Positions 1 to 64,000 of a stretch of DNA of 64,000 nucleotides are shown here, piece after piece. The notes beneath the pieces are model-generated. The model saw nothing but the letters and a program-made list of their open reading frames with translations, did not search any database and was not told the DNA's origin. A program made the position numbers and the translations under genes. Location of the stretch: the NCBI GenBank assembly GCA_014727915.1, contig WJMO01000006.1, positions 384,001-448,000 on the forward strand, in the 5' to 3' direction. How positions within the stretch are numbered: position 1 is the stretch's first letter; every line of letters starts with the position of its first letter. Source of the DNA: Candidatus Altiarchaeales archaeon (GTDB taxonomy: Archaea; Altiarchaeota; Altiarchaeia; IMC4; SCGC-AAA252-I15).

Positions 1-1
1 T

Positions 2-868
2 GGGGGTTCCGCGATGTTCACCAAGCCGGTGGCGGATATCGCATTGGAGGATCTTGTGAGGACGAACAGGCTGCTGCTGGATTCGGGCGGAGACATAAAC
101 GAGATAAACGCGGTTCGAAAGCGCATTGACTATGTGAAGGGAGGGGGGCTGGCGAGGGCGTGCAATTGCAAGGTGGTCTCGCTCATCATCTCTGACGTGG
201 TGGGTGACAGGTTGGATGTTATCGCGTCGGGGCCGACCGTGCGGGACAGCACGACATTCGAGGAAGCCATTGGGGTTTTGGAAAAATACGGGCTGGAGGA
301 CAGGGTTCCCAGGAGAGTATTGGAATGGCTTAGGGAGGGGGTGGAATCGGAGAGGGAAGACGGAGAAGGCTTTGAGCATGTGTCAAACCATGTGATAGGA
401 GGTAACGGCACCGCCAGGAAGGCAGCAGCCGACTGTGCAGCCGAGCTGGGCTATGACGTTATCGACAGGGGAGAGTCGGAGGGGGAGGCCAGGGAGTTGG
501 GTGGCGAGCATGCCCGGCGACTTGAAGGCTGCGGGAAGCGCACGATGCTTTTGTCCGGTGGCGAGACCACCGTCACAGTAACTGGAACAGGCAAGGGGGG
601 GAGGAACCAGGATTACGTGCTAGGATTCCTCGCCCAAGCCAAGACCCCTTTTGTCGTGTGCGCGGTGGACACCGACGGCATAGACGGGTACACGGACGCA
701 GCCGGCGCCCTAGCAGACCATAGAACGTTAGAGAACGGGTTGGACCCCAGGGAATACCTGAAGGACAATGACCCATATAATTTCTTCAAACAGTCTAATT
801 CTCTCGTTTTCACGGGAAAAACCGGCACTAACGTGAACGACCTGAGGGTTGCGATAAAACCGGGATGA
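2..868 (+). CDS. Glycerate kinase, MOFRL/TtuD family (5' truncated by window edge)
   Basis: Frame open from base 2 (GGSAM...); motifs ISDVVGD..DVIASGPT, SGGETTV, GGRNQ, DTDGIDG, TGTNVND. Confidence 0.92.
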   Translation, partial: GGSAMFTKPVADIALEDLVRTNRLLLDSGGDINEINAVRKRIDYVKGGGLARACNCKVVSLIISDVVGDRLDVIASGPTVRDSTTFEEAIGVLEKYGLEDRVPRRVLEWLREGVESEREDGEGFEHVSNHVIGGNGTARKAAADCAAELGYDVIDRGESEGEARELGGEHARRLEGCGKRTMLLSGGETTVTVTGTGKGGRNQDYVLGFLAQAKTPFVVCAVDTDGIDGYTDAAGALADHRTLENGLDPREYLKDNDPYNFFKQSNSLVFTGKTGTNVNDLRVAIKPG

Positions 869-920
869 CTTATATATTATGAACTCATAACATCCATATA
901 GACCTGATATAGTAACGTGG

Positions 921-2369
921 GTGGTTATGTTGTTGACTCTTGACTACAAGTCGCGGCCCAGACTGCAGGCCAGGCACATAGAGACTCTGAAGCTGACGAA
1001 GACCATAGAGGACGAGTCAGGGGATCGTCCGATCATGATCTCCGTCGTCATACCCACGTTCAACAAGAAAGACCCCAAATACAACCGGGCACTCTACAGG
1101 GTGCTATCAGAGTGCTGCCAGCTTGTGGACAAGGGAGTCATCGACGAGATAGTCATCGCCGAAGGCTCAAGATTGGAAGATGGGAAACCGGACTACGAGT
1201 TCATGGAGTACATACTGGCCGTGGCCATGAAACACTGCCAGACGTTCAAGAACGAGGTCATGTTCGTGCAGAACATGCCGGAGGGCAGGCAGAAGGCCAT
1301 GCAGGGCAGGTACGACTTCTGCGTCCGTCTGCTGAGCCAGGTCGACCCCAAAATGCACAAGGTCTTCCTCGACCATAGCATACTCACGAAGGACGAGCTC
1401 GAATTCCTCAAAGGCGGTAAAGGCGCTAACCTGTGGTTCAGCATACCCGTGACCTACGGGGACATAATATGCTTCGTGGACTCGGACATCGTGTCGTTCA
1501 ACGACAACTACGTCAAAGGCTTGATAATGCCCATAATGGAGAGGTGGGGTGAGAAGAATGACAGGGGATTCAGCTCTGGGGTCGTGTTCAACAAGGCGAC
1601 GTACAAGAGGCGGCATAAGATAAGGAGAGGTTTCAAATTGGGTGGAAGGCTGTCAAGGCTCGCCGCCAAGCCGCTGTTCATGGTGTTGGCGGAGAGGGGG
1701 ATATTCAAGGGGCTTGACGGGCTGACATACCATTTCAGCGGGGAGTGCGCGTTCACACGCGACCTGGTGAACATGATACAGTTCAGCAACGGATACGACA
1801 TAGAGACGAGTGTCCTATGCCAGCTGTGGAAGAACGCCGGGGTGGACATGATGTCCCAGACCGACCTCGGATATTTCAGGCACCTCCCCGGACCTGAGGA
1901 GCACGCCACCAACATGCTGGGGGAGATAATGAAGGCACTCCACTATTGGATCCGAAGGTACGGGTTCGAGGATTCCATAGGGGACATCGACCAGCTGGTC
2001 AGGGACTATGAGGAAACTGCCGAGGGACTGCTGCCGGAGTATAAGAAGATGGCTGCGAAGAGCTCGGGCAAGATCAAGTACCGGGAGGAGGAGATAATGG
2101 AGGACCGGGCTAGGATACAGAAGTACAAGAACATAATCAGGGAGGGTTTCCAGGCGCCGGAATCCTACGAGCCTAAGCTGCTTAAGCCCTGGGAGAGCAT
2201 AAAGGACCAGATGAACCAGAAGAGGGGCTACAGTTATGTCAGCCTTAAGTCTACGCTGCAGCAGAGGGTTAACATGTTCACCTCCGAGACAATACTGACG
2301 AAGATAAGGGTGCAGATCGACAGGACATCGGAGATAATCGAGGGCTACTGCGATTACATATTCTATTAA
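921..2369 (+). CDS. gpgS: Glucosyl-3-phosphoglycerate synthase-like GT-A glycosyltransferase
   Basis: ISVVIPTFN, GKGANLW, GDIICFVDSD (DxD), GGRLSRL, SGECA, GYDIE motifs; followed directly by a HAD phosphatase. Donor sugar (Glc vs Man) cannot be determined. Confidence 0.75.
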   Translation: MVMLLTLDYKSRPRLQARHIETLKLTKTIEDESGDRPIMISVVIPTFNKKDPKYNRALYRVLSECCQLVDKGVIDEIVIAEGSRLEDGKPDYEFMEYILAVAMKHCQTFKNEVMFVQNMPEGRQKAMQGRYDFCVRLLSQVDPKMHKVFLDHSILTKDELEFLKGGKGANLWFSIPVTYGDIICFVDSDIVSFNDNYVKGLIMPIMERWGEKNDRGFSSGVVFNKATYKRRHKIRRGFKLGGRLSRLAAKPLFMVLAERGIFKGLDGLTYHFSGECAFTRDLVNMIQFSNGYDIETSVLCQLWKNAGVDMMSQTDLGYFRHLPGPEEHATNMLGEIMKALHYWIRRYGFEDSIGDIDQLVRDYEETAEGLLPEYKKMAAKSSGKIKYREEEIMEDRARIQKYKNIIREGFQAPESYEPKLLKPWESIKDQMNQKRGYSYVSLKSTLQQRVNMFTSETILTKIRVQIDRTSEIIEGYCDYIFY

Positions 2370-3146
2370 ATGGACCATATAGTCTACTCCGACCTTGATG
2401 GAACGCTCTTGGACGGGAGCTACTCATTCGAGGAGGCGAGATCCGCCCTGAACATGCTTAGGGAACGTTGTATACCCTTGGTGCTTTGCTCCAGCAAGAC
2501 CAGGTCGGAGATCGAAGAATACAGGGGTAGGATGGGGTTGAACGATCCTTTCATCTCGGAGAACGGGTCTGCAATATACGTGCCAGACGGGACGTTCAGC
2601 TTCGACTTCGACTATGATGAGATTATAGGGGGACATAGGGTAATAGGCTTCGGACGCCGGAGCGGAGAGGTCAGGAGGAGGATCGAGGAGATCAGGGAGG
2701 TTGAGGGTTTGGACTTCAAGACCTTCAACGACCTGACAGCCGAGGAACTTTCCGTCGAATCCGGGCTGCAAGTTGGCGAGGCCGTGCTCGCGAAGCAGCG
2801 GGAGTACAGCGAAGTCATACTTGGACTGGACGACAGGGAACGTGATATCCTGGAGGAAAATGGTTTGAATGTTGTGGGGGGTGGCAGGTACTTTTGCGTC
2901 TGCGAGAGCGACAAGGGAACCGCGGTTAAAACGCTTACCGGACTGTACAGGAGAGCACACCCTAACGTGAAGACCATCGGCTTGGGAGATTCCCGGAACG
3001 ACGTTGGAATGCTGGAGGCCGTGGACATCCCGGTTCTCGTGCAGAAGCCCGACGGCTCATACGAGAACATGGGATTGGACGGCATAGTCAGGGCGGATGG
3101 TGTGGGGCCAGTAGGATGGGCTTCCGCATTGGATGAGATATTATAA
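2370..3146 (+). CDS. mpgP: Mannosyl/glucosyl-3-phosphoglycerate phosphatase (HAD IIB)
   Basis: DLDGTLL, CSSKT, FISENG, REYSE, GGRY, DKG, GLGDSRND, GPVGW. Confidence 0.9.
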   Translation: MDHIVYSDLDGTLLDGSYSFEEARSALNMLRERCIPLVLCSSKTRSEIEEYRGRMGLNDPFISENGSAIYVPDGTFSFDFDYDEIIGGHRVIGFGRRSGEVRRRIEEIREVEGLDFKTFNDLTAEELSVESGLQVGEAVLAKQREYSEVILGLDDRERDILEENGLNVVGGGRYFCVCESDKGTAVKTLTGLYRRAHPNVKTIGLGDSRNDVGMLEAVDIPVLVQKPDGSYENMGLDGIVRADGVGPVGWASALDEIL

Positions 3147-3173
3147 AACGCCATATTCCAAATCCATAAACGT

Positions 3174-4532
3174 ATGGAGATAGAGCAGGTGGAGGTCTAC
3201 TCCACGAGCGAGGAGTACCGGCGTCCCATCCCAACAGCTGTGGGAACCCACTACAGAAGGGACAACATACTGGTTAAGGTAACAGCCACCGAAGACGGTG
3301 AAGAATACGGGGGGTGGGGTGAGGGGTCGCCTCTAATACCGGGATACTCTGGGGCTACTAGGAACCACATGGCAGACGACATCGTGAAGAGGATCGCCCC
3401 CGACATACTGGGAGCGGAGGTGAACTCTGTCCAGGACATACTAGACCTAATAGGGAGGGTCAAGAGGAACAGGTACTACATGATGTGCTCGTTGGCTCCC
3501 ATCGACATCGCATTGTTCGACCTGCTCGGACAGGTAAACGCCACACCCACTTTCAACATAGTACGAGAGCACCTGGGACTCGAAAAATATGACGTCGAAG
3601 ACCTTCCTCTGATGCCCGCTAACTTCACCGTCAGCAGGAACGCCACAGAGACGGACAACAGGATAGGCGAGATTCTGGAGGAGGCGGAAGAGTACGTGTC
3701 AAGGGGCTGCACTGTCATAAAGGTGAAGATAGGCATCTTCAAGGACAGCGACGTCGAGTCGCTTAGGAGGATACACGATCACTTCCAGGGCAGGGACGTG
3801 ACCTTGTTCGCGGACGGGAACCAGGCCTACGATTCGGTGAACGAGGTCTTCGACGTCCTGACCGAGATAGGCGACCTGATAGCCTGCCTGGAGCAGCCAT
3901 TCCACAGGGACAAGACCCACATGTCCGCGGAGCTGAACCGGAGGACAAAGCATGTCCAGGGAATGCCATTGATCATAACCGACGAGGGAACGTCATCCGT
4001 TGAGGAGTTGGAGAACGTGCTGTTGAGCGACGCTGCGGGCGGGTGCCTTCTGAAGATGGTCAGGAGCGGCGGCTTCCACTACGGGATAAAAGCCGTTGGT
4101 CTGCTGGAGGGGAGGGATGACTTCAAGTTCGCGCCCTGCTCGATGACCGAGACGGGAATAGGCACGATAGCCAACATACACTCGGCCCTCGCAATCTACG
4201 AGCACTGCCATCCCAGCCTGGGCTTCGGATTCGACGGACCCCTGCAGGTAATAGGGGACGAGTACAAGAACGGGAGGGACACAATATTATACGAGAACCA
4301 GGAGAACGGGCTCTACACCAAGGACGCTAACGGCGTCTGGATATACGATCCAAGCCAGATAGTCGGTCTGGGAAGCGGACTAGGATTCGAAGCCAACTAC
4401 CAGTACATCGAAGAGATAACCGAACATAAGGTAACACTATACCTCGACGAGGGAGACATGATAATGGAGGAGGACGGGGAAGTTAAGGTGATGGGGAAAC
4501 AGAGGGACATATTGAAGTACCCGAGGTACTAG
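3174..4532 (+). CDS. Enolase superfamily protein, MLE/dipeptide-epimerase subgroup, divergent
   Basis: GWGEG N-domain, DIALFDLLGQ, KVK, DGNQ, EQP, DE, K..RSGG, CSMTETGIG. Confidence 0.85.
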   Translation: MEIEQVEVYSTSEEYRRPIPTAVGTHYRRDNILVKVTATEDGEEYGGWGEGSPLIPGYSGATRNHMADDIVKRIAPDILGAEVNSVQDILDLIGRVKRNRYYMMCSLAPIDIALFDLLGQVNATPTFNIVREHLGLEKYDVEDLPLMPANFTVSRNATETDNRIGEILEEAEEYVSRGCTVIKVKIGIFKDSDVESLRRIHDHFQGRDVTLFADGNQAYDSVNEVFDVLTEIGDLIACLEQPFHRDKTHMSAELNRRTKHVQGMPLIITDEGTSSVEELENVLLSDAAGGCLLKMVRSGGFHYGIKAVGLLEGRDDFKFAPCSMTETGIGTIANIHSALAIYEHCHPSLGFGFDGPLQVIGDEYKNGRDTILYENQENGLYTKDANGVWIYDPSQIVGLGSGLGFEANYQYIEEITEHKVTLYLDEGDMIMEEDGEVKVMGKQRDILKYPRY

Positions 4533-4632
4533 CCACCAGTTAATAGACCGGTTTCGTGAATGAGAAGACATAGACGTAGAACAGACAAAGGCACATACAC
4601 TTTTATAAGCACAGTGTTCATACTCTACTGTT

Positions 4633-5874
4633 ATGGCCAAGGGTAAAAACGACATTGAGGACGTGGATATCGCGGTTATAATATCAAGCAGGAACAACGC
4701 CCACACCATTGGATATGTGATGTACCAGGTAGCCACTGGGTTGGACAGGTACTTCCCAGACAGGAAGTCCGTGATAATCAATGTGGACGGGAACAGCAAC
4801 GACGGCACCCAGAAGGTGGTGAAAGCCATCAAACTACCCGTGCCCACTCTGACTGTGAAGGACCATCCCTGCCTCGGAGTCTGCGGGAAGGGAGCAGGGA
4901 TCAAGACCGCCCTTGAGGTGGCCGACAGGATGGACGCGGATTGCGTGGCTCTGATCGACTCGGACCTGAGGAGCATAAACGAGGAATGGGTGAAGCTGCT
5001 GATAGAGCCGACCCTGTCAGGGAACTATGACTTCGTAGCACCCTACTACCTCCGCTACAAGTATGACGGCACAATAACCAACTTCATCTCATACCCCATC
5101 GTCAGGTCCCTGTTCGGGAAGAGGGTGAGGCAGCCCATCGGCGGAGAGTTCGGGATGGGCAGGGAATGCTATAAGAAGATACTCGCCCACAAACTCTGGG
5201 ATAAGCTGGAGACCGCCCAGTTCGGCATAGACTCGTTCCTGACCTTCACCGCATTGGGGGAGAAGATGAAGATGTGCGAGGCCGTGTTGGGGGTGAAAGT
5301 GCACGACGTCAAAGACCCGTCCCTCCACCTCGCGCCCATGTTCCGCCAGGTGATAGGCAGCATACTCAACCTTGTGGAGGTGTATGGCAAGGATTGGATG
5401 GACCTCAGCGGCAGCGAACCGCTGCCGCGGATCAGGGGAAACATACGATTCGGACATCCTGAACCCTTCGACGTGGACACGAGGAACATGATGAACATCT
5501 TCCTCGGGGGTAGGGCACAGTACGCCAGCCTGTTGAAAGATATTCTGCCACAGGAACTTTACAGGCAGGTGGCGTCCATACCGGACCTGTTCGAAGAGTT
5601 CATATTCGACGCTGAGCTCTGGGTCGAGATACTATCACACGTCATAATAGCATACTATTTCGTGCCGGAGGAGAAGAGAGAGGACGTTCTGAACGTCCTG
5701 CGGCACCTGTGGATGGGGAGGGTTGCCTACTACACCATAGAAACGAGGGACATGAGTAACCGTGAGGCGGAACACCTCACCGAAGAGCAGGCTCTCATAT
5801 TCGAGGAGAGGAAGCCCCTGCTGATCGAGCTTTACAGCAAGATGAAGTCCGGGGCCAGCCAGGCCCGGCTATGA
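4633..5874 (+). CDS. Glucosylglycerate/mannosylglycerate synthase-like glycosyltransferase (single-step)
   Basis: DGNSNDGT, GKGAG, DSDLRS, P.Y.RYKYDGTITN, RQPIGGEFG, FGID, K.HD.KDP, MFRQV; upstream TTTTATAA about 4600-4608. Confidence 0.8.
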   Translation: MAKGKNDIEDVDIAVIISSRNNAHTIGYVMYQVATGLDRYFPDRKSVIINVDGNSNDGTQKVVKAIKLPVPTLTVKDHPCLGVCGKGAGIKTALEVADRMDADCVALIDSDLRSINEEWVKLLIEPTLSGNYDFVAPYYLRYKYDGTITNFISYPIVRSLFGKRVRQPIGGEFGMGRECYKKILAHKLWDKLETAQFGIDSFLTFTALGEKMKMCEAVLGVKVHDVKDPSLHLAPMFRQVIGSILNLVEVYGKDWMDLSGSEPLPRIRGNIRFGHPEPFDVDTRNMMNIFLGGRAQYASLLKDILPQELYRQVASIPDLFEEFIFDAELWVEILSHVIIAYYFVPEEKREDVLNVLRHLWMGRVAYYTIETRDMSNREAEHLTEEQALIFEERKPLLIELYSKMKSGASQARL

Positions 5875-5880
5875 ACTGGG

Positions 5881-6294
5881 TCAGATGTCCTCTCCACCGT
5901 CTAAGCCTTCCACTATACTGGAAAGCTCCGACACCCAGACCTTTATCAGGTCCCGGAGGGATACTATGCCCACCAGATTCCCGCGGTCATCGACCACGGG
6001 CAGATGGCGGAAGTTGTTCTCCATCATGGTCTTCTTGACCGCGTTGATGTTATCGTCTTGGCCTATGGTTATGGGGTCCCGGGTCATGGCATCCGAGACC
6101 GTGGCCTTGGAGGGGTCCGTCTCGCCCGCTAAAGCACTTACAAGGTCTCGTTCGGTTATTATGCCGGTTGGCCTGCCGTCTTCGACTATCATCAGGGAGC
6201 TTATGCCATGGTCGTGCATCATCTTGGCAGCTTCCTGTAGGGACTCGCCGCCAGCGACCGTCAGGACGTTATCGGTCCAGTATTTGCCTTCCAT
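5881..6294 (-). CDS. CBS-domain pair protein
   Basis: GIITERDL, MTRDPITI, FRHLPVVD..G.LVGIVSLRDL. Confidence 0.92.
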   Translation of the reverse strand: MEGKYWTDNVLTVAGGESLQEAAKMMHDHGISSLMIVEDGRPTGIITERDLVSALAGETDPSKATVSDAMTRDPITIGQDDNINAVKKTMMENNFRHLPVVDDRGNLVGIVSLRDLIKVWVSELSSIVEGLDGGEDI

Positions 6295-6383
6295 CTTGTA
6301 TTACACCAATATATGACTGCTATTCACAAAATAAAAGCCGGGGCAGGAGCCCATTATTAAAATGTGCGGCCGTATATTATTCG

Positions 6384-9233
6384 ATGACCTTCGACTTCCG
6401 CGCCTTAAAGGCTGAGAAGAAGCCGGAATTCCACAGGAACTACCGGGACTACTATCCTGCAGAGAGCTTGGAGAGCGTTGGCTTCACAAGGAAGGTCTGC
6501 TCAAAGTGCGGCAGGGGCTTCTGGAGCGAGGTGGAGAGAGACTACTGTGACGAGCCCACATGCAGCGGAGGATACCGGTTCATAGGCGAAAAGCTCACAC
6601 GGAAGAGGTTCAGCTACAGGGAGGCATGGGACGAGTACGTGAAAACCTTCAAAAAATGGGATTACACGCCGATAAAAAGGTATCCCGTCGTTTGCCGTTG
6701 GTATGAGGACCTGTACTTCGTCAATGCCGGCATAAACGACTTCCAACCCTACGTGGTCGCGGGGGAGGTGGAGCCGCCCGCGCCCGCCGTCTTGGAGCCT
6801 CAGTTCTGCCTCCGATTCCAGGACATGGACTCCGTCGGCGTCACCGGAAGGCACTATACCGGTTTCATAATGGTCGGCCAGCACACCTTCAACACACCCG
6901 ACAGGCACGTGTACTTCAAAGACGAGGGCATACTGCAGATGCACGAATTCCTCACAGAAGGTTTGGGCATAAAATCCTCGGAGATATTCTACCACGAGGA
7001 CGTCTGGGCTGGGGGAGGGAACTACGGACCCTCGATGGAGTTCTTCAGCCGAGGGCTGGAACTCGGCAACCAGGTGTACATGCAATACGAGGTGCTGCCG
7101 GACGGCAGCAGCCGGGAGCTCAGGACGAAGGTCATAGACATGGGAGCGGGCCTTGAGCGTTGGAGCTGGTTCAGCCAGGGCAACCCAATGAGCTACGACA
7201 GCACCTTCCCAGAGGTCATGGACTACATATACAAGTCCGCGTCTTTCAAGTTCGACGAGAGTTTCATGGCCAGGTTCGGCTACTACAGCGGGATGCTCGA
7301 CATAGACGAGGTCGACGACATCGAATCCGTGTGGGGGGACATCGCCGCAGATCTCGGGTTGGAGTTGAGCGAGTTGAAGTCTAAGGTCTACGAGGCGCGA
7401 GCCCTGTACACGATAGCGGACCACACCCGAACCTTGCTCGTTGCCATACACGACGGTGCCCTGCCGTCGAACGTCGGGGGAGGGTACAACCTCAGGAACA
7501 TACTACGGAGGTGCTGGTCCCTGAACGACGAATACAACCTTCAGATAGAATTGGAGGAGGTCTTCGAGAAGCACGTGGGAGAGTTCGGACGATGGTATAC
7601 TGAGTTGAAGGATGTGGGAAGCCTCTATGACATAATAGCAGTCGAAAGGGAAAGATACAGGGAGACCGCGGAGAAAGGACGGAAGATCGTCGGGAAGGAG
7701 AGGGACATGACCGTCGAACGGATGGTCGAGCTCTACGACAGCCAGGGCATAACACCCGACCTCATACATGAGATGACCGGTGTTGATATCCCGGACAACT
7801 TCTACCGCCTGGTCGATGAAAGGCATGAGAAGATGAGGAAAGAGGAGGATAGGGCGGTTTTGGAGGTCCCGGAGGGAATCTCGCACACTGTCTTAGGATA
7901 CTACGAGGACCAGGAGATAGTGGATTTCAAGGCCAGGGTGTTGTCCGTCTTCGACGACCATGTTATACTTGACAGGACATTCTTCTACCCTGAGGGAGGA
8001 GGGCAGGAGGCGGACAACGGAACCATCGCCGGCAGGAAAGTCAAGCACGTTCAGAAAGTTGGCAGGGTGGTAGTGCACGACCTGGAGGACGTCAGAGGAT
8101 TGAATCCGGGGGAGGAGGTCGAGTGCAGAGTAGACGACAAGCGAAGGATTCAGTTGATGCAGCACCACACCGCAACCCATATAGTGAACGCGGCAGCGCG
8201 GAGGGTGTTGGGGCCTCACATATTCCAGGCGGGCGCCCACAAGAGCGAGAAGGTCTCAAGGCTGGACATCACACACTACAAGGCAGTAGAAGGTGCGGAA
8301 CTGAAGGCTATCGAGGAGGAGGCCAACAGGATTGTAGGGGAATCGCGCCCCGTTACCGTATCATGTATGAGACGAAACGACGCAGAGGAAAGATACGGGA
8401 TGGGCATATACCAGGGCGGAGCCGTGCCCGGCACGGAGCTGAGGATAGTGAACGTAGAGGGCGTGGACGTGGAAGCCTGCGGCGGAACCCACCTAAAGAA
8501 CACAGAGGATGTCGGCCACATCAAGATGCTGTCTGCGAAGAGGATACAGGACGGCGTGGTGCGGCTGGAATTCACGGCAGGGGGAGCTTCAGAGAAGGCA
8601 GCCGGGAAAGAGGAGGAATGGTACCGAGATTCGATATCCAATTTCACATTCAAAATCGAAGACCGCGGCTTCGATGTTGAGATGCTAAAGGCGGCGGCCG
8701 CCGTGTTCAGCATAGAGCCGAGGAAACTGCCCCAGGCCATCGACCGCTTCACGAAGGAATGCGAGAGGGACCTGGAGGCGGTTGAGAAGATGGGGGGAGA
8801 GGGCATTAGAATCGAGGGAGCATCGGACATCCTCGATGCCAGCAGACAGCTATTCAACGCTTGGAAGACAAACCGGAAAGCGCTGGAGAAACTCCAGGGC
8901 GAAGCCGGCCGCGAAGTGGCAGAAGACATAGAGGCTAAGTTCAAAGACGCGGACATTGTGAGGCATATTACTTCCGGGTTGGGCGTTAAGGCATTGACTG
9001 AACTGGCGAACAAGGCCGTTGAGAAACAAGGCAGGCTTCTGATAGTATTGAACAATGCGGATGAGAAGGTGAACGTCGTCGTGGCCTCGAGCAGCGGACA
9101 TAACGCGGCGGAGATATGCGAGAAGCTCAGCAGACAGCTGGGAGGCGGGGGACGGGGCAGAGCAACGCTGGCAATAGGCGGTGGAAAATCGGATAACGCG
9201 GAAAAAACCCTGGAAGAATTTGAGATAGGTTAG
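6384..9233 (+). CDS. alaS: Alanyl-tRNA synthetase (archaeal type)
   Basis: CxxC N-terminus, YPVVCRW, QFCLR, IDMGAGLER, ADHTR, editing HTATH and ACGGTH; start moved to ATG 6384. Confidence 0.97.
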   Translation: MTFDFRALKAEKKPEFHRNYRDYYPAESLESVGFTRKVCSKCGRGFWSEVERDYCDEPTCSGGYRFIGEKLTRKRFSYREAWDEYVKTFKKWDYTPIKRYPVVCRWYEDLYFVNAGINDFQPYVVAGEVEPPAPAVLEPQFCLRFQDMDSVGVTGRHYTGFIMVGQHTFNTPDRHVYFKDEGILQMHEFLTEGLGIKSSEIFYHEDVWAGGGNYGPSMEFFSRGLELGNQVYMQYEVLPDGSSRELRTKVIDMGAGLERWSWFSQGNPMSYDSTFPEVMDYIYKSASFKFDESFMARFGYYSGMLDIDEVDDIESVWGDIAADLGLELSELKSKVYEARALYTIADHTRTLLVAIHDGALPSNVGGGYNLRNILRRCWSLNDEYNLQIELEEVFEKHVGEFGRWYTELKDVGSLYDIIAVERERYRETAEKGRKIVGKERDMTVERMVELYDSQGITPDLIHEMTGVDIPDNFYRLVDERHEKMRKEEDRAVLEVPEGISHTVLGYYEDQEIVDFKARVLSVFDDHVILDRTFFYPEGGGQEADNGTIAGRKVKHVQKVGRVVVHDLEDVRGLNPGEEVECRVDDKRRIQLMQHHTATHIVNAAARRVLGPHIFQAGAHKSEKVSRLDITHYKAVEGAELKAIEEEANRIVGESRPVTVSCMRRNDAEERYGMGIYQGGAVPGTELRIVNVEGVDVEACGGTHLKNTEDVGHIKMLSAKRIQDGVVRLEFTAGGASEKAAGKEEEWYRDSISNFTFKIEDRGFDVEMLKAAAAVFSIEPRKLPQAIDRFTKECERDLEAVEKMGGEGIRIEGASDILDASRQLFNAWKTNRKALEKLQGEAGREVAEDIEAKFKDADIVRHITSGLGVKALTELANKAVEKQGRLLIVLNNADEKVNVVVASSSGHNAAEICEKLSRQLGGGGRGRATLAIGGGKSDNAEKTLEEFEIG

Positions 9234-9330
9234 GTGAGGGGGTCTTTTTGTAATGCGCCAGCACACATGTGAAAGCCCATTCTTATATGGAAAATGGTTA
9301 TATTAAGTATTCCGGGCGGGCGGGCTTAAT

Positions 9331-10050
9331 ATGATATTATCCAGGCACATAACCACGAAGATTATCTTCTTGTTTGACCAGTTGGTCCCGCCGATAGTGA
9401 GGGACTCCAAGATCTTCATGTACATACCGTTCCGATTGCTGTTCGGGAAGAGATACGTGAACATGTTCTTCGAATTCAAGGATAAAGCCCCGTTCATGAC
9501 CGAGGAAGAGTACAACAGGACATACGCCGACATAAACCGGGACCTGATAAAGCGCAAGACAGACCTGAACGACGAGTGCGTGGAAGAGATACTGGACAAC
9601 CTAACGGGTATTTCGGTCCTGGAAGTCGGATGCGGAAAGGCCTACCTGAGCAACAAGATGGGGAAAAAAGGCTATGACGTGACGGGCGTGGACATATACA
9701 TCGCAGAAGCCACAATAGAGGAGCACAAGAAGATAAAATTCATGAAGGAGAACATAGAGAGCCTCTCTTTCGAAGACAGGTCATTCGACACCGTCGTCTG
9801 CGCCCACACGCTAGAGCACGTACAAGACCTGCAGAAGTCCATAAGCGAGCTGAGAAGGGTCGCGAGAAAGAGGCTGATAATAGTCGTGCCAAAGCAGAGA
9901 CCCTACAGATACACCTTCGACCCGCATCTGCACTTCTTCCCCTACCTGCATTCCTTCCTGCAGGTCATGAGGCCCAGGAACAGGCACGTATGCAAGGTCG
10001 TTGACATGGACATCTTCTACATGGAAGACACCGAAACAACAGGCGAGTGA
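9331..10050 (+). CDS. Class I SAM-dependent methyltransferase
   Basis: VLEVGCGKA, SFDTVVCAHTLEHV. Confidence 0.88.
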   Translation: MILSRHITTKIIFLFDQLVPPIVRDSKIFMYIPFRLLFGKRYVNMFFEFKDKAPFMTEEEYNRTYADINRDLIKRKTDLNDECVEEILDNLTGISVLEVGCGKAYLSNKMGKKGYDVTGVDIYIAEATIEEHKKIKFMKENIESLSFEDRSFDTVVCAHTLEHVQDLQKSISELRRVARKRLIIVVPKQRPYRYTFDPHLHFFPYLHSFLQVMRPRNRHVCKVVDMDIFYMEDTETTGE

Positions 10051-10059
10051 AAAGGAGGG

Positions 10060-10746
10060 TTATTTATCGGCGGCAGGTGTTGGCTGGTCCAGCCTGCACT
10101 CGTTCAACGCCTTGACCCCAGACCGTGTGATCTTGAACTCCACCGTCAGCCCCTCGGGCTTGGTCATGTGCCTGCGCACCACAGCATACCTCGAATTGTC
10201 ATCCCGCCTGCAAAGTTCCACCACGTTCTTGGTGAAGTACTCGCTTATCTGACCGCCGATAGGCCGTATCCTGTTAGTGTCGTATTCGCTATAAACCTGG
10301 TTTGTCAACAACACGGGAAGGTTGTATTTGCGGGCGGCCCTGAGTAGCTGGGCGAGAATCCTGCCGAGCATTCGAACGTCCTTGTCCTCCTCCATCCTGT
10401 AGAGCATGGCTATGCTGTCCACGACAACAAGAGATATCTTCATGGAGGTTATCACCTCATCCAACCTGGCAATGGACAATTTCTGCTCGTCGAATGTGGT
10501 GGGCTCGACCAGCAGTGTGTTGTTCAACACGTCCTCGAATTTCTCGCCGGATATCTGCTTCAACCGGGCGGCGCTGAAACCGCCCTCTGGGTCGATGTAA
10601 ACAACCTTCCCCTGCCCCAACGCGTTCGCAGTCGCTATGAGCGCCAGGTTGGTCTTGCCGGACGCGGGCGGCCCGTATATGTGGGTGACAACACCCTCGC
10701 AAAGGCCGTCTGTCAAGTCGTCGAAGCAGTTGTTGAAGAGTATCAT
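10060..10746 (-). CDS. radB: DNA repair protein RadB
   Basis: GPPASGKTN, YIDPEGGFS..RLKQI, VVVDS, TNQVY, RH motif; ATG 10746 overlaps the mre11 stop (ATGA). Confidence 0.9.
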   Translation of the reverse strand: MILFNNCFDDLTDGLCEGVVTHIYGPPASGKTNLALIATANALGQGKVVYIDPEGGFSAARLKQISGEKFEDVLNNTLLVEPTTFDEQKLSIARLDEVITSMKISLVVVDSIAMLYRMEEDKDVRMLGRILAQLLRAARKYNLPVLLTNQVYSEYDTNRIRPIGGQISEYFTKNVVELCRRDDNSRYAVVRRHMTKPEGLTVEFKITRSGVKALNECRLDQPTPAADK

Positions 10747-11819
10747 GCCGCATACCTCTGGAACAGGTCGACACAAAGTTCCTCCAGTTCCTTGTTGCCG
10801 TTCCCAGACTTTTCAAAATACTCGCGTATAAGGTCCTCGCTCAGCTCAACACGCTCGAACTCCAACTCGAATTCGCGGGAGCGGGGTACCACGTTGACGT
10901 CCAGTATTGTGCGACCATGCTCGAATGTGGTCCAGTCCCTGCGGACATCCAACAGGTCTCCCTGCAGGTCCGCGTCCACGTCAACCCTCAGCAGAGGTAC
11001 ATTGTGTGAGTTGATGACTCCCTCCAGCCTGTTGTTCAGTTCCTCCGGAGAGCCCTTGAACTCGAACCTCACCGACGACATCGGAGCGGATTCGACCTTG
11101 ATGAACCGGGGGCTGTGAAGGTCATCTTCGAAGCATAGGAAGCCGTTCCTGTTATCTGCCTCGTTGAAGCTTATCCTCTCTGTGGAGCCGCAGTAGTATG
11201 CTGGCTTAACCTCCATAAGCTCCTTGATCGGCTGGTGCTTGTGAACATGCCCTGAGACTATAAGGTCGTAGTTGGGCGCCACCTCCCTCAACGCGGCCAG
11301 GGAGATCTCATATGGGCTAAGGTATCTCTCGATGGCCTGGTGCAGGCAGAGTATGTTAACGTCCCCCTCAAGGTTGGATGACAGGCCTCGCAGCTTCTCC
11401 TCCGCCCGCTCGCGGTTCCTCGTGTACTCGAAACCGTGGAAGCCATAGGTCTTCCTGCCCACATTCAACAGCACATGCGGGTTCTCCGAGGACAGCACGT
11501 GGATGCGGTCGTGGACTTCACTGTAGATGGGAGAATATGTAGTGCCAAGGTGGCCTTCGATCTCATGGTTGCCGATGCACACTATCACCTGGCACTGACT
11601 AGCAGCCTCCAACAGCTTCTTCAACACCGTCCGCATGCTCACCGGGTCCGGTTTGGGATGGTGGAGTAGGTCGCCTGTGAAGACCATGAAGGTGGGCTTC
11701 AGGTTCAACGCCTTACGCACCGCCTCCTCGAACGCCTTACTGTAGTCTCTCAGCCTCTGTGACTTGAACCTGTGCCTGTACCCCAGGTGCGAGTCGCCGA
11801 TGAAGACTATGGAGGCCAT
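10743..11819 (-). CDS. mre11: Mre11/SbcD family nuclease
   Basis: DSHLG, GDLLH, GNHE, LHQ, GHVH, YCGSTERISFNE. Confidence 0.88.
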   Translation of the reverse strand: MASIVFIGDSHLGYRHRFKSQRLRDYSKAFEEAVRKALNLKPTFMVFTGDLLHHPKPDPVSMRTVLKKLLEAASQCQVIVCIGNHEIEGHLGTTYSPIYSEVHDRIHVLSSENPHVLLNVGRKTYGFHGFEYTRNRERAEEKLRGLSSNLEGDVNILCLHQAIERYLSPYEISLAALREVAPNYDLIVSGHVHKHQPIKELMEVKPAYYCGSTERISFNEADNRNGFLCFEDDLHSPRFIKVESAPMSSVRFEFKGSPEELNNRLEGVINSHNVPLLRVDVDADLQGDLLDVRRDWTTFEHGRTILDVNVVPRSREFELEFERVELSEDLIREYFEKSGNGNKELEELCVDLFQRYAA

Positions 11820-12181
11820 TATCTGCCTTCTATCTCAGCGTCCACCGCCAGGCCACCGGATAGCTTGACGACGACGTTGAAGACGAACGCGACTATGACA
11901 CCCATAAAGAACCCTATTATCGTCGAGGATACCACACCCACCACCGCGGATATGAGGAACCCCACTAAGCCTACCCCTCCGACCATCAGCGTGGCTGCGA
12001 GCACGTCGAAGCTTCCGCTGCCAAGGCCCAAAAGCACGGACAGGAGGAAATACACTACCCCCATAACAACGCCGATAGCTATCAAAACCAGGCTGTATAT
12101 TAGGGAGAAAACAGCCGCGAACTTGCCCGTAGACATCAAACCCAGATGCTTTATTTTAATGGTTGACTTTGCCATGATCAA
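11819..12181 (-). CDS. Small membrane protein, DUF3566-like
   Basis: Two long TM segments; ends FNVVVKLSGGLAVD. Confidence 0.65.
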   Translation of the reverse strand: MIMAKSTIKIKHLGLMSTGKFAAVFSLIYSLVLIAIGVVMGVVYFLLSVLLGLGSGSFDVLAATLMVGGVGLVGFLISAVVGVVSSTIIGFFMGVIVAFVFNVVVKLSGGLAVDAEIEGR

Positions 12182-12218
12182 TCACCTAACATAATACTGG
12201 TCAGTCTATTATATAACT

Positions 12219-13142
12219 ATGTTCAACCTACCCTACGTGCCCACAGCGGACGACCTCATAGACAAGGCCTTCCGGGCCGGAGCCAAGAAGAGCAAGACCG
12301 TCAGGGGCATGAGCAGGAGGAAGCCTGAGAAGGCCCTCACAGCCGAGATAAAGAGGGTGGAGCAGATCTCGGCCATCGTGGAAGGCGACCTGAACGCGGT
12401 AGTGAAGCATTTCCCAAGCTATGAGGAGCTGAGCGAATTCCACCAGGCCCTGCTGGACCTGAGGGTGAAGAAGGACAGGTACAAGAAGAGCCTGGGGGCT
12501 GTGAAATGGTGTAGTGACAGGGTCAGCTCATTGAAGAACAAGACCCTCCGGAAGCTGAAGACCCAGAAGGACCTGGGGGAGAGCAGGGTGTTCCTGGGGA
12601 GGGTGAGCTCGTTCATAAAGAGGGTACGGAAGGACCTGGACTACCTGGTGGAAGTCAAGGGTGTGCTGCTCTCCTTCCCGTTTCTGAAGGACGAGCCCAC
12701 ACTGGTGGTGGCGGGAGTGCCAAATGCGGGGAAGAGCACATTCGTGAGGACGTTGACAGGGTCTAAGGTGAAGATAGCATCCTACCCGTTCACCACAACC
12801 GAGATAATGATCGGCTACCGGAAGGTCAGGTACATGGAATACCAGGTCATCGACTCCCCGGGGATACTGGACAGGCCCATGGAAGACCGGAACAGGACTG
12901 AATTGCAGGCGGTATTGGCCATAGAGCACCTGGCGGACGTGGTGTTGTTCATCATAGACCCTGAATCAGAACTGGAAAACCAGCTGCGATTGTTGGATGA
13001 GATAGAGCAGAACTTCAACCTCAAAGTCCACACGGCAGTCAACGACAAAGGAGGAGAAAACCCCAAAGGCTATGAGACATTCAACGCGACAAAAGAGGAA
13101 GACTGCCTAAGACTATTCAAGGAGTGCATTGGGTTGAAATAA
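12219..13142 (+). CDS. NOG1 family GTPase
   Basis: VPTADDLIDKAF, GVPNAGKS, YPFTT, DSPGILDRP. Confidence 0.92.
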   Translation: MFNLPYVPTADDLIDKAFRAGAKKSKTVRGMSRRKPEKALTAEIKRVEQISAIVEGDLNAVVKHFPSYEELSEFHQALLDLRVKKDRYKKSLGAVKWCSDRVSSLKNKTLRKLKTQKDLGESRVFLGRVSSFIKRVRKDLDYLVEVKGVLLSFPFLKDEPTLVVAGVPNAGKSTFVRTLTGSKVKIASYPFTTTEIMIGYRKVRYMEYQVIDSPGILDRPMEDRNRTELQAVLAIEHLADVVLFIIDPESELENQLRLLDEIEQNFNLKVHTAVNDKGGENPKGYETFNATKEEDCLRLFKECIGLK

Positions 13143-13158
13143 CAAACTCGGAGGTCAG

Positions 13159-13401
13159 TTATTTCTTAGGGTATTTCCTCCTGAATGCAGCCGGCCTTTC
13201 CGTCTTTTCCTTCAACGCCTGAGCTGAGGGAACGTTAAGTGGTTCTCCATCGCTGTTACCATCACCTGAGTGGGAGAGCTCTATCTTCGCCCGCTCATTC
13301 AATCCCACGGCGTCAAGCGCTTCCAACTCGCCACCAGATGTGGGGCGGACAATGCCGTCACCGGCTGAAGAACCCCTCTTCCTCGTTTTTACAGTGGTCA
13401 T
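13159..13401 (-). CDS. Orphan small charged protein
   Basis: 80-aa ORF with its own TATA-containing upstream region, shared with its neighbour. Confidence 0.6.
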   Translation of the reverse strand: MTTVKTRKRGSSAGDGIVRPTSGGELEALDAVGLNERAKIELSHSGDGNSDGEPLNVPSAQALKEKTERPAAFRRKYPKK

Positions 13402-13402
13402 G

Positions 13403-13439
13403 TAATAAATTGGGAAAAATTAGTATAAAACAGAAACTA
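13403..13439 (-). promoter_or_regulatory. Conserved promoter block, copy 1 (TTTTATA about 25 nt before ATG)
   Basis: 30/37 identical to 13874-13910. Confidence 0.65.
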
Positions 13440-13469
13440 AAAAGGATGATGTGTCGGTTTCATTCTGTT

Positions 13470-13871
13470 TCAGGGTGTTTTTTTACGGCTCCACTTTTTC
13501 CTGAACCGCCTCACAGCCTCTGATTCGTTCACGGACTGGCGCCCTTCCACCTGAGGCGGGATCCTATCAAGGTCCTCGTCCGAGGGGATTTCATATTCGA
13601 AATCACGGGTTTTAGGCTCGTCTATACTGGGTTCTCCCTTCTCCCGCTTTTTCTTCCTCTCCCGGGCCAGCTTTATCAGCTGAAGCTGGACTGTCGTGAA
13701 ATGGGGCTCGTAGCCGTCGGCCGCTCCCCGCTCAGCCTCTATGAGGAGCTTATCGCCCAACGCATCCGTATCCACGTCCTGGATTCCAACGTCAGGGGTC
13801 TGGTGTACTTCATAGCCTGGCTCACGGCTATGGTGCTTCCTACCACGCTCCTTGACGACCGCCTTGACCAT
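13470..13871 (-). CDS. Orphan charged protein, probable paralog of 13159-13401
   Basis: 133-aa ORF; shared promoter and basic C-terminus (FRKKW vs FRRKY). Confidence 0.65.
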   Translation of the reverse strand: MVKAVVKERGRKHHSREPGYEVHQTPDVGIQDVDTDALGDKLLIEAERGAADGYEPHFTTVQLQLIKLARERKKKREKGEPSIDEPKTRDFEYEIPSDEDLDRIPPQVEGRQSVNESEAVRRFRKKWSRKKTP

Positions 13872-13873
13872 GA

Positions 13874-13910
13874 TAATATACTGGGAAATAGTGATATAAA
13901 ATAGAAACTA
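13874..13910 (-). promoter_or_regulatory. Conserved promoter block, copy 2
   Basis: 30/37 identical to 13403-13439. Confidence 0.65.
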
Positions 13911-13920
13911 TTGCTTTTTT

Positions 13921-14187
13921 CTATTCCTTTGGGCGGATCACAGTGTACCTGTCCCTCAACTGCCTCAACCTTGGCCTGGCCTCAAAGTCGTTAGAGAGAA
14001 TTTCGAACTGTTCACGTGTTATGGGAAGCGGATCATCGGGTTCAGCGTGCTCCATCTCCCTCAACAGAACGTCTATCATCTCGGCAGACGACCCTATCCT
14101 CCCAGTCTGCCTTGGAAAATGGATTTGCCTGCCCCTTTCACCCTCAAGTCCCTGCCTCTTCTTGGGTGATTTATCCTCCAATGCCAT
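13921..14187 (-). CDS. Orphan 88-aa charged protein downstream of aroC
   Basis: ATG 14187 lies 2 nt after the aroC stop; ORF fills the gap. Confidence 0.55.
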   Translation of the reverse strand: MALEDKSPKKRQGLEGERGRQIHFPRQTGRIGSSAEMIDVLLREMEHAEPDDPLPITREQFEILSNDFEARPRLRQLRDRYTVIRPKE

Positions 14188-14189
14188 CT

Positions 14190-15281
14190 TCACAGCTTCC
14201 GTGGTATATTTCCTGAAATTATCATGTGGTCTGCGAGCACGAGGTTGACCATCGCCTCCACAACCGGAACCGCCCGCGGCACTATGCACGGGTCGTGGCG
14301 GCCCTCCACCTGTATGTAACTATTCTTCTTAAGGTTCAAGTCCACCGTATGCTGGCGTTTCTTGATCGATGATGTTGGCTTGAAGGCAGCTCGCAAAACC
14401 ACGGGCATCCCATTTGTTATGCCGCCCTGGATGCCTCCGCTGTTGTTGGACGTAGTCCTGACAACCCCGCCCGCGTATGTGAACTCGTCGTTTACCTCGC
14501 TGCCAGGCTTGGAAGCAGAATCAAACCCCAAACCGAATTCAACACCCTTTACCCCAGGTATCGAAGCGACCCCAGCAGCCAAATCCGCCGTCAATTTTCC
14601 GAACACCGGCTCCCCCAAGCCGGGAGGGACGTTCAAGGCGACGCACTCGACAACCCCGCCGACGGAATCGCCCTTCTTACGCGCAACCTTGACCTCATCG
14701 ACCATCGACCGCGCAACATCAACGTCCAAAGCGCGAACGGGATTTGACTCGATCAGATCGGCCACTCCCTTCATGGAAGAGTCTAGGACCTCCCCAGACT
14801 TCACTCTGCCTATCTGCTTCGTGTAAGCAACCACTTGGACCCTGTGCTTCTGCAATATTTTCTTGGCGACCGCACCCCCGGCAACCCTGCCGACGGTCTC
14901 GCGGGCGCTTGACCTGCCGCCACCCCGCCAGTCCACGTGGCCGTACTTCATCCGCCAAGCAAGGTCAGCGTGGCCGGGCCGGGGCTTGTAGATGAAATCC
15001 CGATACTTGCTGCTGTCCGCATCCCGGTTATGGACTAGCATGCTGACAGGAGTGCCGAGGGTCCGGTCCTCGAAGACACCCGAGAGGAATTCGACACTGT
15101 CCGGCTCGCCCCTTGCGGTAGTAACATCGGACTGGCCGGGCTTCCTGCGGTCTAACTCACACTGGACATCGGCTTCCGTCAATTCCAAACCGCTGGGGCA
15201 TCCGTCCAGCACGCAACCCACCGCAGGGCCGTGACTCTCACCCCAAGTGGACAAGCGGAACAAACGACCAAATGTGTTCAT
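14190..15281 (-). CDS. aroC: Chorismate synthase
   Basis: GESHG, RPGHAD, RSSARET, GRHDPCI. Confidence 0.98.
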
Positions 15282-15398
15282 TGATTGAATGATGGTATTA
15301 TAAAACTAAAAGCTTTGAAAAAAACGGGAAGACGCGCCCTGTTGAAGGAATAGACATGCGTTTATAACGGGGTATTCTCAGTGTATTCTTGGATTAAA

Positions 15399-16670
15399 AT
15401 GGACGACGTTGTCAAGTACACGATAGAGGAAGCGTTGGAGTATCACACGGTCAAACGGGGCAAGCTGCAGGTGCTGAGCAAGACGCCATTGGACAACAAG
15501 AAGGATCTTAGCCTCGCTTATTCGCCCGGTGTCGCTGAACCGTGCCGGGACATAGCCAAGGACACTAAAAAAGTCTACCAGTACACCAACAAGGGGAACG
15601 CCGTCGCGGTCGTGACGGACGGCACAGCTGTGCTGGGACTGGGAGACATAGGCCCGGAAGCCGGTTTCCCGGTGATGGAAGGTAAGGCAGTGCTGTTCAA
15701 GATGCTCGCTGGAGTCGACGCATACCCCATATGCCTCCAGACGAAAGACGCGGACGAGATAGTCGAAACCGTCAAGTTCCTCGAGCCCAGCTTCGGAGGC
15801 ATAAACCTGGAGGACATAAGCGCGCCCAGATGTTTCGACATAGAAAAAAAACTGAAGGAGGACATGGACATACCTGTGTTCCACGACGACCAGCACGGAA
15901 CCGCCATAGTCACGTTGGCCGGGCTCATAAACGCGCTGAAAATCGTCGGGAAGAAGATGGGGGAGGTTAAGATAGTCTTCAACGGCGCGGGAGCGTCTGG
16001 GATAGCCTGCGCGAAGTTCTACATGTCAGCAGGCGTAAAAGACGTGATAATATGCGACAGCAAGGGCGTCATATACGATGGGCGTGAGGTCGGCATGAAC
16101 CCCTACAAGGAGGAGATAGCTAAGGTAACGAACGGTGAGAACATGGCCGGGTCCCTCGAGGACGCCATAAAAGGCGCCGACATATTCGTCGGCATGTCCG
16201 TGGGGAACGTCGTCACCGAGGCGATGGTGAAATCCATGGCAGACGACGCCATCGTCTTCGCATGCGCCAACCCCGACCCTGAGATTAAGCCCGAGAAGGC
16301 GGAGAAGGCCGGGGCGAGGGTGGTAGCCACCGGAAGGTCGGACTATCCCAACCAGATAAACAACGTCCTCGGGTTTCCGGGCATATTCAGGGGAGCGCTT
16401 GACGTTCAAGCCTCCGACGTCAACGAGGAGATGAAGCTGGCAGCCGCCCACGCCATAGCCAGCATAATAGAGGAAGACAGACTCGACGAGAGGCACATAA
16501 TCACCAACCCATTGAACCCGGAGGTGATGCCTGTCGAAGCCGCTGCAGTGGCCAGGGCAGCAATGGAAAGCGGCGTGGCAAGGAAGAAGACAAGACCTGA
16601 GGAGGTCGAAACCAACACCAGAATGCTGATCGAGGAGGCTAGGAAGGTATTTAATGCCTCCCGGGGTTAA
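15399..16670 (+). CDS. NAD(P)-dependent malic enzyme
   Basis: LAYSPGVAEPC, VMEGKA, NLEDI, FHDDQHGTA, GAGASG, NQINNVLGFPG. Confidence 0.95.
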   Translation: MDDVVKYTIEEALEYHTVKRGKLQVLSKTPLDNKKDLSLAYSPGVAEPCRDIAKDTKKVYQYTNKGNAVAVVTDGTAVLGLGDIGPEAGFPVMEGKAVLFKMLAGVDAYPICLQTKDADEIVETVKFLEPSFGGINLEDISAPRCFDIEKKLKEDMDIPVFHDDQHGTAIVTLAGLINALKIVGKKMGEVKIVFNGAGASGIACAKFYMSAGVKDVIICDSKGVIYDGREVGMNPYKEEIAKVTNGENMAGSLEDAIKGADIFVGMSVGNVVTEAMVKSMADDAIVFACANPDPEIKPEKAEKAGARVVATGRSDYPNQINNVLGFPGIFRGALDVQASDVNEEMKLAAAHAIASIIEEDRLDERHIITNPLNPEVMPVEAAAVARAAMESGVARKKTRPEEVETNTRMLIEEARKVFNASRG

Positions 16671-16679
16671 TATTCTGCA

Positions 16680-17513
16680 GTGGAAGAGTTGAACGAGCTT
16701 ATAAGGGCGTGCGCCACCGAACTGCCCGAAGACGTCGGGAAGGCGTTGGAAAAGGCATTAGATGATGAGGAAGGCAGCTCAGCCGACGTTCTGGCGACCA
16801 TAATAGACAACATAAAGGTCGCGGGGGAGAAGTCAAAGCCCATGTGCCAGGACACGGGAACTCCAATATTCTACATAACAACACCGCCTGAAGCCAACCG
16901 AGGCCACATAAAGGGGCTTTTGCTCAGCGCGTTGAGGCAGGCCACAGAGTCAGTGCCCTTGAGGCCCAACGCAGTAGACCCCATCACGCAGTTGAACAGC
17001 GGAGACAACACGGGAATAGGATTCCCAGTGTTCAACTTCAGCGAATGGGGGGAGAACACCAGCAAAGTAGAACTCATGCTGAAAGGAGGAGGCAGCGAGA
17101 ACATAACCAGGATATACAGCCTACCAGACGAGGCCCTGGAGGCTGGAAGGGACATTGAAGGCATAACAAAGTGCGTGCTCGACGCGGTCCACAAGGCCCA
17201 GGGCAACGGCTGCCCCCCATACATCATCGGGGTGGGAATAGGAGGGCTGGCTGACGAGACGTTGAAGCTCAGCAAGAAGCAGCTGATGAGGCGGCTGGAC
17301 GACGAGAACGACAACACAGAGCTCTCAAAGCTGGAGCACCACCTGTTAAAGGAGATAAACGAGTTGGGCATAGGACCCATGGGCATGGGGGGTAAGACCA
17401 CCGCACTATCCGTCAAAGCAGGGAAGCAGCACAGGCACCCGGCCTCATTCTTCGTGGGGGTGAGCTTCATGTGCTGGGCATGCCGTAGAAAAAGCGTCGA
17501 GGTGAACCTTTGA
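16680..17513 (+). CDS. Fumarate hydratase class I, alpha subunit
   Basis: CQDTG, LRPNAV, KGGGSEN, GCPP, RHPAS, CWACRR. Confidence 0.92.
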   Translation: MEELNELIRACATELPEDVGKALEKALDDEEGSSADVLATIIDNIKVAGEKSKPMCQDTGTPIFYITTPPEANRGHIKGLLLSALRQATESVPLRPNAVDPITQLNSGDNTGIGFPVFNFSEWGENTSKVELMLKGGGSENITRIYSLPDEALEAGRDIEGITKCVLDAVHKAQGNGCPPYIIGVGIGGLADETLKLSKKQLMRRLDDENDNTELSKLEHHLLKEINELGIGPMGMGGKTTALSVKAGKQHRHPASFFVGVSFMCWACRRKSVEVNL

Positions 17514-18067
17514 AGCTGAAAACCCCTTTGGACGAGGAGACGGTCAGAGGCCTGAAGGTAGGGGACCGGGTAGATCTCAGCGGCTTAGTCGTGACCGCGA
17601 GAGATCGTGCTCACAAATATCTCTACGACGGAGGGGAGGTCCCATTCGAACTAAACGTCATATACCACTGCGGCCCCATAGTCAAAGACAACAAGATCGT
17701 GTCAGCGGGCCCGACCACCTCCATGAGAGAGGAGCCCTACCTCGCCAAGATAATAAACAAGTACAAGATAAGGGCGGTCATAGGGAAGGGAGGCATGGGA
17801 GAGAAGACGCTGAATTCGCTGAAGAGCAACGGATGCGTCTACCTGGCCGCGGTCGGGGGGGTTGGAGTGCTGTTGGCAGAGCACGTTAAGAAGGTAAAGG
17901 AATCATATAGGCTAGACGAGTTCGGAGCTCCAGAGGCGTTCTGGGTGCTTGAAGTCTACAACATGCCGTTGACAGTCACGATGGACTCCCACGGAAACAG
18001 CCTATACGAGGACGTGAAGGAGAAGAGCAGGAAAAACCTTGAGAAGATTGTGGGAGGGAAAAGATGA
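17510..18067 (+). CDS. Fumarate hydratase class I, beta subunit
   Basis: TARDRAH, YHCGP, GPTTSMR, IGKGGM, MDSHG. Confidence 0.92.
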   Translation: MKLKTPLDEETVRGLKVGDRVDLSGLVVTARDRAHKYLYDGGEVPFELNVIYHCGPIVKDNKIVSAGPTTSMREEPYLAKIINKYKIRAVIGKGGMGEKTLNSLKSNGCVYLAAVGGVGVLLAEHVKKVKESYRLDEFGAPEAFWVLEVYNMPLTVTMDSHGNSLYEDVKEKSRKNLEKIVGGKR

Positions 18068-18411
18068 GGTTGAACCTGTTGAAGTCGAAGATACACAAGG
18101 CAAGGGTGACTGGAGCCAGTGAAGACTACGTGGGAAGCATAACTTTAGACAGGAGGCTAATGGACGCAGCCGGCATAAGAGCCCATGAGAAGGTGCTCGT
18201 CGCGGACATCACCAACGGGAACAGGTTCGAAACATACGCCATAGAAGGGGGAGAAGGAGTGATCGAAGTCAATGGCGCAGCCGCGAAACTAGCTGACACG
18301 GGGGACAGTGTGATAGTCATGGCCTTCGGACAATACAGCGAAGAAGAAGCCAAAGCCCACAAGCCCATGATAGTCCAAGTGGACGAAGAGAACAGGGTCA
18401 CATCCCAATGA
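18064..18411 (+). CDS. panD: Pyruvoyl-dependent aspartate 1-decarboxylase
   Basis: KSKIH, YVG/SITLD self-cleavage site, NGNRFETYAI, NGAAA. Confidence 0.95.
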   Translation: MRLNLLKSKIHKARVTGASEDYVGSITLDRRLMDAAGIRAHEKVLVADITNGNRFETYAIEGGEGVIEVNGAAAKLADTGDSVIVMAFGQYSEEEAKAHKPMIVQVDEENRVTSQ

Positions 18412-19807
18412 CCCGCAAACCTGCCCTTAACTTCCTAGCCATCTCCCCAGCCGACCGTACCCTGCGAACCCTCTCAAGAATGTAATAGGGCCTCAGGTAG
18501 AAGCGCTTATACGCGCTCTTCATCAGATCAACCAGCTGGTCCCTGCCGAGGTCCTCCTCCCACACCGGCGGTCTGAAACCGGGAGAAGGACTCTCCGCGA
18601 ACTTCCGCCAGTAGTCCTCCCCTATGACACCCCGCTCCAATCCGAGCCTGTAAAGGTCCGTGGCCGGGAAGGGAGTCATCAGAGAGAAATGGGCGAAGTC
18701 TGGGTCGAGTTTAAGTGCGAAATCCAAGGTTTCATCGAAGGTCTTCAGAGTCTCGCCGGGCGAGCCGATTATGAAATAGGCCAGGGTCTCTATGCCAGCC
18801 TCAGAAGCCCATCTGAACGCGTCCTCGGCCTGTCGCAACGTTATCCCCTTGCAGAGTGTGTCCAGTACGCCCTGGTTCCCTGACTCGACCCCATAGTGTA
18901 TCCGCTCGCAACCCGATCTTGAAAGGGTGGAGAGCATCTCACGGTCCACGCTGTCGGCCCGCGCCCGAATATCCCATCCTATGTCCAGCCCACGATCCCG
19001 TATCTCGAAGCAGATGTCCAACACCCTCTGGCGGTCCACGGTGAAAGTGTCATCATATACGAGGAACTCCCGGATGCCCATTCCGACGCACTCCTCCATC
19101 TCATCCACTACATTGGAGGCGGACCTGGCCCGAAAACGCTTCCCCATCTGCGGCCGGTCGCAGAAGAGGCACCTGTAAGGGCAGCCCCTGCTGGAGAAGA
19201 GCGTCGTTATCGGAGACCGCTTGGCAAGCAGTGAAGTGTACTTCCTGTAGGGTGTGAGCTCCCTCGCAGGGAAGGGCAGGCTGTCCAAGTCCTCGATGAA
19301 GGGGGACATTCCATTTTCCACAACCCTGCCGCATTCAACGTATGAGATTCCCCGCACGTCCTTCAACGGCTTGCACCTCTCAAAACGGTCGACAACCTCC
19401 ACCATCGTATGCTCCCCCTCACCCGAAACCGCGACGTCCACATGCTCCAGAGACGCAGTCTCGACAGGGTATATGGTGGGGTGTGGCCCGCCCATGACTA
19501 CCCTAACCTCCGGGTCGGCTTCCTTGGCCATCTCCGCAGTCAAGAGCGAATCTATCAATGTGAAGGACATGGCAGACAAACCCAGGACATCCGGGCTGGA
19601 CCTGACTATCCGCTTCCTTATATCGCCGTATCCAAGGCCTTCCACCTGGGCATCGACAACTTCCACCTCATGGCCGGCCCACACCAGCGAAGAGGCGAGA
19701 TAGAGCATGCCAAGCTGGGGGTTGCAGCCCCTGGAACGCGACAGTATCTCCGGAACTTCCGTGTCTATCATGTTCTCGTCTGGAGGATTGATGAAAAGTA
19801 CCCTCAT
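18398..19807 (-). CDS. B12-binding domain radical SAM protein
   Basis: GGPHPT, SGEGE, SRGCPYRCLFC (CxxxCxxC), GVESG. Confidence 0.93.
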   Translation of the reverse strand: MRVLFINPPDENMIDTEVPEILSRSRGCNPQLGMLYLASSLVWAGHEVEVVDAQVEGLGYGDIRKRIVRSSPDVLGLSAMSFTLIDSLLTAEMAKEADPEVRVVMGGPHPTIYPVETASLEHVDVAVSGEGEHTMVEVVDRFERCKPLKDVRGISYVECGRVVENGMSPFIEDLDSLPFPARELTPYRKYTSLLAKRSPITTLFSSRGCPYRCLFCDRPQMGKRFRARSASNVVDEMEECVGMGIREFLVYDDTFTVDRQRVLDICFEIRDRGLDIGWDIRARADSVDREMLSTLSRSGCERIHYGVESGNQGVLDTLCKGITLRQAEDAFRWASEAGIETLAYFIIGSPGETLKTFDETLDFALKLDPDFAHFSLMTPFPATDLYRLGLERGVIGEDYWRKFAESPSPGFRPPVWEEDLGRDQLVDLMKSAYKRFYLRPYYILERVRRVRSAGEMARKLRAGLRVIGM

Positions 19808-20643
19808 CTTGCTCTCTTAACCACCAGGTCCGCGAGCAAACCGAACAACGCGACCTCGACTGCTGTTACAGTGATAGAAGTGACGGTTATGTCCATGACC
19901 TGCCCCAGGACCATGGTCGAATACATGAACACCAGACCAGCAAGGGATAACATGAGAGCGCTCAAGGGCATGAAGACCTTCAGGGGGTTGAAGTATAGTA
20001 TGGTGCGCAGGATCAGGAGTAGGAATCCGAAGCCGTCAGACAACGGGCTTATCTTGGACTTAGAATCGCCTGAGCGGGAGTGGTAGTCTATTGGAACGTA
20101 CTTTACCGTGTAGTCGTTGCATAGGAAGGCGAGGGTTATGGTGGTCGTGAAGGAGAAGCCGCGAGGGTACAGGTGTAGGAACTCCAACGCCAGCTCCCTT
20201 CTGAACACCCTCAATCCGGAGTTCAGGTCAGGGATGTCGAACCCGCTCAAATACTTCGCCAGGGAGGTGAGGAGCCACTTGGCAGGCCTGCGGACCAATG
20301 GTATGCTAACTTCGTCGCCGGTCCTCGACCCCACCACCATGTCATAGTCGCCCTCCAAAAGCGAGGGAATGCGCTCTGCAGGGTATGTGCCGTCAGCGTC
20401 GATAATCAAGACCCGGTCGCCATTCGACCTCAACAGCCCTGTCTTGACGGCTGCGCCATAGCCCATGTTGTAAGGGTGGCGTATCAGGGCCTCATCATCC
20501 ACCTCCACAGGTTCATGGCTGCCATCGTCCACGACGATGACCTCGTAGTCTATGAAACCCTCTAAGGCCCTATGAATGCCTGATAGCACGTCATCCAAGC
20601 CCTCTTCATCGTATGCTGGCACCACGCAGGTAAGTGAAACCAT
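19804..20643 (-). CDS. GT2 glycosyltransferase, polyprenol-phosphate glycosyltransferase-like
   Basis: VPAYDEE, VVDDGS, NMGYGAA, IDADGTY, DLNSG; two C-terminal TMs. Confidence 0.9.
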   Translation of the reverse strand: MVSLTCVVPAYDEEGLDDVLSGIHRALEGFIDYEVIVVDDGSHEPVEVDDEALIRHPYNMGYGAAVKTGLLRSNGDRVLIIDADGTYPAERIPSLLEGDYDMVVGSRTGDEVSIPLVRRPAKWLLTSLAKYLSGFDIPDLNSGLRVFRRELALEFLHLYPRGFSFTTTITLAFLCNDYTVKYVPIDYHSRSGDSKSKISPLSDGFGFLLLILRTILYFNPLKVFMPLSALMLSLAGLVFMYSTMVLGQVMDITVTSITVTAVEVALFGLLADLVVKRAR

Positions 20644-20676
20644 CCTATCAAATTATACAGAGCGGTTAAATATAGG

Positions 20677-20781
20677 TTAATCGCGTTTTGAATCCTTTAT
20701 CATCGATAGGCCCAGGCGTATCTCGTTCAACCCCAGGTGTACCAGGCTCTTCCACACTTCGAACGCGTCCTTCAGCTTCAA
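20677..20781 (-). CDS. Candidate 34-aa small protein (MKLKDAFEVWKSLVHLGLNEIRLGLSMIKDSKRD)
   Basis: TTG start overlaps the aroA stop (TTGA); codon usage like neighbouring genes; below the ORF-track cutoff. Confidence 0.45.
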   Translation of the reverse strand: MKLKDAFEVWKSLVHLGLNEIRLGLSMIKDSKRD

Positions 20782-22046
20782 ACCAACACACCCCCCAAAC
20801 TCCCGAGGACCTCCTTGAAGTCGGGGAAGGTGACGTCAAGGTGCTCAGCACCGGATATCACCGTCTCACCCTCCGCCTTCAAGCCTGCCACAGCCAATGA
20901 CATGATTATCCTGTGGTCCATCCAACCATCGACTTCGGATCCCTTCAGGACGCCTCCTTGTATCAGAAGCCCATCATCCCTCTCCTCTACTTCACATCCC
21001 ATCTTGGAAAGCTCGGACGCCATGGCCTCTATGCGGTCGCATTCCTTTAGACGGGCGTGGGCTGCGTTGAAGATCTCCGTCTCCCCTTCGGAGAGGGCTC
21101 CCAGAACGGATACTATGGGAACGAGGTCGGGCGAGTCGGAGAGGTCCGCCCTGATGCCATGAAGGCGGCCATCAGAGACCACAGAAACAGAATCATCATT
21201 TATTCCTACTTTAGCGCCCATTTTTGATATTATCTCGGCTATTTTCCTGTCGGCCTGTAGCGAATCCCTGAACAGGTTGTTGACTGTGACTTCAGAGTCC
21301 GTCAGCGCCGCAGCCGCGAGTATGAAGGCTCCGCTGCTGTAGTCCCCTTCGACGGTGTAGTCGACCGGACTATATGACTGGCCCGCAGGCACATGAAAAC
21401 TTTTGTAGCCGTCATTGTACACTTCCACCTTGAACCTGGCGAGCATGTCCAATGTTAGGTCGACGTAGGGCCTGCTCTTCAAACCGGTGGTCAGCTCGAC
21501 CGTGACATCCTCCCCTGCATAGGGTGATGCCATCAGCAGCGCGGTTATGTACTGGCTGCTCACATCACCTGGTATCGAGCATAGACCGCCCTCCAACGGA
21601 CCTTCAACGGTGACCGGCGGAAAGCCAGATTCTGACCGTGAATTCACCCCTAGCTGGGAGAGAGCATCCAACAATGGCTGGATGGGACGCCGACATATGG
21701 ATTCGTCCCCTGTCAACGTAACAGGACCGCCGCAGAGGGATGCTATGGCCGTGGCGATCCTTATGGTCGTGCCCGAGTTGAGCGCATCTATCTTGGAACC
21801 TGGGACCGCAGGTTTTCCACCGACCCCATCTACTTCAACCAGGCCCTCAGCTTCGAGCATCCTGCCGCCTAAAAGCCTGCAGGCGTTGAAGGCCGCCATG
21901 GTGTCGCGTGACACCAGCGGGGAGCGGATCGTCGAGCTGCCGTCGGCGAGCAGCGACGACAGTACCGCGCGTATCGTGTAGGACTTGCTCGGCGGCGCGG
22001 AAACAACACCACCCAACGACTCTGACGGTTTGACCTTCAATTCCAT
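20778..22046 (-). CDS. aroA: EPSP synthase
   Basis: PPSKS, NSGTT, SSQY, EGDYSS, RLKECDRI, DHRI. Confidence 0.97.
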   Translation of the reverse strand: MELKVKPSESLGGVVSAPPSKSYTIRAVLSSLLADGSSTIRSPLVSRDTMAAFNACRLLGGRMLEAEGLVEVDGVGGKPAVPGSKIDALNSGTTIRIATAIASLCGGPVTLTGDESICRRPIQPLLDALSQLGVNSRSESGFPPVTVEGPLEGGLCSIPGDVSSQYITALLMASPYAGEDVTVELTTGLKSRPYVDLTLDMLARFKVEVYNDGYKSFHVPAGQSYSPVDYTVEGDYSSGAFILAAAALTDSEVTVNNLFRDSLQADRKIAEIISKMGAKVGINDDSVSVVSDGRLHGIRADLSDSPDLVPIVSVLGALSEGETEIFNAAHARLKECDRIEAMASELSKMGCEVEERDDGLLIQGGVLKGSEVDGWMDHRIIMSLAVAGLKAEGETVISGAEHLDVTFPDFKEVLGSLGGVLV

Positions 22047-22099
22047 CCTGGTAATGAAGAAATGAACAAATAAATTAAAATAGAGGGTAAATCATATCA

Positions 22100-25000
22100 A
22101 TGAGTTTCCAAAGGCAGTTACTAGTTCTAGTAGCCACATTGGCACTGTTGTCAGCTTGGGCCTACACCCAATCAAACAGCGTGGACGGGATAAGATGGTA
22201 TTACAGCGAAGACAGCGAATGCGGGCCGGGGTCGGATGTAAGTGACGGAACATTCCATGATATAAGCGTCCCCTTCTCCCTGCCCAAGTCCAAGAGGAGC
22301 GTATGCTTCGCAGGAATCATGGAGGGAGTGCCCGCGGACAGCCTAGTGGTCAGAGTAGACGACAAGGTCGTCAGAGCATACCTTAACGGCGAGGAGGTGG
22401 ATACTAGAGAGGCTAGGAGAGGATGGAGGAAAATCAGCCTTGACGGGGGTGACAGGAAAGCAGCCAACACCCTGGTAGTCAAAGGCCAGAACATAGCTCG
22501 CAACATCGACTTTGAAGTCGGAAGGGAGCAGCCCCACAATATAAGGTGGTTGGTCCTCGGCCTGACATTGGCTTTCATCGCCACATCCAAGGAACTGAGG
22601 AAGCCATGGGCTATGGCAGCCGTCATCGCAGTCGTGGTTGCAGCCTACATGCTCCCGGTCATAGGGAGGCTTGGATACTGGGGCATAAGCGACTGGGACC
22701 AGTTCTACACTTTCTACCAGAACGCGCGTGACACGATACTCGGCTATGGGCAGATACCATTCTGGAACCCTTACATCTGCGGCGGCAACGTGCACCTGGC
22801 CTACCCTAACACTACATTCCTGTCCGTCTTCTTCCTTCCCGTTCTCCTACTGGGAGTTCCATCGGGTGTCATGGTCAGCCTCTTCTTCTACATCCTCGCG
22901 GCATGCTTGGGTTGCGTGCTACTATCCAGGGAGATGAGGCTTCCACCCTATTCGACGCTGTTCTTCTCGATCACATTCGCACTGTCGGGTTATTTCGCCC
23001 ACCGGATGAACCAGGGACACATGCCGGCAATGGCGCTTGCATACATTCCGTTCATCCTCTGGGCCTATTGGAAGAGTCAGAATGAGTTCAGATACGCTGC
23101 GGCGGCTGGCCTGTTCACTGCACTATACGTCTTGGAAGCCCATCCTTTCCTGATAACGCTGATGATAATGTTCCTGGTAGCGTATCCGACCGCATATTCT
23201 GGAATTGAGCTGGCATGGTTTGAGATAAATCACCGGAAAAGATCCAGGAGGCGGGATATTGAGAGGGTATTCAAGCCGTTAACAACCGGGATTGCTGTCG
23301 CTGTAATAGCCTTCCTGCTGGTGGGGTTTAAGGCCCTGCCGACACTGCATTATGCGGGAGACCGTCCGAGGGAGGTGGACGACTACGGGGGTGCTGACTT
23401 GATGCTGCTGGTGGAGGCGCTTGCCAGCAGACCATCGGAGCCCAAACACCCGCACAGGTGGGGTTGGCACGAGTACAACGTCTACATAGGGGGGGTGGCG
23501 GTGCTGTTGTCGGTGTATGGGATGTTGAAATCGTTGAGGCAACGCAGGTACGCTGCACTTCTTGCCGTGATGTTGATTATGACGCTGTATTCGTTCAATC
23601 AGAGCTCTCCAATAAACCTATGGAGCCTATTTCACAATCTGCCCTTGTTCGGCAGCCAGCACGTTCCGTCACGGGCCCTTGGTTTTGTCATGTTCATATT
23701 TTCGGTTTTCGCAGGTTTGGGCATGTCGAGGTTGGAGAGGATGAGCAAGCACGCCGCGCTTTTGGTTCTGGCCTTCACCGTCTTCAACCTGGTGTCCGTT
23801 AACACCTGCCTTTTGGAGGGCGCGTTCAACCAGATTCCGAGGATAGACTACCAAGAAAGCGGAGTAGGCTTCCACCATGTGAAGGACGTCTACAACGTAT
23901 ACAACCTCAAGTCCAGGAGCATGTACGGTTACGCCCTGGCTGGGGTAGGGGTAACCAACTGCTATGCCCATGGGGGTTTGAACAACAGGGCAACGCCCAT
24001 CAACGCTCACGATTACAGGGGGGAGGCTTATATGGAGGGGGGAGGAACCGCAGAGGTGGTGGGTTTCTCACCCAACCGGGTGGATGTTAGGATAGAGTCA
24101 GAAGCGGATGACATCTTGTATCTTAACATGAACCACTACCCTGGGTGGACCGCGAACGGAAGGCCCGCAGTGGAGAGGAACGGCCTGGTCTCCGCGGGCG
24201 TGAAGGCGGGAGTGGGGGTGGTCGAGTTCTCCTACACTCCGCCGTTGTTTTGGGAGGGTGTTGCAGCCACTTTGGCTGGGGTGGCGCTGGCGTTAATTGT
24301 GTGGAAGGGGTTATTTAGGAGGGTCTACGAATCCATTAAGAAGATGAGGTACCGGCTGCTGCCCGACAGGATGCATTCTTGGATTAAGGCGGTGATCATC
24401 GTGCTTGTACTGACCTTCACGCTTTCAATCATTCAGATGATCCACAAGGAGAGGGCGGAAGAGCATGCATTCGTCGTTGAAGCTGTGAAACACACCAGTG
24501 ACAGCTTCGACTACTGGTACAAGGAGGGGAAGGCCGTGAAAGGATGGGAGGACATTGAGCTTCCCTACAATGAGGGTGACGGGTACTTCAGGACATACTT
24601 CACAACCAACAGGAAGCACGTAACTCTGAAGCTTTACGCAGACGACTGCGTAGAGGAGGTATACTACAACGGCAGGGAGCAGTTCTACACTAGACAATGC
24701 AGCAGGTGCGAACACTGCAATTCGCCGCTTAGGGTCTCATTCGACGTTGACGGGGGCATGGACTCCCACGTCCTGGCCGTTAAGACGAGGGACCGTGGGG
24801 GTATCCAGACGTACTTCTACCTCGAATACGAGCCTGAAGGCTCATACTGGTCTAGTCTGGCGCTTTTATCGGCTGCTGGAGCGGCCGCAATATTCTATTT
24901 GAGCAGGAGGATCGAGGATTTCAGGAAGTCGAAGCCAGGATACCGTAAGCTACTGTTTCTCCTTATGTTCTGCCTGCTGGTGTTCTCCGCATACATGAAA

Positions 25001-25948
25001 TACCCCCTAGTCTCACAGCCGGAAGTCTACGACCTAAGGATGATATACTATTTCAGCAGGGACCTGAGCAACGGGGAGAACCCCTATAGGATGATGGAGA
25101 ACACTTCATTGAGCCATGTGGGGGGGCATCCCAGCTACATGCCGCTAGTGTACATTACCGGCGCGGGAATATCAAAACTAGGCAGTAGCCTGGAGGAGTG
25201 GTCCTACCTCATGAGGTTGCTCTCCCTGGTCTGCGACTTGGGCGTGGCCTTTTTGATATTCAAGGCGGCAATGGGCAGGGGTAACCCGCTGCTGGGGTTG
25301 TTCGGAGCCGCATTCTGGTCGTTCAACAGGTTCTCTCTGATAGTCCTGAAAGACGGTCACTGGGACATAATAACCCTCTTCTTCCTTGTCTGGTCCATAC
25401 ATCTTATGGAGCGGCGTCCGAAGATCGCATGTCTGCTGCTGGGCGCGGCGATTTCCATAAAGCAGTTCCCGGTCGTGCTGGCTCCAGTCTACGTGCTCAT
25501 GCTAAGGGAGAGGTTGGGTTTTGTCAAGTCTTCAGCGCTTGTTCTTGCAGTGCCGTTGCTGGTCTCCACACCATTCCTAATGTGGAACTCAACAGCCTTC
25601 ACAAAGGCAATAGGTCAGACTGCAGTGCGGCCTAACAGCGGGGTTAGCATGAGGTTCAGCGACAGCCCGCTGTTGGATTTCACCGGCGATAGCGGTATGC
25701 TGTCAAGAGCGCCTCTGATCATATTGTATGCGATACTGTATGCCCTAGTTCACATGGGGTGGGTCCGCCCCTACTCTGCGGCTCTGATATCATTCACCCT
25801 CTTCCTCAGCTATAACCCGTACATATACGGAAGGTACTTCACATGGATTATGCCCTTCCTGCCCCTCACTTTGCTAGAGGTGTTCGAGCGAAAGACCTTA
25901 GCCTCGATAGAAGAGTGCGGGGGGAGACCGCCAGGAAAAAGGCCATGA
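22100..25948 (+). CDS. 1282-aa membrane protein: YfhO-like GT-C module plus GT87/PIG-M-like module, each preceded by a beta-sandwich domain
   Basis: DWDQ..PFWNPY..GG, PGW.A.G and F.Y.P (YfhO-like); GENPY, YMPL, K.FP, YF.W (GT87-like). Confidence 0.7.
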   Translation: MSFQRQLLVLVATLALLSAWAYTQSNSVDGIRWYYSEDSECGPGSDVSDGTFHDISVPFSLPKSKRSVCFAGIMEGVPADSLVVRVDDKVVRAYLNGEEVDTREARRGWRKISLDGGDRKAANTLVVKGQNIARNIDFEVGREQPHNIRWLVLGLTLAFIATSKELRKPWAMAAVIAVVVAAYMLPVIGRLGYWGISDWDQFYTFYQNARDTILGYGQIPFWNPYICGGNVHLAYPNTTFLSVFFLPVLLLGVPSGVMVSLFFYILAACLGCVLLSREMRLPPYSTLFFSITFALSGYFAHRMNQGHMPAMALAYIPFILWAYWKSQNEFRYAAAAGLFTALYVLEAHPFLITLMIMFLVAYPTAYSGIELAWFEINHRKRSRRRDIERVFKPLTTGIAVAVIAFLLVGFKALPTLHYAGDRPREVDDYGGADLMLLVEALASRPSEPKHPHRWGWHEYNVYIGGVAVLLSVYGMLKSLRQRRYAALLAVMLIMTLYSFNQSSPINLWSLFHNLPLFGSQHVPSRALGFVMFIFSVFAGLGMSRLERMSKHAALLVLAFTVFNLVSVNTCLLEGAFNQIPRIDYQESGVGFHHVKDVYNVYNLKSRSMYGYALAGVGVTNCYAHGGLNNRATPINAHDYRGEAYMEGGGTAEVVGFSPNRVDVRIESEADDILYLNMNHYPGWTANGRPAVERNGLVSAGVKAGVGVVEFSYTPPLFWEGVAATLAGVALALIVWKGLFRRVYESIKKMRYRLLPDRMHSWIKAVIIVLVLTFTLSIIQMIHKERAEEHAFVVEAVKHTSDSFDYWYKEGKAVKGWEDIELPYNEGDGYFRTYFTTNRKHVTLKLYADDCVEEVYYNGREQFYTRQCSRCEHCNSPLRVSFDVDGGMDSHVLAVKTRDRGGIQTYFYLEYEPEGSYWSSLALLSAAGAAAIFYLSRRIEDFRKSKPGYRKLLFLLMFCLLVFSAYMKYPLVSQPEVYDLRMIYYFSRDLSNGENPYRMMENTSLSHVGGHPSYMPLVYITGAGISKLGSSLEEWSYLMRLLSLVCDLGVAFLIFKAAMGRGNPLLGLFGAAFWSFNRFSLIVLKDGHWDIITLFFLVWSIHLMERRPKIACLLLGAAISIKQFPVVLAPVYVLMLRERLGFVKSSALVLAVPLLVSTPFLMWNSTAFTKAIGQTAVRPNSGVSMRFSDSPLLDFTGDSGMLSRAPLIILYAILYALVHMGWVRPYSAALISFTLFLSYNPYIYGRYFTWIMPFLPLTLLEVFERKTLASIEECGGRPPGKRP

Positions 25949-28154
25949 ATGAGATTGCATTTAGGAGATGCTGTGATAGTGGTTTAACGTAATTGAACTC
26001 CACGAGATGAGTTCCCGGCTCTATGAAAACCCCTGGGTACTCTGGAGTGACCCTGAGGGTGTCCTTTCTCACGCCGTCCACTTCCACCCGCCAGTAAGGG
26101 TGGTATCTCATCTTGTATATTAGCAGGCCTGGCTCGTCGGCCTCCACCTTTATGAGCGCAGCGTGGATGGACCTCTTAACAACCGTGGTTCTGCTGTTCC
26201 GATCTTGGGGGCTTCTCTCCTTTATGGCTCTTCTAACGGTGTTGTGGGGCTGTTCCGTGCCGTTGAAGACCTTGCCCTCGAAGGCAGCGACCAGTATTGG
26301 GTGGGGTTCCCTGTCGTATCGCATCAGATAGGAGTATCTGCTGGGGTCGACGGCCTGTCCGGTATATTCCACTATGAGGGGAATGTGGTCTCGGCGGCTG
26401 TTGTTCTTGTAGTAGTGCAACCACACTTCAGCTATCCTCCGCCATCCCTCCTCCGTGGATGACAGGAGTGCTGGCTGCTTGTGCGAGAGGAAAGCGTAGC
26501 TGAAATCCCCGTCATACCTGAATAGACTGTACTGTCGGTCTGAGTAGACTTTCGTTAGGTCGCCTTCCAGGTTGGGGGGAACATCGTATATGGAGCTTGT
26601 CACAAGGTATCGTATGTTGAATATGTGGAATATGCTCTCATAGTTTGTTAGGTCTCCCCAGAACCGGGTGGAGTATATGCGCCTGAAGTAGGGCCGGTCG
26701 TACAGCCAGGGCTGGGAGAGGACGACGGGAGCCGACTTGACTCCAGTGTCCGTGTCTCCGTAGACCCTCCCGTCAAAGCCGTCCCGGTCCATCGCCTCCC
26801 CTATGTTCTTTAGGGAGTTAATCCAGTAGTCGATGGTCTCTACCTCCTTCTCGGAGGTGATGAGCCTCTCATTGTAGGGCGTGTACAGGACAGCCAGCAA
26901 TATTAGGTAGGACATGGCATACCCGACTTTGCGGGATCCGAGGACTCTCTTTGAAACGTTGGGTATAGATGATAGTATCCAGTATAGCACGTTGGCTGAT
27001 AGGGTTATGGAGAAGAACTCCAGAAGGTATATGGTGCGCTTAGGGTTCAGGAAGTCTGAGAAGGGCAGCAGTCTGAGCAGTGTTATGTCGTCTTTGCCCA
27101 CGAAGAACAAGAAGGCTATGACCGCCCCGGTTGCGCAGAAGAGGCCGAAGCGCCGTCTGCTCGCTAGGGCGTATGCAAGCCCGAGGGAGGTCAGTGCTGT
27201 AAGCACTGGGAGCCTGCCCCGGCCCATGTTCTTGGGCCATCTGAGGTGTTTGTCCGCATCGAATCCGAAGTTGTCTGACACGTCGAGAAGTTCTCCAGAG
27301 TAGAACGCTGAAAGCGCGGAATCGACGGAGAAGGAGGATTTGACCGCCTGCATCCTCAGGTTCCTAGGAGCGTATTGGATGTGCTCGGTGAGGGGGAGTA
27401 TCCAGAACATGGACATGAGGAAGGTTAATGCCCCGGCTGTCAGGGCGTGTTTGACAGGCTTCATCAGATCCTTCCGCTTGAGCCCAGGGTATGCGAACAG
27501 CAGGTCCAGGAAGCCCACTATTATGAGGAAGTAGGCGTAGTATGGGTGCGCGAAGAATGTTACCGTGAACAGGAGCGAGGTCCTTCGGATTCCCTTTCCC
27601 TCCCTAACCGTCTCATGGAAGCTTCCCAATGCGAGGGGGAAGATGAACGCGCCCAGCACCTGTGAGGTCAGTCCAAGTACGAAATACGCTGTTGTGGTGT
27701 GGCCCCATCCAGATATGGGAAGTGCAGAGAGCAAGGCCGCTATGCCGCACATTATGGGTGGCATCTTAAACTTGTCCAGGGCATAGTAGACGCTCAGCGG
27801 ATAGAGCGAGTATATGAGCACCACCATGAGGTTGTGTGCTGACAGCAGCGATATGGCGTCTAAAGACAGTATGTTCAATGCTGCGACTATGAGGTACATG
27901 AGGAACTGGTGGGCGTTGAACCAGGGATAGCCGGTCCCGTATGAGTGGACGAACCCGAATATCATATGCTCTTCCAGTATTAGCTTCCGCAGATAGTATG
28001 TGTGGGAGAAATGGTACTGGTCGTCGCCAGAATCGTTGACACCGTCTGCCAGCAGGGGAGATGTTATGTGCAGGTTGAACATGACAGCTGAAGCCAGCAA
28101 AACCAGCGAAGCCAACCTCGCGTGCTTCTCCTTTTTAGGCAGTCTAAACCTCAT
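25866..28154 (-). CDS. YfhO/PTPS-related GT-C-like membrane protein
   Basis: GDD.YH, GYPWF, many TMs, NIRY, YHPYWRVEVDG, G.H.VEF.Y. Confidence 0.7.
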   Translation of the reverse strand: MRFRLPKKEKHARLASLVLLASAVMFNLHITSPLLADGVNDSGDDQYHFSHTYYLRKLILEEHMIFGFVHSYGTGYPWFNAHQFLMYLIVAALNILSLDAISLLSAHNLMVVLIYSLYPLSVYYALDKFKMPPIMCGIAALLSALPISGWGHTTTAYFVLGLTSQVLGAFIFPLALGSFHETVREGKGIRRTSLLFTVTFFAHPYYAYFLIIVGFLDLLFAYPGLKRKDLMKPVKHALTAGALTFLMSMFWILPLTEHIQYAPRNLRMQAVKSSFSVDSALSAFYSGELLDVSDNFGFDADKHLRWPKNMGRGRLPVLTALTSLGLAYALASRRRFGLFCATGAVIAFLFFVGKDDITLLRLLPFSDFLNPKRTIYLLEFFSITLSANVLYWILSSIPNVSKRVLGSRKVGYAMSYLILLAVLYTPYNERLITSEKEVETIDYWINSLKNIGEAMDRDGFDGRVYGDTDTGVKSAPVVLSQPWLYDRPYFRRIYSTRFWGDLTNYESIFHIFNIRYLVTSSIYDVPPNLEGDLTKVYSDRQYSLFRYDGDFSYAFLSHKQPALLSSTEEGWRRIAEVWLHYYKNNSRRDHIPLIVEYTGQAVDPSRYSYLMRYDREPHPILVAAFEGKVFNGTEQPHNTVRRAIKERSPQDRNSRTTVVKRSIHAALIKVEADEPGLLIYKMRYHPYWRVEVDGVRKDTLRVTPEYPGVFIEPGTHLVEFNYVKPLSQHLLNAISFMAFFLAVSPRTLLSRLRSFARTPLAK

Positions 28155-28954
28155 TTCCTAAGTTTGAAATATGAATAGGCACCTATGACAGAAAGCGACA
28201 GGGCGACCGCGAGAATTATATGGGAGTTGCTTGACTCGTTCTTTTTCACAACGACCCTGCCCTTGGTCAGGGTCGACTTGTAGACCCCGTCCTCAACGTA
28301 GTCGATAACCGCCAACACGCCAAAGTCCCCCGGCAAGGCCATGAAGTTGGAGACCGTGTACTCCACCTCCTTCTCGCTTCGGGGCTCTACCTCAACCTCC
28401 CTCAGATCATCGTCCAATGACAGGCTGTGGGGGACCACAACCCTGACGTCAACGTTGTGGGGTATGTCATCAGCGTTCTTCAGCTTTAGAGTAAGCTTGG
28501 CTGATCCGTCGGTGGGCAATTCAGCGGATGACATCTCGGCGAAGACCATCGACACTGACCTCTCTTCCACCATCATGGCAGACTCGAATATCATGTAGAT
28601 GGGATAGTTGTTATTGTCGTGGAATTGCAGCATGAATATGAGGGGGTAGACTCCAGGCTCGGCCTGAGGGTCCAATGATACGTTGAGGACCTTGCTGATT
28701 GGCTTGTCTGGTTTTATCACGTCGAAGTATAAGGGCTCAGAGTCCAGCTCGTCCGGGAACACCAGAGACGCCTGGCCGTTGTATGCTATCTCATCCCCTG
28801 TGTTAGTTAGCTCGACGGACATTTTAGCCTCGGTTGTGCCGTGGAACTGCAGGGGCTGAATCCGCATGGTCATGGTGAAGCCGGCGGAAACGCACTGTAT
28901 GGAAGCTAGAACTAGAAAAGCGGCCAAAGCCAGGACAGTGCGCCTTGAGCTCAT
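28151..28954 (-). CDS. Exported Ig-fold/S-layer-like (COG1361-like) protein with C-terminal anchor
   Basis: Signal peptide, NTGDEIAYN, PGVYPL, C-terminal TM plus basic tail. Confidence 0.7.
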   Translation of the reverse strand: MSSRRTVLALAAFLVLASIQCVSAGFTMTMRIQPLQFHGTTEAKMSVELTNTGDEIAYNGQASLVFPDELDSEPLYFDVIKPDKPISKVLNVSLDPQAEPGVYPLIFMLQFHDNNNYPIYMIFESAMMVEERSVSMVFAEMSSAELPTDGSAKLTLKLKNADDIPHNVDVRVVVPHSLSLDDDLREVEVEPRSEKEVEYTVSNFMALPGDFGVLAVIDYVEDGVYKSTLTKGRVVVKKNESSNSHIILAVALSLSVIGAYSYFKLRK

Positions 28955-28988
28955 GTTCAAATATATAGAGGGCCTGCAATAAAAGGGT

Positions 28989-30089
28989 TTAGAGGAGTTT
29001 CTCGGCCTTTTTCCTGGCGGAGGGCAGTTTTTTCTGGTGTTTGAGCAGGAACCGTTCAAGTAGTTCAGCGCATATGCCCTTGCACTCCCCGCATAGCAGC
29101 TTACCCTCCCTGCACTCATGGTATACCCTGCTAAGCTCAAGGTCGTCGTCCATGAGATGATATAGGAGCAGCTCGTATACCATGCATTTCTCCGGCTCTC
29201 CTCCGCGTTCTTTCTGGTCTTCCACGGTGGTACGCCCGCCGGTCATGGCGGACATTATCTTCTTCCTTGCGGACTTGGGTTCCTCGCTCAAGGCGACATA
29301 ACTCTTCGGGTCGGAGGAGCTCATCTTACCTCCTTGTAGTCCGCTCATGAACTTATGGTAGGTTGCGGACGGGGGGATGCACTTCATGTCCCTTCCGCTG
29401 TCGCGTTTCGCGTTCAACCGGGAGGCGATGTCCCTTGTTAGCCTGATGTGGGGGTCCTGGTCGGCGCCCACGGGGACCACGACAGGCTTCGGACCGCCGA
29501 AGAGTTCAAGTTGGGGGTGCAGTATGTCCGCGACCTGGGAGAGGACGGACACCAGCTTGCCCGTGGTCATATCCCCATATATCGACTGGAGCTCGTTCAA
29601 CGTCACCCTCTTGGATGAGATGTCCCGGAGCTTGTAGTATTCTGGCACGTAGTCGCTCTGGAACCAGAAGCGCATGCCCCTCTTCTTCAAGCCCAGAGCG
29701 AAATAGTTGGACAGGTACTCTGTCAAAGCGGTCTTCCTGGCGTCCTCGAAGGAAACGTCGCGCATTAGATAGCTCTCCATGTCGGCGGCGCATATGTAGG
29801 TCTCAGCTCCCATCTGCTGGAACCAGATTATCTCGTCAGCGACCATCTTATGCCCCATGTGGAACCTTCCTGACGGCATCAGCCCGGTCATCATGGCAAA
29901 GGGCTTGCCCTTGTCCAACGCCTCGACTATCTTCCCGAAGTCGCGGTGGCCGAATATTATCCCCCTACGGATGTACCTGAAGCTGTCGAACCTCTGCCTG
30001 AAGGCCTCGAAGGATTCCATCCCGAAATCCTCGATGAGCTTGCCGTAGTCTTTTATCTCGCCGACGCTCCAGGGGTCAAAGTCCTTCAT
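28989..30089 (-). CDS. trpS: Tryptophanyl-tRNA synthetase
   Basis: PSGRFHMGH, GADQDPH, KMSSS, CGECK. Confidence 0.97.
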   Translation of the reverse strand: MKDFDPWSVGEIKDYGKLIEDFGMESFEAFRQRFDSFRYIRRGIIFGHRDFGKIVEALDKGKPFAMMTGLMPSGRFHMGHKMVADEIIWFQQMGAETYICAADMESYLMRDVSFEDARKTALTEYLSNYFALGLKKRGMRFWFQSDYVPEYYKLRDISSKRVTLNELQSIYGDMTTGKLVSVLSQVADILHPQLELFGGPKPVVVPVGADQDPHIRLTRDIASRLNAKRDSGRDMKCIPPSATYHKFMSGLQGGKMSSSDPKSYVALSEEPKSARKKIMSAMTGGRTTVEDQKERGGEPEKCMVYELLLYHLMDDDLELSRVYHECREGKLLCGECKGICAELLERFLLKHQKKLPSARKKAEKLL

Positions 30090-30370
30090 TTTTTCTCATA
30101 TCTCTCTTCAAGCCTATTCCAGCCCTCGTCCAGGTCCAAACCCAGCAGGTTGCCTAGCTTGAAGGTAAGGTAGATGAGGTCCGATATCTCGTCGTTTACC
30201 TCCTCCCCGTCGAATGTTTCTTTCCTATATCCTGTCTTCCTAAGTATGTTCCGTGATATCTCTCCCAGCTCCTCCTGCATGTGGAGGAGCGTATGCTCTG
30301 GAACGTCCCCCGCCCATCCGAAGCGCCTGTCAAATTCCCTCACCTGCTCTTGCAGTTCATATAAGCCCAT
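30086..30370 (-). CDS. MazG-like nucleotide pyrophosphohydrolase
   Basis: EELGE..., DEISD motifs; ATG 30370. Confidence 0.8.
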   Translation of the reverse strand: MGLYELQEQVREFDRRFGWAGDVPEHTLLHMQEELGEISRNILRKTGYRKETFDGEEVNDEISDLIYLTFKLGNLLGLDLDEGWNRLEERYEKK

Positions 30371-30385
30371 GCAAAATATAATGTG

Positions 30386-31546
30386 ATGTCCACAATAAAA
30401 CCTCCGCCGGAGGAGGTATACGTCGGTTTGGAGGAGTACAAAAGTAGTTGCGAGGGAATCGGCGGGACCTTGAAACGGGAACCGGGGGATTTCATCGTCC
30501 GTGAGATAACAGAGGAGGATAAGGTCCTGGAGCTGGACTCGGACGTGAGCGGGGACATGCTCCCAGGCGACTACACCCACTTCACACTGGTAAAGGAGAA
30601 CTGGGACACAATGAGGGCCGTGAAGGAGATCTCAAAGGCGCTTGGTGTGAGCAGGAAACGGCTGGCCTTCGCAGGAACGAAGGACAGGAGGGCGGTTACC
30701 GCCCAGAGGATAAGCGCCTACAAGGTGCCGGTTGAAAAGCTCCGAGGGATAAGGATAAAGGACCTGACCCTGAAGGATTTCGGCTACAGCGACGAGAGCC
30801 TCGGGCTGGGCTCGTTGAGGGGAAACAGGTTCACGGTAAAGGTCAGGGGAGTATGCAGTGGAGCGGATGAGAGGATAGGGAAGATTGCAGGGGAGATATC
30901 CTCCGGGTTCCCCAACTACTATGGGAGGCAGAGGTTCGGAGAGGCGAGGCCCATAACACACGAGGTCGGATCTTTCATACTGAAGGGGGACCTGGAGTCA
31001 GCGGTAATGACATACCTTGCCAAATCATTCCCGGGGGAGGATGAAGGCGTGAGAGCCCTCAGAGAGGAACTATGGCGTAGCCGGGACTTCCAGGCCGCGT
31101 TGAACAGTTTCCCAGCTAGTATGGGATACGAGAAGGCGATTCTGAACCACCTGATACAATATGAAGAAGACTACGAGGGGGCCTTGAAGGCCCTGCCCAA
31201 GAGCCTGCAGAGGATGTTCGTCCACGCCTACCAGAGCTACCTGTTCAACCGGGCCCTAAGCCGGTGCATCCGGGAGAGCTATACAGTGGAGAAGCTGCCG
31301 TTGGTGGGGTTTGAAGTAGGGGCGGACGATATCTCTGCGGGCATAATGGAGGCGGACGGGATAGAACAGGCCGACTTCGAGGTTGATGGCATGCGGGACC
31401 TGAAGAGCAGGGGGGAGTATAGGCTGTGCTTCGAAGCTGCCAAGGGTATCGAATGGAGGGTGGACGGGGACGATGCTGTATTCAGCTTCAGCCTCTCCAA
31501 GGGATCCTATGCCACCGTGGTAATCCGGGAGTTCACAAAGAACTGA
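30386..31546 (+). CDS. truD: tRNA pseudouridine(13) synthase
   Basis: DFIVRE, AGTKDRRAVTAQ, GNRF, PNYYG.QRFG, KGSYAT. Confidence 0.96.
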   Translation: MSTIKPPPEEVYVGLEEYKSSCEGIGGTLKREPGDFIVREITEEDKVLELDSDVSGDMLPGDYTHFTLVKENWDTMRAVKEISKALGVSRKRLAFAGTKDRRAVTAQRISAYKVPVEKLRGIRIKDLTLKDFGYSDESLGLGSLRGNRFTVKVRGVCSGADERIGKIAGEISSGFPNYYGRQRFGEARPITHEVGSFILKGDLESAVMTYLAKSFPGEDEGVRALREELWRSRDFQAALNSFPASMGYEKAILNHLIQYEEDYEGALKALPKSLQRMFVHAYQSYLFNRALSRCIRESYTVEKLPLVGFEVGADDISAGIMEADGIEQADFEVDGMRDLKSRGEYRLCFEAAKGIEWRVDGDDAVFSFSLSKGSYATVVIREFTKN

Positions 31547-31946
31547 AAAACAGCATATAAACCTGTGAGTCCATACCCGAGAAAAACATATTCACCAAAG
31601 GTTGATACTGGTCAAACATGCGAAAACGAGCATGTAACCCCATCGTTAGTACGATATTCAAATGATTTAGACAGTATAGGAGTGGGTGCTGCCAAACGTC
31701 GGGTTTGTATTTCGGGAGCACAGCAACACCCTGATATTACCGCATAATAACTGGTGAAATCTATCGGGATTAAATACGCACACTGGGATTATTTAATTGA
31801 GGTTGGGGTAAAAGGTTGAGGATGAGTTTCTTTCTCACCCCCCTAGATGAGAAGGACACCGTTTAACAAAAGGACACCTCCCAAAAAAACCCCAACCCCC
31901 CCCATTCTAATGCTGTTATTTATCCAATGTTTCGTATTCCTATGGT

Positions 31947-33314
31947 ATGGGTAAGGACCTGACCGAAGGCAACATCTCAAGGACCATAATAGAGACTTCC
32001 GTGCCTTTGATGGTCGCTTTTGTCTTGCAAAGCGCATTCAACATAGCGGATGCCTTTTTCGTGGGTAAGATAAGCGCTGAAGCCCTTGCCGCGGTCAGCA
32101 TAAGCTTCCCCGTGGTATTCCTCATAATCGCCCTTGGAACCGGTATAGGGGCTGGCACCACCTCCGTGGTAGCCAGATACATAGGGGCAAAAGACTACGA
32201 CAACGCGGATAACGCGGCTGAACACGCCCTTATATCCTCTGGTTTTGTGGGTTTGGGGCTTGGCATAGCAGGTTTCCTGATTTCACCGTACCTGTTCGAC
32301 ATAATAGGCGCGGAAGGCAGCCTTAAGGCTCTCGCGCTCGAGTACATAAACATACTGTTGTTCTTCACGGTCTTCATGATGTTCGCCTTCGTCGGGAATA
32401 GCATACTCAGGGGTGAGGGGGACATGAAGACGCCCATGAAGATAATGGGTTTGTCCTCCATACTAAACATAGTGTTCGACCCGTTCTTCATCTTCCCTGG
32501 CGGCTATCATCTGCCCTTCGGCCTGGTTCTTCCGTTCGGTTTGGGCCTGGGAGTCCGGGGGGCTGCCATCGCCACGCTCACCGCCCGGGGAATCGGGATG
32601 TCATGGCTCACATGGCACATACTGACAGGCAGATCCTGGGTAAAACTGGACTTCAGGCACTTCAGATACGATTTCAGCCACGTTAAGAACATATTCTTCG
32701 TGGGGGTGCCGGCTTCATTGATAAACGTCACCATGAGCGTTGGCATGTTCCTGTGGACTGTCATAGTCGGGATGCACGGTACGGCTGCGTTGGCGGCCTA
32801 CGGCATCGGTTTCAGGTTGGACACTGTCGCGTTGCTGCCTGCCATGGGAGTATCGGTCGCGGTTATAAGCATAGTAGGCCAGAACATCGGGGCCGGTAAG
32901 CTTGGCCGCGCGAGGCAGGCAACCTACAAGGCAGGGATGATGGCTTCAGGTTTCATGGTCTTTATAGGGATATTGTTCAACCTTTTCTCTGTGCAGATAA
33001 TATCTGCTTTCAACACCGACCCCGAGGTGGTGGGTTATGGCGTTTCTTTTCTGCGCATAATACCCTGGAGCTATATCTTCGTGGGGTTGGCCATGTGCAT
33101 ATCCTCCGCCTTCGTGGGTTCCGGCCAGGCATTGCTGGCTCTGCTCATAACCATCATGAGGATCATCGTGTTCTCTGTTCCCCTGGCCTACCTGATATCC
33201 CTGGCCTATGGCGTCAGCGGCATTTGGATGGGCATAGCCGCTGGATCCATACTGGGGTCCCTATTCGCGCTTTTGCTGTTCAAGAGATGCTGCACACTCA
33301 AATATACAGCCTAA
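31947..33314 (+). CDS. MATE family efflux transporter
   Basis: DAFFVG, RGEGDMKTP, NIVFDP, GQNIGAG; about 12 TMs. Confidence 0.95.
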   Translation: MGKDLTEGNISRTIIETSVPLMVAFVLQSAFNIADAFFVGKISAEALAAVSISFPVVFLIIALGTGIGAGTTSVVARYIGAKDYDNADNAAEHALISSGFVGLGLGIAGFLISPYLFDIIGAEGSLKALALEYINILLFFTVFMMFAFVGNSILRGEGDMKTPMKIMGLSSILNIVFDPFFIFPGGYHLPFGLVLPFGLGLGVRGAAIATLTARGIGMSWLTWHILTGRSWVKLDFRHFRYDFSHVKNIFFVGVPASLINVTMSVGMFLWTVIVGMHGTAALAAYGIGFRLDTVALLPAMGVSVAVISIVGQNIGAGKLGRARQATYKAGMMASGFMVFIGILFNLFSVQIISAFNTDPEVVGYGVSFLRIIPWSYIFVGLAMCISSAFVGSGQALLALLITIMRIIVFSVPLAYLISLAYGVSGIWMGIAAGSILGSLFALLLFKRCCTLKYTA

Positions 33315-33373
33315 CCCATGGGTAATCACAAGGTATTTAAAGGTGTTGTGTTCTATATATCTACCAATCTAGG

Positions 33374-35551
33374 ATGTCAGAGCATATTATAGAACTCAAG
33401 GTCGCGGAGGCGCTGCAGAACGACGTCGGCAGAGGCATCGTGAGGATAGACTCTGAGTCGGCGAGGAAGCTGGACGTGACGACGGGAGACATCGTCGAAG
33501 TAAGCGGCGGCAGGACGACAGCCGCCAAAGTCTGGCAGAGCCACCAGGAAGACGAGGGCAAGGACATCATAAGGATGGACGGGCTGCTAAGGCAGAACTC
33601 GGGCTCAACCCTGGGGGACAAGGTGAAGGTGAGGAAGGCAGAGCTTAAGAGCGCAAAGAAGGTCGTGATAGCCCCGACACGCCACGAGATAAGCTTTGGA
33701 GAGGACTTCTCCAGCTACGTGAAGCAAAGGGTCCTCATGGGTCGGCCGCTCATCAGCGGCGACGCATTCTACATAACCGTCCTGGGCCAGGCCATATCCT
33801 TCACCGTCGCGAGCACTAAACCCAACGGGATAGTCAAGATAACAGAGTACACAAACCTGGAAGTCAAGAGCAAACCCATGTCCGTAACCTCTGTCCCCGG
33901 CCTGGCGGTACGGTACGAGGACATCGGCGGACTCCGGGACGAGGTAGGACGGGTTAGAGAGATGGTGGAACTCCCAATGAAACACCCGGAACTATTCGAA
34001 AAACTCGGGATAAAACCCCCGAAGGGAGTCCTACTATACGGTCCCCCTGGAACTGGAAAGACCCTGCTCGCCAAAGCGGTCGCCTCAGAGTCGAATGCGA
34101 ACTTCATGCACTTGAACGGGCCGGAGATAATGGACAAGTTCTACGGGGAATCGGAGCGGAAGTTGCGGGACATATTCGAGGAAGCCCAGCAGAACGCACC
34201 ATCCATAATATTCATCGACGAGATCGACAGCATCGCGCCCAAGAGGGACGAGACGAAGGGAGAGGTTGAGAGGAGGGTGGTGGCCCAGTTGCTCGCTCTC
34301 ATGGACGGGCTCGCATCAAGGGGCAACGTGATAGTCGTGGCAGCCACCAACCGACCGGACAGCCTGGATCCCGCACTGAGGAGGCCGGGAAGGTTCGACC
34401 GTGAGATAGAGATAGGAGTACCGGACGTGAACGGAAGGAAGGAGATACTGCAGATACACACGCGAGGCATGCCATTGGACGACGACGTGGACCTGGAGAA
34501 GATAGGGAGGATAACCCACGGGTTCGTCGGAGCGGACATAGAAGCCATCGCGAGAGAGGCCGCAATGCACGCGCTGAAGAGGAACCTGCCAAGGATAGAC
34601 CTTGAAAGCGACTCCATACCGGCCGAAGTGCTTGAAAGCCTAAAGGTCACAAGGGAGGACTTCTCCGAGGCCATGAAGATCGTGGACCCCTCTGCGTTGA
34701 GGGAAGTCATGGTAGAGGTGCCGAACGTCAAATGGAACGACATAGGAGGTTTGAAGAGGGTAAAGCAGGAGCTTGTCGAGGCGGTAGAATGGCCGCTGAA
34801 GAAGCCCGATACATTCAAGAAGCTCGGGATAAAAGCGCCCAATGCCGTGCTGCTATACGGGCCGCCCGGGTGCGGCAAGACCATGCTGGCAAAGGCTGTC
34901 GCCACCGAATCCGAGGCCAACTTCATAGCAGTCAAGGGCCCAGAGCTCCTGTCGATGTGGGTGGGAGAGTCAGAGCGGGGAGTCAGGGAGATATTCAAGA
35001 AAGCAAGGCAGACCGCGCCAACGATAATATTCTTCGACGAAATAGACGCCATCGCGCCCCGGAGGGGAACCAGCTTCGGCAGCCACGTGACCGAAACGGT
35101 CGTCAACCAGATACTGACCGAGATAGACGGGATAGAACGGCTGGAGAACGTAATGATAATCGGAGCCAGCAACCGGCCTGACATACTAGACCCCAGCCTT
35201 CTCAGACCCGGAAGGTTCGACCGGCTAGTACTGGTGCCATTGCCGGACCGCGAGGCAAGGGAGGAAGTTTTCAAGGTTCACACGAAGGGCATGCCACTGA
35301 GGGGAGTCAACATAGAGGACCTGGCCAAGAAGACCGAAGGATACACCGGCGCAGACATAGAATCGCTCTGCAGGGAGGCGGCCATGAACTCCCTCAGAGA
35401 GGACATGGAAGCCGGTTACGTGGACAGAAAACACTTCGAACACGCCCTCGAGGAGATAACACCCTCAGTGACAGCGGAGGAAGCCAAGAGCTACGAGAAC
35501 AACCTTCGCAGAGGCAGGAGAAAAGACGAGCAGCTGCCAGCCTACGGGTGA
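33374..35551 (+). CDS. cdc48: Cdc48/VAT AAA+ ATPase
   Basis: N-domain DVGRGIVR; two AAA modules GPPGTGKT and [15 protein letters not shown] twice. Confidence 0.97.
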
Positions 35552-35556
35552 AACGA

Positions 35557-36942
35557 TTAAATGGTGAATTTTTCCTCATTTAACACATAATATGCCCCCC
35601 TATATTTCCCAATTTTCCTAATGAATTTGAAACGTATTAACTCCCTTAAGTCATTTACAGCTGTGGGGACAGAAATATCATTTATAGAAGCATAAGTCTT
35701 GGATTTTATGCTCTGGTTCTGTTTGAGATAATCAATCGCTTTTATTTGTCTCTCATTTAAGTCTCCCATACCCTCGACCGGCTTTAAAACACCACGTAAG
35801 TTCATTAGGACAACAATGAAGAAATTGCCGGAATAATCGAATAATGGGTCTTTCAGGCCGGCTTTTCGCATTTCATTTCGCATCCTAGGAATGCCGGTTC
35901 CAAGACCCTCAACATATCCAAGATCACGTAGTAATCTATACGTAAGCGGATTTCTCTGAACGGATAGAAATCCCAGTTTATCTGGCGACATGCCAGACGG
36001 TAGTGATCCCGGGCTGATTATTTCTATTCTATCATCAAATATGTTTACTTGAATTGCATCCTTACTGAAATAATCTCTGTGTGCTACTGCATTTACAATT
36101 GACTCGCGAATCACGGTCAACGGATATTCGTATATCTCTGTTCTTATTGCTGATTCTGATGTTGGTTTAAGTCGTGTTATTATGTTTTCTTTTATGAAAG
36201 AATATGCCAACTCAATTTGTTCAATTGGATCGCTTTTAACCAGTTTATAAGAGATTATATCTACCGCCTCGGTACCAGAATATTTCACAAGCTTTAGTTC
36301 AGCCTGTGGGACAAATTGGCTTAGATTTTTTGAGAAGAATAATGCTGCTGCATTTTTTATTTTCAGATGATCATTTTGATGCGCCAGTCGATTGCTTAAT
36401 AGAAAATTATCTATTGAATTTTCAATCAGAAATTCTCCTTGCCCTCTTATTTTCAAAAATTTTTTTATTTTTTCTTCGTCTAAGTCTTCCAAGTTAGCTT
36501 CGCTTATGGCTTCGTCAAAACATAAGATTTGCCTGTCCCGGAGGTAATCCAACATAGAATGACCTTCTAATTTATGGACAGTGCTGCCAATTCTGACATA
36601 AATTAGTCCCTTAAAGGTGTGAAAATTGCCCTGGTTAGCCCGATGGATTATGACAAGTAATAAAGGTTTTCCGTCGATTTGTATGACTTCTTGGGAGATA
36701 AGAGGTGGAGAGCTGATGTCCTGAGATATTAATGAAATTTTTTGTTGTGCAGTATCTAAATCGCCTTCTAATCCAACAATTTTCCTTTTTCTATTTACCC
36801 CGAATACTATGGTTCCACCGTTAGTGTTTGCAAATGCACATATTTGTTTTGCTATCTTTTCTTTGCTCTGTAAAGATTCCTTAAATTCAACTTCTTGATT
36901 TTCTCCGGATTCAATAAGCCTTTTGACTTCGTCATAGTTCAT
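35557..36942 (-). CDS. AlbA_2/Schlafen-like N-domain + HATPase_c_4 + wHTH protein (low GC)
   Basis: ESGENQEVEFKES, AFANTNGG.I.FGV, RE.IVNAVAHRDY, SPG, RNP, GTGI; markedly AT-rich; start 36942 (ATG) or 36951 (GTG). Confidence 0.88.
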   Translation of the reverse strand: MNYDEVKRLIESGENQEVEFKESLQSKEKIAKQICAFANTNGGTIVFGVNRKRKIVGLEGDLDTAQQKISLISQDISSPPLISQEVIQIDGKPLLLVIIHRANQGNFHTFKGLIYVRIGSTVHKLEGHSMLDYLRDRQILCFDEAISEANLEDLDEEKIKKFLKIRGQGEFLIENSIDNFLLSNRLAHQNDHLKIKNAAALFFSKNLSQFVPQAELKLVKYSGTEAVDIISYKLVKSDPIEQIELAYSFIKENIITRLKPTSESAIRTEIYEYPLTVIRESIVNAVAHRDYFSKDAIQVNIFDDRIEIISPGSLPSGMSPDKLGFLSVQRNPLTYRLLRDLGYVEGLGTGIPRMRNEMRKAGLKDPLFDYSGNFFIVVLMNLRGVLKPVEGMGDLNERQIKAIDYLKQNQSIKSKTYASINDISVPTAVNDLRELIRFKFIRKIGKYRGAYYVLNEEKFTI

Positions 36943-36950
36943 ATAAATCA

Positions 36951-37060
36951 CTTGATATAAGTTATAAGTAACTTAAAGTATTTAAAAGTATTCAAGATTT
37001 TTAGGAAATCAAAAAACACCTTATATAAATTATAAGTAAATTAAAGTATTTAAAAGTATT
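36951..37060. repeat. Imperfect 41-bp direct repeat (36951-36992, 37020-37060)
   Basis: cttgatataagttataagtaacttaaagtatttaaaagtatt vs cttatataaattataagtaaattaaagtatttaaaagtatt. Confidence 0.85.
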
Positions 37061-37111
37061 TAAAGCGGAAGAATTAACCTTAATAAATATAGATAAAACC
37101 ACTATTCATTG

Positions 37112-38461
37112 ATGGACTCCAGAGCCTTGGACCTCAACGCAGTATGGTTGGGCGTGCCGTTGGAGCGTTTGATGGAGAATGCCGGAGCAGCTGTAGCCCG
37201 AGAATGCGCTGGATTCAAGAGGATAGCAATATTCTGCGGGCGGGGGAACAACGGCGGCGACGGGCTCGTGGCAGCGCGGATACTGCACGAGGACGGAGTA
37301 GATGTCACCGTGTTCGCCCTGGAAGGAGACCGCACAAAACTGAATCAAAACAATTTGGGAAAAATCCCGGATAGCTTGAAGAAAATCATAGATAATCGTG
37401 AAGACTTCGAACTGGAGGGTTTTGACCTCATCGTCGACGCCCTGGTGGGCGTGGGTTTGGAGGGTGAAGCCCGTGAGCCGTTGAAAGGAGTAATAGAGAA
37501 GATGAACGAGTCGCACGCCCACAAGATCTCCGTTGATACGCCATCGGCTGGGATCGTGGAGGCTGACGCGGTAGTTTCACTCCACACTGCCAAGGTGCCG
37601 GGGGCGATAGTGGCGGACATAGGCATACCAGCCGAGGCGGAACGCTACTGCGGACCGGGAGACGTGGCAGTAGCGCTTCCGCGCAGGAAGAGCGATTCTC
37701 GCAAGGGAGACCACGGAAGGCTCATCGTCATGGGAGGGTGCAGGGAATACATCGGCACGCCAACACTGGTAGCGCAGGCCGCGTTGAAATCCGGCGTCGA
37801 CCTCGTGACTGTCTGCGTCCCACAGTATGTCGCGGACAAGATGCCCTTCGACCCCAACCTCATAGTCCACCCGCTGAAGAGCAGTGACGCCATAACAGCA
37901 GAGGACGTGAAGGAGGTTCTAGGCATGAAATGCGACGCAATAGTCTTCGGCAACGGCCTGGGACGTGAGAGCAGAGAGGCTGCGAAGTGGCTGATGGAGA
38001 AATCTAAGGTTCCGCTGGTATTGGACGCGGACGCGCTGAGCCTCGCGAAAAAGAGATGGCTAAAGGATAATATGATAGTCACCCCGCACGAGGCAGAGTA
38101 TAGGAGGCTGTTCGGGAGATTGGAGGACAGGGAAGAGAACGTCCTAGCAGACTCCAGGGAGACCGGCGCGGTCATAGTGTTGAAGGGGAGTGAGGACACC
38201 ATATCAGACGGCGAGACTGTCAGGTTGAACAGGACGGGAGACCCTAACATGACCGTCGGCGGCACAGGGGACGTGCTCGCGGGGGTGATAGGCTCCCTAC
38301 TCGCACAGACAGGGGACCGGATGAAGGCAGCATGCGCTGGAGCATACCTCACCGGCAGGTCAGGGGAACTGGCCTCCGAGGAGCTGGGAGTATCCATGAC
38401 AGCCACCGATGTGATAGCGAAGATACCGGAGGCCATAGGGGAAGTGAGGGATCTAGGGTGA
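37112..38461 (+). CDS. nnr: Bifunctional NAD(P)HX epimerase/dehydratase
   Basis: LMENAG, GNNGGDG, DADAL, TPH..E, GGTGDVLAG. Confidence 0.95.
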   Translation: MDSRALDLNAVWLGVPLERLMENAGAAVARECAGFKRIAIFCGRGNNGGDGLVAARILHEDGVDVTVFALEGDRTKLNQNNLGKIPDSLKKIIDNREDFELEGFDLIVDALVGVGLEGEAREPLKGVIEKMNESHAHKISVDTPSAGIVEADAVVSLHTAKVPGAIVADIGIPAEAERYCGPGDVAVALPRRKSDSRKGDHGRLIVMGGCREYIGTPTLVAQAALKSGVDLVTVCVPQYVADKMPFDPNLIVHPLKSSDAITAEDVKEVLGMKCDAIVFGNGLGRESREAAKWLMEKSKVPLVLDADALSLAKKRWLKDNMIVTPHEAEYRRLFGRLEDREENVLADSRETGAVIVLKGSEDTISDGETVRLNRTGDPNMTVGGTGDVLAGVIGSLLAQTGDRMKAACAGAYLTGRSGELASEELGVSMTATDVIAKIPEAIGEVRDLG

Positions 38462-38862
38462 AAGACGCCATCAAAGACATGGAAGGCCTGCGGGAGCACA
38501 TGAAATCCACGGACCTGAAGTTCAGAGAAGCCATCCTAGAATACTACAGGAAACTCGGGGAAAAACAGGGTTTCACCGTAGTCCAGGGAAGCAGCGCCAT
38601 AAGGAAGGCAGTGAACTTCGGGAAGTTGGACCTGGCATGGGTCGAGCCGAACATAGTCTTCACCAGCGAATTCGGATTGTTAGACGACATCTACAAGCAC
38701 CTTTGGAGGGTGATGGTGTTGAAGCCGTGCATTGCAGTTCTGCTGTTGAGCGGCAACAGCAGATGCAACCCGGGAAGGGTGAAGGAGATAGTTGAAAAGA
38801 CGGAGGAACTGAACGATGTGGAATTCATAATATTGGACGTGTCAAACTACAAGGCCTTCTAA
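38458..38862 (+). CDS. Hypothetical protein, possible PD-(D/E)xK-like fold
   Basis: GTGA overlap with nnr; GKLDLAW...FTSEFG pattern. Confidence 0.6.
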   Translation: MKDAIKDMEGLREHMKSTDLKFREAILEYYRKLGEKQGFTVVQGSSAIRKAVNFGKLDLAWVEPNIVFTSEFGLLDDIYKHLWRVMVLKPCIAVLLLSGNSRCNPGRVKEIVEKTEELNDVEFIILDVSNYKAF

Positions 38863-39416
38863 CGCAGCATCTCGATCTGGTAAACTTCCACCCTAGTAAC
38901 AGGGCATATCTTCTTTATGTCCTTGTATATCTCAGTGCCTAGCTTCCCGAACAATGCAGCCTGCAGCACCTTGTCCCGGCTATCGGTATGCTTTTCAAGG
39001 ATCCGGGTTATGCTCTTCTTTATGTCAGCCTTCTGGACCTCACTTACCTTGTGCCTTGAAAGCACCATAATCTTGAAGCGCATCATATCCCCCTCTACCT
39101 CCATCTCGCGGCCGTAGTCGATCTTAAGGGTCTTCTTACGAACCTTGGAGCGGAGGTAACCAGTTGGTATGAAGAACTTCTTGAATCTTGTCAGGGCCTT
39201 GTCCCCCTTTACGTCGTAGACTTCGAACCTCAGGTTCAGGTAGTTCTTGCTCCTGTCATTCATGAGGTCGCCGAGGGAAACCTGCACCGTCCTACCGGCC
39301 AGCTTCTCCGGGTCGGCAGACAGAGTGGTCCCGATCTCCTTCTTGTCGAAGTTATCAGGGGCCTGGAGTATGTAGAGCTTCTTGCTCTTCCATGAGGTGA
39401 CGGTCTTCTTAGCCAT
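38859..39416 (-). CDS. rps3ae: 30S ribosomal protein S3Ae (eS1)
   Basis: WKSK..Y...AP..F, GRTV..SLGDL, YLRSKVR, KKICP..RVEV. Confidence 0.93.
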   Translation of the reverse strand: MAKKTVTSWKSKKLYILQAPDNFDKKEIGTTLSADPEKLAGRTVQVSLGDLMNDRSKNYLNLRFEVYDVKGDKALTRFKKFFIPTGYLRSKVRKKTLKIDYGREMEVEGDMMRFKIMVLSRHKVSEVQKADIKKSITRILEKHTDSRDKVLQAALFGKLGTEIYKDIKKICPVTRVEVYQIEMLR

Positions 39417-39636
39417 TATCTATCATGCTCTCCGAGGTTATCTGGCACCTCAAAAGGTCGTCTAAAGTAGAGAGTAGAGTGTTCAGCGAATCTGATCTGA
39501 TCTCAGATGTCACCCTGTTCCCCGAAAGCGAAGTTTCCACTGACAGGGAGTTCATGACGACATTATCCGTGTTAAGAGACTCTGACACCGCAGCAGAACC
39601 CGCGGACTCCGTGACAAGCTTGGCGTAGCAAATCAT
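39409..39636 (-). CDS. pcc1: KEOPS complex subunit Pcc1
   Basis: [15 protein letters not shown]; sits between rps15 and rps3ae. Confidence 0.8.
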
Positions 39637-40091
39637 TTTGAAACCAGTAACCTCGCCTTCTCCGGATCGTATCTCCAATCTTCCGGGAGCTTGCCGGATT
39701 TCTTGTAGTATTTTGTCAATCTCCTGATCTTGGACTCGACCAAGTGCAGCCCCCTCTTGTTGTGCTTGTCGTGGGAGTGCTTCTCAACGTGCACCCTCAA
39801 CGCGACCGCCTTGTTTATGAGGCTCTGAAGGTCCTCGGGCAGCCTGGGCGCGATACCGTTCTTAGCCAGCACCTTCGTCAGCTTGGAGCCGAGCAGGGGC
39901 CTGACATCGGGGATTCCATACTGGTCCCTGAGTATGAGGCCTATCTTGCTGGGGCTGTGACCGTCCTTCGATAGCTTGACTATGATCTCCTCCACCTCGT
40001 CCTTGGTGTAGCCCACCCACTCGGGAACGCCCATTGACTCGGGCTTCTTGGACTTGCTCCTGCCTTTCTTGCGTGCGTGCATACGAGCCAT
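39633..40091 (-). CDS. rps15: 30S ribosomal protein S15 (uS15)
   Basis: [38 protein letters not shown]. Confidence 0.98.
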
Positions 40092-40165
40092 TGTAAGAGT
40101 ATTTGTGGTGTTAGTGCTTTCCTTGGCGCAGCCCAGACGAATCCAGCCTGCCCAGAAAAAAAGGT
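40092..40165 (-). promoter_or_regulatory. Candidate structured 5' leader (r-leader) of rps15
   Basis: Hairpin 40124-40154 with UUCG loop and stacked G-U/G-C pairs; TTTATATA at about 40189-40196 on the minus strand. Confidence 0.55.
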
Positions 40166-40198
40166 AGATAATAACCAAGTAAAACATGTATATAAATC

Positions 40199-41008
40199 AT
40201 GAGGATTGGAGTGTCCACGAGGCTGCTGTGGGAGAGGGAGCAGAACATCTACGTGATATTGGATTTCATACGAAAGCATGCGGAGTCGGCGGAGATATGG
40301 GTGATGCCCCCGTTCTTCCCCTACTGGAGGACCAGCCAGATGAAGGGAGAGCTGGACAGGATCAGAGAAGTGTTGGAAGTATACGGGCTGTCTTCGACGG
40401 TGCACGCGCCACATCACGACCTCAACCTCAGCTCGCTCAACCCAAGGGCGTCCAAGGCAGCCTACGAGGACGTGTTGAAGAGCCTTGAATCAGCGGACAT
40501 AATGGGGTCGGAGACCGTGACATTCCACCCCGGCGGCGTCAGGTACGGGCGTGAAAGGGGATTGGAGATTTTGAAGGAGAGCCTGAAACGGCTGGACAAA
40601 AAAGCCGAAGAATACAATGCATTGTTGTGCCTGGAGAACCTGGTAGACGAGCACATGTATTGCAGGACCAGCGGTGAAGTGTTGGATGTGCTGGAGGGTT
40701 TGGAGAGCATCCACATCACATTGGACCTGGCCCACGCACTGGTGCAGGAGGAGGATATAGGAGACTACATCGGCATGCTGGGTGATAGGATAAGGCATGT
40801 GCACATCAGCGACTTCAAAGGCCTAGAACACCTCCACCTCCCGATCGGCAGAGGAGACCTGGACTTCACAGACGCTCTGAAGGCGCTGAAGAAGACAGGA
40901 TACAAGGGCGTCTTCAGCCTTGAAGGCGTTCCACAAAACCCGTTCACGGCCATACCGGAAGAGACAGAGGAGTTGAGGAATATACTAGGCGAAGCAGGTT
41001 TCAAATGA
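40199..41008 (+). CDS. Sugar phosphate isomerase/epimerase (AP_endonuc_2 TIM barrel)
   Basis: VHAP..DLNLSS, FHPG, LEN, LDLAHA, HVHISD, H.PIG.G, LEG. Confidence 0.88.
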   Translation: MRIGVSTRLLWEREQNIYVILDFIRKHAESAEIWVMPPFFPYWRTSQMKGELDRIREVLEVYGLSSTVHAPHHDLNLSSLNPRASKAAYEDVLKSLESADIMGSETVTFHPGGVRYGRERGLEILKESLKRLDKKAEEYNALLCLENLVDEHMYCRTSGEVLDVLEGLESIHITLDLAHALVQEEDIGDYIGMLGDRIRHVHISDFKGLEHLHLPIGRGDLDFTDALKALKKTGYKGVFSLEGVPQNPFTAIPEETEELRNILGEAGFK

Positions 41009-41016
41009 GGCTGTTC

Positions 41017-42414
41017 CTATTTCACCTGTTCGCCGAACAGTGTGTCCACGATATTCAGGAATTCTTTTAGTTTTTCTCTTGGGACTCTTGCCCCGGCTGC
41101 GATGTCGTGGCCGCCTCCTTCTCCGCCGAGCTTCCGACTGCATTCGCGCATGGCATTCCCTAGGTGTAGGCCGCGCCTCACCAGCCCCCAGTTGGCCCTC
41201 GCAGAAACCTTGAGGAAGCCCGGGTCGTCACGGTCCTCCGCGAACGCGAGTATGGGCTTACCAGGAGGTATGATACGCGCGCCATAGGCCATCCCAGCGA
41301 CAACACCGATGATCGACTCCTTTATGACCCCGCCGGCGTCGAAGTACCGTAGGTTGGACATGTCCTCAGTGCCATTTTCGGAGAGCCATTCGATGCCCTC
41401 CCTCAGGAGTTTCCTGTGCCTTTCAAGCATTCCCTGCGCCTTCTTCCACTGGCTCCCCCTGTCGCCAAGGCATACTTTCACTCCCAAGTCTGGCTGTTCC
41501 TGGCGGCCGCATGCGTTCAACACGGTCGCGAACTCCTTGGAGTCCCTCAGCTCGGACTTGAACTCCTCCCTCACGAGAGTGTAGACCTCGCCGAACATGC
41601 CGTGTATTATGAAGTCCGGAGTGTTCAAGTCCACCAATTTCATGTACAGTGCACTGGTCAGCTTCTCACGCTCGGCCTGCGAAAGCTCGACATATGAGCG
41701 GTAGTCTCCGTTGTCCCGCAAGGGGATGCCGAGCGACTCTATGAACTGGGCGCACGCCTGCTGGTTCCCCGTCAAACCCGGTATGACAGGATCGGAGGAG
41801 TAAGCTATCATCTGCGTCAGGCTCCGGGACTGACGGCCGAACATGCGAATGTCATTCTCGACCCCCATAAGCCCTGCATCCACGGCGTCACCCAGTATTA
41901 GCCTGTTTATCGACTCGAGCGCTCCGTTACTGTCCTGCATGTCCCCGACCGCACCCACCACCGCAACAGCCGCCATGGCAGTCCTGCCGAGGGATTTGGC
42001 GACGAAATAGGCCATGCCAGCGCCGCTCACCTCCCCACCGCCGTCGTAGCCGAAGTAGTGGGGATTTATCTGGCGGGAATATTCCATCTCAGGGGGATGA
42101 TGGTCTATTACAAAATAGTCCTTTACGCCGTGTTCAGCCAGGAGAGAATGATGGCCGCTGCCAAAGTCCGTGAGCACGAGGGTGCTGCCGTCGTATTCCC
42201 TAATCTTCTCCACAGTGACGGAGTCTATCTGCTTCATGCACGCGTAGTCCACGTTCTTACCGAGGGAACGCAAAAGGTCCACGGTGACAGAGCAGCTTGT
42301 TATGCCATCGGCGTCATGGTGGCTCAAAACGAAGTAGTCGTCGTTTTCCGAAAGCTCCGAGGAGAACTCACGTAGCGCCTTCTCAAACTCTGGACTGAGC
42401 GTCTCATTGGACAT
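41017..42414 (-). CDS. RecJ-like DHH phosphoesterase (archaeal GAN/RecJ)
   Basis: HHDADG, DFGSG, IDHH, GAVGDMQ, LNACGR, GGGHDIAAGA. Confidence 0.92.
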   Translation of the reverse strand: MSNETLSPEFEKALREFSSELSENDDYFVLSHHDADGITSCSVTVDLLRSLGKNVDYACMKQIDSVTVEKIREYDGSTLVLTDFGSGHHSLLAEHGVKDYFVIDHHPPEMEYSRQINPHYFGYDGGGEVSGAGMAYFVAKSLGRTAMAAVAVVGAVGDMQDSNGALESINRLILGDAVDAGLMGVENDIRMFGRQSRSLTQMIAYSSDPVIPGLTGNQQACAQFIESLGIPLRDNGDYRSYVELSQAEREKLTSALYMKLVDLNTPDFIIHGMFGEVYTLVREEFKSELRDSKEFATVLNACGRQEQPDLGVKVCLGDRGSQWKKAQGMLERHRKLLREGIEWLSENGTEDMSNLRYFDAGGVIKESIIGVVAGMAYGARIIPPGKPILAFAEDRDDPGFLKVSARANWGLVRRGLHLGNAMRECSRKLGGEGGGHDIAAGARVPREKLKEFLNIVDTLFGEQVK

Positions 42415-42437
42415 AGGAGAAGAAATAGGTTTTAATC

Positions 42438-42971
42438 CTATAAATTAGCAGCCCTCTCATTCAGCACTTCAGCCAGCTTCTCCAGCCAAGCAACCGGATT
42501 GTCAACGTACAACATGACCTCCGCGAACTGTAGGTTGACGTCCATGTACCTTACCCTCAGACCGTTCTGGTGGATCGCGAACTCTGATATCCTGTCCAAG
42601 GGTATGAACAACGAAGCCTCCCCGCTGTTGGACGTCTCAGCCATCAAACCCAGGTTTGTCAGGTAGATTATCGCCTTGGTGGGTGAGAAGGGAAAGTCCT
42701 TCTCGCCGATGCTAACGATAACGAAGTGTGAGCTGGGAGACGCGGAACGGAGGATTATCTCCTCTTCCTCGTGGAGTTCCAGCGTCTTCTCCTGGCTTAT
42801 GGAGAGGTATATGTAGTATGCTGACACTATGCCCGCCACCACCCCGAACCCGAGAGCCAGCGCCTCGAACTTCAGAGAGGGGCCAGATAGATAAGCATAT
42901 GAGAGGGCAAGCAACAGCACAGCGATGGCGACATACGGAAGGGCCCGCCCTATAATGGAGTCAAAGTCCAT
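42438..42971 (-). CDS. Two-TM protein with cytoplasmic PH/GRAM-like domain
   Basis: EEEEII, IYLTN.GL..E, IPLDRI, W.EKL pattern. Confidence 0.55.
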   Translation of the reverse strand: MDFDSIIGRALPYVAIAVLLLALSYAYLSGPSLKFEALALGFGVVAGIVSAYYIYLSISQEKTLELHEEEEIILRSASPSSHFVIVSIGEKDFPFSPTKAIIYLTNLGLMAETSNSGEASLFIPLDRISEFAIHQNGLRVRYMDVNLQFAEVMLYVDNPVAWLEKLAEVLNERAANL

Positions 42972-43009
42972 CGTTTAATATTTAGCCTCCCCCATAAAAA
43001 GTAGATAAC

Positions 43010-43513
43010 ATGAAGCTGCTATGGTGCATAACAGGAGGAGAATACCATCTGGAAGAGTGTGTCGAATATATCGAAGGATTAAATGACATTACATTAGTAT
43101 TCTCCCAGGCAGGGATGGAAGTCACTGCAATGTACGGTCTAATGGAGAGGATAAGGAATCTGGGCTGTGAGATAGTCCATGAGAAAGACCAGGGCAGTTC
43201 AGCGCCAATAATAAGGAGGCTGCGCCAGTACGGGAAAGTGGTTGTAGCCCCTTGCACAGCCAACACGGCTGCCAAGATAGCGAACGGCATCGCCGACAGC
43301 CTGGTTTCCAACATCGTCTCACAGGGCCTTAAGATGGGATTGGAGATAATAGTGTTGCCTACAGACTCGGCCGAGGAAGTTAAGGGAAAGGCTGTTGACG
43401 GGAGCGAAGTTAGCATAAGGTGCAGGGACATAGACCTGGAGAACGTAGATAAGATCAGAGGAGAGGTATTGGTAGTGTCAGAGCCAGGACACCTGGGAGA
43501 AGCACTGGGCTAG
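43010..43513 (+). CDS. Archaeal flavoprotein (AfpA/HFCD flavoprotein family)
   Basis: WCITGG, SQAG.EV..MYG, APCTANTAAKIANGIADSLV, LPTD. Confidence 0.85.
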   Translation: MKLLWCITGGEYHLEECVEYIEGLNDITLVFSQAGMEVTAMYGLMERIRNLGCEIVHEKDQGSSAPIIRRLRQYGKVVVAPCTANTAAKIANGIADSLVSNIVSQGLKMGLEIIVLPTDSAEEVKGKAVDGSEVSIRCRDIDLENVDKIRGEVLVVSEPGHLGEALG

Positions 43514-43797
43514 CGCCTCTTCTTCCAGACGGCAATGCCTGCCAGGGTTACGAATGCTATGGCAAGGGATGATGTGAGGGTGTTTATGGGCATGCCTAGG
43601 TTTTTCGTGAGGAAATAGAGGAGTAACTGAGGAGCCAGGCCGAATATGAGGCTCAGTCCAAGCCTCTCAGACCATGTTAGGCCGCGCTTCTTTGGGAACA
43701 ACGCCAGGGTCACAGCCAAGCCTGGAACGAACACAAGCAGCACAAGAAAAGCCGACACCCATATTATCTGAAATGCCTCCATGTATAGAGATAACAA
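43510..43797 (-). CDS. Small membrane protein, DUF1616-like
   Basis: FVPG....ALFP, ERLGLS..GL. Confidence 0.7.
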   Translation of the reverse strand: MLSLYMEAFQIIWVSAFLVLLVFVPGLAVTLALFPKKRGLTWSERLGLSLIFGLAPQLLLYFLTKNLGMPINTLTSSLAIAFVTLAGIAVWKKRR

Positions 43798-43814
43798 CAG
43801 CTTAAAATAAAACC

Positions 43815-44900
43815 TTAAATCATGTCCGCCAGGAGGTGGGGCATGTTAAAGAGGGCTTTGAACAGGAAACGGGGGTTTTTCATGAGTGCTGACAACGTCT
43901 TGGAAGCTAAGTCCATGTCACCCCCGGACTCAAGGGAAGCAGTGCCCTCCCTAGCAGCCCTGAACATGCGGTCCTTCGTGTCGTCAGACATCCTGCAGAG
44001 CATCCTGTGTATCATCAGATGCAACCTCAACTCTCCGCCCAGTTCACGCCTCCAACACGCCTCATAGTCGGGTCTGCACGAGTAGGCCGCTGAAATACCG
44101 CCAAAAACCACACCACCGCCCGTGGAGGCCTTTACTTGGCCTGCAGCATCCCCGACCGTTACGATGTTGTCATACTGTGTTCGCAGGGAAGGTTCGTGGA
44201 TGGGTATTATGCCAAAAGACTCTGAATGCCTACTGTCAGACCGCACCCTACCAGCCGACTTCAGGCGTTTCACGAAATCATCCAGGTAAGGCCGTGGATT
44301 GGACTTCACGCACAAACCCACCCTGGCGACATCCCCCGCAGGTATCACCCATGCGAAGAAGTCAGGAACTGTGAAGTGGAGCTCCACAAAGTCAGGGTCG
44401 CAGTCCACCTTCATCTCATACTGCCCTCCGATGAGGAAGTCACGGGGCATTTCAACGCCGCGCTGTCGGTGCAGGGTGTAGTCAGTGCCTGTCGCCAGCA
44501 CTATCCGGTCGGCCTTCAACTCTCCTCCAAACCTCAGGTTCACACCACCGTTCAAAGAAGACACCCAGTCCTCAACATAGGTGGCACCGGCTTTCAGCGC
44601 CTTGTCCTGCAATCGCATGTCAAACCCGGGCCTGTCCAAGGCGTAGGCTTTGGTTCGTCGCCCGTCTATCTCAACCTCGACTTTGCCTGGAGAGTACATG
44701 CGTGCGCCCCGGACCTTGTTCAGAACCGTATCCCCCGGGCTGGCATCAATCCTCTCCAAACCTGATTTGCTTATCAGCCCAGCGCACTGCATCCGCCTTA
44801 TGCCTGTGCCCACCAACGCGACCTCATTGGCCGAGCAACCACGCTCGGCTGCTATGCAACCCGCGGGTCCGTTGCCCACCACAGCAACATCGTATCTCAT
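43815..44900 (-). CDS. Geranylgeranyl reductase family FAD-dependent oxidoreductase
   Basis: VVGNGPAG, CAGLIS, DR..FD, FAWVIP, VGDAAGQVK..TGGG. Confidence 0.88.
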   Translation of the reverse strand: MRYDVAVVGNGPAGCIAAERGCSANEVALVGTGIRRMQCAGLISKSGLERIDASPGDTVLNKVRGARMYSPGKVEVEIDGRRTKAYALDRPGFDMRLQDKALKAGATYVEDWVSSLNGGVNLRFGGELKADRIVLATGTDYTLHRQRGVEMPRDFLIGGQYEMKVDCDPDFVELHFTVPDFFAWVIPAGDVARVGLCVKSNPRPYLDDFVKRLKSAGRVRSDSRHSESFGIIPIHEPSLRTQYDNIVTVGDAAGQVKASTGGGVVFGGISAAYSCRPDYEACWRRELGGELRLHLMIHRMLCRMSDDTKDRMFRAAREGTASLESGGDMDLASKTLSALMKNPRFLFKALFNMPHLLADMI

Positions 44901-45529
44901 CTTTTCTTAAGCAGCTTGTCGGAGGCGACCAACGTCTTCTCCCTTGCGCCCTCAACCCTCACATAGCCCTTTTTCTCAAGGCCTTCAGCCCATTTTACTA
45001 TTGTCTCCTGGCTGACATCCAATAGCAGGGAGGCATCATACAATTTTATCCGCCCCATTCGCTGGATCAGCTGTATGAAATCCTTCACATTGTTCCGGGG
45101 CTTATCCCTCTTCGGGGGGTGGGACTCTGATATCGTCGACTCCAACAGGCTGTCAAGCTCGTCGTCGGAGGGGAGCCCACCGACCCCGAACCTCTGGCCT
45201 CCCAATCCCCCCTCCAACGAAGCGGACTCCTCCTTGAATTCCCTGAAATCTCTCTCTCGCTTCTTCAGCTTACGCTCCAACGCCTTGGCCTTGGCTTCAG
45301 CCGACTCGATCTTCCTCTCCTTTTCGCTGAGCTTCTTCTGCAATTCGGTTATCTGCTGCCTGCACTTCAACAGGTGGAATGTGAGAGACTCCATCTGCTG
45401 GGCTTGGACGGTCATGGCCAGCTGCTCGGGGGTGAGCCTGTCGATTGCGGACTGATGCCATGCTGAAAGCTCCTCCTCCAGCTTGATACGCCTGATCCTC
45501 TCCTCTTCAAGCTCCTTACTCGCGTCCAT
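44897..45529 (-). CDS. Coiled-coil protein with C-terminal winged helix
   Basis: Long E/K/L heptad region; GRIKLYDASLLLDVSQETIVKWAEGLEKKGYV. Confidence 0.7.
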   Translation of the reverse strand: MDASKELEEERIRRIKLEEELSAWHQSAIDRLTPEQLAMTVQAQQMESLTFHLLKCRQQITELQKKLSEKERKIESAEAKAKALERKLKKRERDFREFKEESASLEGGLGGQRFGVGGLPSDDELDSLLESTISESHPPKRDKPRNNVKDFIQLIQRMGRIKLYDASLLLDVSQETIVKWAEGLEKKGYVRVEGAREKTLVASDKLLKKR

Positions 45530-46595
45530 CCCTAAAGTCAACCACGTCAAAGACATCAGGTCCCGTTGAAATCAATGTTGCCTTGACTCCAAGCTTCTCC
45601 TCGATGCCCCCAACATGGGATATCGCATCCTCGGAGAGCCTGTCATAATCCTTAACACCAGAGCACTCGGGGAACAGCTTGTCCAAGCATGTGATGCATA
45701 TCTGCGTTGCGCCATTTACCCGGGAACTGTAGCGTGCCAGGTCATAGTCGAAGGAGCCTATCTTCCTGGGCCTGCCGGTCACGGTCCCCACCTCCCCAAG
45801 GTGCTTGGCGAGCATCTCGTTGGTTGTGCCCTCATGACCCTCTGCTTTCGCACGCTCCAACAACGCAGTCCACATGCTGCTCTTCTCCACCTCCTCGTCC
45901 GTGAGGTAGTGTATGTACGGGTCCTCGCCGACCCGGCTCATATACGCCTTGAATATAACGTAGACGTCGTTGACACGGGTTGGGCCAACGCCCATGTCCG
46001 CCGCCGCCGTTGAGGCGGAGGTGTCCTTGCTCGTAACATAAGGGTAGTTCCCGTAGTATAGGCTGAGCCCGAAGCCCTGGCTCGCCTCTATGAGCACGTC
46101 CTCTCCGCCGTCTATGGCATCGTTAATCAACTGCGGCACGTCAGCAATGTAGCCTTCCAGTTCCTTGAAGTCCTTCGCCTGCCTGGCTACCCTGTTGACC
46201 CGGGCCGCGTTCGCGGGACCGCAGCCGGACCCGGTGGTGCCTATCTTCTTGCTGTTCGCTGAATGGTCCGCGTCCTTGTGCTCCTGCTCGATGACAGCGC
46301 ACCGCCTGTCCACCTTTATCCTGTCCCCCACGCCGGTCATCTCAACCTCCTCAAGGAAACGCTGTATGTCGACTAGTACTCCAGCACCTATCAGGAGGTG
46401 TGAGTTTGGGTTGACGAAACCGCAGGTTATCATCCTCAGCCCGTATTTCTTCCCGTCCTTGTATACCGTGTGGCCTGCGTTAGGGCCGACCCCAGCCCTT
46501 CCTATGTATGCTGGCTTGTCTTTCAAAGCCAGGTACGAAACCATCTTACCCTTTCCCTCGTCTCCGTAATGCCCGCCAACGACAACTGATACCAT
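45516..46595 (-). CDS. purA: Adenylosuccinate synthetase (short archaeal type)
   Basis: GDEGKGK, GPNAGHT, GTTGSGCGP, YPYVTS, GTVTGRPR, STGP. Confidence 0.97.
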   Translation of the reverse strand: MVSVVVGGHYGDEGKGKMVSYLALKDKPAYIGRAGVGPNAGHTVYKDGKKYGLRMITCGFVNPNSHLLIGAGVLVDIQRFLEEVEMTGVGDRIKVDRRCAVIEQEHKDADHSANSKKIGTTGSGCGPANAARVNRVARQAKDFKELEGYIADVPQLINDAIDGGEDVLIEASQGFGLSLYYGNYPYVTSKDTSASTAAADMGVGPTRVNDVYVIFKAYMSRVGEDPYIHYLTDEEVEKSSMWTALLERAKAEGHEGTTNEMLAKHLGEVGTVTGRPRKIGSFDYDLARYSSRVNGATQICITCLDKLFPECSGVKDYDRLSEDAISHVGGIEEKLGVKATLISTGPDVFDVVDFRDGRE

Positions 46596-46705
46596 GTTAT
46601 TTCACCTAATCTCAAAGACAAGTTATACTAAGTGAAACGGTATATTAATGCTTGAAAACAAGCCGGGCAACGTATTTAACATGCGCATGACATGAATAAG
46701 GGAAG

Positions 46706-47284
46706 ATGATAGACGAGAAGGAGCTGGAGTCCATAAGAGACGACCTCAGCAGGCTGTCAAACGACAAGATAGAGCAGACCAAGGCCAGCCGAGACGTTGT
46801 TAAGAAGAGCAAGGAGCTCATCTACAGCATCCACCGGGGTGACATGGAGACTGCAAAGGACAAGGCCGCAGAGATAGAAGAGATGCGTAAAAAACTGGAT
46901 GAGATGGCGAAGACAGAGAAGCTCCGGGGACAGCACAGCTACAGCATCGCAGTCCAAGAGTACGTGGAAGCGGTCACATACCATGAGGTCATGACCAGCA
47001 AGCGGCTGCCCACCAGAAAGCAGTTGAACGCGGACACGGAGCTCTACCTGATGGGATTGTCAGACCTCACCGGGGAACTCGTACGAAAGGCCGTTGACGA
47101 CATGGTAAAAGAGAACTACGACCGCGCAACATGGCTGCGGGACGTGGTCTCGGAAATATACGGGGCGATACTCTCCCTCGACTTCGAAGGAGGGGAAGCC
47201 CGGCGTAAAAGCGACCAGATCAAATGGAACCTCAACAAACTCGAAGACCTAGTATACGACGCCAAAATCAGGGGGAAAATCTGA
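46706..47284 (+). CDS. Translin/TRAX family protein
   Basis: SR.....SK..IY.IHRG, QEYVEA, YLMGLSDLTGELVR, RRK.D. Confidence 0.88.
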   Translation: MIDEKELESIRDDLSRLSNDKIEQTKASRDVVKKSKELIYSIHRGDMETAKDKAAEIEEMRKKLDEMAKTEKLRGQHSYSIAVQEYVEAVTYHEVMTSKRLPTRKQLNADTELYLMGLSDLTGELVRKAVDDMVKENYDRATWLRDVVSEIYGAILSLDFEGGEARRKSDQIKWNLNKLEDLVYDAKIRGKI

Positions 47285-47292
47285 ACCGTTCG

Positions 47293-48531
47293 CTAATGCG
47301 GTTTCAGCCTGTTCTTGGGTTGGCCACCGCCATCGGGTTTTAGTTCCATCCGGGTTGTAGGAGGCCCGGCAGCAAGCAGTTCATCGACTGTAGCTACCAA
47401 ATCTGTTTTTCCGTCAGCACGCCACGACCCGCCAGCAGATTCGAGCGCCTGCCTCATACCCTGCGGGTCCTTTTTCAACTGGCCGCGTATCACCTGTCCA
47501 GCAAGTTCCCTGTTCTCCCCGCTCTCGTCGTTGAGGGTGAACGCCAGCTGCTCCTGCATCTCCGTTGGAAAACGCTGGCGCCCACATATCCTGGAAAGAC
47601 GTTCCAGGCTGGATTTCCTCATGAAATCATCCTGATGGGATAAGTCAGCTCCAAAATCCTGGATGGCCTCAACCGGCAGTTCCTGCTTGTCGCTCAGGTT
47701 TATCAAAGCCCGTGAGGAGGCATTACTTGAATGTCTCGTCCCCTCCTGGGATATAAGGTGAAGCCTTCGGACTACATCCTCCGGGAAAGCCTGTATCTCG
47801 GCAGCGTCAGCCAACGCCTCCCCAGCCAGCCTGTTAACCTCCACATCAGGGTCGCCCCTCATGGGAATGCCGTTTGAAAGCCCTCCCTGGCATACGCCCC
47901 CCTCACCAGTTGAACAGCCCATGAGGCTTGCAACATGCCTAAGATAAGGTTCCGGGAGCTCCCGCTTGCCAGCCATGTACATGAAAAACGCCACCCCGTA
48001 CCTGCGGAACCAATAGTCCTTATCCCTCAACAGCTCCACCATGGGACGCAGGACCGTGTCCTCGGGGAAGTCCCGGGCGTAAACATCCCTCAACTGCACA
48101 CCCCTGCCGGCAGCCACCTGGTGTATGCCCCGGTAGTCGAGGAATAGCGTGTCATCTCTCCCGCATTGAGCCCTCAGATCAGAGTTAACATCCTCTACGG
48201 AAATTCCGCCTTCTTCTGCTATTCTATCAATCATGCCTTTCTTGCCGTTTCCACGGCCTGCATTATGGGTCGCGTTAAGGGCATGCTCTCTAACCTGCGT
48301 CAGTTTCCCGCGATCGCTGTAAGGAATCTCGGCAAGAATTTCTCCGGGTGGAATATGGGTGGGGGGGTATTCATCGACTGGTGTCGCGTCAAAACGCAAG
48401 GCAATCAAACCCTGCAAAACAGGCAGGGGCAACCTAGCCTGTTCAGCGTGTTTTTCCGCATCCCTGCATGCCGCCACGCGCACATAAGGATCAGATGACC
48501 TAAGCCCCTCTAGGACCGAAGCCTCGTCCAT
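47293..48531 (-). CDS. Orphan HEAT/ARM-repeat-like helical protein
   Basis: Repeated L.D.D..VR/FR..A units (LRSSDPYVRVAA, LRDKDYWFRRYG, GDPDVEVNRLA, LSHQDDFMRKSS, LNDESGENRELA). Confidence 0.65.
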   Translation of the reverse strand: MDEASVLEGLRSSDPYVRVAACRDAEKHAEQARLPLPVLQGLIALRFDATPVDEYPPTHIPPGEILAEIPYSDRGKLTQVREHALNATHNAGRGNGKKGMIDRIAEEGGISVEDVNSDLRAQCGRDDTLFLDYRGIHQVAAGRGVQLRDVYARDFPEDTVLRPMVELLRDKDYWFRRYGVAFFMYMAGKRELPEPYLRHVASLMGCSTGEGGVCQGGLSNGIPMRGDPDVEVNRLAGEALADAAEIQAFPEDVVRRLHLISQEGTRHSSNASSRALINLSDKQELPVEAIQDFGADLSHQDDFMRKSSLERLSRICGRQRFPTEMQEQLAFTLNDESGENRELAGQVIRGQLKKDPQGMRQALESAGGSWRADGKTDLVATVDELLAAGPPTTRMELKPDGGGQPKNRLKPH

Positions 48532-48635
48532 GTCATTTAAGAAATAGGCAAGGTTTTATAATATGTTGAAAAATGAGGCCTTGGCAGGTGATTTAATACC
48601 TCTTTTTCTATATGATAAACCTTGAGGTTTAGGCG

Positions 48636-48878
48636 ATGGACTACACGGTTGAAGTGAGGGTTGAACTGAAGCACGGGGTGTTGGACGCTGAAGGAGAGAC
48701 CGTGCAGAAGAGCCTTGGACTCCTGGGCTTCAATGTGGACAAGGTCGAGACGGTGAAGGTCTACAAGGTGATGTTGAAGGCTGACAGCGAGGAGAAGGCG
48801 TTGAAGACGATGAAGCAGGCCTGTGAAAAGCTCCTGGCCAACCCTGTGATACAGGATTACAGCGTCAAGGTGGTATGA
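48636..48878 (+). CDS. purS: FGAM synthase subunit PurS
   Basis: LK.GVLDAEG, LLANPVIQDY. Confidence 0.96.
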   Translation: MDYTVEVRVELKHGVLDAEGETVQKSLGLLGFNVDKVETVKVYKVMLKADSEEKALKTMKQACEKLLANPVIQDYSVKVV

Positions 48879-51188
48879 TTGTACAAGAAGCTCACAGACG
48901 ACGTTTATGAAGTTGAGATACTGGAGGCGTCAAAGGAGGAGCTGGAGACCATAAGCAGGGAGCGGAACATCGGATTGTCCGACGACGAGATGGTGATGGT
49001 CCAAACCCACTTCAAAAAAGAGGGCCGGAACCCCACGGACATAGAGTTGGAGGCCATCGCCCAGAGCTGGAGCGAACACTGCTGCTACAAGAGCAGCAAA
49101 CCCATACTCAAGGAGACCGTGTTCAACATCGAGGCACCCCAGAACATCTGCGTCATAAGCGAGGACGCGGGCGTCGTAGACTTCGACGAAGACCACGCCT
49201 ACGTGGTAGCATTGGAATCACATAATCACCCGTCCGCCTTGGATCCCTACGGCGGCGCAGCCACGGGAGTCGGCGGCATATTGAGGGATGTCGTCTGCAT
49301 GGGCGCCCAGCCCATCGCGTTGATAGACCCATTGTTCTTCGGGCCGCTCGACTACGACGATAAGAAGCTGCCAGCGGGGACGAAACACCCCAAGTACCTC
49401 TTCCACGGCGTCGTGTCAGGCATCGCAGACTACGGGAACCGCGTGGGCATACCTACGGTCGCAGGCATGGTATGCTTCGACGAGAGCTACGTAAGCAATT
49501 GCCTGGTGAACGTCGGGTGCATCGGCATAGTGCCGAAGGACGAGATAATACACAGCTACGCCGGAGGCGCGGGCGACAAGCTCATACTGGCAGGTGGGAA
49601 GACAGGGAGGGACGGCATACACGGGGTAACATTCGCAAGCGCGGAACTGGACGAGAGCAGCGAATCAGAGTCACGCCCTGCAGTACAGCTGGGATATGCG
49701 ATCATGAAGGAGCCGCTGATGCACGCCTGCCTAGAAGCCAACCGGAAGAAACTGCTGACTGGTATGAAGGACTTCGGCGGCGGCGGACTGAGCTGCGTGT
49801 CGGCGGAGATGGCCCACGCAGCCGGATTGGGAGCCACCATAGACCTGGACAGGATAGCATTGAAGGAGCCGGGCGTGAAGCCATGGGAGATATGGGTGTC
49901 GGAAAGCCAGGAGAGGATGATGGTCTCGGTCAAACCGGAGGACGTGGACAAGGTATTGGAGATATTCGACTTCTGGGACGTCCCAGCCGCGGTGGTCGGG
50001 GAAGTAGACGAATCAACGAGGATCAAAGCCACCCACGGGGGGGTTAAGGTGTTGGACATGGACCTGGAATTCCTGATAAAAGGCGTTTGCTACACCCGCC
50101 CCTATAAGAAGGCTCCCGCCTGCATAGACGAAACAGATTTCAAGATGCCCGACCTGGAGAAGGCATGCCTGGACCTGCTGAACCTGGAGAACGTCGGCAG
50201 CAGGGAATCGGTTATCAGGAGGTACGACCATGAGGTCCGCGCCAACACCATATTGAAGCCCATGCAGGGCATCGTGAACAGGCAAACCCACGGGGACGCG
50301 GCGGTCATTAAGCCGTTGGACGAATCATACCGGGGACTGTCCATAACATCGGACGTGAACCCCTTCCTATGCAGGGCAGACCCCTACTGGGGCTCCGCGT
50401 CGGCGGTTGAGGAGGCGATAAGGAACCTTGTGGCAGTCAACAGCGCGCCCCATTCCATGGCCGACTGCCTCAACTTCGGGAACCCGGAGAAGGAAGACCG
50501 GCTTGGGGAGTTCGCGGCCGCGGCCGAAGGCCTCTACTTCGTAGCGAATGCCTTCGGGATACCGTTCGTGTCGGGGAACGTCAGCCTATACAACGAAGGA
50601 CCCACCGGACCCATCGCACCCACCCCAACCCTATTGGGCGTCGGGATAGTCGAGGACGTGCGGAAATGCGTCACCTCCGACTTGAAAGGGTCGGGCAACA
50701 ACATATACCTGGTTGGGGAGACCAGAAAGGAGATGAGGGGGTCACAGTATTACAGGATGATGGGTTTGGACGGCGGGTGCGTGCCAACAGTGGAGCCAGA
50801 GAAGACCAAAGAGAAGGTGAATGGGTTGTTGAAGGCCATGGAGAAGGAGCTGGTGAAGAGCTGCCACGATCCCTCGGAGGGCGGGTTGTTCATCGCGCTC
50901 GCAGAGATGTGCCTCGGAGGAGAAATGGGAGTAGAAGCCGACATCACACCCTTAGGAGAGCTGAGATCAGACTTCAAGCTGTTCAGCGAATCCAACGGGC
51001 GGTGGCTGGTGGAAGTCGCGGACGAGGACAGGAAGGAGTTCGAGAAGACCGTTGAGTGTGTGAAGATAGGAACCACAAAAGATGATAAAAAAATCAAAAT
51101 AATTGATAGAAAAGTTGAAATAGTTTTGAATTTGGATGATGTGAGGGGCGTTTGGTCGTCTGCAATTGAGCGGGAGGTGCCGGAATGA
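48879..51188 (+). CDS. purL: FGAM synthase subunit PurL
   Basis: [48 protein letters not shown]. Confidence 0.98.
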
Positions 51189-51985
51189 AAGCGGCCATCC
51201 TGGTGATAGAGGGGACCAACTGCGAGGACGAAGGCAGCAAAGCATTCGAGAAGGTCGGCTTCGAAACCGAGAAGGTCCACCTGAAGCAGCTGACAAAAGA
51301 CTGCAGTAGAGAGAGGCATAGGACTCTTTCCGACTATGACGTCCTGTTCATCCCCGGAGGCTGGAGCGCCGGCGACTACATACGGGCGGGAGCCATATTC
51401 GGAGCGAGGATGAAGAGCACGCTCGGAGACGAACTACAGGAGTTCATCGACGATGAAAAAATCATAGTCGGCGTCTGCAATGGGTTCCAGGTCCTGGTAG
51501 AGTCGGGGATCCTGCCGGGCGTCAACGGCATCAGCGAAAAGGCGGAGGGAGTTCTAACCATAAACGCGAACGGCAGGTTCCAGTGCAGGCCGACATACCT
51601 AAAACATGAGAACGCGTGCAGGATAACAGAAGGCATCGGCGTGGGCGAAATAATGCAGGTGCCCGTCGCACATGCAGAGGGCAGGCTCACATTCGGTGAT
51701 AGGGACGATGAGATGCTCGGAATGCTAGAGAAGAACGGACAGATAGTTTTCACCTACTGCCGCCCGGACGGAAGGCCGGCTGAGGGGATAGTCCCCTGGA
51801 ACCCCAACGGGTCGCTGGCGGACATCGCAGGCATATGCAACCCAAAGGGGAACGTGCTTGGCATGATGCCCCACCCAGAGAGGGTGATGGAATCCATACA
51901 GCAGGCCGAGTGGACAAGAAGATGCTACGTTGGCGGGGACGGGCTCAAACTATTCAAGAGCATAGCAGACAATCTGAAACCCTAG
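51185..51985 (+). CDS. purQ: FGAM synthase subunit PurQ
   Basis: GTNC, GVCNGFQ, AHAEG, NPNGS, MMPHPER. Confidence 0.97.
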
Positions 51986-53178
51986 TTCGCAAGCAGGATC
52001 ATAGTCTTGTTAAGCCACTTGCCCATGCCTTCAGACTCATAGGAGACCATTACGTCGAACTCGTAGGCAACACCGGGGAAGACCTCGTCCGCCAGGTCGA
52101 AATCGAACTCTTCGAGGGAGTAGGGTTCCATTCTCGAGTCAGCGACCTGAGTGTGAGACCTGCCATCTATGAAAACCTTAACGTCCTTGACCAAAACATC
52201 CTTGTCCGCGTTTGAGACTGCCAGGGTAAGGCTGCCATCCTGCATCTTGGAGGACATCCAGGAGACCAGAAGATCAGATTCCGAATATGAGAAGTCGAGG
52301 TAGTATGAGTCCTCGGAGGTTGCAAGCGAGAGCGTATGGTCACCCTCAGGTATGTGGCCGTCGACTATTATGAAGGGGTATATCACGTATTTTCCCTTTA
52401 CAGAGCCGTCCACTGCTATCCTGCTGCCCCAAAGCTTATTCTCGGGTATGTTATACAGCAAGAGAAACGTCTTGTTGTACTGGGGGTAATATGCAAGGTA
52501 CAGTATCCCCTCCCAAGGGCTCTCACCGTCCAAGACACTCTCTACAAAAGATGTGCGGGCCAGGAAGACAGAGTAGGTCTTCGCTATATCGGCAACGAGC
52601 ATGTGATGCTCCAAGTTGTTGTATTCGCTGCACTTGTCCTCGAAGAGGTACAGGGAGTTGCCCCCTGCCATGTCAGTCAAGGTTATCCAGTTCAGCGAGC
52701 TCAGCAGCAGGCTCTTACCCCGCATGCCAGCCCACCGGGTCTTGAAGAGGTGAGTGGTCTCGGGGAATGGTGATTTCTCGACCGGGAAGAACTGCGAGGC
52801 CACTGCGGCAGGCCTGTACCTGTGCCATATCCTGAGGTACTCGCTCCTGGAGAGGTTCCTGCCATCACATGCGGAGAATACGCCCGTATCCCATAGGTTT
52901 ATGCCCATCTTGACCGAGTCGGTGTTCCACCAACCCACGAGAGTCAGCTTGTAAAGCCCGGCGTAGGGGTCGGCAGCCCTGGGCCTGTTGGCATAGTAGG
53001 CTTTGTAGGTTCCCGATATCAGGTAATCGTATATGGGGTCCCTGAACTTCATGGTCCCCTTGGAGACCATCTGGTCTAGGTTGCCCTCGCCTAGGAGGGG
53101 GCTCGACTCCACATAGTAGAGTTCGCCCAATGTCAGCAGTAAGCTGAAGGCGAACACTGATAAGAGTATCTTTTTCAT
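51982..53178 (-). CDS. Hypothetical exported protein with C-terminal Ig-like segment
   Basis: MKKILL signal/anchor; Tyr/Trp rich; beta-rich C-terminus. Confidence 0.65.
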   Translation of the reverse strand: MKKILLSVFAFSLLLTLGELYYVESSPLLGEGNLDQMVSKGTMKFRDPIYDYLISGTYKAYYANRPRAADPYAGLYKLTLVGWWNTDSVKMGINLWDTGVFSACDGRNLSRSEYLRIWHRYRPAAVASQFFPVEKSPFPETTHLFKTRWAGMRGKSLLLSSLNWITLTDMAGGNSLYLFEDKCSEYNNLEHHMLVADIAKTYSVFLARTSFVESVLDGESPWEGILYLAYYPQYNKTFLLLYNIPENKLWGSRIAVDGSVKGKYVIYPFIIVDGHIPEGDHTLSLATSEDSYYLDFSYSESDLLVSWMSSKMQDGSLTLAVSNADKDVLVKDVKVFIDGRSHTQVADSRMEPYSLEEFDFDLADEVFPGVAYEFDVMVSYESEGMGKWLNKTMILLAN

Positions 53179-53179
53179 A

Positions 53180-53893
53180 TTATATGCCGAACGAGTTGAA
53201 CATGACCTCCACTGCATTGTTTACCGCGAACAGGTGGAAGTATATCCACCAGACCGGCCATATGATATTCAACGCGACCATAACTGATAGGGGAGCGACT
53301 GACATCCTAGCCCGCCTACCATCCAATGCCCCTATGAACTTGAGCCTCTCACCCACCGTGACATAGTATATCACCCACCCGAATGCGCTAGTTACCACCG
53401 TGTTCAAAAGCGATATGTTCCCTATGTAGTGGTAGGAGACCACGTTTAACAAGACCGGGAATGCGAAAACAACAACGGGTATTATGAGCAGCGAGACCAT
53501 CACCTGAAGTACCTTTATGAAATTGATGCTAGAACCCAGCAGCCGCATGATAAGATAGAGTATGGATGATATGGCGAGCGTCTCGGAAAGCTTCCCTGCG
53601 AAGGTGAACAATCCCATGTCAATGCTCGAGTTGAGTATGTCAGCTTCGAAACCCCAGAGCACCACGCCAATGTCTTCGAGGGAGTACCCCTGGCCCTGCA
53701 TCGAGAGCACCGCCACATCCACGAGGTAGTTGAACTTGCTGTACCCTAGGACGTAAGAGTTGACTCCGTGAAGAATTCCGAGAGAAAGAGAGAAGAAGAA
53801 TGCGAGTGTTAGCAGGTTGAACATGCTGGGCCGCTCCTCCTCCAAGAGTATGTAGAAGCTCTCAAGGTCTTTCAGCATAAGACCATAGTCCAT
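53180..53893 (-). CDS. Yip1-like multi-pass membrane protein
   Basis: About 5 TMs; LIMRLLGS..NF.K.L pattern. Confidence 0.6.
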   Translation of the reverse strand: MDYGLMLKDLESFYILLEEERPSMFNLLTLAFFFSLSLGILHGVNSYVLGYSKFNYLVDVAVLSMQGQGYSLEDIGVVLWGFEADILNSSIDMGLFTFAGKLSETLAISSILYLIMRLLGSSINFIKVLQVMVSLLIIPVVVFAFPVLLNVVSYHYIGNISLLNTVVTSAFGWVIYYVTVGERLKFIGALDGRRARMSVAPLSVMVALNIIWPVWWIYFHLFAVNNAVEVMFNSFGI

Positions 53894-53921
53894 GTTCAAA
53901 TATCGTCAGCAATAAATATAA

Positions 53922-54395
53922 TTACCAGCTGACTGGTATCTCCTCTGGTAGGAAGCTCGAGTACGTCCGGTTTTCATCCATTCTTATGTCAAAGCCGCAT
54001 TGGAGGTCGTAGCACCTGAATACCGCATCCTCAAAGACCAAACCCTTCTTCATCACAATAGGCAGCGGAACGCCTTCGGAAGATAGAACATCCCCCCCAA
54101 CAGTCTTCAGAGAACATTGTCCGCCGCATTCCACCAGAAGGATGTCTACTGGATAGCATTCGAGAGGGCATTTCTGACATCTTTTCACGCATATGTCCGA
54201 AGAAACATGCTTGGAGGCGCCTGACAGGGATATGCGAGTCTCAGAACCTGAAATGGCATGTACCGCGTATCTTTCAGGTGCTGTAAGCCCGTAAACGTAG
54301 AACCCACCATCATATAACGCGTAAAACCCTAGCAGGACGTGGGGAGCCAATACCACGGCTATGAGAGTGAATCCCTTTCTCAGACGGTCATCCAT
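53922..54395 (-). CDS. Hypothetical Cys-rich membrane-anchored protein
   Basis: N-terminal TM, nine Cys; start abuts the PCNA stop. Confidence 0.6.
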   Translation of the reverse strand: MDDRLRKGFTLIAVVLAPHVLLGFYALYDGGFYVYGLTAPERYAVHAISGSETRISLSGASKHVSSDICVKRCQKCPLECYPVDILLVECGGQCSLKTVGGDVLSSEGVPLPIVMKKGLVFEDAVFRCYDLQCGFDIRMDENRTYSSFLPEEIPVSW

Positions 54396-55135
54396 CATAC
54401 GGACTCTATCCTAGGGGCAAGGTAGTATATGACACGCCCGTCTCCTATGCTGTACTCCACCTTGAGGGGTGCGTCGGTCTTCAGGCTGATCATCACGACA
54501 CTCGGTATCTCAGCAGACTTGAGGATGTTGTTCAGGTAGTCGAGGGAATATACTGAGCGGGCCGGGGACTTCACGCTTATGCTCAGCAGCTTGTCCTCCG
54601 GGAACTCGATATCGGCGGAGCCCGTGTCTCCGTCGCTCTTGATGTTGAATCCCTTTTCCAGCTTCAGGGCAACGTGGTTGCTGATGAGCTCCGCATCCTT
54701 CAGCGCGTCCTTGATCATGTTCGGGGCTATCTTAACGTCAGCTGTGAACTCTATCTTCGGCTCCTTCGGGGGGTTGCCTGTGGAGTCGATTATTGCGGTG
54801 GTGAACTGCCTCCTCGTCTCGCCCTTAAAGACCATCTTGAGCCTGTTCTCGGCGAGCTTAAGCTCTATCTTGTCCTCGGGCTTGGAGCGTTTGGTGATCT
54901 TGCTGAGCTCAGAGAAGTCAACACCCAAGGATATGGGATTTTCGCACTTGAACTTCTCGAACGCCTTCGACGGGATCTCGAAGTCGACCAGGGCTATCTG
55001 GCTTGGGTCCATCGCCCTCAGCTTTATCCCTGAGGAGTCCACCTGGAAGGTTCCCTCGTCGATAAGCGCAGCGATGGCCTCAATGCTGTTACGCCAGGAT
55101 TTGGTATCGTTTATTACCGCTTCAAACAACTGCAT
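54395..55135 (-). CDS. pcn: DNA polymerase sliding clamp PCNA
   Basis: LRAMDPSQIALVD, YSLDYL, PLKVEY, YYLAPRIE. Confidence 0.97.
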   Translation of the reverse strand: MQLFEAVINDTKSWRNSIEAIAALIDEGTFQVDSSGIKLRAMDPSQIALVDFEIPSKAFEKFKCENPISLGVDFSELSKITKRSKPEDKIELKLAENRLKMVFKGETRRQFTTAIIDSTGNPPKEPKIEFTADVKIAPNMIKDALKDAELISNHVALKLEKGFNIKSDGDTGSADIEFPEDKLLSISVKSPARSVYSLDYLNNILKSAEIPSVVMISLKTDAPLKVEYSIGDGRVIYYLAPRIESV

Positions 55136-55177
55136 CACCCCTGAAATTGTTAGGTATATGGAAGTGGGGGTTAAAAA

Positions 55178-56716
55178 TCAACCGCCTCTAAAGCGGGCTA
55201 CGATGTGCTCTCTGCCCAGGCTGAGCATGAAAGCCGCAGCCTTGGGGCCCCGGTCATTTCCGATGAGCACCCTGTATATTGCCTTGAACAGTTTAGGCGG
55301 CTTAACACCGTTGGACCTGGCGACCTCGTATATTTTCTTGTGGAATTCCTCCGAGCTCCAATCACCATCCAGAAGACCCACAATCTCCTCCAGGCACTTT
55401 CGCTCGGAGTCAGATAGGCTGTCCCTCTCCCTACCAGCCTCTCCCTCCGAGTTCAACGTGAAGCGCAGATGATCGGGGCCGTATTTTTGAACCCAGTTGC
55501 CAGCCAACCTAACACGCCTATTAAGCCTTTCAACGTCGAATCCAGCGTATCCCATAGACTCCGCCTTGGAGGAGTACTCGCCTTCGAACGCCACTTGAGC
55601 TAGAACCGCGCATAGGGTGAAGGGAACATTAAGATACTTGGGTTCGCCCACTTGAGCGAGGTCGTACATCCTCGCCAGACCCATATCACCTTCCTGTCTC
55701 TTGTGGTATATCCGCTCGGCCTCGTCGTACTCGTCTGTGAGGTTGGATAGCAGGGATAGGTTAATGTCCCGCTGCTTCATGAGCCGCTTGTACATGAAGT
55801 ACTTAAGCACCTCCGGCTCGGCTATCACCAGCCAGTCAGCCAAGGTTATGACGTTACCCTTCGAGCTGGATATCTTCTCGCCGTTCAAGGTGAAGAACTC
55901 ATATACCAGGGGGACGGGGGGCGTCCAGTCGAACACCTCCTCCGATATTATCTTGCTGGTCTCATACGAGCCCCCTGCGGCAGCATGGTCTTTGCCGAAG
56001 GGTTCGCAGGTTACCTTGAACCGCCTCCACCGGGCAGCCCACTCAACCCTCCACGGCAGCTTACCCATGCCCTTGGAGGCGTCGCTGACGCCCTTGTGGC
56101 CGCATCCCTCGACTTCGCCGCCGGACACACCGGTTGAAACGCACTCGTAATCCGCCTTTAACCCATCGACTCCAAAGACTTTTGTGGTGCTTATCTTCCC
56201 GCATTTCTCGCATATGGGAGTCCAGGGCAGATAATCCTCTGGCAGGGGATCACGCCGGAATCTGTTCAATATATCCCTGATTTCAACCCTCTTCTCAAAC
56301 GCTGTTCTGATCTCCTCCACCAACTCCCCGTTCCTATAGAGGTCGGTGCCAGAGTGGACTTTAGGTTTTACGCCGAACTCTGACAAGTCCTGTATAAAGG
56401 GTTGGGCGAAGTGGTCGACGAAGTTACTGTGGCATCCGTCCAGGTCGGGGAGGTCCTTGACGGGGAACCCAAGATAATCATCTAATCCTTCCATTCCAGC
56501 GGGCACCTTCCGGAAGGGGTCGCTGTCGTCGCTTATCCAGATCAACTCCGCCTTGAGACCCGACTCCAACGCAGCCTTCCGTATGCAGTCCCCGCGGATG
56601 ACATCGCTTGCATTACCGATCTGAGGACGCCCAGATATGGAAGTGCCGGTGGCTATGACATGCTCCCCGCCCCGCTCTTCCAGCAGGCTGACAACATCGT
56701 CGCTCCAGTGCAACAT
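55178..56716 (-). CDS. lysS: Lysyl-tRNA synthetase, class I
   Basis: HWSD, SG..QIGN, D.FRKVP, KLPWRVEW, GKDH...GGS, KISSSKGN, GPK. Confidence 0.96.
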   Translation of the reverse strand: MLHWSDDVVSLLEERGGEHVIATGTSISGRPQIGNASDVIRGDCIRKAALESGLKAELIWISDDSDPFRKVPAGMEGLDDYLGFPVKDLPDLDGCHSNFVDHFAQPFIQDLSEFGVKPKVHSGTDLYRNGELVEEIRTAFEKRVEIRDILNRFRRDPLPEDYLPWTPICEKCGKISTTKVFGVDGLKADYECVSTGVSGGEVEGCGHKGVSDASKGMGKLPWRVEWAARWRRFKVTCEPFGKDHAAAGGSYETSKIISEEVFDWTPPVPLVYEFFTLNGEKISSSKGNVITLADWLVIAEPEVLKYFMYKRLMKQRDINLSLLSNLTDEYDEAERIYHKRQEGDMGLARMYDLAQVGEPKYLNVPFTLCAVLAQVAFEGEYSSKAESMGYAGFDVERLNRRVRLAGNWVQKYGPDHLRFTLNSEGEAGRERDSLSDSERKCLEEIVGLLDGDWSSEEFHKKIYEVARSNGVKPPKLFKAIYRVLIGNDRGPKAAAFMLSLGREHIVARFRGG

Positions 56717-56769
56717 CAGTATAGATAATAAAATGAAGCTATTAAAGGAATGCGTCGCTAATCATAAAC

Positions 56770-56829
56770 GGCGGTGTGATGACGCGAACAACCTCTGACA
56801 TATGATGAGTGATGGGCGACCTGACCGCC
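56770..56829 (+). ncRNA. Box C/D guide sRNA, predicted 23S A-loop methylation guide
   Basis: C GTGATGA 56776-82, 12-nt guide, D' CTGA 56795-98, C' ATGATGA 56802-08, 12-nt guide, D CTGA 56821-24; terminal stem GGCGG/CCGCC; TATTAAA about 25 nt upstream. Confidence 0.9.
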
Positions 56830-56932
56830 AAAAAAAGGTCACAAGCACTTCACAGGTGCGTCCCGTGAACGCGGGATGCGCCGTTTGTCGTCGGCAAACT
56901 CCGACGATGAGTGATGGGCGACCTGACCGCCA
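56804..56932 (+). mobile_element. 75-bp hairpin micro-insertion (56831-56905) between perfect 27-bp direct repeats (56804-56830, 56906-56932)
   Basis: GATGAGTGATGGGCGACCTGACCGCCA twice; insert has ACTTCACAGG and two stem-loops; mobility is inferred. Confidence 0.6.
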
Positions 56933-56954
56933 TTTGAAGTTATGTTATGATAAG

Positions 56955-57833
56955 ATGAAGGACGAGATCAAGAGGAGCATCGATCATATGCTGGAGACGT
57001 CGCCGATCCGGAGGACCTTCTGGCACCAGGACGAGAAGGTGGAGGGCCTCAGGTATGGGATACAGCAGGGCGACGACGGAGCCGTGGTCGGAGACCTCGT
57101 GTACAACATGGAAGGCCCCTACCCCTTGAAAACCGGGCGGAAAACCGGTTTACTCCACAGTATAACCGATATCATCGGCATGGGCGCAAGGCCACTTTAC
57201 GCGTTCAATGCCATGCAGGTGGACAGCATAAAAGAGGCGGTTGAGGTTTCTGAGGACCTGAAGAAGCAGGCCAACGGAATCGGCGTTCCCATCATCGGCG
57301 GGAACACCCAGATGGAGAACGACCTGAAGCCGTGCATAAGCTTCGTCGTAGTTGGCAAGCTCATCCGGGAGCCATTGGCCGACTGCGGCTGCAGGATAGG
57401 GGACAAGATAGTCATGGTAGGCCATGTTATGGACGGCACCCTTGGGGAGAGGGTGTACCGGGCGAAGGTCAAGTACAAGACAATGCTCGAACTCTACGAT
57501 GAAGCGGTGGATATCCATGCGGTCAAGGACGCGAGCCGGGGAGGGTGGTTCGGGAACCTGGCTGAGATGCTGGTGAAGAGCAAGCGGGGATTCAAGATAA
57601 CGGCAGTGCCATACGCGAGCCCGACTAGGTACATGGGCACTTACATGATAAGCGTCCCCAAAAAGGAAGTGGACAAGGTGGTGTCAGTGGCAGCCAGGAA
57701 CAAGTGCCCATGCGTGGAAGTCGGGCAGGTGATGAAAGGACTTTACATAAAGCTCGGAGACGAGATGCTGGTAACTGAGGCTAGGATGAAGAAGCTGATA
57801 AGGGGAATGCCCTACCGGAAGCCGAAAAAATAG
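56955..57833 (+). CDS. AIR synthase/PurM-like (SelD/ThiL-related) protein
   Basis: GDDGAVV, DIIGMGARP, IIGGNTQ, KDASRGGW.G.L.EM; start ATG 56955. Confidence 0.85.
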   Translation: MKDEIKRSIDHMLETSPIRRTFWHQDEKVEGLRYGIQQGDDGAVVGDLVYNMEGPYPLKTGRKTGLLHSITDIIGMGARPLYAFNAMQVDSIKEAVEVSEDLKKQANGIGVPIIGGNTQMENDLKPCISFVVVGKLIREPLADCGCRIGDKIVMVGHVMDGTLGERVYRAKVKYKTMLELYDEAVDIHAVKDASRGGWFGNLAEMLVKSKRGFKITAVPYASPTRYMGTYMISVPKKEVDKVVSVAARNKCPCVEVGQVMKGLYIKLGDEMLVTEARMKKLIRGMPYRKPKK

Positions 57834-57837
57834 TTTT

Positions 57838-58755
57838 TTATTCTATGAAGTTGTTGCGCGTGTACTTGTTCTGGCACTTGCCCTCCCCATCACGTGAGAT
57901 GAAGCACTGTTGCATGGGACCGCAGGGCTCCACCAGCTCCTCCACAACGTTGGTTTCACAGCTTGAAGCCCTTGTTTCCGGGTTTTTGCAGAAATGGGAG
58001 ATAGTAACCCTGAAAAGGTCATTTTCCCTGCACTCATACTCTGTCCTTATGGACCCGCAGTCGCCGTCGTCGTTGCAGCGGATGTAATCCGCCAATGTGG
58101 TGGTAGTCGACTCGTCCGCCTCGTCCTGGTCGCAGATGGTGTTGTTGTTCAAGTCAAGGCAGCACCCCAGGCCGAATCTCATGTAAGGCGGCGCACAAAC
58201 AATCTGTGGGAGAGTCGTCGTAGAGTCGGTCGTTGACGTTGTCGAGGTTGAAGTTGTTGAAGTTGTTGACACTGTAGTTGATGTCTCGATCATCTGACTC
58301 TCTTCTATTGTCGAGTTGGATTCAACCACGACCGCCTCCGGTTGGCTGTGGGTCAAAGCTAGGACGATGGATATGAGGAACATCCCGCCAAACACTGTAA
58401 CCAGCAAAAGGAATATGAAGATCAGAGAGTACTTCAACGGCTCTGGCATCCGGGAGAGTCTGCGATATGGGTCGGAGTGTTTGATCTCATCAACGCTTGA
58501 CCTGGCCCAAGTTGAAGCTTCATCTGCGAAGGACTTGGCCTGCACCTTCTTCTCTTCAACCTCCAACGCAAGCAGTTGCTTCTTCAACTGCTTCTTTTTC
58601 AACCTAATCTCGGAGGATTTACTCTCCAGAGGGGTTTCACCATCGGAGACAGGGTTTTCAGGAGCCTTCTTGGACTTGCCTGCCGTCTTTTTCTTTGCCT
58701 TCTTTTTAGCCTTCTTACGGCTCTTCTTGGCTTTTTTCGCTTTTTTAGCAGCCAT
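57838..58755 (-). CDS. Membrane protein with Lys/Ala-rich N-tail, TM, Ser/Thr linker and Cys-rich ectodomain
   Basis: AAKKAKKAKK..., TM, TTSTTST, CAPPY...G..CCLD.N.N.ICD. Confidence 0.75.
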   Translation of the reverse strand: MAAKKAKKAKKSRKKAKKKAKKKTAGKSKKAPENPVSDGETPLESKSSEIRLKKKQLKKQLLALEVEEKKVQAKSFADEASTWARSSVDEIKHSDPYRRLSRMPEPLKYSLIFIFLLLVTVFGGMFLISIVLALTHSQPEAVVVESNSTIEESQMIETSTTVSTTSTTSTSTTSTTDSTTTLPQIVCAPPYMRFGLGCCLDLNNNTICDQDEADESTTTTLADYIRCNDDGDCGSIRTEYECRENDLFRVTISHFCKNPETRASSCETNVVEELVEPCGPMQQCFISRDGEGKCQNKYTRNNFIE

Positions 58756-58824
58756 CGTACCCCACAGAGAAGAAAAATAAGTTATAAGATATAGTAAATA
58801 AGTCATAAAAAATAAGTCATGGGG

Positions 58825-59397
58825 TTATTTTGTGGTTGTGGAGGCTAGAGAATCGCCTCCGCATGCTCCGCCGCTGCAACCTCCCCCGCATATGATATCT
58901 ATCACCTTTATGAACCCGTCATCACAGTAGTACTCGTATATCCTGTCACCGACACAGTAGTCGTAGTATTGGATGCCCTCAAAATCAACCCATCCCTTGA
59001 TGTCAGTGTTGATGAGGCCTTCAGCTCCGTCGGAGTCGACGCATACCATACCTGCTGAGGTGGTGGCTGATAGGAGGTCGGGCATTAGTGGAACATGAAC
59101 ATCTTCGTCAAGCGCACTCGTGGAAGATGAAGGCTTAACTTCAGCTGAGGACTTCGAAGTCGCCACACCAGGTTGTGTTGTTGAAGTGGTAGCGTGCGAC
59201 ACCGGCCTGCGGAGAGTGTCCATTGATGTTGAAGTAGACACTACTATCTCGAAGTTGTCCCGTTCTCTTGGAGTTTCTATGGTGGTTGTTGACTCGTTGC
59301 CATAGAAGGTGACAGAGTGCACTTTTGGTTCTGGCTGGTAGCAGCAGCACAGGCACCCCGACAACAATACCAGGAAGGACAGGACCAGATACCTCAT
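58825..59397 (-). CDS. Lipoprotein with Ser/Thr linker and Cys-rich CxDSDG domain
   Basis: LLSGC lipobox followed by LCCC; CVDSDG...KG...DYC...EYYC...C.GGC..GAC. Confidence 0.75.
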   Translation of the reverse strand: MRYLVLSFLVLLSGCLCCCYQPEPKVHSVTFYGNESTTTIETPRERDNFEIVVSTSTSMDTLRRPVSHATTSTTQPGVATSKSSAEVKPSSSTSALDEDVHVPLMPDLLSATTSAGMVCVDSDGAEGLINTDIKGWVDFEGIQYYDYCVGDRIYEYYCDDGFIKVIDIICGGGCSGGACGGDSLASTTTK

Positions 59398-59545
59398 CTC
59401 AGTTAGTGGATTGGAATAAATAAAGATAAACACAGTATTCAACAGCCAAACCCCCAAGACACGGAAGGGCGATAATCGTGGTTAAACGCGCCTTTTAAGT
59501 GGTTTTTGGGTATTTTGGTTTTTCAGGCTTTGATTTTGGGGTTCG

Positions 59546-60001
59546 ATGACGGTCAGGGTAAGGCGGTTCAGGGATGGGGACGCGAGGAAGGCTTCTGACA
59601 TGATACGGAAGACCCAGAGGGAAGTCAATAGTAGATACTACAGTAGGAGCGTCATCGAAAGACTATGCAAGACCATGACACCAGGCAAGATGAAGGAGTA
59701 CTCGGAGGAGAGGATCTTCTACGTCGCGGTCGACGGAGAAAAAATAGTCGGGACTGTGACGTTGGCAGAAGACAATCACATCGGCACATTATTCGTGCAC
59801 CCACGATACCATAACATGGGCGTGGGAAGGAAGCTGATGGAGAAGATTGAGGAAGTTGCGCGAAAGAGAGGTGTGAAGAGGATGCGCTTGAGCGCGGCAG
59901 TGAACGCCGTCGGATTCTACAAAAGGATAGGATACAAGCATCCGAGAAAATTCAAAGACAAATGCTGCAGCACAGTATACAAGATGAGCAAGAAACTCTG
60001 A
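59546..60001 (+). CDS. GNAT acetyltransferase
   Basis: LFVHPRYHNMGVGRKLM, NAVGFYKRIGY. Confidence 0.92.
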   Translation: MTVRVRRFRDGDARKASDMIRKTQREVNSRYYSRSVIERLCKTMTPGKMKEYSEERIFYVAVDGEKIVGTVTLAEDNHIGTLFVHPRYHNMGVGRKLMEKIEEVARKRGVKRMRLSAAVNAVGFYKRIGYKHPRKFKDKCCSTVYKMSKKL

Positions 60002-60018
60002 CAGGGAAAAAATGGTTT

Positions 60019-60671
60019 TTTGCCGCCGGCCTAAACCGCGAGGCTACCGCCCCCCAGTTTCAAGTTCTTCCTGACCCCCGAAACGAAATGTGCCATCTAC
60101 GATGGCACAGAATGCATTATCTAACGAATAACTAATTACTTTTTCGGATTTTCAATCAGAAAATCATAAACAAAGGGAAACAACAAAAAGATCACCGCAG
60201 TTAAAATAACACCCAATAACTCCCAAAAACGTGGGTAAAACAGGTTTAATATCAATGGGGAAAAAATGAGATACACTATTCCAACGAATAATCTTCTGTT
60301 TTTATCAACAAAAACAATACCTCCACCAATTAATCCGCCGATATAGAAGCCCAAACGTTTTTGACTATTGTCTAACTGTTTTCCTATAAAATTAACCTAT
60401 GATGGTACTTCCATTAATTAGGGCTAATGATGAAAGAAAAAATACTGATAAAAGTATTATTAGAACCGGTGTGATATTTTTGAAATAAACAATAGTATTA
60501 GGAATTCCTAAAAAGAAAACAGCAGCAATCAGGGTTATTTCAAGATTATTAATTCTATCAGCAGTTGTATAGTCCTTGATTTTCTTCATTGTTGGTAGTG
60601 CGTTCGGTGGGGTCTTTAGACCCCACTGTACTCGCTGCGCGTGTAAACGGAGCGAGCCGTTTGCCGCCGGC
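60019..60671. mobile_element. Decayed mini-island at the tRNA-Phe 3' end
   Basis: 12-bp repeat TTTGCCGCCGGC at 60019-60030 and 60660-60671 (tRNA 3' end); AT-rich cargo; no integrase. Confidence 0.5.
60136..60589 (-). pseudogene. Frameshifted AT-rich membrane protein gene (about 150 codons)
   Basis: MKKIKDY...STIIG* (60392-60589) continues in another frame as NFIGKQLDNSQKRLGFYIGG... to the stop at 60136. Confidence 0.55.
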
Positions 60672-60758
60672 GAGATTTGAACTCGCGACACCTCGGTTTC
60701 TACGCATTCGAGTTTTTGCGCTTCAGCCGAGTGCTCTCCCAGTCTGAGCTACAGCGGC
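60662..60758 (-). tRNA. tRNA-Phe(GAA) with 23-nt intron at 37/38 (60698-60720)
   Basis: GCCGCTG/CGGCGGC acceptor, GCTC/GAGC D arm, CTCGG/CCGAG anticodon stem, GAA anticodon, GCGAG-TTCAAAT-CTCGC T arm; CCA not encoded. Confidence 0.95.
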
Positions 60759-60830
60759 GATTTGTGAATTGGCTGGAGTGTTATTTGTAGGTTTGTTTGG
60801 TATAAAAGTTTGTCATTCGGATATTTTAAC

Positions 60831-61586
60831 GTGGCTCGTCAGTTGGAGTTTTGGGACCGGCGAACAGGGGGGCACAGTGATGATGCGCTGCGCTTGATTG
60901 AGGAGTTGAGGGAAGGAAAGGTCGAGGACATGGGGCCCATAATGGATGGGGAGGCGATCGTCGGCCGGGAGTGGGTTTTCGGGATTGGAAAGAGCAGGGT
61001 TGCGTTGAGGATGCGAGTCGACAAAGAGGGGAGTAGTGGGGAGTCACCGGCTTATGTGTTCACAATGAGGGATGCAGTCAGGTATCCGATAGCCGAGGAA
61101 GAGGGCGGCCCATACAGGTTGTTGGTCGACAGGAAGGACGAAAGCCCTGTTGAGGTGCCTGTGATGTTCGCGGGAAGCATAAAGTTGAGGAGGGGAAGCG
61201 GTTGGGAGGGCAGCCAACAGCCGAACACATGGGACATGGAAGTCACCCTACCGAACGGCCTCAAAGATCTTGACGAAGACAAAGCCACCCTTTCAAGGGC
61301 CGCGTTAAAGAGGTTGGCTAACGTCTGCGATAGCAGGGCAAAGAAGATATGGGCCGGCACCGAGAGGAAGCCAGCCATAGTCTGCAGATACAGTGAAGAA
61401 AGCCCCGGGGGGGATGAACGAACGGAATTTCTCACCGATGTTCTTGGATTCAGGGAGATATATCGGCTTGGGGGTAGCCAGAAGGGCATGACAAGGGAGG
61501 ACGACATAGGCGACCAGGTGACGCTAATCTACAACCTGAACGTAGGACCTGATAGGAGGGGAAGGCCTCCGCAAAAACCGCGGTAG
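60831..61586 (+). CDS. Orphan hypothetical protein
   Basis: About 250-aa open frame; TATAAAA about 30 nt before GTG 60831. Confidence 0.6.
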   Translation: MARQLEFWDRRTGGHSDDALRLIEELREGKVEDMGPIMDGEAIVGREWVFGIGKSRVALRMRVDKEGSSGESPAYVFTMRDAVRYPIAEEEGGPYRLLVDRKDESPVEVPVMFAGSIKLRRGSGWEGSQQPNTWDMEVTLPNGLKDLDEDKATLSRAALKRLANVCDSRAKKIWAGTERKPAIVCRYSEESPGGDERTEFLTDVLGFREIYRLGGSQKGMTREDDIGDQVTLIYNLNVGPDRRGRPPQKPR

Positions 61587-61590
61587 AAGT

Positions 61591-61848
61591 TTATTTTATC
61601 TCTGCTTTGGTGCCGACTGCCTGCCCTGGAAGGCCGGGGTTGAACTGGGCGAGGACCGCGCCCTTGCTGCCGTGGGGTTTGCTCACTTTCCCCGCCATCT
61701 TCTTCCCGGAGGAGGTGGTCCACTCAACGGTCTTGCCCACCAGCTTCTCAGCATCGTCCTTGCTTTTGCTGTCTTTGGGCTGGAGTATCATCTGATTCGT
61801 GTTCTGGGTCCTCCGACCACGCCTATAGTTAACGATAACAGCATCCAT
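61591..61848 (-). CDS. rpl35ae: 50S ribosomal protein L35Ae (eL33)
   Basis: NYRRG..TQ, GK....HG..G.V.A.F..GLPGQA.G. Confidence 0.95.
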   Translation of the reverse strand: MDAVIVNYRRGRRTQNTNQMILQPKDSKSKDDAEKLVGKTVEWTTSSGKKMAGKVSKPHGSKGAVLAQFNPGLPGQAVGTKAEIK

Positions 61849-61961
61849 CTTGAGATCAAATGGGTTTTATTATAATGCAGAGGTAGTTTAAAAAGGGCTG
61901 GTAAGTGGCGTCTTTGACACTAACTCTTTTTTAAGCTCGTTTTCATAATCTAAAACCCACG

Positions 61962-62498
61962 ATGGAGGAGATACGCTTTCACGGGCGGGGCGGCCAGGGA
62001 GCCGTCACAGCCGCCATGATACTAGCCGTCGGGGCTTTCAAGGACGGCAAGTACACTCAGGCGTTCCCCAAGTTCGGAGTGGAGCGGCGCGGCGCCCCCG
62101 TGGAGGCGTTCACCAGGATTTCTGAGGATTTCATCAGGAGGAAGAGCCAGGTATACGAGCCCAATTACCTGGTCGTCTTGGACAGCACACTGTTCGGTGC
62201 CGTTGACATAACCGCCGGTTTGAAAGAGGGCGGCATGGTCATAGTCAACACCAACCAGAGCCCGGAAGACCTTGGGCTGAAAGGTTTGAACGTGAAGACA
62301 CTGGACGTTTCCAAACTCGCACTGGACATGCTAGGCAGGGACATCGTGAACACCGCCATGCTCGGAGCATTCGGGGGATTCACCGGTTTAGTATCGCTTG
62401 AAGGGCTGTTCGCTGGCGTAGACGAGCACTTCTCAGGGTCGCTGGCGGAGAAGAACAAGAAACTCGTGGAAGAGGTTTACAATCAATCGAAAAAATAA
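61962..62498 (+). CDS. porG: Pyruvate/2-oxoacid:ferredoxin oxidoreductase gamma subunit
   Basis: [34 protein letters not shown]. Confidence 0.95.
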
Positions 62499-62499
62499 G

Positions 62500-62796
62500 A
62501 TGGTCGACATAGGCAAGAAGAAGGTCGGGGACGTGGAGGTCACAACCGGTTGCGTGCTACCCAGCGACGGGAGCACCCAGAAGAACAAAACCGGCGGATG
62601 GAGGGCACTGCGTCCTGTTACGGACCATGAGAAATGCACCGCCTGCGGCATATGCTGGGTGTACTGCCCGGACGCCTCGCGGATGAAATCGGACGACGGC
62701 AAATACGACTATGTTGAAGACTACTGCAAAGGGTGCGGGATATGCGCGGACGTGTGCCCCGTCAAATGCATCGAGATGGTGGTGGAAGAGAAATGA
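62500..62796 (+). CDS. porD: Pyruvate/2-oxoacid:ferredoxin oxidoreductase delta subunit
   Basis: KTGGWR..RP, CTACGICWVYCPD, YCKGCGICADVCP. Confidence 0.95.
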   Translation: MVDIGKKKVGDVEVTTGCVLPSDGSTQKNKTGGWRALRPVTDHEKCTACGICWVYCPDASRMKSDDGKYDYVEDYCKGCGICADVCPVKCIEMVVEEK

Positions 62797-62891
62797 CCGT
62801 CAACTTCACAGGCATGTCAGGGTGGCTAAGCGAAGCGCGCGCCGCCCATTTTGATGAAACTTTTGGAAAAGTTTCGGTGGAGGAGAAATGA
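62781..62891 (+). mobile_element. 79-bp hairpin micro-insertion (62797-62875) between 16-bp direct repeats; forms a 32-aa mini-ORF at 62793-62891
   Basis: GGTGGAAGAGAAATGA (62781-96) vs GGTGGAGGAGAAATGA (62876-91); ACTTCACAGG 62803-12; palindrome GAAACTTTT-GG-AAAAGTTTC. Confidence 0.6.
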
Positions 62892-64000
62892 AGGACGTGA
62901 TGGAGGCAAGCCATGCCGTGTCAGAGGCTGTGAAAGCCATCGAACCCGACGTAATAGCAGCCTACCCTATAACCCCGCAGACGCACATTGTCGAGCGGAT
63001 CAGCGAGTTCGTCGCCAACGGCGAGATAAAATCAGAGTACATACGGGTTGAGAGCGAGTTCAGCGCCATATCAGCCTGCCTCGGAGCTTCAGCCGCTGGG
63101 ACCCGGGCCTACACGTCAACTTCCTCCCAGGGGCTGGCGTTGATGCACGAGGTACTGTTCATAGTCTCGGGCATGAGATTGCCAGTGTGCATGAGCGTCG
63201 TGAACAGGGCTTTGAGCGCGCCCATCAACATATGGAACGACCACCAAGACAGCATATCAGAGAGGGACACCGGGTGGATACAGTTGTACGTTGAGACCGC
63301 GCAGGAAGCCTATGACATGACCATCATGCAGCACAGGATAAGCGAAGACCCGAGGGTACTGCTTCCGTCGATGGTGTGCATGGACGGATTCACACTATCG
63401 CACGTTTACGAGGCAGCGGACATACACGACAAGAAGGACGTGGACTCGTTCCTGCCAAAGTACAAGCCGGTTCATGCGGTGTTGGACCCGAAGGAGCCAT
63501 TGACGCAGGGGCCCATCGGATTTCCAAGCCACTATATGGAGTTCAGGAGCGAACTATGCAAGGCAATCGACGGTTCGCTCGACGTCATCGAAGAGGTCAT
63601 GAAGGATTACAGCAAGAAATTCCCCTGCACCATCGAGAACTCAAGACCCAAGGAATACTACCACGTGGAAGAGCACAGGATGGAAGACGCGGACGTGGTG
63701 TTAGTCGCCATGGGATCCGTATGCGGCACCATAAAGGTCGTCATAGACGAGCTAAGGGAGAAAGGAGTCAAGGCGGGTTTGTTGAAGCTCATAACCTACA
63801 GGCCGTTCCCGGCCGAACTGCTGAAGGAAAAGCTCAAGGGTGCGGGCAAGGTCGCCGTAGTCGAGAAGGCACTTTCTCCGGGTCTTGGAGGCCCATTGTA
63901 CCATGAGATATCCTCCGCCCTATACGAGTGCGAGGAAAGGCCTGAACTGAGGAACTTCATCGTGGGCTTGGGCGGGAAGGACGTGCGGCTCGACCATGTC
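62888..64000 (+). CDS. porA: Pyruvate/2-oxoacid:ferredoxin oxidoreductase alpha subunit (3' truncated)
   Basis: MKDVMEASHAV..., AYPITPQT, VESEFSA, TSSQGLALMHE, NRALSAPINIWNDHQD; absent from the ORF track because it runs off the window. Confidence 0.95.
   Translation, partial: MKDVMEASHAVSEAVKAIEPDVIAAYPITPQTHIVERISEFVANGEIKSEYIRVESEFSAISACLGASAAGTRAYTSTSSQGLALMHEVLFIVSGMRLPVCMSVVNRALSAPINIWNDHQDSISERDTGWIQLYVETAQEAYDMTIMQHRISEDPRVLLPSMVCMDGFTLSHVYEAADIHDKKDVDSFLPKYKPVHAVLDPKEPLTQGPIGFPSHYMEFRSELCKAIDGSLDVIEEVMKDYSKKFPCTIENSRPKEYYHVEEHRMEDADVVLVAMGSVCGTIKVVIDELREKGVKAGLLKLITYRPFPAELLKEKLKGAGKVAVVEKALSPGLGGPLYHEISSALYECEERPELRNFIVGLGGKDVRLDHV

Follow-up and report, generated by a model that had tools for sequence, protein, structure and literature searches.

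A family of tiny two-hairpin insertion elements with long target duplications in one order of Altiarchaeota

Two inserts and a third core in the window

The window is a 64,000-nucleotide stretch of a Candidatus Altiarchaeales genome (1.81 Mb, 90.6% complete). It carries two short inserts, one at the 3′ end of a C/D box sRNA (locus 1) and the other at the porD/porA junction (locus 2). Each consists of target sequence, an insert of 75 bp (locus 1, 56831-56905) or 79 bp (locus 2, 62797-62875) with two hairpins, and a repeat of 27 or 16 bp, respectively. An earlier note on this DNA had described this shared architecture, and its description holds, as does its statement that terminal inverted repeats are absent.

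The sRNA of locus 1 matches the Rfam sR2-like entry with 32.4 bits (E 3.8e-4), the gathering score of 42 not being reached, and is kept in 14/14 relatives read. The two direct repeats are identical at 27/27 positions (GATGAG...CGCCA), and the sRNA is complete after insertion, in line with the earlier view that the host feature stays intact. The insert ends with a type A hp2, GTCGG-CAAACT-CCGAC (56890-56905). A 19-mer of the spacer/hp2 region is conserved in 20 of the 61 genomes of the phylum. The site is empty, with DR2 missing, in 11 of the 14 relatives read, including G001 of the same genus.

At locus 2, the 16-bp repeats match at 15/16 positions and contain the RBS and, overlapping each other, the start codon of porA (ATG) and the stop codon of porD (TGA). 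The tail of the porD/porA copy of G002 has the same length as that of locus 2, with 8/23 bases in common by our own count. The loop motif of hp1, TAAGCGAAGCG, recurs in A-, B- and C-type copies. The type C hp2 is an 8-bp A/T-rich palindrome (62856-62875), and the copies of G002 and G011 have the same spacer/hp2 layout. The porD/porA site is empty in 12/14 relatives, where the repeat is single-copy.

A third family member lies between the two loci. The last base of this B-type core abuts the 3′ end of an opposite-strand tRNA gene (60662-60758). A B-type hp2 occupies the same place in G009; the core is absent at this tRNA in G001, G002, G004, G013 and G012, and no direct repeat was found at the core in the window.

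Table 1. Features of the two inserts and the third core in the window, with the hp2 types of the family.
Feature	Coordinates	Strand	Remarks
C/D box sRNA, host feature of locus 1, stays complete	56772-56829	+	Rfam sR2-like
Locus 1 DR1, 27-bp upstream target copy	56804-56830	+	C′ box, guide, D box, sRNA 3′ end
Locus 1 variable 5′ tail of insert	56831-56854	+	GTCA and most of ACTTCACAGG (56847-56856)
Locus 1 hp1	56855-56882	+	12-bp hairpin, two G:T pairs on + strand
Locus 1 spacer and hp2 type A	56883-56905	+	last base abuts DR2
Locus 1 DR2, downstream spare copy	56906-56932	+	sRNA 3′ half
B-type core, third family member	60609-60661	+	hp1 and hp2 AACGG-AGCGAG-CCGTT
Locus 2 DR1, porD end	62781-62796	+	stop TGA overlapping ATG
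Locus 2 variable tail	62797-62819	+	ACTTCACAGG at 62803-62812
Locus 2 hp1	62820-62847	+	7-bp stem, loop containing TAAGCGAAGCG
Locus 2 spacer and hp2 type C	62848-62875	+	spacer ATTTTGAT; abuts DR2
Locus 2 DR2	62876-62891	+	RBS and porA start
hp2 type A			GTCGG-CWAACT-CCGAC
hp2 type B			CACGG-AGCGAG-CCGTG
hp2 type C			A/T-rich palindrome

A clade-restricted family with conserved folding

Both inserts are members of a larger, clade-restricted family of ~50-125-bp non-coding insertion elements. The core comprises, in this order, a long hp1, a spacer of 3-9 nt and a short terminal hp2. The sequence of hp1 is free, its position and pairing being kept; that of hp2 is conserved, in at least three types. 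A covariance model matched 38 of the 61 genomes of the phylum, namely 38/49 within the order and 0/12 outside it, the copy number reaching 30 in a genome. An exact search with the A-type hp2 returned 31 loci, and every record concerned was either Altiarchaeota-titled or an unclassified archaeal one. The structured, non-autonomous family suspected from two loci is thus confirmed: a tiny two-hairpin insertion family exists in one Altiarchaeota order and was previously undescribed.

The proposed hallmark of this family was not. The decamer ACTTCACAGG is present exactly in both inserts, with GTCA upstream of each, but the combination was found in 0/34 A-type copies of other genomes and G002 and G026 also lack it in their porD/porA copies. 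The decamer alone has 19 occurrences in the 1.81-Mb genome, most of them within ORFs, against ~3.5 expected by our own arithmetic, and is therefore a weaker marker than earlier computed.

Both inserts fold as two hairpins, and no base separates the second from DR2. DNA folding z values are -2.2 and -2.3 on the + strand and -1.0 and -1.2 on the - strand. Among 39 copies (mean z = -3.4), the hp1 end register is the same in 31 and the forward strand is the more stable in 31; good folding is confined to one strand because the stems use G:T pairs (47/470 pairs). In 14 aligned copies, hp1 pairing is kept in 94.7% of cells compared to 80.3% in shuffles; slid controls gave 27-53%. Cells changed on both sides numbered 32, compared to 10.0 ± 2.4 in shuffles, a value reached by 0/500 of them.

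Target repeats, empty sites and arrays

The direct target copies flanking the elements measure 13-85 bp with no ruler in their lengths, far longer and more variable than DDE or MITE duplications, as the earlier note had anticipated. An anchored repeat score of at least 13 was obtained for 19/34 family copies in other genomes versus 29/20000 random positions of this genome. Copies are placed at gene ends (tRNA, sRNA or protein), so that a whole gene always remains. Two lineage-specific insertions within ORF 3′ ends (C3:498777 and C11:6574) carry 71-bp perfect repeats and truncate the protein.

The two ends of the element differ. The hp2 end is the precise one; 0-3 extra bases separate it from the downstream copy. 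The upstream end is ragged or truncated, with tails of 1 to ~700 nt whose sequence differs between copies. In all repeat-bearing copies, the tail side is where the intact gene is found. In tRNA genes, the inner repeat boundary falls in the D-loop region or the T-loop. By reading, the outer boundary coincides exactly with a stop codon, a start codon or a mature tRNA/sRNA 3′ end in ~11 events, and the joints have no common motif.

Relatives supply further empty sites: besides the sRNA and porD/porA sites, the hisF site is empty in 22/26 genomes, the C3:498777 site in G001, and the tRNA-Thr site in G001 and G002. Where a site is occupied in several genera, inner boundary and hp2 type are the same (hisF 4/4 type A, trpE/trpG 3/3 type B, porD/porA 3/3 type C). 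Repeat pairs at such sites can be perfect (38/38, 40/40, 48/48). The trpE pair of G001 is identical at 33/48 positions; of its codon changes, 7 are synonymous and 2 non-synonymous.

Tandem arrays are found at hisF of G025 and at L040, L051, L036 and L271. In G037, a 5′-truncated unit that starts in the loop of an upstream hairpin follows a full unit at 4/6 loci read; a portion of hp2 recurs directly behind the last unit at three of the six (L272, L273, L275), and at L273 16-nt repeats flank the second unit. In the 4/4 genomes with an occupied hisF site, an open leader ORF of 38-55 codons runs through the element and stops 7-11 nt into hisF. Tails provide the SD before hisF and the L038 gene, and the cargo of one unit is an hsp20 gene.

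Routes of insertion

The earlier note had suggested an HUH/RAYT-like nuclease or a reverse transcriptase as the mobilising enzyme; neither suggestion is supported. RVT_1, Cas1, Y1_Tnp (Y1-HUH), TnpB and DDE_Tnp_1 (IS4-type) were not found in this 90.6% complete genome. RVT_1 occurs in 7/61 genomes of the phylum and in only 2 of the 20 with the A-type motif, and is absent from the copy-rich G052, G045, G015 and G008. The only mobility enzyme of the genome is a tyrosine integrase, present as two copies 83% identical and a fragment beside tRNA-Thr; the pair is the only exception to an absence of multicopy ORFs. The integrase family occurs in 7/20 A-type-motif genomes and is missing from the copy-rich G045 and G008. 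Its genes form ordinary islands at the 3′ ends of tRNA-Glu and tRNA-Asp, and the island borders have no hp1-hp2. The elements co-occur neither with the reverse transcriptase nor with this single integrase family, and the inserts are not accounted for by any known transposition enzyme.

The best explanation, to which we assign a probability of about one half, is a micro-element family with long target duplication, moved by an asymmetric copy-in that we infer to proceed from the foot of hp2. A dedicated micro-element would in effect be performing 'insertion with long target duplication'. The start at the hp2 foot is our best guess at the mechanism. Insertion would be asymmetric, by copy-in rather than cut-and-paste. 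A DNA 3′ end, 13-85 nt into a gene end, would leave its template, in many cases where a loop lies (for example in hp2 of a resident copy, or in a tRNA gene's D- or T-loop), and would copy the folded single-stranded element exactly from the hp2 foot over a variable distance toward its 5′ end. It would then re-anneal behind the departure point and copy that stretch again. A protein that the host encodes, or one not yet recognised, probably binds to hp2. Copies may then be inherited, lost, or multiplied into arrays through exchange between repeats, which may also keep the repeats alike. The asymmetry is supported by the precise hp2 end, the long and variable tails, the 5′-truncated units of G037 and the boundaries in tRNA loops; exchange between repeats is supported by the tandem arrays, and copying without a dedicated enzyme by the five enzyme families not found here.

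Several observations count against copy-in. The strict conservation of the hp2 sequence points to a candidate sequence-specific protein. Some repeat pairs, such as that of trpE in G001, diverge in the way that alleles constrained by coding would. No two near-identical copies occur within this genome, so that the perfect-repeat insertions have no visible donor. Copy-choice does not predict same-site occupancy across genera unless the copies are old and inherited, in which case the perfect repeats need concerted evolution. It also leaves unexplained why outer boundaries fall exactly at gene boundaries.

These boundaries would suit a miniature integrative cassette of att type, a reading we consider unlikely on balance. 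A small circle made of a host gene end copy, a tail, hp1 and hp2 would recombine with the chromosome at a fixed crossover beside hp2, either through a tyrosine recombinase reading the folded hp2 (cf. integron integrase/attC) or by homologous recombination; with the gene-end copy inside the circle, the upstream repeat would be carried by the element and not made by fill-in. Such a cassette would also fit the intact gene on the tail side wherever a repeat is present, the constant inner boundary and hp2 type of a given site across genera, the SD supplied by tails, the hsp20 cargo, the strand-specific folding, and repeat pairs that look allelic (trpE of G001 and, by eye, the N- or C-termini at L039, L029 and L041). 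The arrays look like accretion, and the sole mobility enzyme is a tyrosine integrase. tRNA-targeting integrative elements, cis-mobilisable elements and integron attC sites, taken together, resemble the family in gene-restoring repeats derived from a gene end (tRNA or other), in tandem accretion and in a folded single-strand recombination site. Unlike all of these, the present elements have only 50-125 bp between repeats and no adjacent integrase, their repeats also lie inside ORFs, where the two insertions with 71-bp repeats truncate the protein, and extra bases occur at the hp2 joint. The patchy distribution of the integrase and its confinement to ordinary islands argue against the cassette as well; circles as small as 100-200 bp recombine with difficulty, and no family copy was found in viral contigs.

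A classical non-autonomous transposon, served in trans by a transposase cutting the target strands far apart (IS1634/IS4-family- or casposase-like) that is unrecognised, lost or supplied from outside, would account for long variable repeats and empty sites. IS1634 reportedly generates long direct repeats of variable length, and MITEs and other DDE-derived elements, IS1634-type included, are also small, non-coding, repeated and flanked by target duplications. We regard this origin as improbable, given the lack of terminal inverted repeats, the ragged end, the 13-85-bp repeats without a ruler, the absence of near-identical copies within a genome, and the failure to find a cognate transposase (DDE_Tnp_1 or Cas1) or any multicopy ORF besides the integrase pair in this genome. 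LINE and SINE insertions are recognised by an exact 3′ end, truncation at the 5′ end and target duplications of variable length. The elements show all three, as would a SINE-like retroposon inserted by target-primed reverse transcription of an RNA whose 3′ end is hp2. This is very improbable: RVT_1 does not co-occur with the elements, an A-rich 3′ tail is absent, and where an element lies at a gene 5′ end, its folding strand runs antisense to the transcript of the host, whose promoters would thus not make the required RNA. We give equally little credence to inserts that are not mobile, being host regulatory or RNA-processing modules born of local tandem duplication and diverged-allele recombination, or assembly artefacts. 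The open hisF leader ORF and the hp1 pairing and hp2 sequence kept in orthologous-looking copies (porD/porA of G000 and G002) would agree with this, and a duplication-plus-recombination route is described in PMC3457768. Yet dozens of unrelated sites, and 38 independently assembled genomes, have the same conserved hp2 and hp1 layout; sites are mostly empty, and flanking DNA holds no source of element cores.

Among known phenomena, bacterial insertion with long target duplication comes closest; it was reportedly described by Nobusato et al. in 2000. In two later papers (Furuta et al. 2010, PMC2853133; Lim et al. 2012, PMC3457768) it concerns kb-sized restriction-modification genes, each a one-off, and had "not yet" been described for short DNAs as of 2012 (PMC3457768). 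There, Lim et al. give local duplication followed by recombination with diverged alleles as a second pathway (PMC3457768). The bacterial cases described in these papers share with ours long variable target repeats, an empty site in a relative, the lack of a transposase, repeats that often span a start or stop codon and keep the target gene whole, and a proposed amplification via repeats; unlike them, ours form a conserved archaeal family of 50-125-bp two-hairpin elements with one precise end. REP/REPIN and IS200/IS605-derived elements (HUH Y1) resemble the family in their strand-specific end hairpins and folded single strands. They insert beside a fixed short motif and cause no target duplication, unlike the present elements with long duplications, no common joint motif and no Y1_Tnp found in this genome. 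The palindromic repeats with coding potential of Methanocaldococcus jannaschii are likewise archaeal, small, palindromic and tolerated in or beside genes; long target duplications are not known to have been described for them. The hisF copies reported here are read through in frame.

Two-hairpin inserts and their family

A shared architecture had been claimed for two loci of the window, an insert behind a C/D sRNA (locus 1) and one at the porD/porA junction (locus 2), and it is borne out at the stated coordinates. Each insert lies between an upstream and a downstream direct copy of its target (DR1 and DR2) and consists of a variable upstream tail, a long hairpin (hp1), a spacer and a terminal hairpin (hp2), whose final base directly precedes the downstream repeat. 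At locus 1, DR2 is a perfect repeat of the last 27 bp of the sRNA. The locus 2 repeat corresponds to the gene junction itself, with the porA ribosome-binding site, the ATG and the overlapping porD TGA. Folding z-scores for loci 1 and 2 were -2.2 and -2.3 on the + strand and -1.0 and -1.2 on the complement when calculated for DNA, and -4.2 and -1.4 versus -2.1 and -1.2 when calculated for RNA. In a cmscan search of window 54000-64000 against Rfam (E up to 1), only tRNA and weak C/D sRNA matches were obtained; apart from weak sR1 similarity over DR2, the inserts drew none.

Window features and types of terminal hairpin (C6:97691 is a contig:position in the source genome)
Feature	Window position	hp2	Remark
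Locus 1 host, C/D sRNA	56772-56829		Rfam sR2-like, 32.4 bits, below gathering
Locus 1 insert, 75 bp	56831-56905		between DR1 (56804-56830) and DR2 (56906-56932)
Locus 2 repeats, 16 bp, 15/16 match	62781-62796 and 62876-62891		flank a 79-bp insert
Type A		GTCGG-CWAACT-CCGAC	example: locus 1
Type B	60609-60661 (example)	CACGG-AGCGAG-CCGTG	example abuts a tRNA gene
Type C		A/T-rich palindrome	examples: locus 2; C6:97691
Fourth kind			different 3' end; at tRNA 3' ends

A scan of the whole genome (1.81 Mb, 13 contigs, 90.6% complete) for direct repeats with 30-250 bp between them recovered about a dozen further inserts built on the same plan. The proposal of the earlier note that the two loci belong to a new structured element family is supported. 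The 10-mer ACTTCACAGG, which it had taken as the signature of the family, fared differently. It is exact at 56847 and 62803, but 17 of its 19 genomic copies are unconnected to any insert, and it was dropped as a probe; its 19 occurrences are about 5 times the uniform expectation by our own arithmetic and lie mostly within ORFs. By manual count the genome holds about 24 element copies, of three main types distinguished by hp2, plus a fourth kind. The hp1 loop motif TRAGYGWARCG is common to A-, B- and C-type copies, which makes the three types modular relatives and locus 2 therefore a true relative of locus 1.

A genome collection covering 185,579 species contained the exact A-type 22-mer in 31 stretches, every one from a record that either bears Candidatus Altiarchaeota or Altiarchaeales in its title or is unclassified archaeal. 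With one mismatch allowed, the A-type motif is present in 20 of the phylum's 61 genomes, each of the 20 belonging to the order of the window, and the reversed-pattern control gave 0 in the same 61 genomes. A covariance model built from 14 copies, a check that the earlier note had called for, matched 38 of the order's 49 genomes but none of the 12 from the two other families (38/61 for the phylum), with 1-30 copies per matched genome and 8 in this one. Viral carriage was rejected, the A- and B-type hp2 patterns having 0 matches among the 2.9 million viral contigs of IMG/VR. A HisF-based metagenome scan returned 80 loci, mostly from distant organisms, and the hp2 motif was upstream in 0 of the 80.

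The hairpin upstream of hp2 has the same end register in 31 of 39 distinct A-type copies, its sequence differing throughout. The mean z of these copies against shuffles was -3.4, with 33 of 39 below -2; the forward strand was more stable than its complement in 31 of 39, and G:T accounts for 47 of the 470 predicted pairs. In the 14-copy alignment, 94.7% of pairing cells are paired, compared with 80.3 ± 1.6% in shuffles and 27-53% for slid partners. Both sides have changed at 8 of 17 pairs, and the 32 double-change cells compare with 10.0 ± 2.4 in shuffles, a value reached by 0 of 500. Of the 14 copies, 11 retain one particular U:G pair in hp1, and hp2 is invariant across the alignment. Thus hp1 is kept as structure and hp2 as sequence, and the folded form is that of one strand. 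The GAG/CGAA internal loop in hp1 was also considered as a K-turn, but on inspection it is unlike the canonical motif and this reading was dropped.

Target duplications at gene ends

A repeat starting 0-3 bases after hp2 is present in 19 of 34 A-type copies of other genomes (13-85 bp, most of them perfect); the same anchored-repeat test at random positions of this genome gave 29 in 20000. Relatives with a single, insert-free target, the empty sites that the earlier note had looked to, exist for the sRNA, porD/porA, hisF and trpE/trpG sites. The sRNA stands alone in 11 of the 14 relatives read, the same-genus genome G001 among them, while G015 carries a different A-type insert with the same 27-bp boundaries and G011 a C-type insert with other boundaries. 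The porD/porA junction is single in 12 of 14 resolved relatives, again including G001, and holds C-type elements in G002 and G026. The hisF start is occupied in 4 of 26 genomes (G000, the source genome, and G001, G012 and G025), always from the ATG to +38 and always by type A; loci L025 and L055 hold the same sequences as two of these four and were counted once. At trpE/trpG, type B is found in G000, G001 and G002, and the site is empty in G013. Lineage-specific insertions were seen at C3:498777, with a 71-73-bp perfect repeat and an empty site in G001, and at tRNA-Thr, where G001 and G002 lack the insertion; the B-type copy at the tRNA of the window is missing from five relatives. Three loci were left out of the counts: L193 (porD/porA), L221 (trpE at a contig end) and L021 (G006:C28:7200-7600). 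In the last, the conserved halves of the C/D sRNA stand in swapped order, the C'/D half first, which could be a relic of a repeat-plus-element stage.

In every copy with a repeat, the whole gene lies on the tail side and the spare fragment on the hp2 side. The repeated targets are tRNA 3' ends, tRNA 5' ends, the sRNA 3' end, and start and stop codons. The outer boundary often falls on a functional end, which is the stop codon at porD and trpE, the start codon at hisF and L038, the 3' end at the sRNA, and the discriminator base at tRNAs (C4:52741, C12:332290, L046). The inner boundary in tRNA genes lies in the T-loop for the 3' cases and in or beside the D-loop for the 5' cases. So exact an outer boundary could be due to selection or to an element that brings its own copy of the gene end. 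Two recent insertions (C3:498777 and C11:6574) lie within ORF 3' ends and create an immediate TGA. For repeats that have an ATG as their boundary, GGAG or GAGG stands in the tail 6-9 nt upstream. At hisF, the first repeat opens a leader ORF of 38-55 codons in each of G001, G000, G012 and G025 (L064, L056, L071 and L068). The ORF is stop-free through the antisense element, hp2 being translated as SEFADDK or a similar peptide, and its end lies 7-11 nt inside hisF. This arrangement looks like translational coupling.

The upstream end of the insert is variable. The tail is 1 nt long at C11:6574, 4-6 nt at C3:498777 and tens of nt elsewhere; at L036 it reaches about 700 nt and includes an hsp20 gene. 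Searched as 14-mers with up to 1 mismatch, tails had chance-level matches only elsewhere in the genome. Longer composites with four hairpins occur in several genomes (L026, L042, L054, G037). Of the 6 loci read in G037, 4 have a full unit and, after it, a unit whose start lies in the first hairpin's loop, and 3 (L272, L273, L275) repeat part of hp2 right after the last unit. At L273, 16-nt copies of this hp2 part flank the second unit, which suggests insertion into the hp2 of a resident copy. Tandem arrays of repeat plus element (hisF of G025, L040, L051, L271) show that exchange between repeats occurs, and such exchange can delete, amplify and homogenise copies.

Copies within one genome all differ, yet many repeats are perfect, including at synonymous sites and at sites shared between genera. 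The hisF repeats are identical at 38/38, 40/40 and 38/38 positions, and at 37/38 in G000. Perfect repeats may reflect recent independent hits with base-exact choice of site and type, or old copies evolving in concert; both are possible. The trpE repeats of G001 are identical at only 33 of 48 positions and both encode MNKGRALLKALGV, with 7 synonymous and 2 non-synonymous codon changes; relative to G000 the upstream copy has 14 differences and the downstream copy 7. By eye, L039, L029, L041 and C6:97691 display similar allele-like divergence near the outer boundary. Taken with the perfect repeats, these divergent cases favour some carriage or exchange of the repeat along with the element.

Mobility genes and the mechanism of insertion

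RVT_1, Cas1, Y1_Tnp, TnpB-type and DDE_Tnp_1 domains gave no match in this genome, which is 90.6% complete, and an all-against-all comparison of its 2504 ORFs revealed no transposase-like multicopy gene. The gene downstream of three copies (L028, L036) was rejected as a transposase, since it encodes a small heat-shock protein. The sole mobility gene is a tyrosine integrase of 394-403 aa with a C-terminal zinc ribbon, present in two copies (83% identical) beside tRNA-Asp and tRNA-Glu and as a fragment beside tRNA-Thr. Of 61 genomes, 19 encode a member of its family, but among the 20 that carry the A-type motif the number is only 7. No hp1-hp2 was found at the borders of the integrase islands, nor any A- or B-type hp2 within the locus read at the 7 loci of the family outside this genome. 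With neither co-occurrence nor adjacency, the integrase was rejected as mobiliser. The integrase itself (G000:C3:114155-115366 and G000:C4:3100-4284; L224-L227) keeps 79-84% protein identity between genera and families that share 70-77% identity in hisF DNA, which suggests that it moves laterally.

The elements were compared with known systems. Classical transposition would make them MITEs, which have terminal inverted repeats, a short target duplication of fixed length and a cognate transposase. Here the ends of minimal copies (C11:6574, C3:498777 and both window inserts) are dissimilar on inspection, the repeats span 13-85 bp, and DDE_Tnp_1, the sole DDE family sought, was not found in this genome. 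The IS200/IS605/REP elements are defined by a fixed 4-5-nt motif, the lack of a target duplication, and a Y1 HUH transposase or RAYT. Our elements have long duplications, no motif common to about 28 insertion joints was found by eye, and the HUH/RAYT-like enzyme put forward in the earlier note did not materialise, PF01797 and PF07282 not being found in this genome. The casposon and CRISPR-like route, with Cas1 and a duplication of fixed length, differs on both counts. Retroposition is matched by the precise 3' end, the 5' truncation and the variable target duplication, which SINE-like elements share. The reverse transcriptase it requires, also suggested previously, was not found in this genome; RVT_1 was detected in 7 of 61 genomes, only 2 of which are among the 20 that have the A-type motif, and for want of co-occurrence it too was rejected as mobiliser. 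An att-type miniature cassette would carry a copy of its own target, and integrative or cis-mobilisable elements do resemble ours in that the repeats reproduce the target gene's end and restore that gene, but they have a co-occurring or adjacent integrase of one family and ours do not; we regard this reading as rather unlikely. On these comparisons the family does not qualify as a MITE, an IS200/IS605 derivative, a casposon, a retroposon or an integrase-linked element.

In the literature searched, the closest known phenomenon is insertion with long target duplication. As set out in passages of PMC2853133, kb-sized restriction-modification genes of bacteria are flanked by long, variable target repeats that often span start or stop codons, with no other mobility gene, and amplification through the repeats is proposed; passages of PMC3457768 offer tandem duplication and recombination with a diverged allele as an alternative route. 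Our elements share the long variable repeats, the empty site, the lack of any other mobility gene and the repeats spanning gene ends. They differ in that the insert is a non-coding element of 50-125 bp and not a restriction-modification cassette, apart from one unit that carries hsp20, and in that many repeats (13-29 bp) are below the >30 bp threshold given in those passages of PMC2853133. The present family is thus the same outcome made repeatedly by a dedicated micro-element. The literature searched, including passages of PMC4975002, yielded no earlier description of such Altiarchaeota elements or of a short-element family with long target duplication. The reading that we prefer is asymmetric copy-in, in which insertion would begin at the foot of hp2, and we assign it a probability of about 0.5; classical transposition, retroposition and non-mobile origins share what the cassette leaves over. 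A more novel but less probable reading is a mechanism not yet described in prokaryotes, in which a sequence-specific factor would bind folded hp2 and, at single-stranded loops of gene ends, either join its 3' foot or prime from it, or the element would carry its own target copy as a homing address. Either way, the gene-preserving long duplication would be built in.

If so, archaeal mobile DNA would gain a new, 'self-healing' class that relies on no DDE, HUH, Cas1, reverse transcriptase or adjacent integrase enzyme. Insertions with long target duplication have reportedly been known since 2000 only as one-off insertions of large genes, and to our knowledge no mechanism has been established for them in 25 years. 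That puzzle would become testable with a tiny conserved element that repeats the same outcome, and a repeatable, dissectable case would be at hand in a little-studied archaeal lineage. In this element both the active end (hp2) and the folding strand are defined, each genome supplies dozens of independent joints, and relatives have the site empty; it would provide a handle for finding the responsible protein or polymerase activity. It would also serve to study how insertions are tolerated, and even co-opted, at the ends of archaeal genes (tRNA, sRNA, start and stop codons), examples being the leader ORFs through the element and the new Shine-Dalgarno sites. Annotation of Altiarchaeota genomes could be corrected, since copies create tRNA and gene fragments.

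Observations near the elements

A tRNA-Glu gene at G000:C3:113963-114135 (L223 1306-1478) has a 98-nt intron containing an A/T-rich palindromic hairpin and a G/C hairpin that resemble parts of the C-type element; there may thus be a relationship here between mobile hairpin elements and introns of tRNA genes. A further two-hairpin insert with 3-5-bp repeats lies in or beside the hp2 of B-type copies (G000:C12:332380-332445 and G000:C3:208406-208450). It is also found within the T-loop of the spare tRNA 3' fragment at L237 (G001) and L238 (G002), which adjoin a tRNA matching window 60662-60758.

Tandem units of promoter, hsp20 gene and A-type element are present at L036 (minus strand, about 900-2340) and L028, the element lying directly upstream of the TTTTATATAC promoter. 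At G000:C4:3100-7958, the integrase beside tRNA-Asp is followed by ORFs whose products resemble, by eye, an endonuclease of the Vsr type, a cytosine methyltransferase and an ATPase, together a putative small defence island. Finally, short hydrophobic ORFs of about 18-27 codons were noted by eye beside B-type copies near tRNA genes, at window 60420-60580 and G000:C12:332520-332580.

Follow-up and report, generated by a model that had tools for sequence, protein, structure and literature searches.

What lies between porD and porA in this Candidatus Altiarchaeales archaeon, and how can it persist at a junction where relatives have a direct stop/start overlap? The window, the whole stretch of 64,000 nucleotides analysed here, ends on its 3′ side with porC/porG, porD and porA of pyruvate:ferredoxin oxidoreductase, and both NCBIfam and Pfam support the gamma, delta and alpha assignments. 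The order gamma–delta–alpha is as in a porCDAB operon, with the beta subunit beyond the window end. All features of the locus are on the + strand. The gamma subunit gene porC/porG (61962–62498; Pfam POR, 1.3e-37) exceeds the equivalog cut-off of NCBIfam NF006321 (252.5 bits, cut-off 225). The delta subunit gene porD (62500–62796), an ORF with two 4Fe-4S motifs matched by Fer4 families, exceeds the subfamily cut-off of TIGR02179 (PorD_KorD) and scores 107.5 against a cut-off of 120 for PorD_Arch. The alpha subunit gene porA (62888–64000) matches POR_N (2.5e-76) and PFOR_II; it runs off the window, and the gene so cut scores 542.1 bits against a cut-off of 550 for PorA_Arch.

The 3′ end of porD reads ...GTG GAA GAG AAA TGA, its stop being the TGA of a first ATGA (62793–62796), and a second ATGA (62888–62891) contains the start of porA. 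Both belong to copies of a 16-nt direct repeat with one mismatch and a spacing of 95 nt, so that the insert proper measures 79 nt. The first copy (GGTGGAAGAGAAATGA, 62781–62796) comprises the last porD codons and ATGA, and is present as a single copy at the empty sites of relatives. The second (GGTGGAGGAGAAATGA, 62876–62891) carries an SD-like GGAGG (62879–62883), the porA ATG (62888) and the stop of a bridging mini-ORF (62889–62891). The mismatch changes GGAAG in the first copy into GGAGG in the second, 4 nt before the porA ATG. By our own arithmetic, about 4e-4 repeats of 16 nt with at most one mismatch are expected by chance within 261 nt. The duplication thus leaves porD its last codons and stop, and porA gains a fresh SD-like sequence and ATGA. 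The mini-ORF (62793–62891), 32 codons and a stop, begins with the ATG of the old overlap and stops at the TGA of the new one, which overlaps the porA ATG. Its translation is MTVNFTGMSGWLSEARAAHFDETFGKVSVEEK, for which no Pfam match was found, and a homologous 32-codon frame exists in locus L003.

Four modules follow one another in the insert. The 5′ arm (62797–62819) is variable and A+T-richer, with 8/23 bases identical to the insert of L003, and the same arm is also variable in other family members. Hairpin 1 (62820–62847) is formed by arms at 62820–62826 and 62841–62847, which make seven pairs around the loop TAAGCGAAGCGC. It constitutes the family signature, namely a 7-bp outer stem, the loop TAAGCGAAGCGCGC and, within it, an inner 3-bp stem GCG/CGC, and is supported by folding, by the occurrence of the motif in 8/49 genomes and by covariation. 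The linker ATTTTGAT (62848–62855) is kept as TTTTGAT in several family members. Hairpin 2 (62856–62875), with nine perfect pairs between 62856–62864 and 62867–62875 and a GG loop, is conserved in L003. It is the defined end of the element and directly adjoins the second target copy; terminal hairpins adjoining the duplication are seen in other subfamilies as well. These two hairpins are the only inverted repeats between 62700 and 62960, and a 141-nt stretch folds at -44.2 kcal/mol (z = -2.76; 3/200 shuffles fold equally well). The preliminary description of the locus had reported the mini-ORF coupled by ATGA at both ends, the duplicated porD end with one mismatch and the better SD-like GGAGG in its second copy, and both hairpins; each of these features is present in the sequence.

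Several other identities for the insert were considered and rejected. In Rfam 15 it matches only one model, that of a C/D-box snoRNA, with 15.8 bits where the gathering threshold is 50 (E = 1.5), and a C/D-box or K-turn reading of TGATGA conflicts with the GATCA or AATCA that relatives have there. A single-sequence fold predicts that the 5′ arm pairs at long range with the porA start, but L003 does not conserve this pairing. A bulge-helix-bulge intron that would restore the overlap in RNA appears improbable in view of a family copy lying antisense in a tRNA-Tyr intron and of the modelled consensus fold of two inserts, which lacks an end-joining helix. As for a tandem duplication of the porD end, the only match is one of 12 nt at 83%, with a different spacing.

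The origin of the spacer becomes evident from the relatives. Both porD and porA were located in 44 loci from 49 genomes of the order Altiarchaeales, and 42 junctions were resolved, two loci being cut by contig ends and five genomes having no usable porD match. A direct ATGA overlap, which the preliminary description expected in relatives, was found as a 4-nt overlap (ATGA or GTGA) at 16/42 junctions, 13 of them in f1, the family of the window, including G001 from the same genus. Since these relatives keep the empty 4-nt junction, the porD–porA spacer is an insertion into an ancestral ATGA overlap. Spacers of ≤14 nt occur at 16/42 junctions, and hairpin-element inserts in six genomes, namely the window's own (G000), G002, G036, G033, G038 and G028, with two tandem copies in G036. 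In four further genomes the junction holds an insert of another kind: a 57-nt remnant in G040, a 583-nt ORF in G025, an MntA/HepT pair in G026 and an ORF with a LAGLIDADG domain in G048. Membrane-like ORFs are found at the junction in G025 and G033. The porD–porA junction is a recurrent landing site. A search of metagenomes for additional copies at this junction gave four matches, none of them at por.

A small hairpin element, modular and non-autonomous, is present here as a solitary copy; it is made of a variable 5′ arm, hairpin 1, a TTTTGAT linker and the terminal hairpin 2. The insert belongs to a mobile repeat family, a point missing from the preliminary description. In the window's genome it is unique by BLAST and motif search, and the hairpin 1 sequence matches 23 places in G036. 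A search pattern for hairpin 1 (GGCTAAGCGAAGCGCNNGCC, ≤1 mismatch) retrieved copies from 8/49 Altiarchaeales genomes, with 21 in G036, one in the window's genome and one to four elsewhere; the reversed pattern, used as control, retrieved none in any genome. Applied to one genome per species of bacteria and archaea, the pattern matched 73 stretches. The archaeal matches, in records titled Altiarchaeota/Altiarchaeales, Woesearchaeota, Nanoarchaeota and Methanosarcinales, have the same build (the hairpin, often TTTTGAT, and a second, A+T-rich hairpin), and the hairpin 1 loop is conserved across phyla. Bacterial matches are partly enterobacterial REP-like sequences and partly due to chance. No pattern match occurs among viral contigs, which led to rejection of a virus origin. 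Covariation was measured on the four outer stem pairs left free by the search pattern: 30 archaeal copies show 27 double-change cells, versus 8.2 ± 2.2 after shuffling, and none of 500 shuffles reached as high a value. In G036, hairpin 1 is combined with other hairpin modules into mosaics, which are often located at contig ends. A Woesearchaeal copy sits in antisense orientation within the 72-nt intron of a tRNA-Tyr gene, which implies that the unit is mobile as DNA and is untied to one transcript orientation. With matches accepted up to E = 0.5, a two-hairpin subfamily is present in 16/21 f1 genomes, where its copies often occupy the 5′ portion of tRNA genes.

A signature of the family is that insertions come with long direct target duplications of variable length. 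In Altiarchaeales, duplications of 7, 14, ∼15, 16, 17, 27, 29, 31, 45, 48, 71 and 73 nt were found, and elsewhere they reach 105 nt. Among the 15 element sites examined in the window's genome, 10 have flanking duplications of 14–73 nt, and at six sites the duplication is perfect over 27–73 nt. Their duplication/insert lengths in nt are 16/79, 48/74, 29/74, 27/75, 73/58, 71/56, 45/71, 31/79, 17/113 and 14/101, giving units (duplication plus insert) of 95–131 nt. The targets in this genome include the starts of a His_biosynth (hisF-type) gene and of an AIRS-family gene, gene 3′ ends and the 5′ parts of tRNA genes; the AIRS-family event, at position 56802 and with a perfect-duplication insert at 56804–56932, is the second inside the window itself. 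In Nano- and Woesearchaeota, and likewise in G033, duplications of 27–53 nt flank the canonical copies, and long duplications also accompany the elements of f1 relatives. One end of the element is exact, the terminal hairpin adjoining the duplication, and the opposite end is variable. No common word was found in the sequences next to the hairpin end.

The junction between trpE and trpG offers a parallel to that of the por operon. Two relatives have a plain ATGA overlap there, an empty site that confirms insertion together with duplication at this junction. In the window's genome, a 74-nt two-hairpin insert lies between perfect 48-nt copies of the trpE end, with a 41-codon frame that begins at the first TTGA and reaches the second. 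The insert of G020 is related, also has two hairpins and is accompanied by a duplication of ∼15 nt; its frame, of 28 codons, links one ATGA to the next. In G018 the junction holds an 81-nt canonical copy with a 7–8-nt duplication, in frame with TrpG.

How, then, might porD and porA remain coupled? Of the sense frames through the 79-nt insert, only that of the mini-ORF is free of stops, and this is the frame that begins at the ATG overlapping porD. The unit length of 95 nt is 2 mod 3, which places the second TGA in frame; the 32-codon ATGA-to-ATGA ORF exists because the unit has this length and because the element is read in its only stop-free frame. The homologous insert of L003, in another genus, has an unrelated 5′ arm and yet is likewise stop-free over 32 codons, with an ATGA coupling at either end. 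Six events are start-proximal (por, trpE–trpG in G000, G020 and G018, the His_biosynth gene start and the AIRS-family gene at 56802), with units that are, in this order, 2, 2, 2, 0, 2 and 0 mod 3. At all six, the frame that opens at the first start runs through the insert without a stop, and these frames end on or just after the real start or fuse with the gene in frame. By our own arithmetic, the chance of six open frames is ∼0.004 if the events are independent and ∼0.02 with the three trp events taken as one, values that are post hoc, concern four to six events and include three trp events with homologous modules. Openness of the diverged 5′ arm alone has a chance probability of ∼0.6 for 8–10 codons.

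These observations suggest a mechanism. Ribosomes finishing porD would re-initiate on the mini-ORF, melt both hairpins while translating, terminate on the porA start codon and re-initiate there, so that translational coupling of delta and alpha would survive the insertion. Selection would remove insertions devoid of such an open frame, and the peptide itself would have no function. The insertion would probably be old and common to genus g2, with precise loss via the 16-nt repeats in one g2 genome, and selection would have retained the structured core of the insert. Such a ribosome relay from porD to porA is plausible but unproven. Taken as a whole, the reading in which a modular hairpin element entered the ATGA overlap with a 16-nt duplication, preserved porD–porA coupling by a relay frame and stayed as an old insertion with its core under selection is the one that we favour, and we hold it with moderate confidence.

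The preliminary description had gone further and made the relay of ribosomes through a stop-free frame the cause of survival of the insertion. The presence of such frames in L003 and in five further start-proximal inserts agrees with this proposal. As the cause of survival, however, the relay has a competitor in the duplication, which is general to element insertion, since it also accompanies copies in tRNA genes and at the 3′ ends of genes, and which alone restores stop, SD-like GGAGG and start. The same insertion may have left the bridging ORF as a by-product, porA using its own regenerated GGAGG and ATG or the transcript being processed in the insert, with tolerance explained by the duplication alone; this is possible, if somewhat doubtful. 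A duplication of this kind would be mechanistic and unselected. The change from GGAAG in the first copy to GGAGG in the second fits well with independent initiation on porA. The por-junction copies in f5 (G036, G033, G038 and G028) also work without a bridging frame, in a context where the native junction is a short spacer with no overlap, and the start-proximal copy of a Nanoarchaeote (L083) has no complete bridge, its unit being 1 mod 3 and its decoy frame stopping ∼30 nt before the real start. Against a mere by-product stand the frames themselves. None of the six Altiarchaeales start-proximal events, all open, is 1 mod 3, whereas four of six events away from starts are (1, 2, 1, 2, 1 and 1 mod 3). 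In addition, the one open sense frame of the por insert is that in use, and the diverged 5′ arm has kept its length and remained stop-free in both lineages. The long duplication is probably the main reason for tolerance of the porD–porA insert, and the relay frame is a plausible second requirement.

The age of the insertion bears on a different alternative, namely that the inserts of G000 and G002 are independent, recent insertions at a hot spot that attracts mobile DNA. A tree of PorD plus PorA (36 rows, quick method with SH-aLRT supports; L014, L028 and L148 left out for short matches, and L151 and L154–L157 not entered) groups G000 with G002 and G012, with supports of 96 and 99. G012, the sister genome of G002, has an empty porD–porA junction. 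One gain followed by one precise loss in G012 is the simplest reading of this distribution; two gains would need equally many steps. The empty sister genome is one point for the hot spot, as are the other inserts at the junction (MntA/HepT in G026, LAGLIDADG in G048, membrane-like ORFs in G025 and G033, tandem copies in G036) and the 5′ arms of the two f1 inserts, which are unalignable. The latter are identical at 8/23 positions, the level of four-fold sites, which are saturated between the two genomes (45/134 and 15/34 identical). Yet both inserts share the same unit length (95 nt), borders and 16-nt extent of duplication, GGAGG is common to both second copies, the por tree groups their genomes, and neither another copy nor a transposase was found in G000 or G002. 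Taking both sides, two recent insertions seem rather unlikely. Recent recombination carrying the insert between G000 and G002 was rejected, because any rise in flank identity is confined to the last 30 nt of porD and the flanks match no better than control pairs do.

From hairpin 1 to hairpin 2, the inserts of G000 and G002 are identical at 49/56 positions, with compensatory changes in the stems, a pattern that may reflect either selection in place or two landings of the same conserved element. Selection in place could mean that the core, as RNA or as DNA, has been co-opted by the host to set the ratio of gamma/delta to alpha/beta, acting as a stabiliser, as a site of processing or partial termination or as a protein-binding hairpin, a role compatible with a relay of ribosomes as well as with a bridging ORF of no use. 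High core identity at a distance where four-fold sites are saturated, with compensatory changes and flanks that are not raised, argues for it, and so do the T run after hairpin 1 and the conservation of the loop across phyla; the single copy in both genomes makes selection at the level of the element unlikely. On the other hand, equal amounts of the por subunits are required, which leaves a terminator between them without obvious benefit, and a terminator scan gave nothing at the insert. Moreover, most relatives, including the sister genome G012, do not have the insert, and a conserved element that inserted twice, independently, could likewise have produced the high identity. Co-option is on this evidence improbable. 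A function for the 32-residue product as a micro-protein, such as an additional peptide associated with POR, can hardly be sustained: the frame is kept in two genera with a similar C-terminal half (LSEA.AA.FDETF.KVS.EEK), but this likeness tracks the conserved nucleotides of the hairpins, the two genera have unrelated N-terminal thirds, no Pfam family matches, the LSEA frame recurs in an unrelated context as an N-terminal extension of TrpG in G018, and most relatives do not have the peptide.

A mobile family calls for a mobiliser, and none was recognised in the window's genome. In this genome, which is 90.6% complete, no match was found to RVT_1, DDE_Tnp_1, Y1_Tnp or the IS1634 family, and RAYT/REP, IS605, IS4-type DDE and IS1634 transposases and reverse transcriptase were rejected as its mobiliser. 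RVT_1 was absent from all five genomes searched for reverse transcriptase. Y1_Tnp (PF01797) occurs in one of five genomes, all incomplete MAGs, namely G036, where the gene belongs to an ordinary IS200/IS605 tnpA–tnpB pair; the hairpin motif is absent from this 3.4-kb locus. Transposases of the IS1634 family were detected in 17/49 genomes of the order, eight of them over the cut-off, with G036 among the genomes; in other f1 genomes they are limited to a fragment in 1/20. Seven transposase loci of IS1634/IS701 type (L163 and L166–L171) were inspected and have no module in common with the hairpin elements. An autonomous relative with the same ends was not found, and the modules are missing from the IS605 and IS1634/IS701 loci inspected. 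Casposons make a target duplication fixed at 14–15 nt. A mobiliser of casposon type would not fit the variable duplications at the hairpin elements.

The family can be compared with several known systems. REP/BIME sequences are repetitive extragenic palindromes mobilised by RAYT tyrosine transposases. Like them, the archaeal elements are short, G+C-rich, imperfect and dispersed hairpins, form mosaics with other modules (G036) and are located in transcribed operon spacers. Unlike them, they have no GTAG or CGTC tag before the stem, the archaeal copies mostly having (T)CA in the alignment; their hosts are archaea, and a RAYT-like gene (Y1 HUH) flanked by REPs was not found in five genomes. To our knowledge, REPs are not associated with long target duplications. 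The loop core TAAGCGnAGCGCA equals that of REP sequences of Citrobacter and Cronobacter as listed in Table 1 of PMC2817692. With prokaryotic MITEs the elements have in common that they are small, non-coding, non-autonomous and structured, and patchy among lineages. In its account of archaea, PMC11602168 gives the highest MITE densities for Candidatus Altiarchaeum and a Woesearchaeal genome, so that the MITE-richest archaeal groups named there are groups carrying the hairpin element. Its definition of MITEs comprises terminal inverted repeats and target duplications of 2–10 bp, whereas the hairpin elements have no terminal inverted repeats, one variable end and duplications of 7–105 nt.

Long direct repeats of variable length are the feature shared with the IS1634 family, the one group known to make them. 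For IS1549 and IS1634, the account in PMC2266710 gives direct repeats of 8–514 bp and no mechanistic model, and describes the IS1634 family as diverse in archaea. With no such transposase in the window's genome and no modules in common, the link is by behaviour only. A second resemblance in behaviour is to SINE and LINE elements. Their target-primed insertion leaves one precise end, one variable end and variable duplications. The hairpin elements likewise have one exact and one variable end and duplications of variable length, but they have no A-rich tail, and no RVT_1 was found in the five genomes searched. Palindromic elements derived from IS200/IS605 insert without target duplication, next to a fixed tetra- or pentanucleotide; the hairpin elements, in contrast, have duplications and no common adjoining word.

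Rickettsia palindromic elements (RPEs) and the Correia and ERIC elements inside operons are palindromic selfish elements that survive in expressed regions, and RPEs persist within genes via one open reading frame, translated as part of host proteins. Similarly, the hairpin copy inside G018 TrpG and that inside the window's AIRS-family gene appear to be translated with the host protein. RPEs, however, sit within genes and not at stop/start overlaps, the likeness being one of behaviour, and they are not known to make long target duplications. As for termination–reinitiation at ATGA, both ends of the mini-ORF have the canonical 4-nt overlap, and relatives have the direct porD–porA overlap; what differs is the arrangement of two couplings in series through a 32-codon spacer ORF of mobile origin, known here from sequence. 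No earlier description of the family, of junction-duplicating inserts, of such long variable duplications or of the preference for gene starts and stop/start overlaps was found in the literature searched on the loop sequence, archaeal and DPANN MITEs and long target duplications, with PMC11602168 covered apart from its supplements.

It is tempting to propose, although tentatively, that a modular hairpin family of Altiarchaeales and some DPANN archaea moves by an undescribed route and enters essential operons at almost no cost, the core at por being then kept as an operon RNA. The route would be characterised by one precise hairpin end, one ragged end and duplications from 7 to >70 nt, in a genome with no transposase or reverse transcriptase detected. 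The long duplication would rebuild what was cut, be it a stop/start overlap, a gene start with its ribosome-binding site or the 5′ half of a tRNA, and the open frame would let ribosomes through, so that the elements could colonise essential operons. No mechanistic model exists for transposition of this kind, in which duplications are long and variable and an enzyme is not recognisable. The loop is nearly identical to enterobacterial REP cores, and one may ask whether a binding protein is shared or the DNA chemistry is convergent. Annotation is affected as well: gene callers will misread the short decoy ORFs, N-terminal extensions and duplicated gene ends to which such inserts give rise. Mobile DNA is usually assumed to be excluded from overlapping stop/start junctions in essential operons. 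At porD–porA, a small element lies inside such a junction, was probably inherited across genera and reveals in its sequence how both ends were rebuilt. The same signature at trpE–trpG, at a his gene start, in an AIRS-family gene and at the 5′ ends of tRNA genes suggests a general way of hiding selfish DNA in compact archaeal genomes.

The copy between porD and porA is accompanied in the window by a second member of the hairpin-element family (56804-56932), located at the start of a gene of the AIR-synthase family (ORF 56802-57833). Here, a 75-nt insert with two hairpins and a reverse-oriented terminal module separates perfect 27-nt copies of the gene start. Duplication and insert constitute a unit of 102 nt, so that the first start runs in frame through the element, and the reading frame predicts a 34-residue N-terminal extension of the product. 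Protein-coding genes are also affected elsewhere in the window's own genome (G000). At the trpE-trpG junction (G000:C12:225991-226160; loci L172 and L175), a 74-nt insert with two hairpins is flanked on either side by perfect 48-nt duplications ending in TTGA, and the second of these repeats 15 codons of the TrpE C-terminus ahead of trpG. A His_biosynth gene of the HisF/HisA type (G000:C12:139257-139397; L173 and L205) has its first 31 nt in two copies with a 79-nt element between them, and the 3' end of this element supplies the GGAGG found 9 nt upstream of the real ATG. The decoy frame, opened at the first ATG, terminates at a TGA 4 nt past the real ATG.

Collectively, the duplication and the insert add up to 95-131 nt in all 10 insertion events of G000. 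Longer duplications go with shorter inserts (73 + 58 and 71 + 56 nt) and shorter duplications with longer inserts (14 + 101 and 17 + 113 nt). This relation may hint at a length-limited intermediate.

The porD-porA junction harbors other inserts in four further genomes of the order Altiarchaeales. These are an MntA/HepT nucleotidyltransferase/RNase pair in G026 (L023), a 351-residue ORF with a LAGLIDADG_3 domain that begins at the porD stop in G048 (L148), a 208-residue ORF matching bPH_3 below threshold in G025 (L020), and a 110-residue membrane-like ORF, ATGA-coupled and located 3' of a hairpin element, in G033 (L028). Another location with a copy common to different genera is found in family f5, where a canonical copy follows the same upstream gene in G047 (L131/L132) and G033 (L053/L113), members of two genera, and starts directly behind its stop codon. 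The end of this gene, judged by eye, resembles that of a methionine aminopeptidase.

In enterobacterial REP sequences, the core (TAAGCGnAGCGCA) is the same as in the hairpin loop of the archaeal element (L055 and other enterobacterial loci). This common loop core would fit either convergence or common recognition.

Copies also occur at and in tRNA genes. In a MAG titled Woesearchaeota (L063, 1724-1870), the 72-nt intron at position 37/38 of a tRNA-Tyr(GTA) gene consists almost entirely of an antisense element copy, with hairpin 1, linker and hairpin 2. On the minus strand of the window, a tRNA-Phe(GAA) gene (60662-60758) is directly adjoined at its 3' end by a member of the trp-type subfamily with two hairpins (60597-60661). 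This gene carries a 23-nt intron; it was undetected in the default tRNA scan and was found by ARAGORN with introns allowed. Two more copies in G000 adjoin sequences resembling, by eye, tRNA 3' ends. The two-hairpin subfamily also recurs within stretches that resemble, by eye, the 5' part of tRNA genes (the D-arm region), both in relatives from the window's family f1 (L191, L181, L197, L192 and L186) and in G000 (C3:201962, C3:113832 and C11:99147). The duplicated stretch at these tRNA-like sites comprises 15-59 nt of the tRNA start, sometimes together with the upstream region, and thereby leaves a complete tRNA gene downstream of the element (putative tRNAs, recognized by eye). Lying 5' of an intact tRNA gene, the element could be removed by RNase P as a leader.
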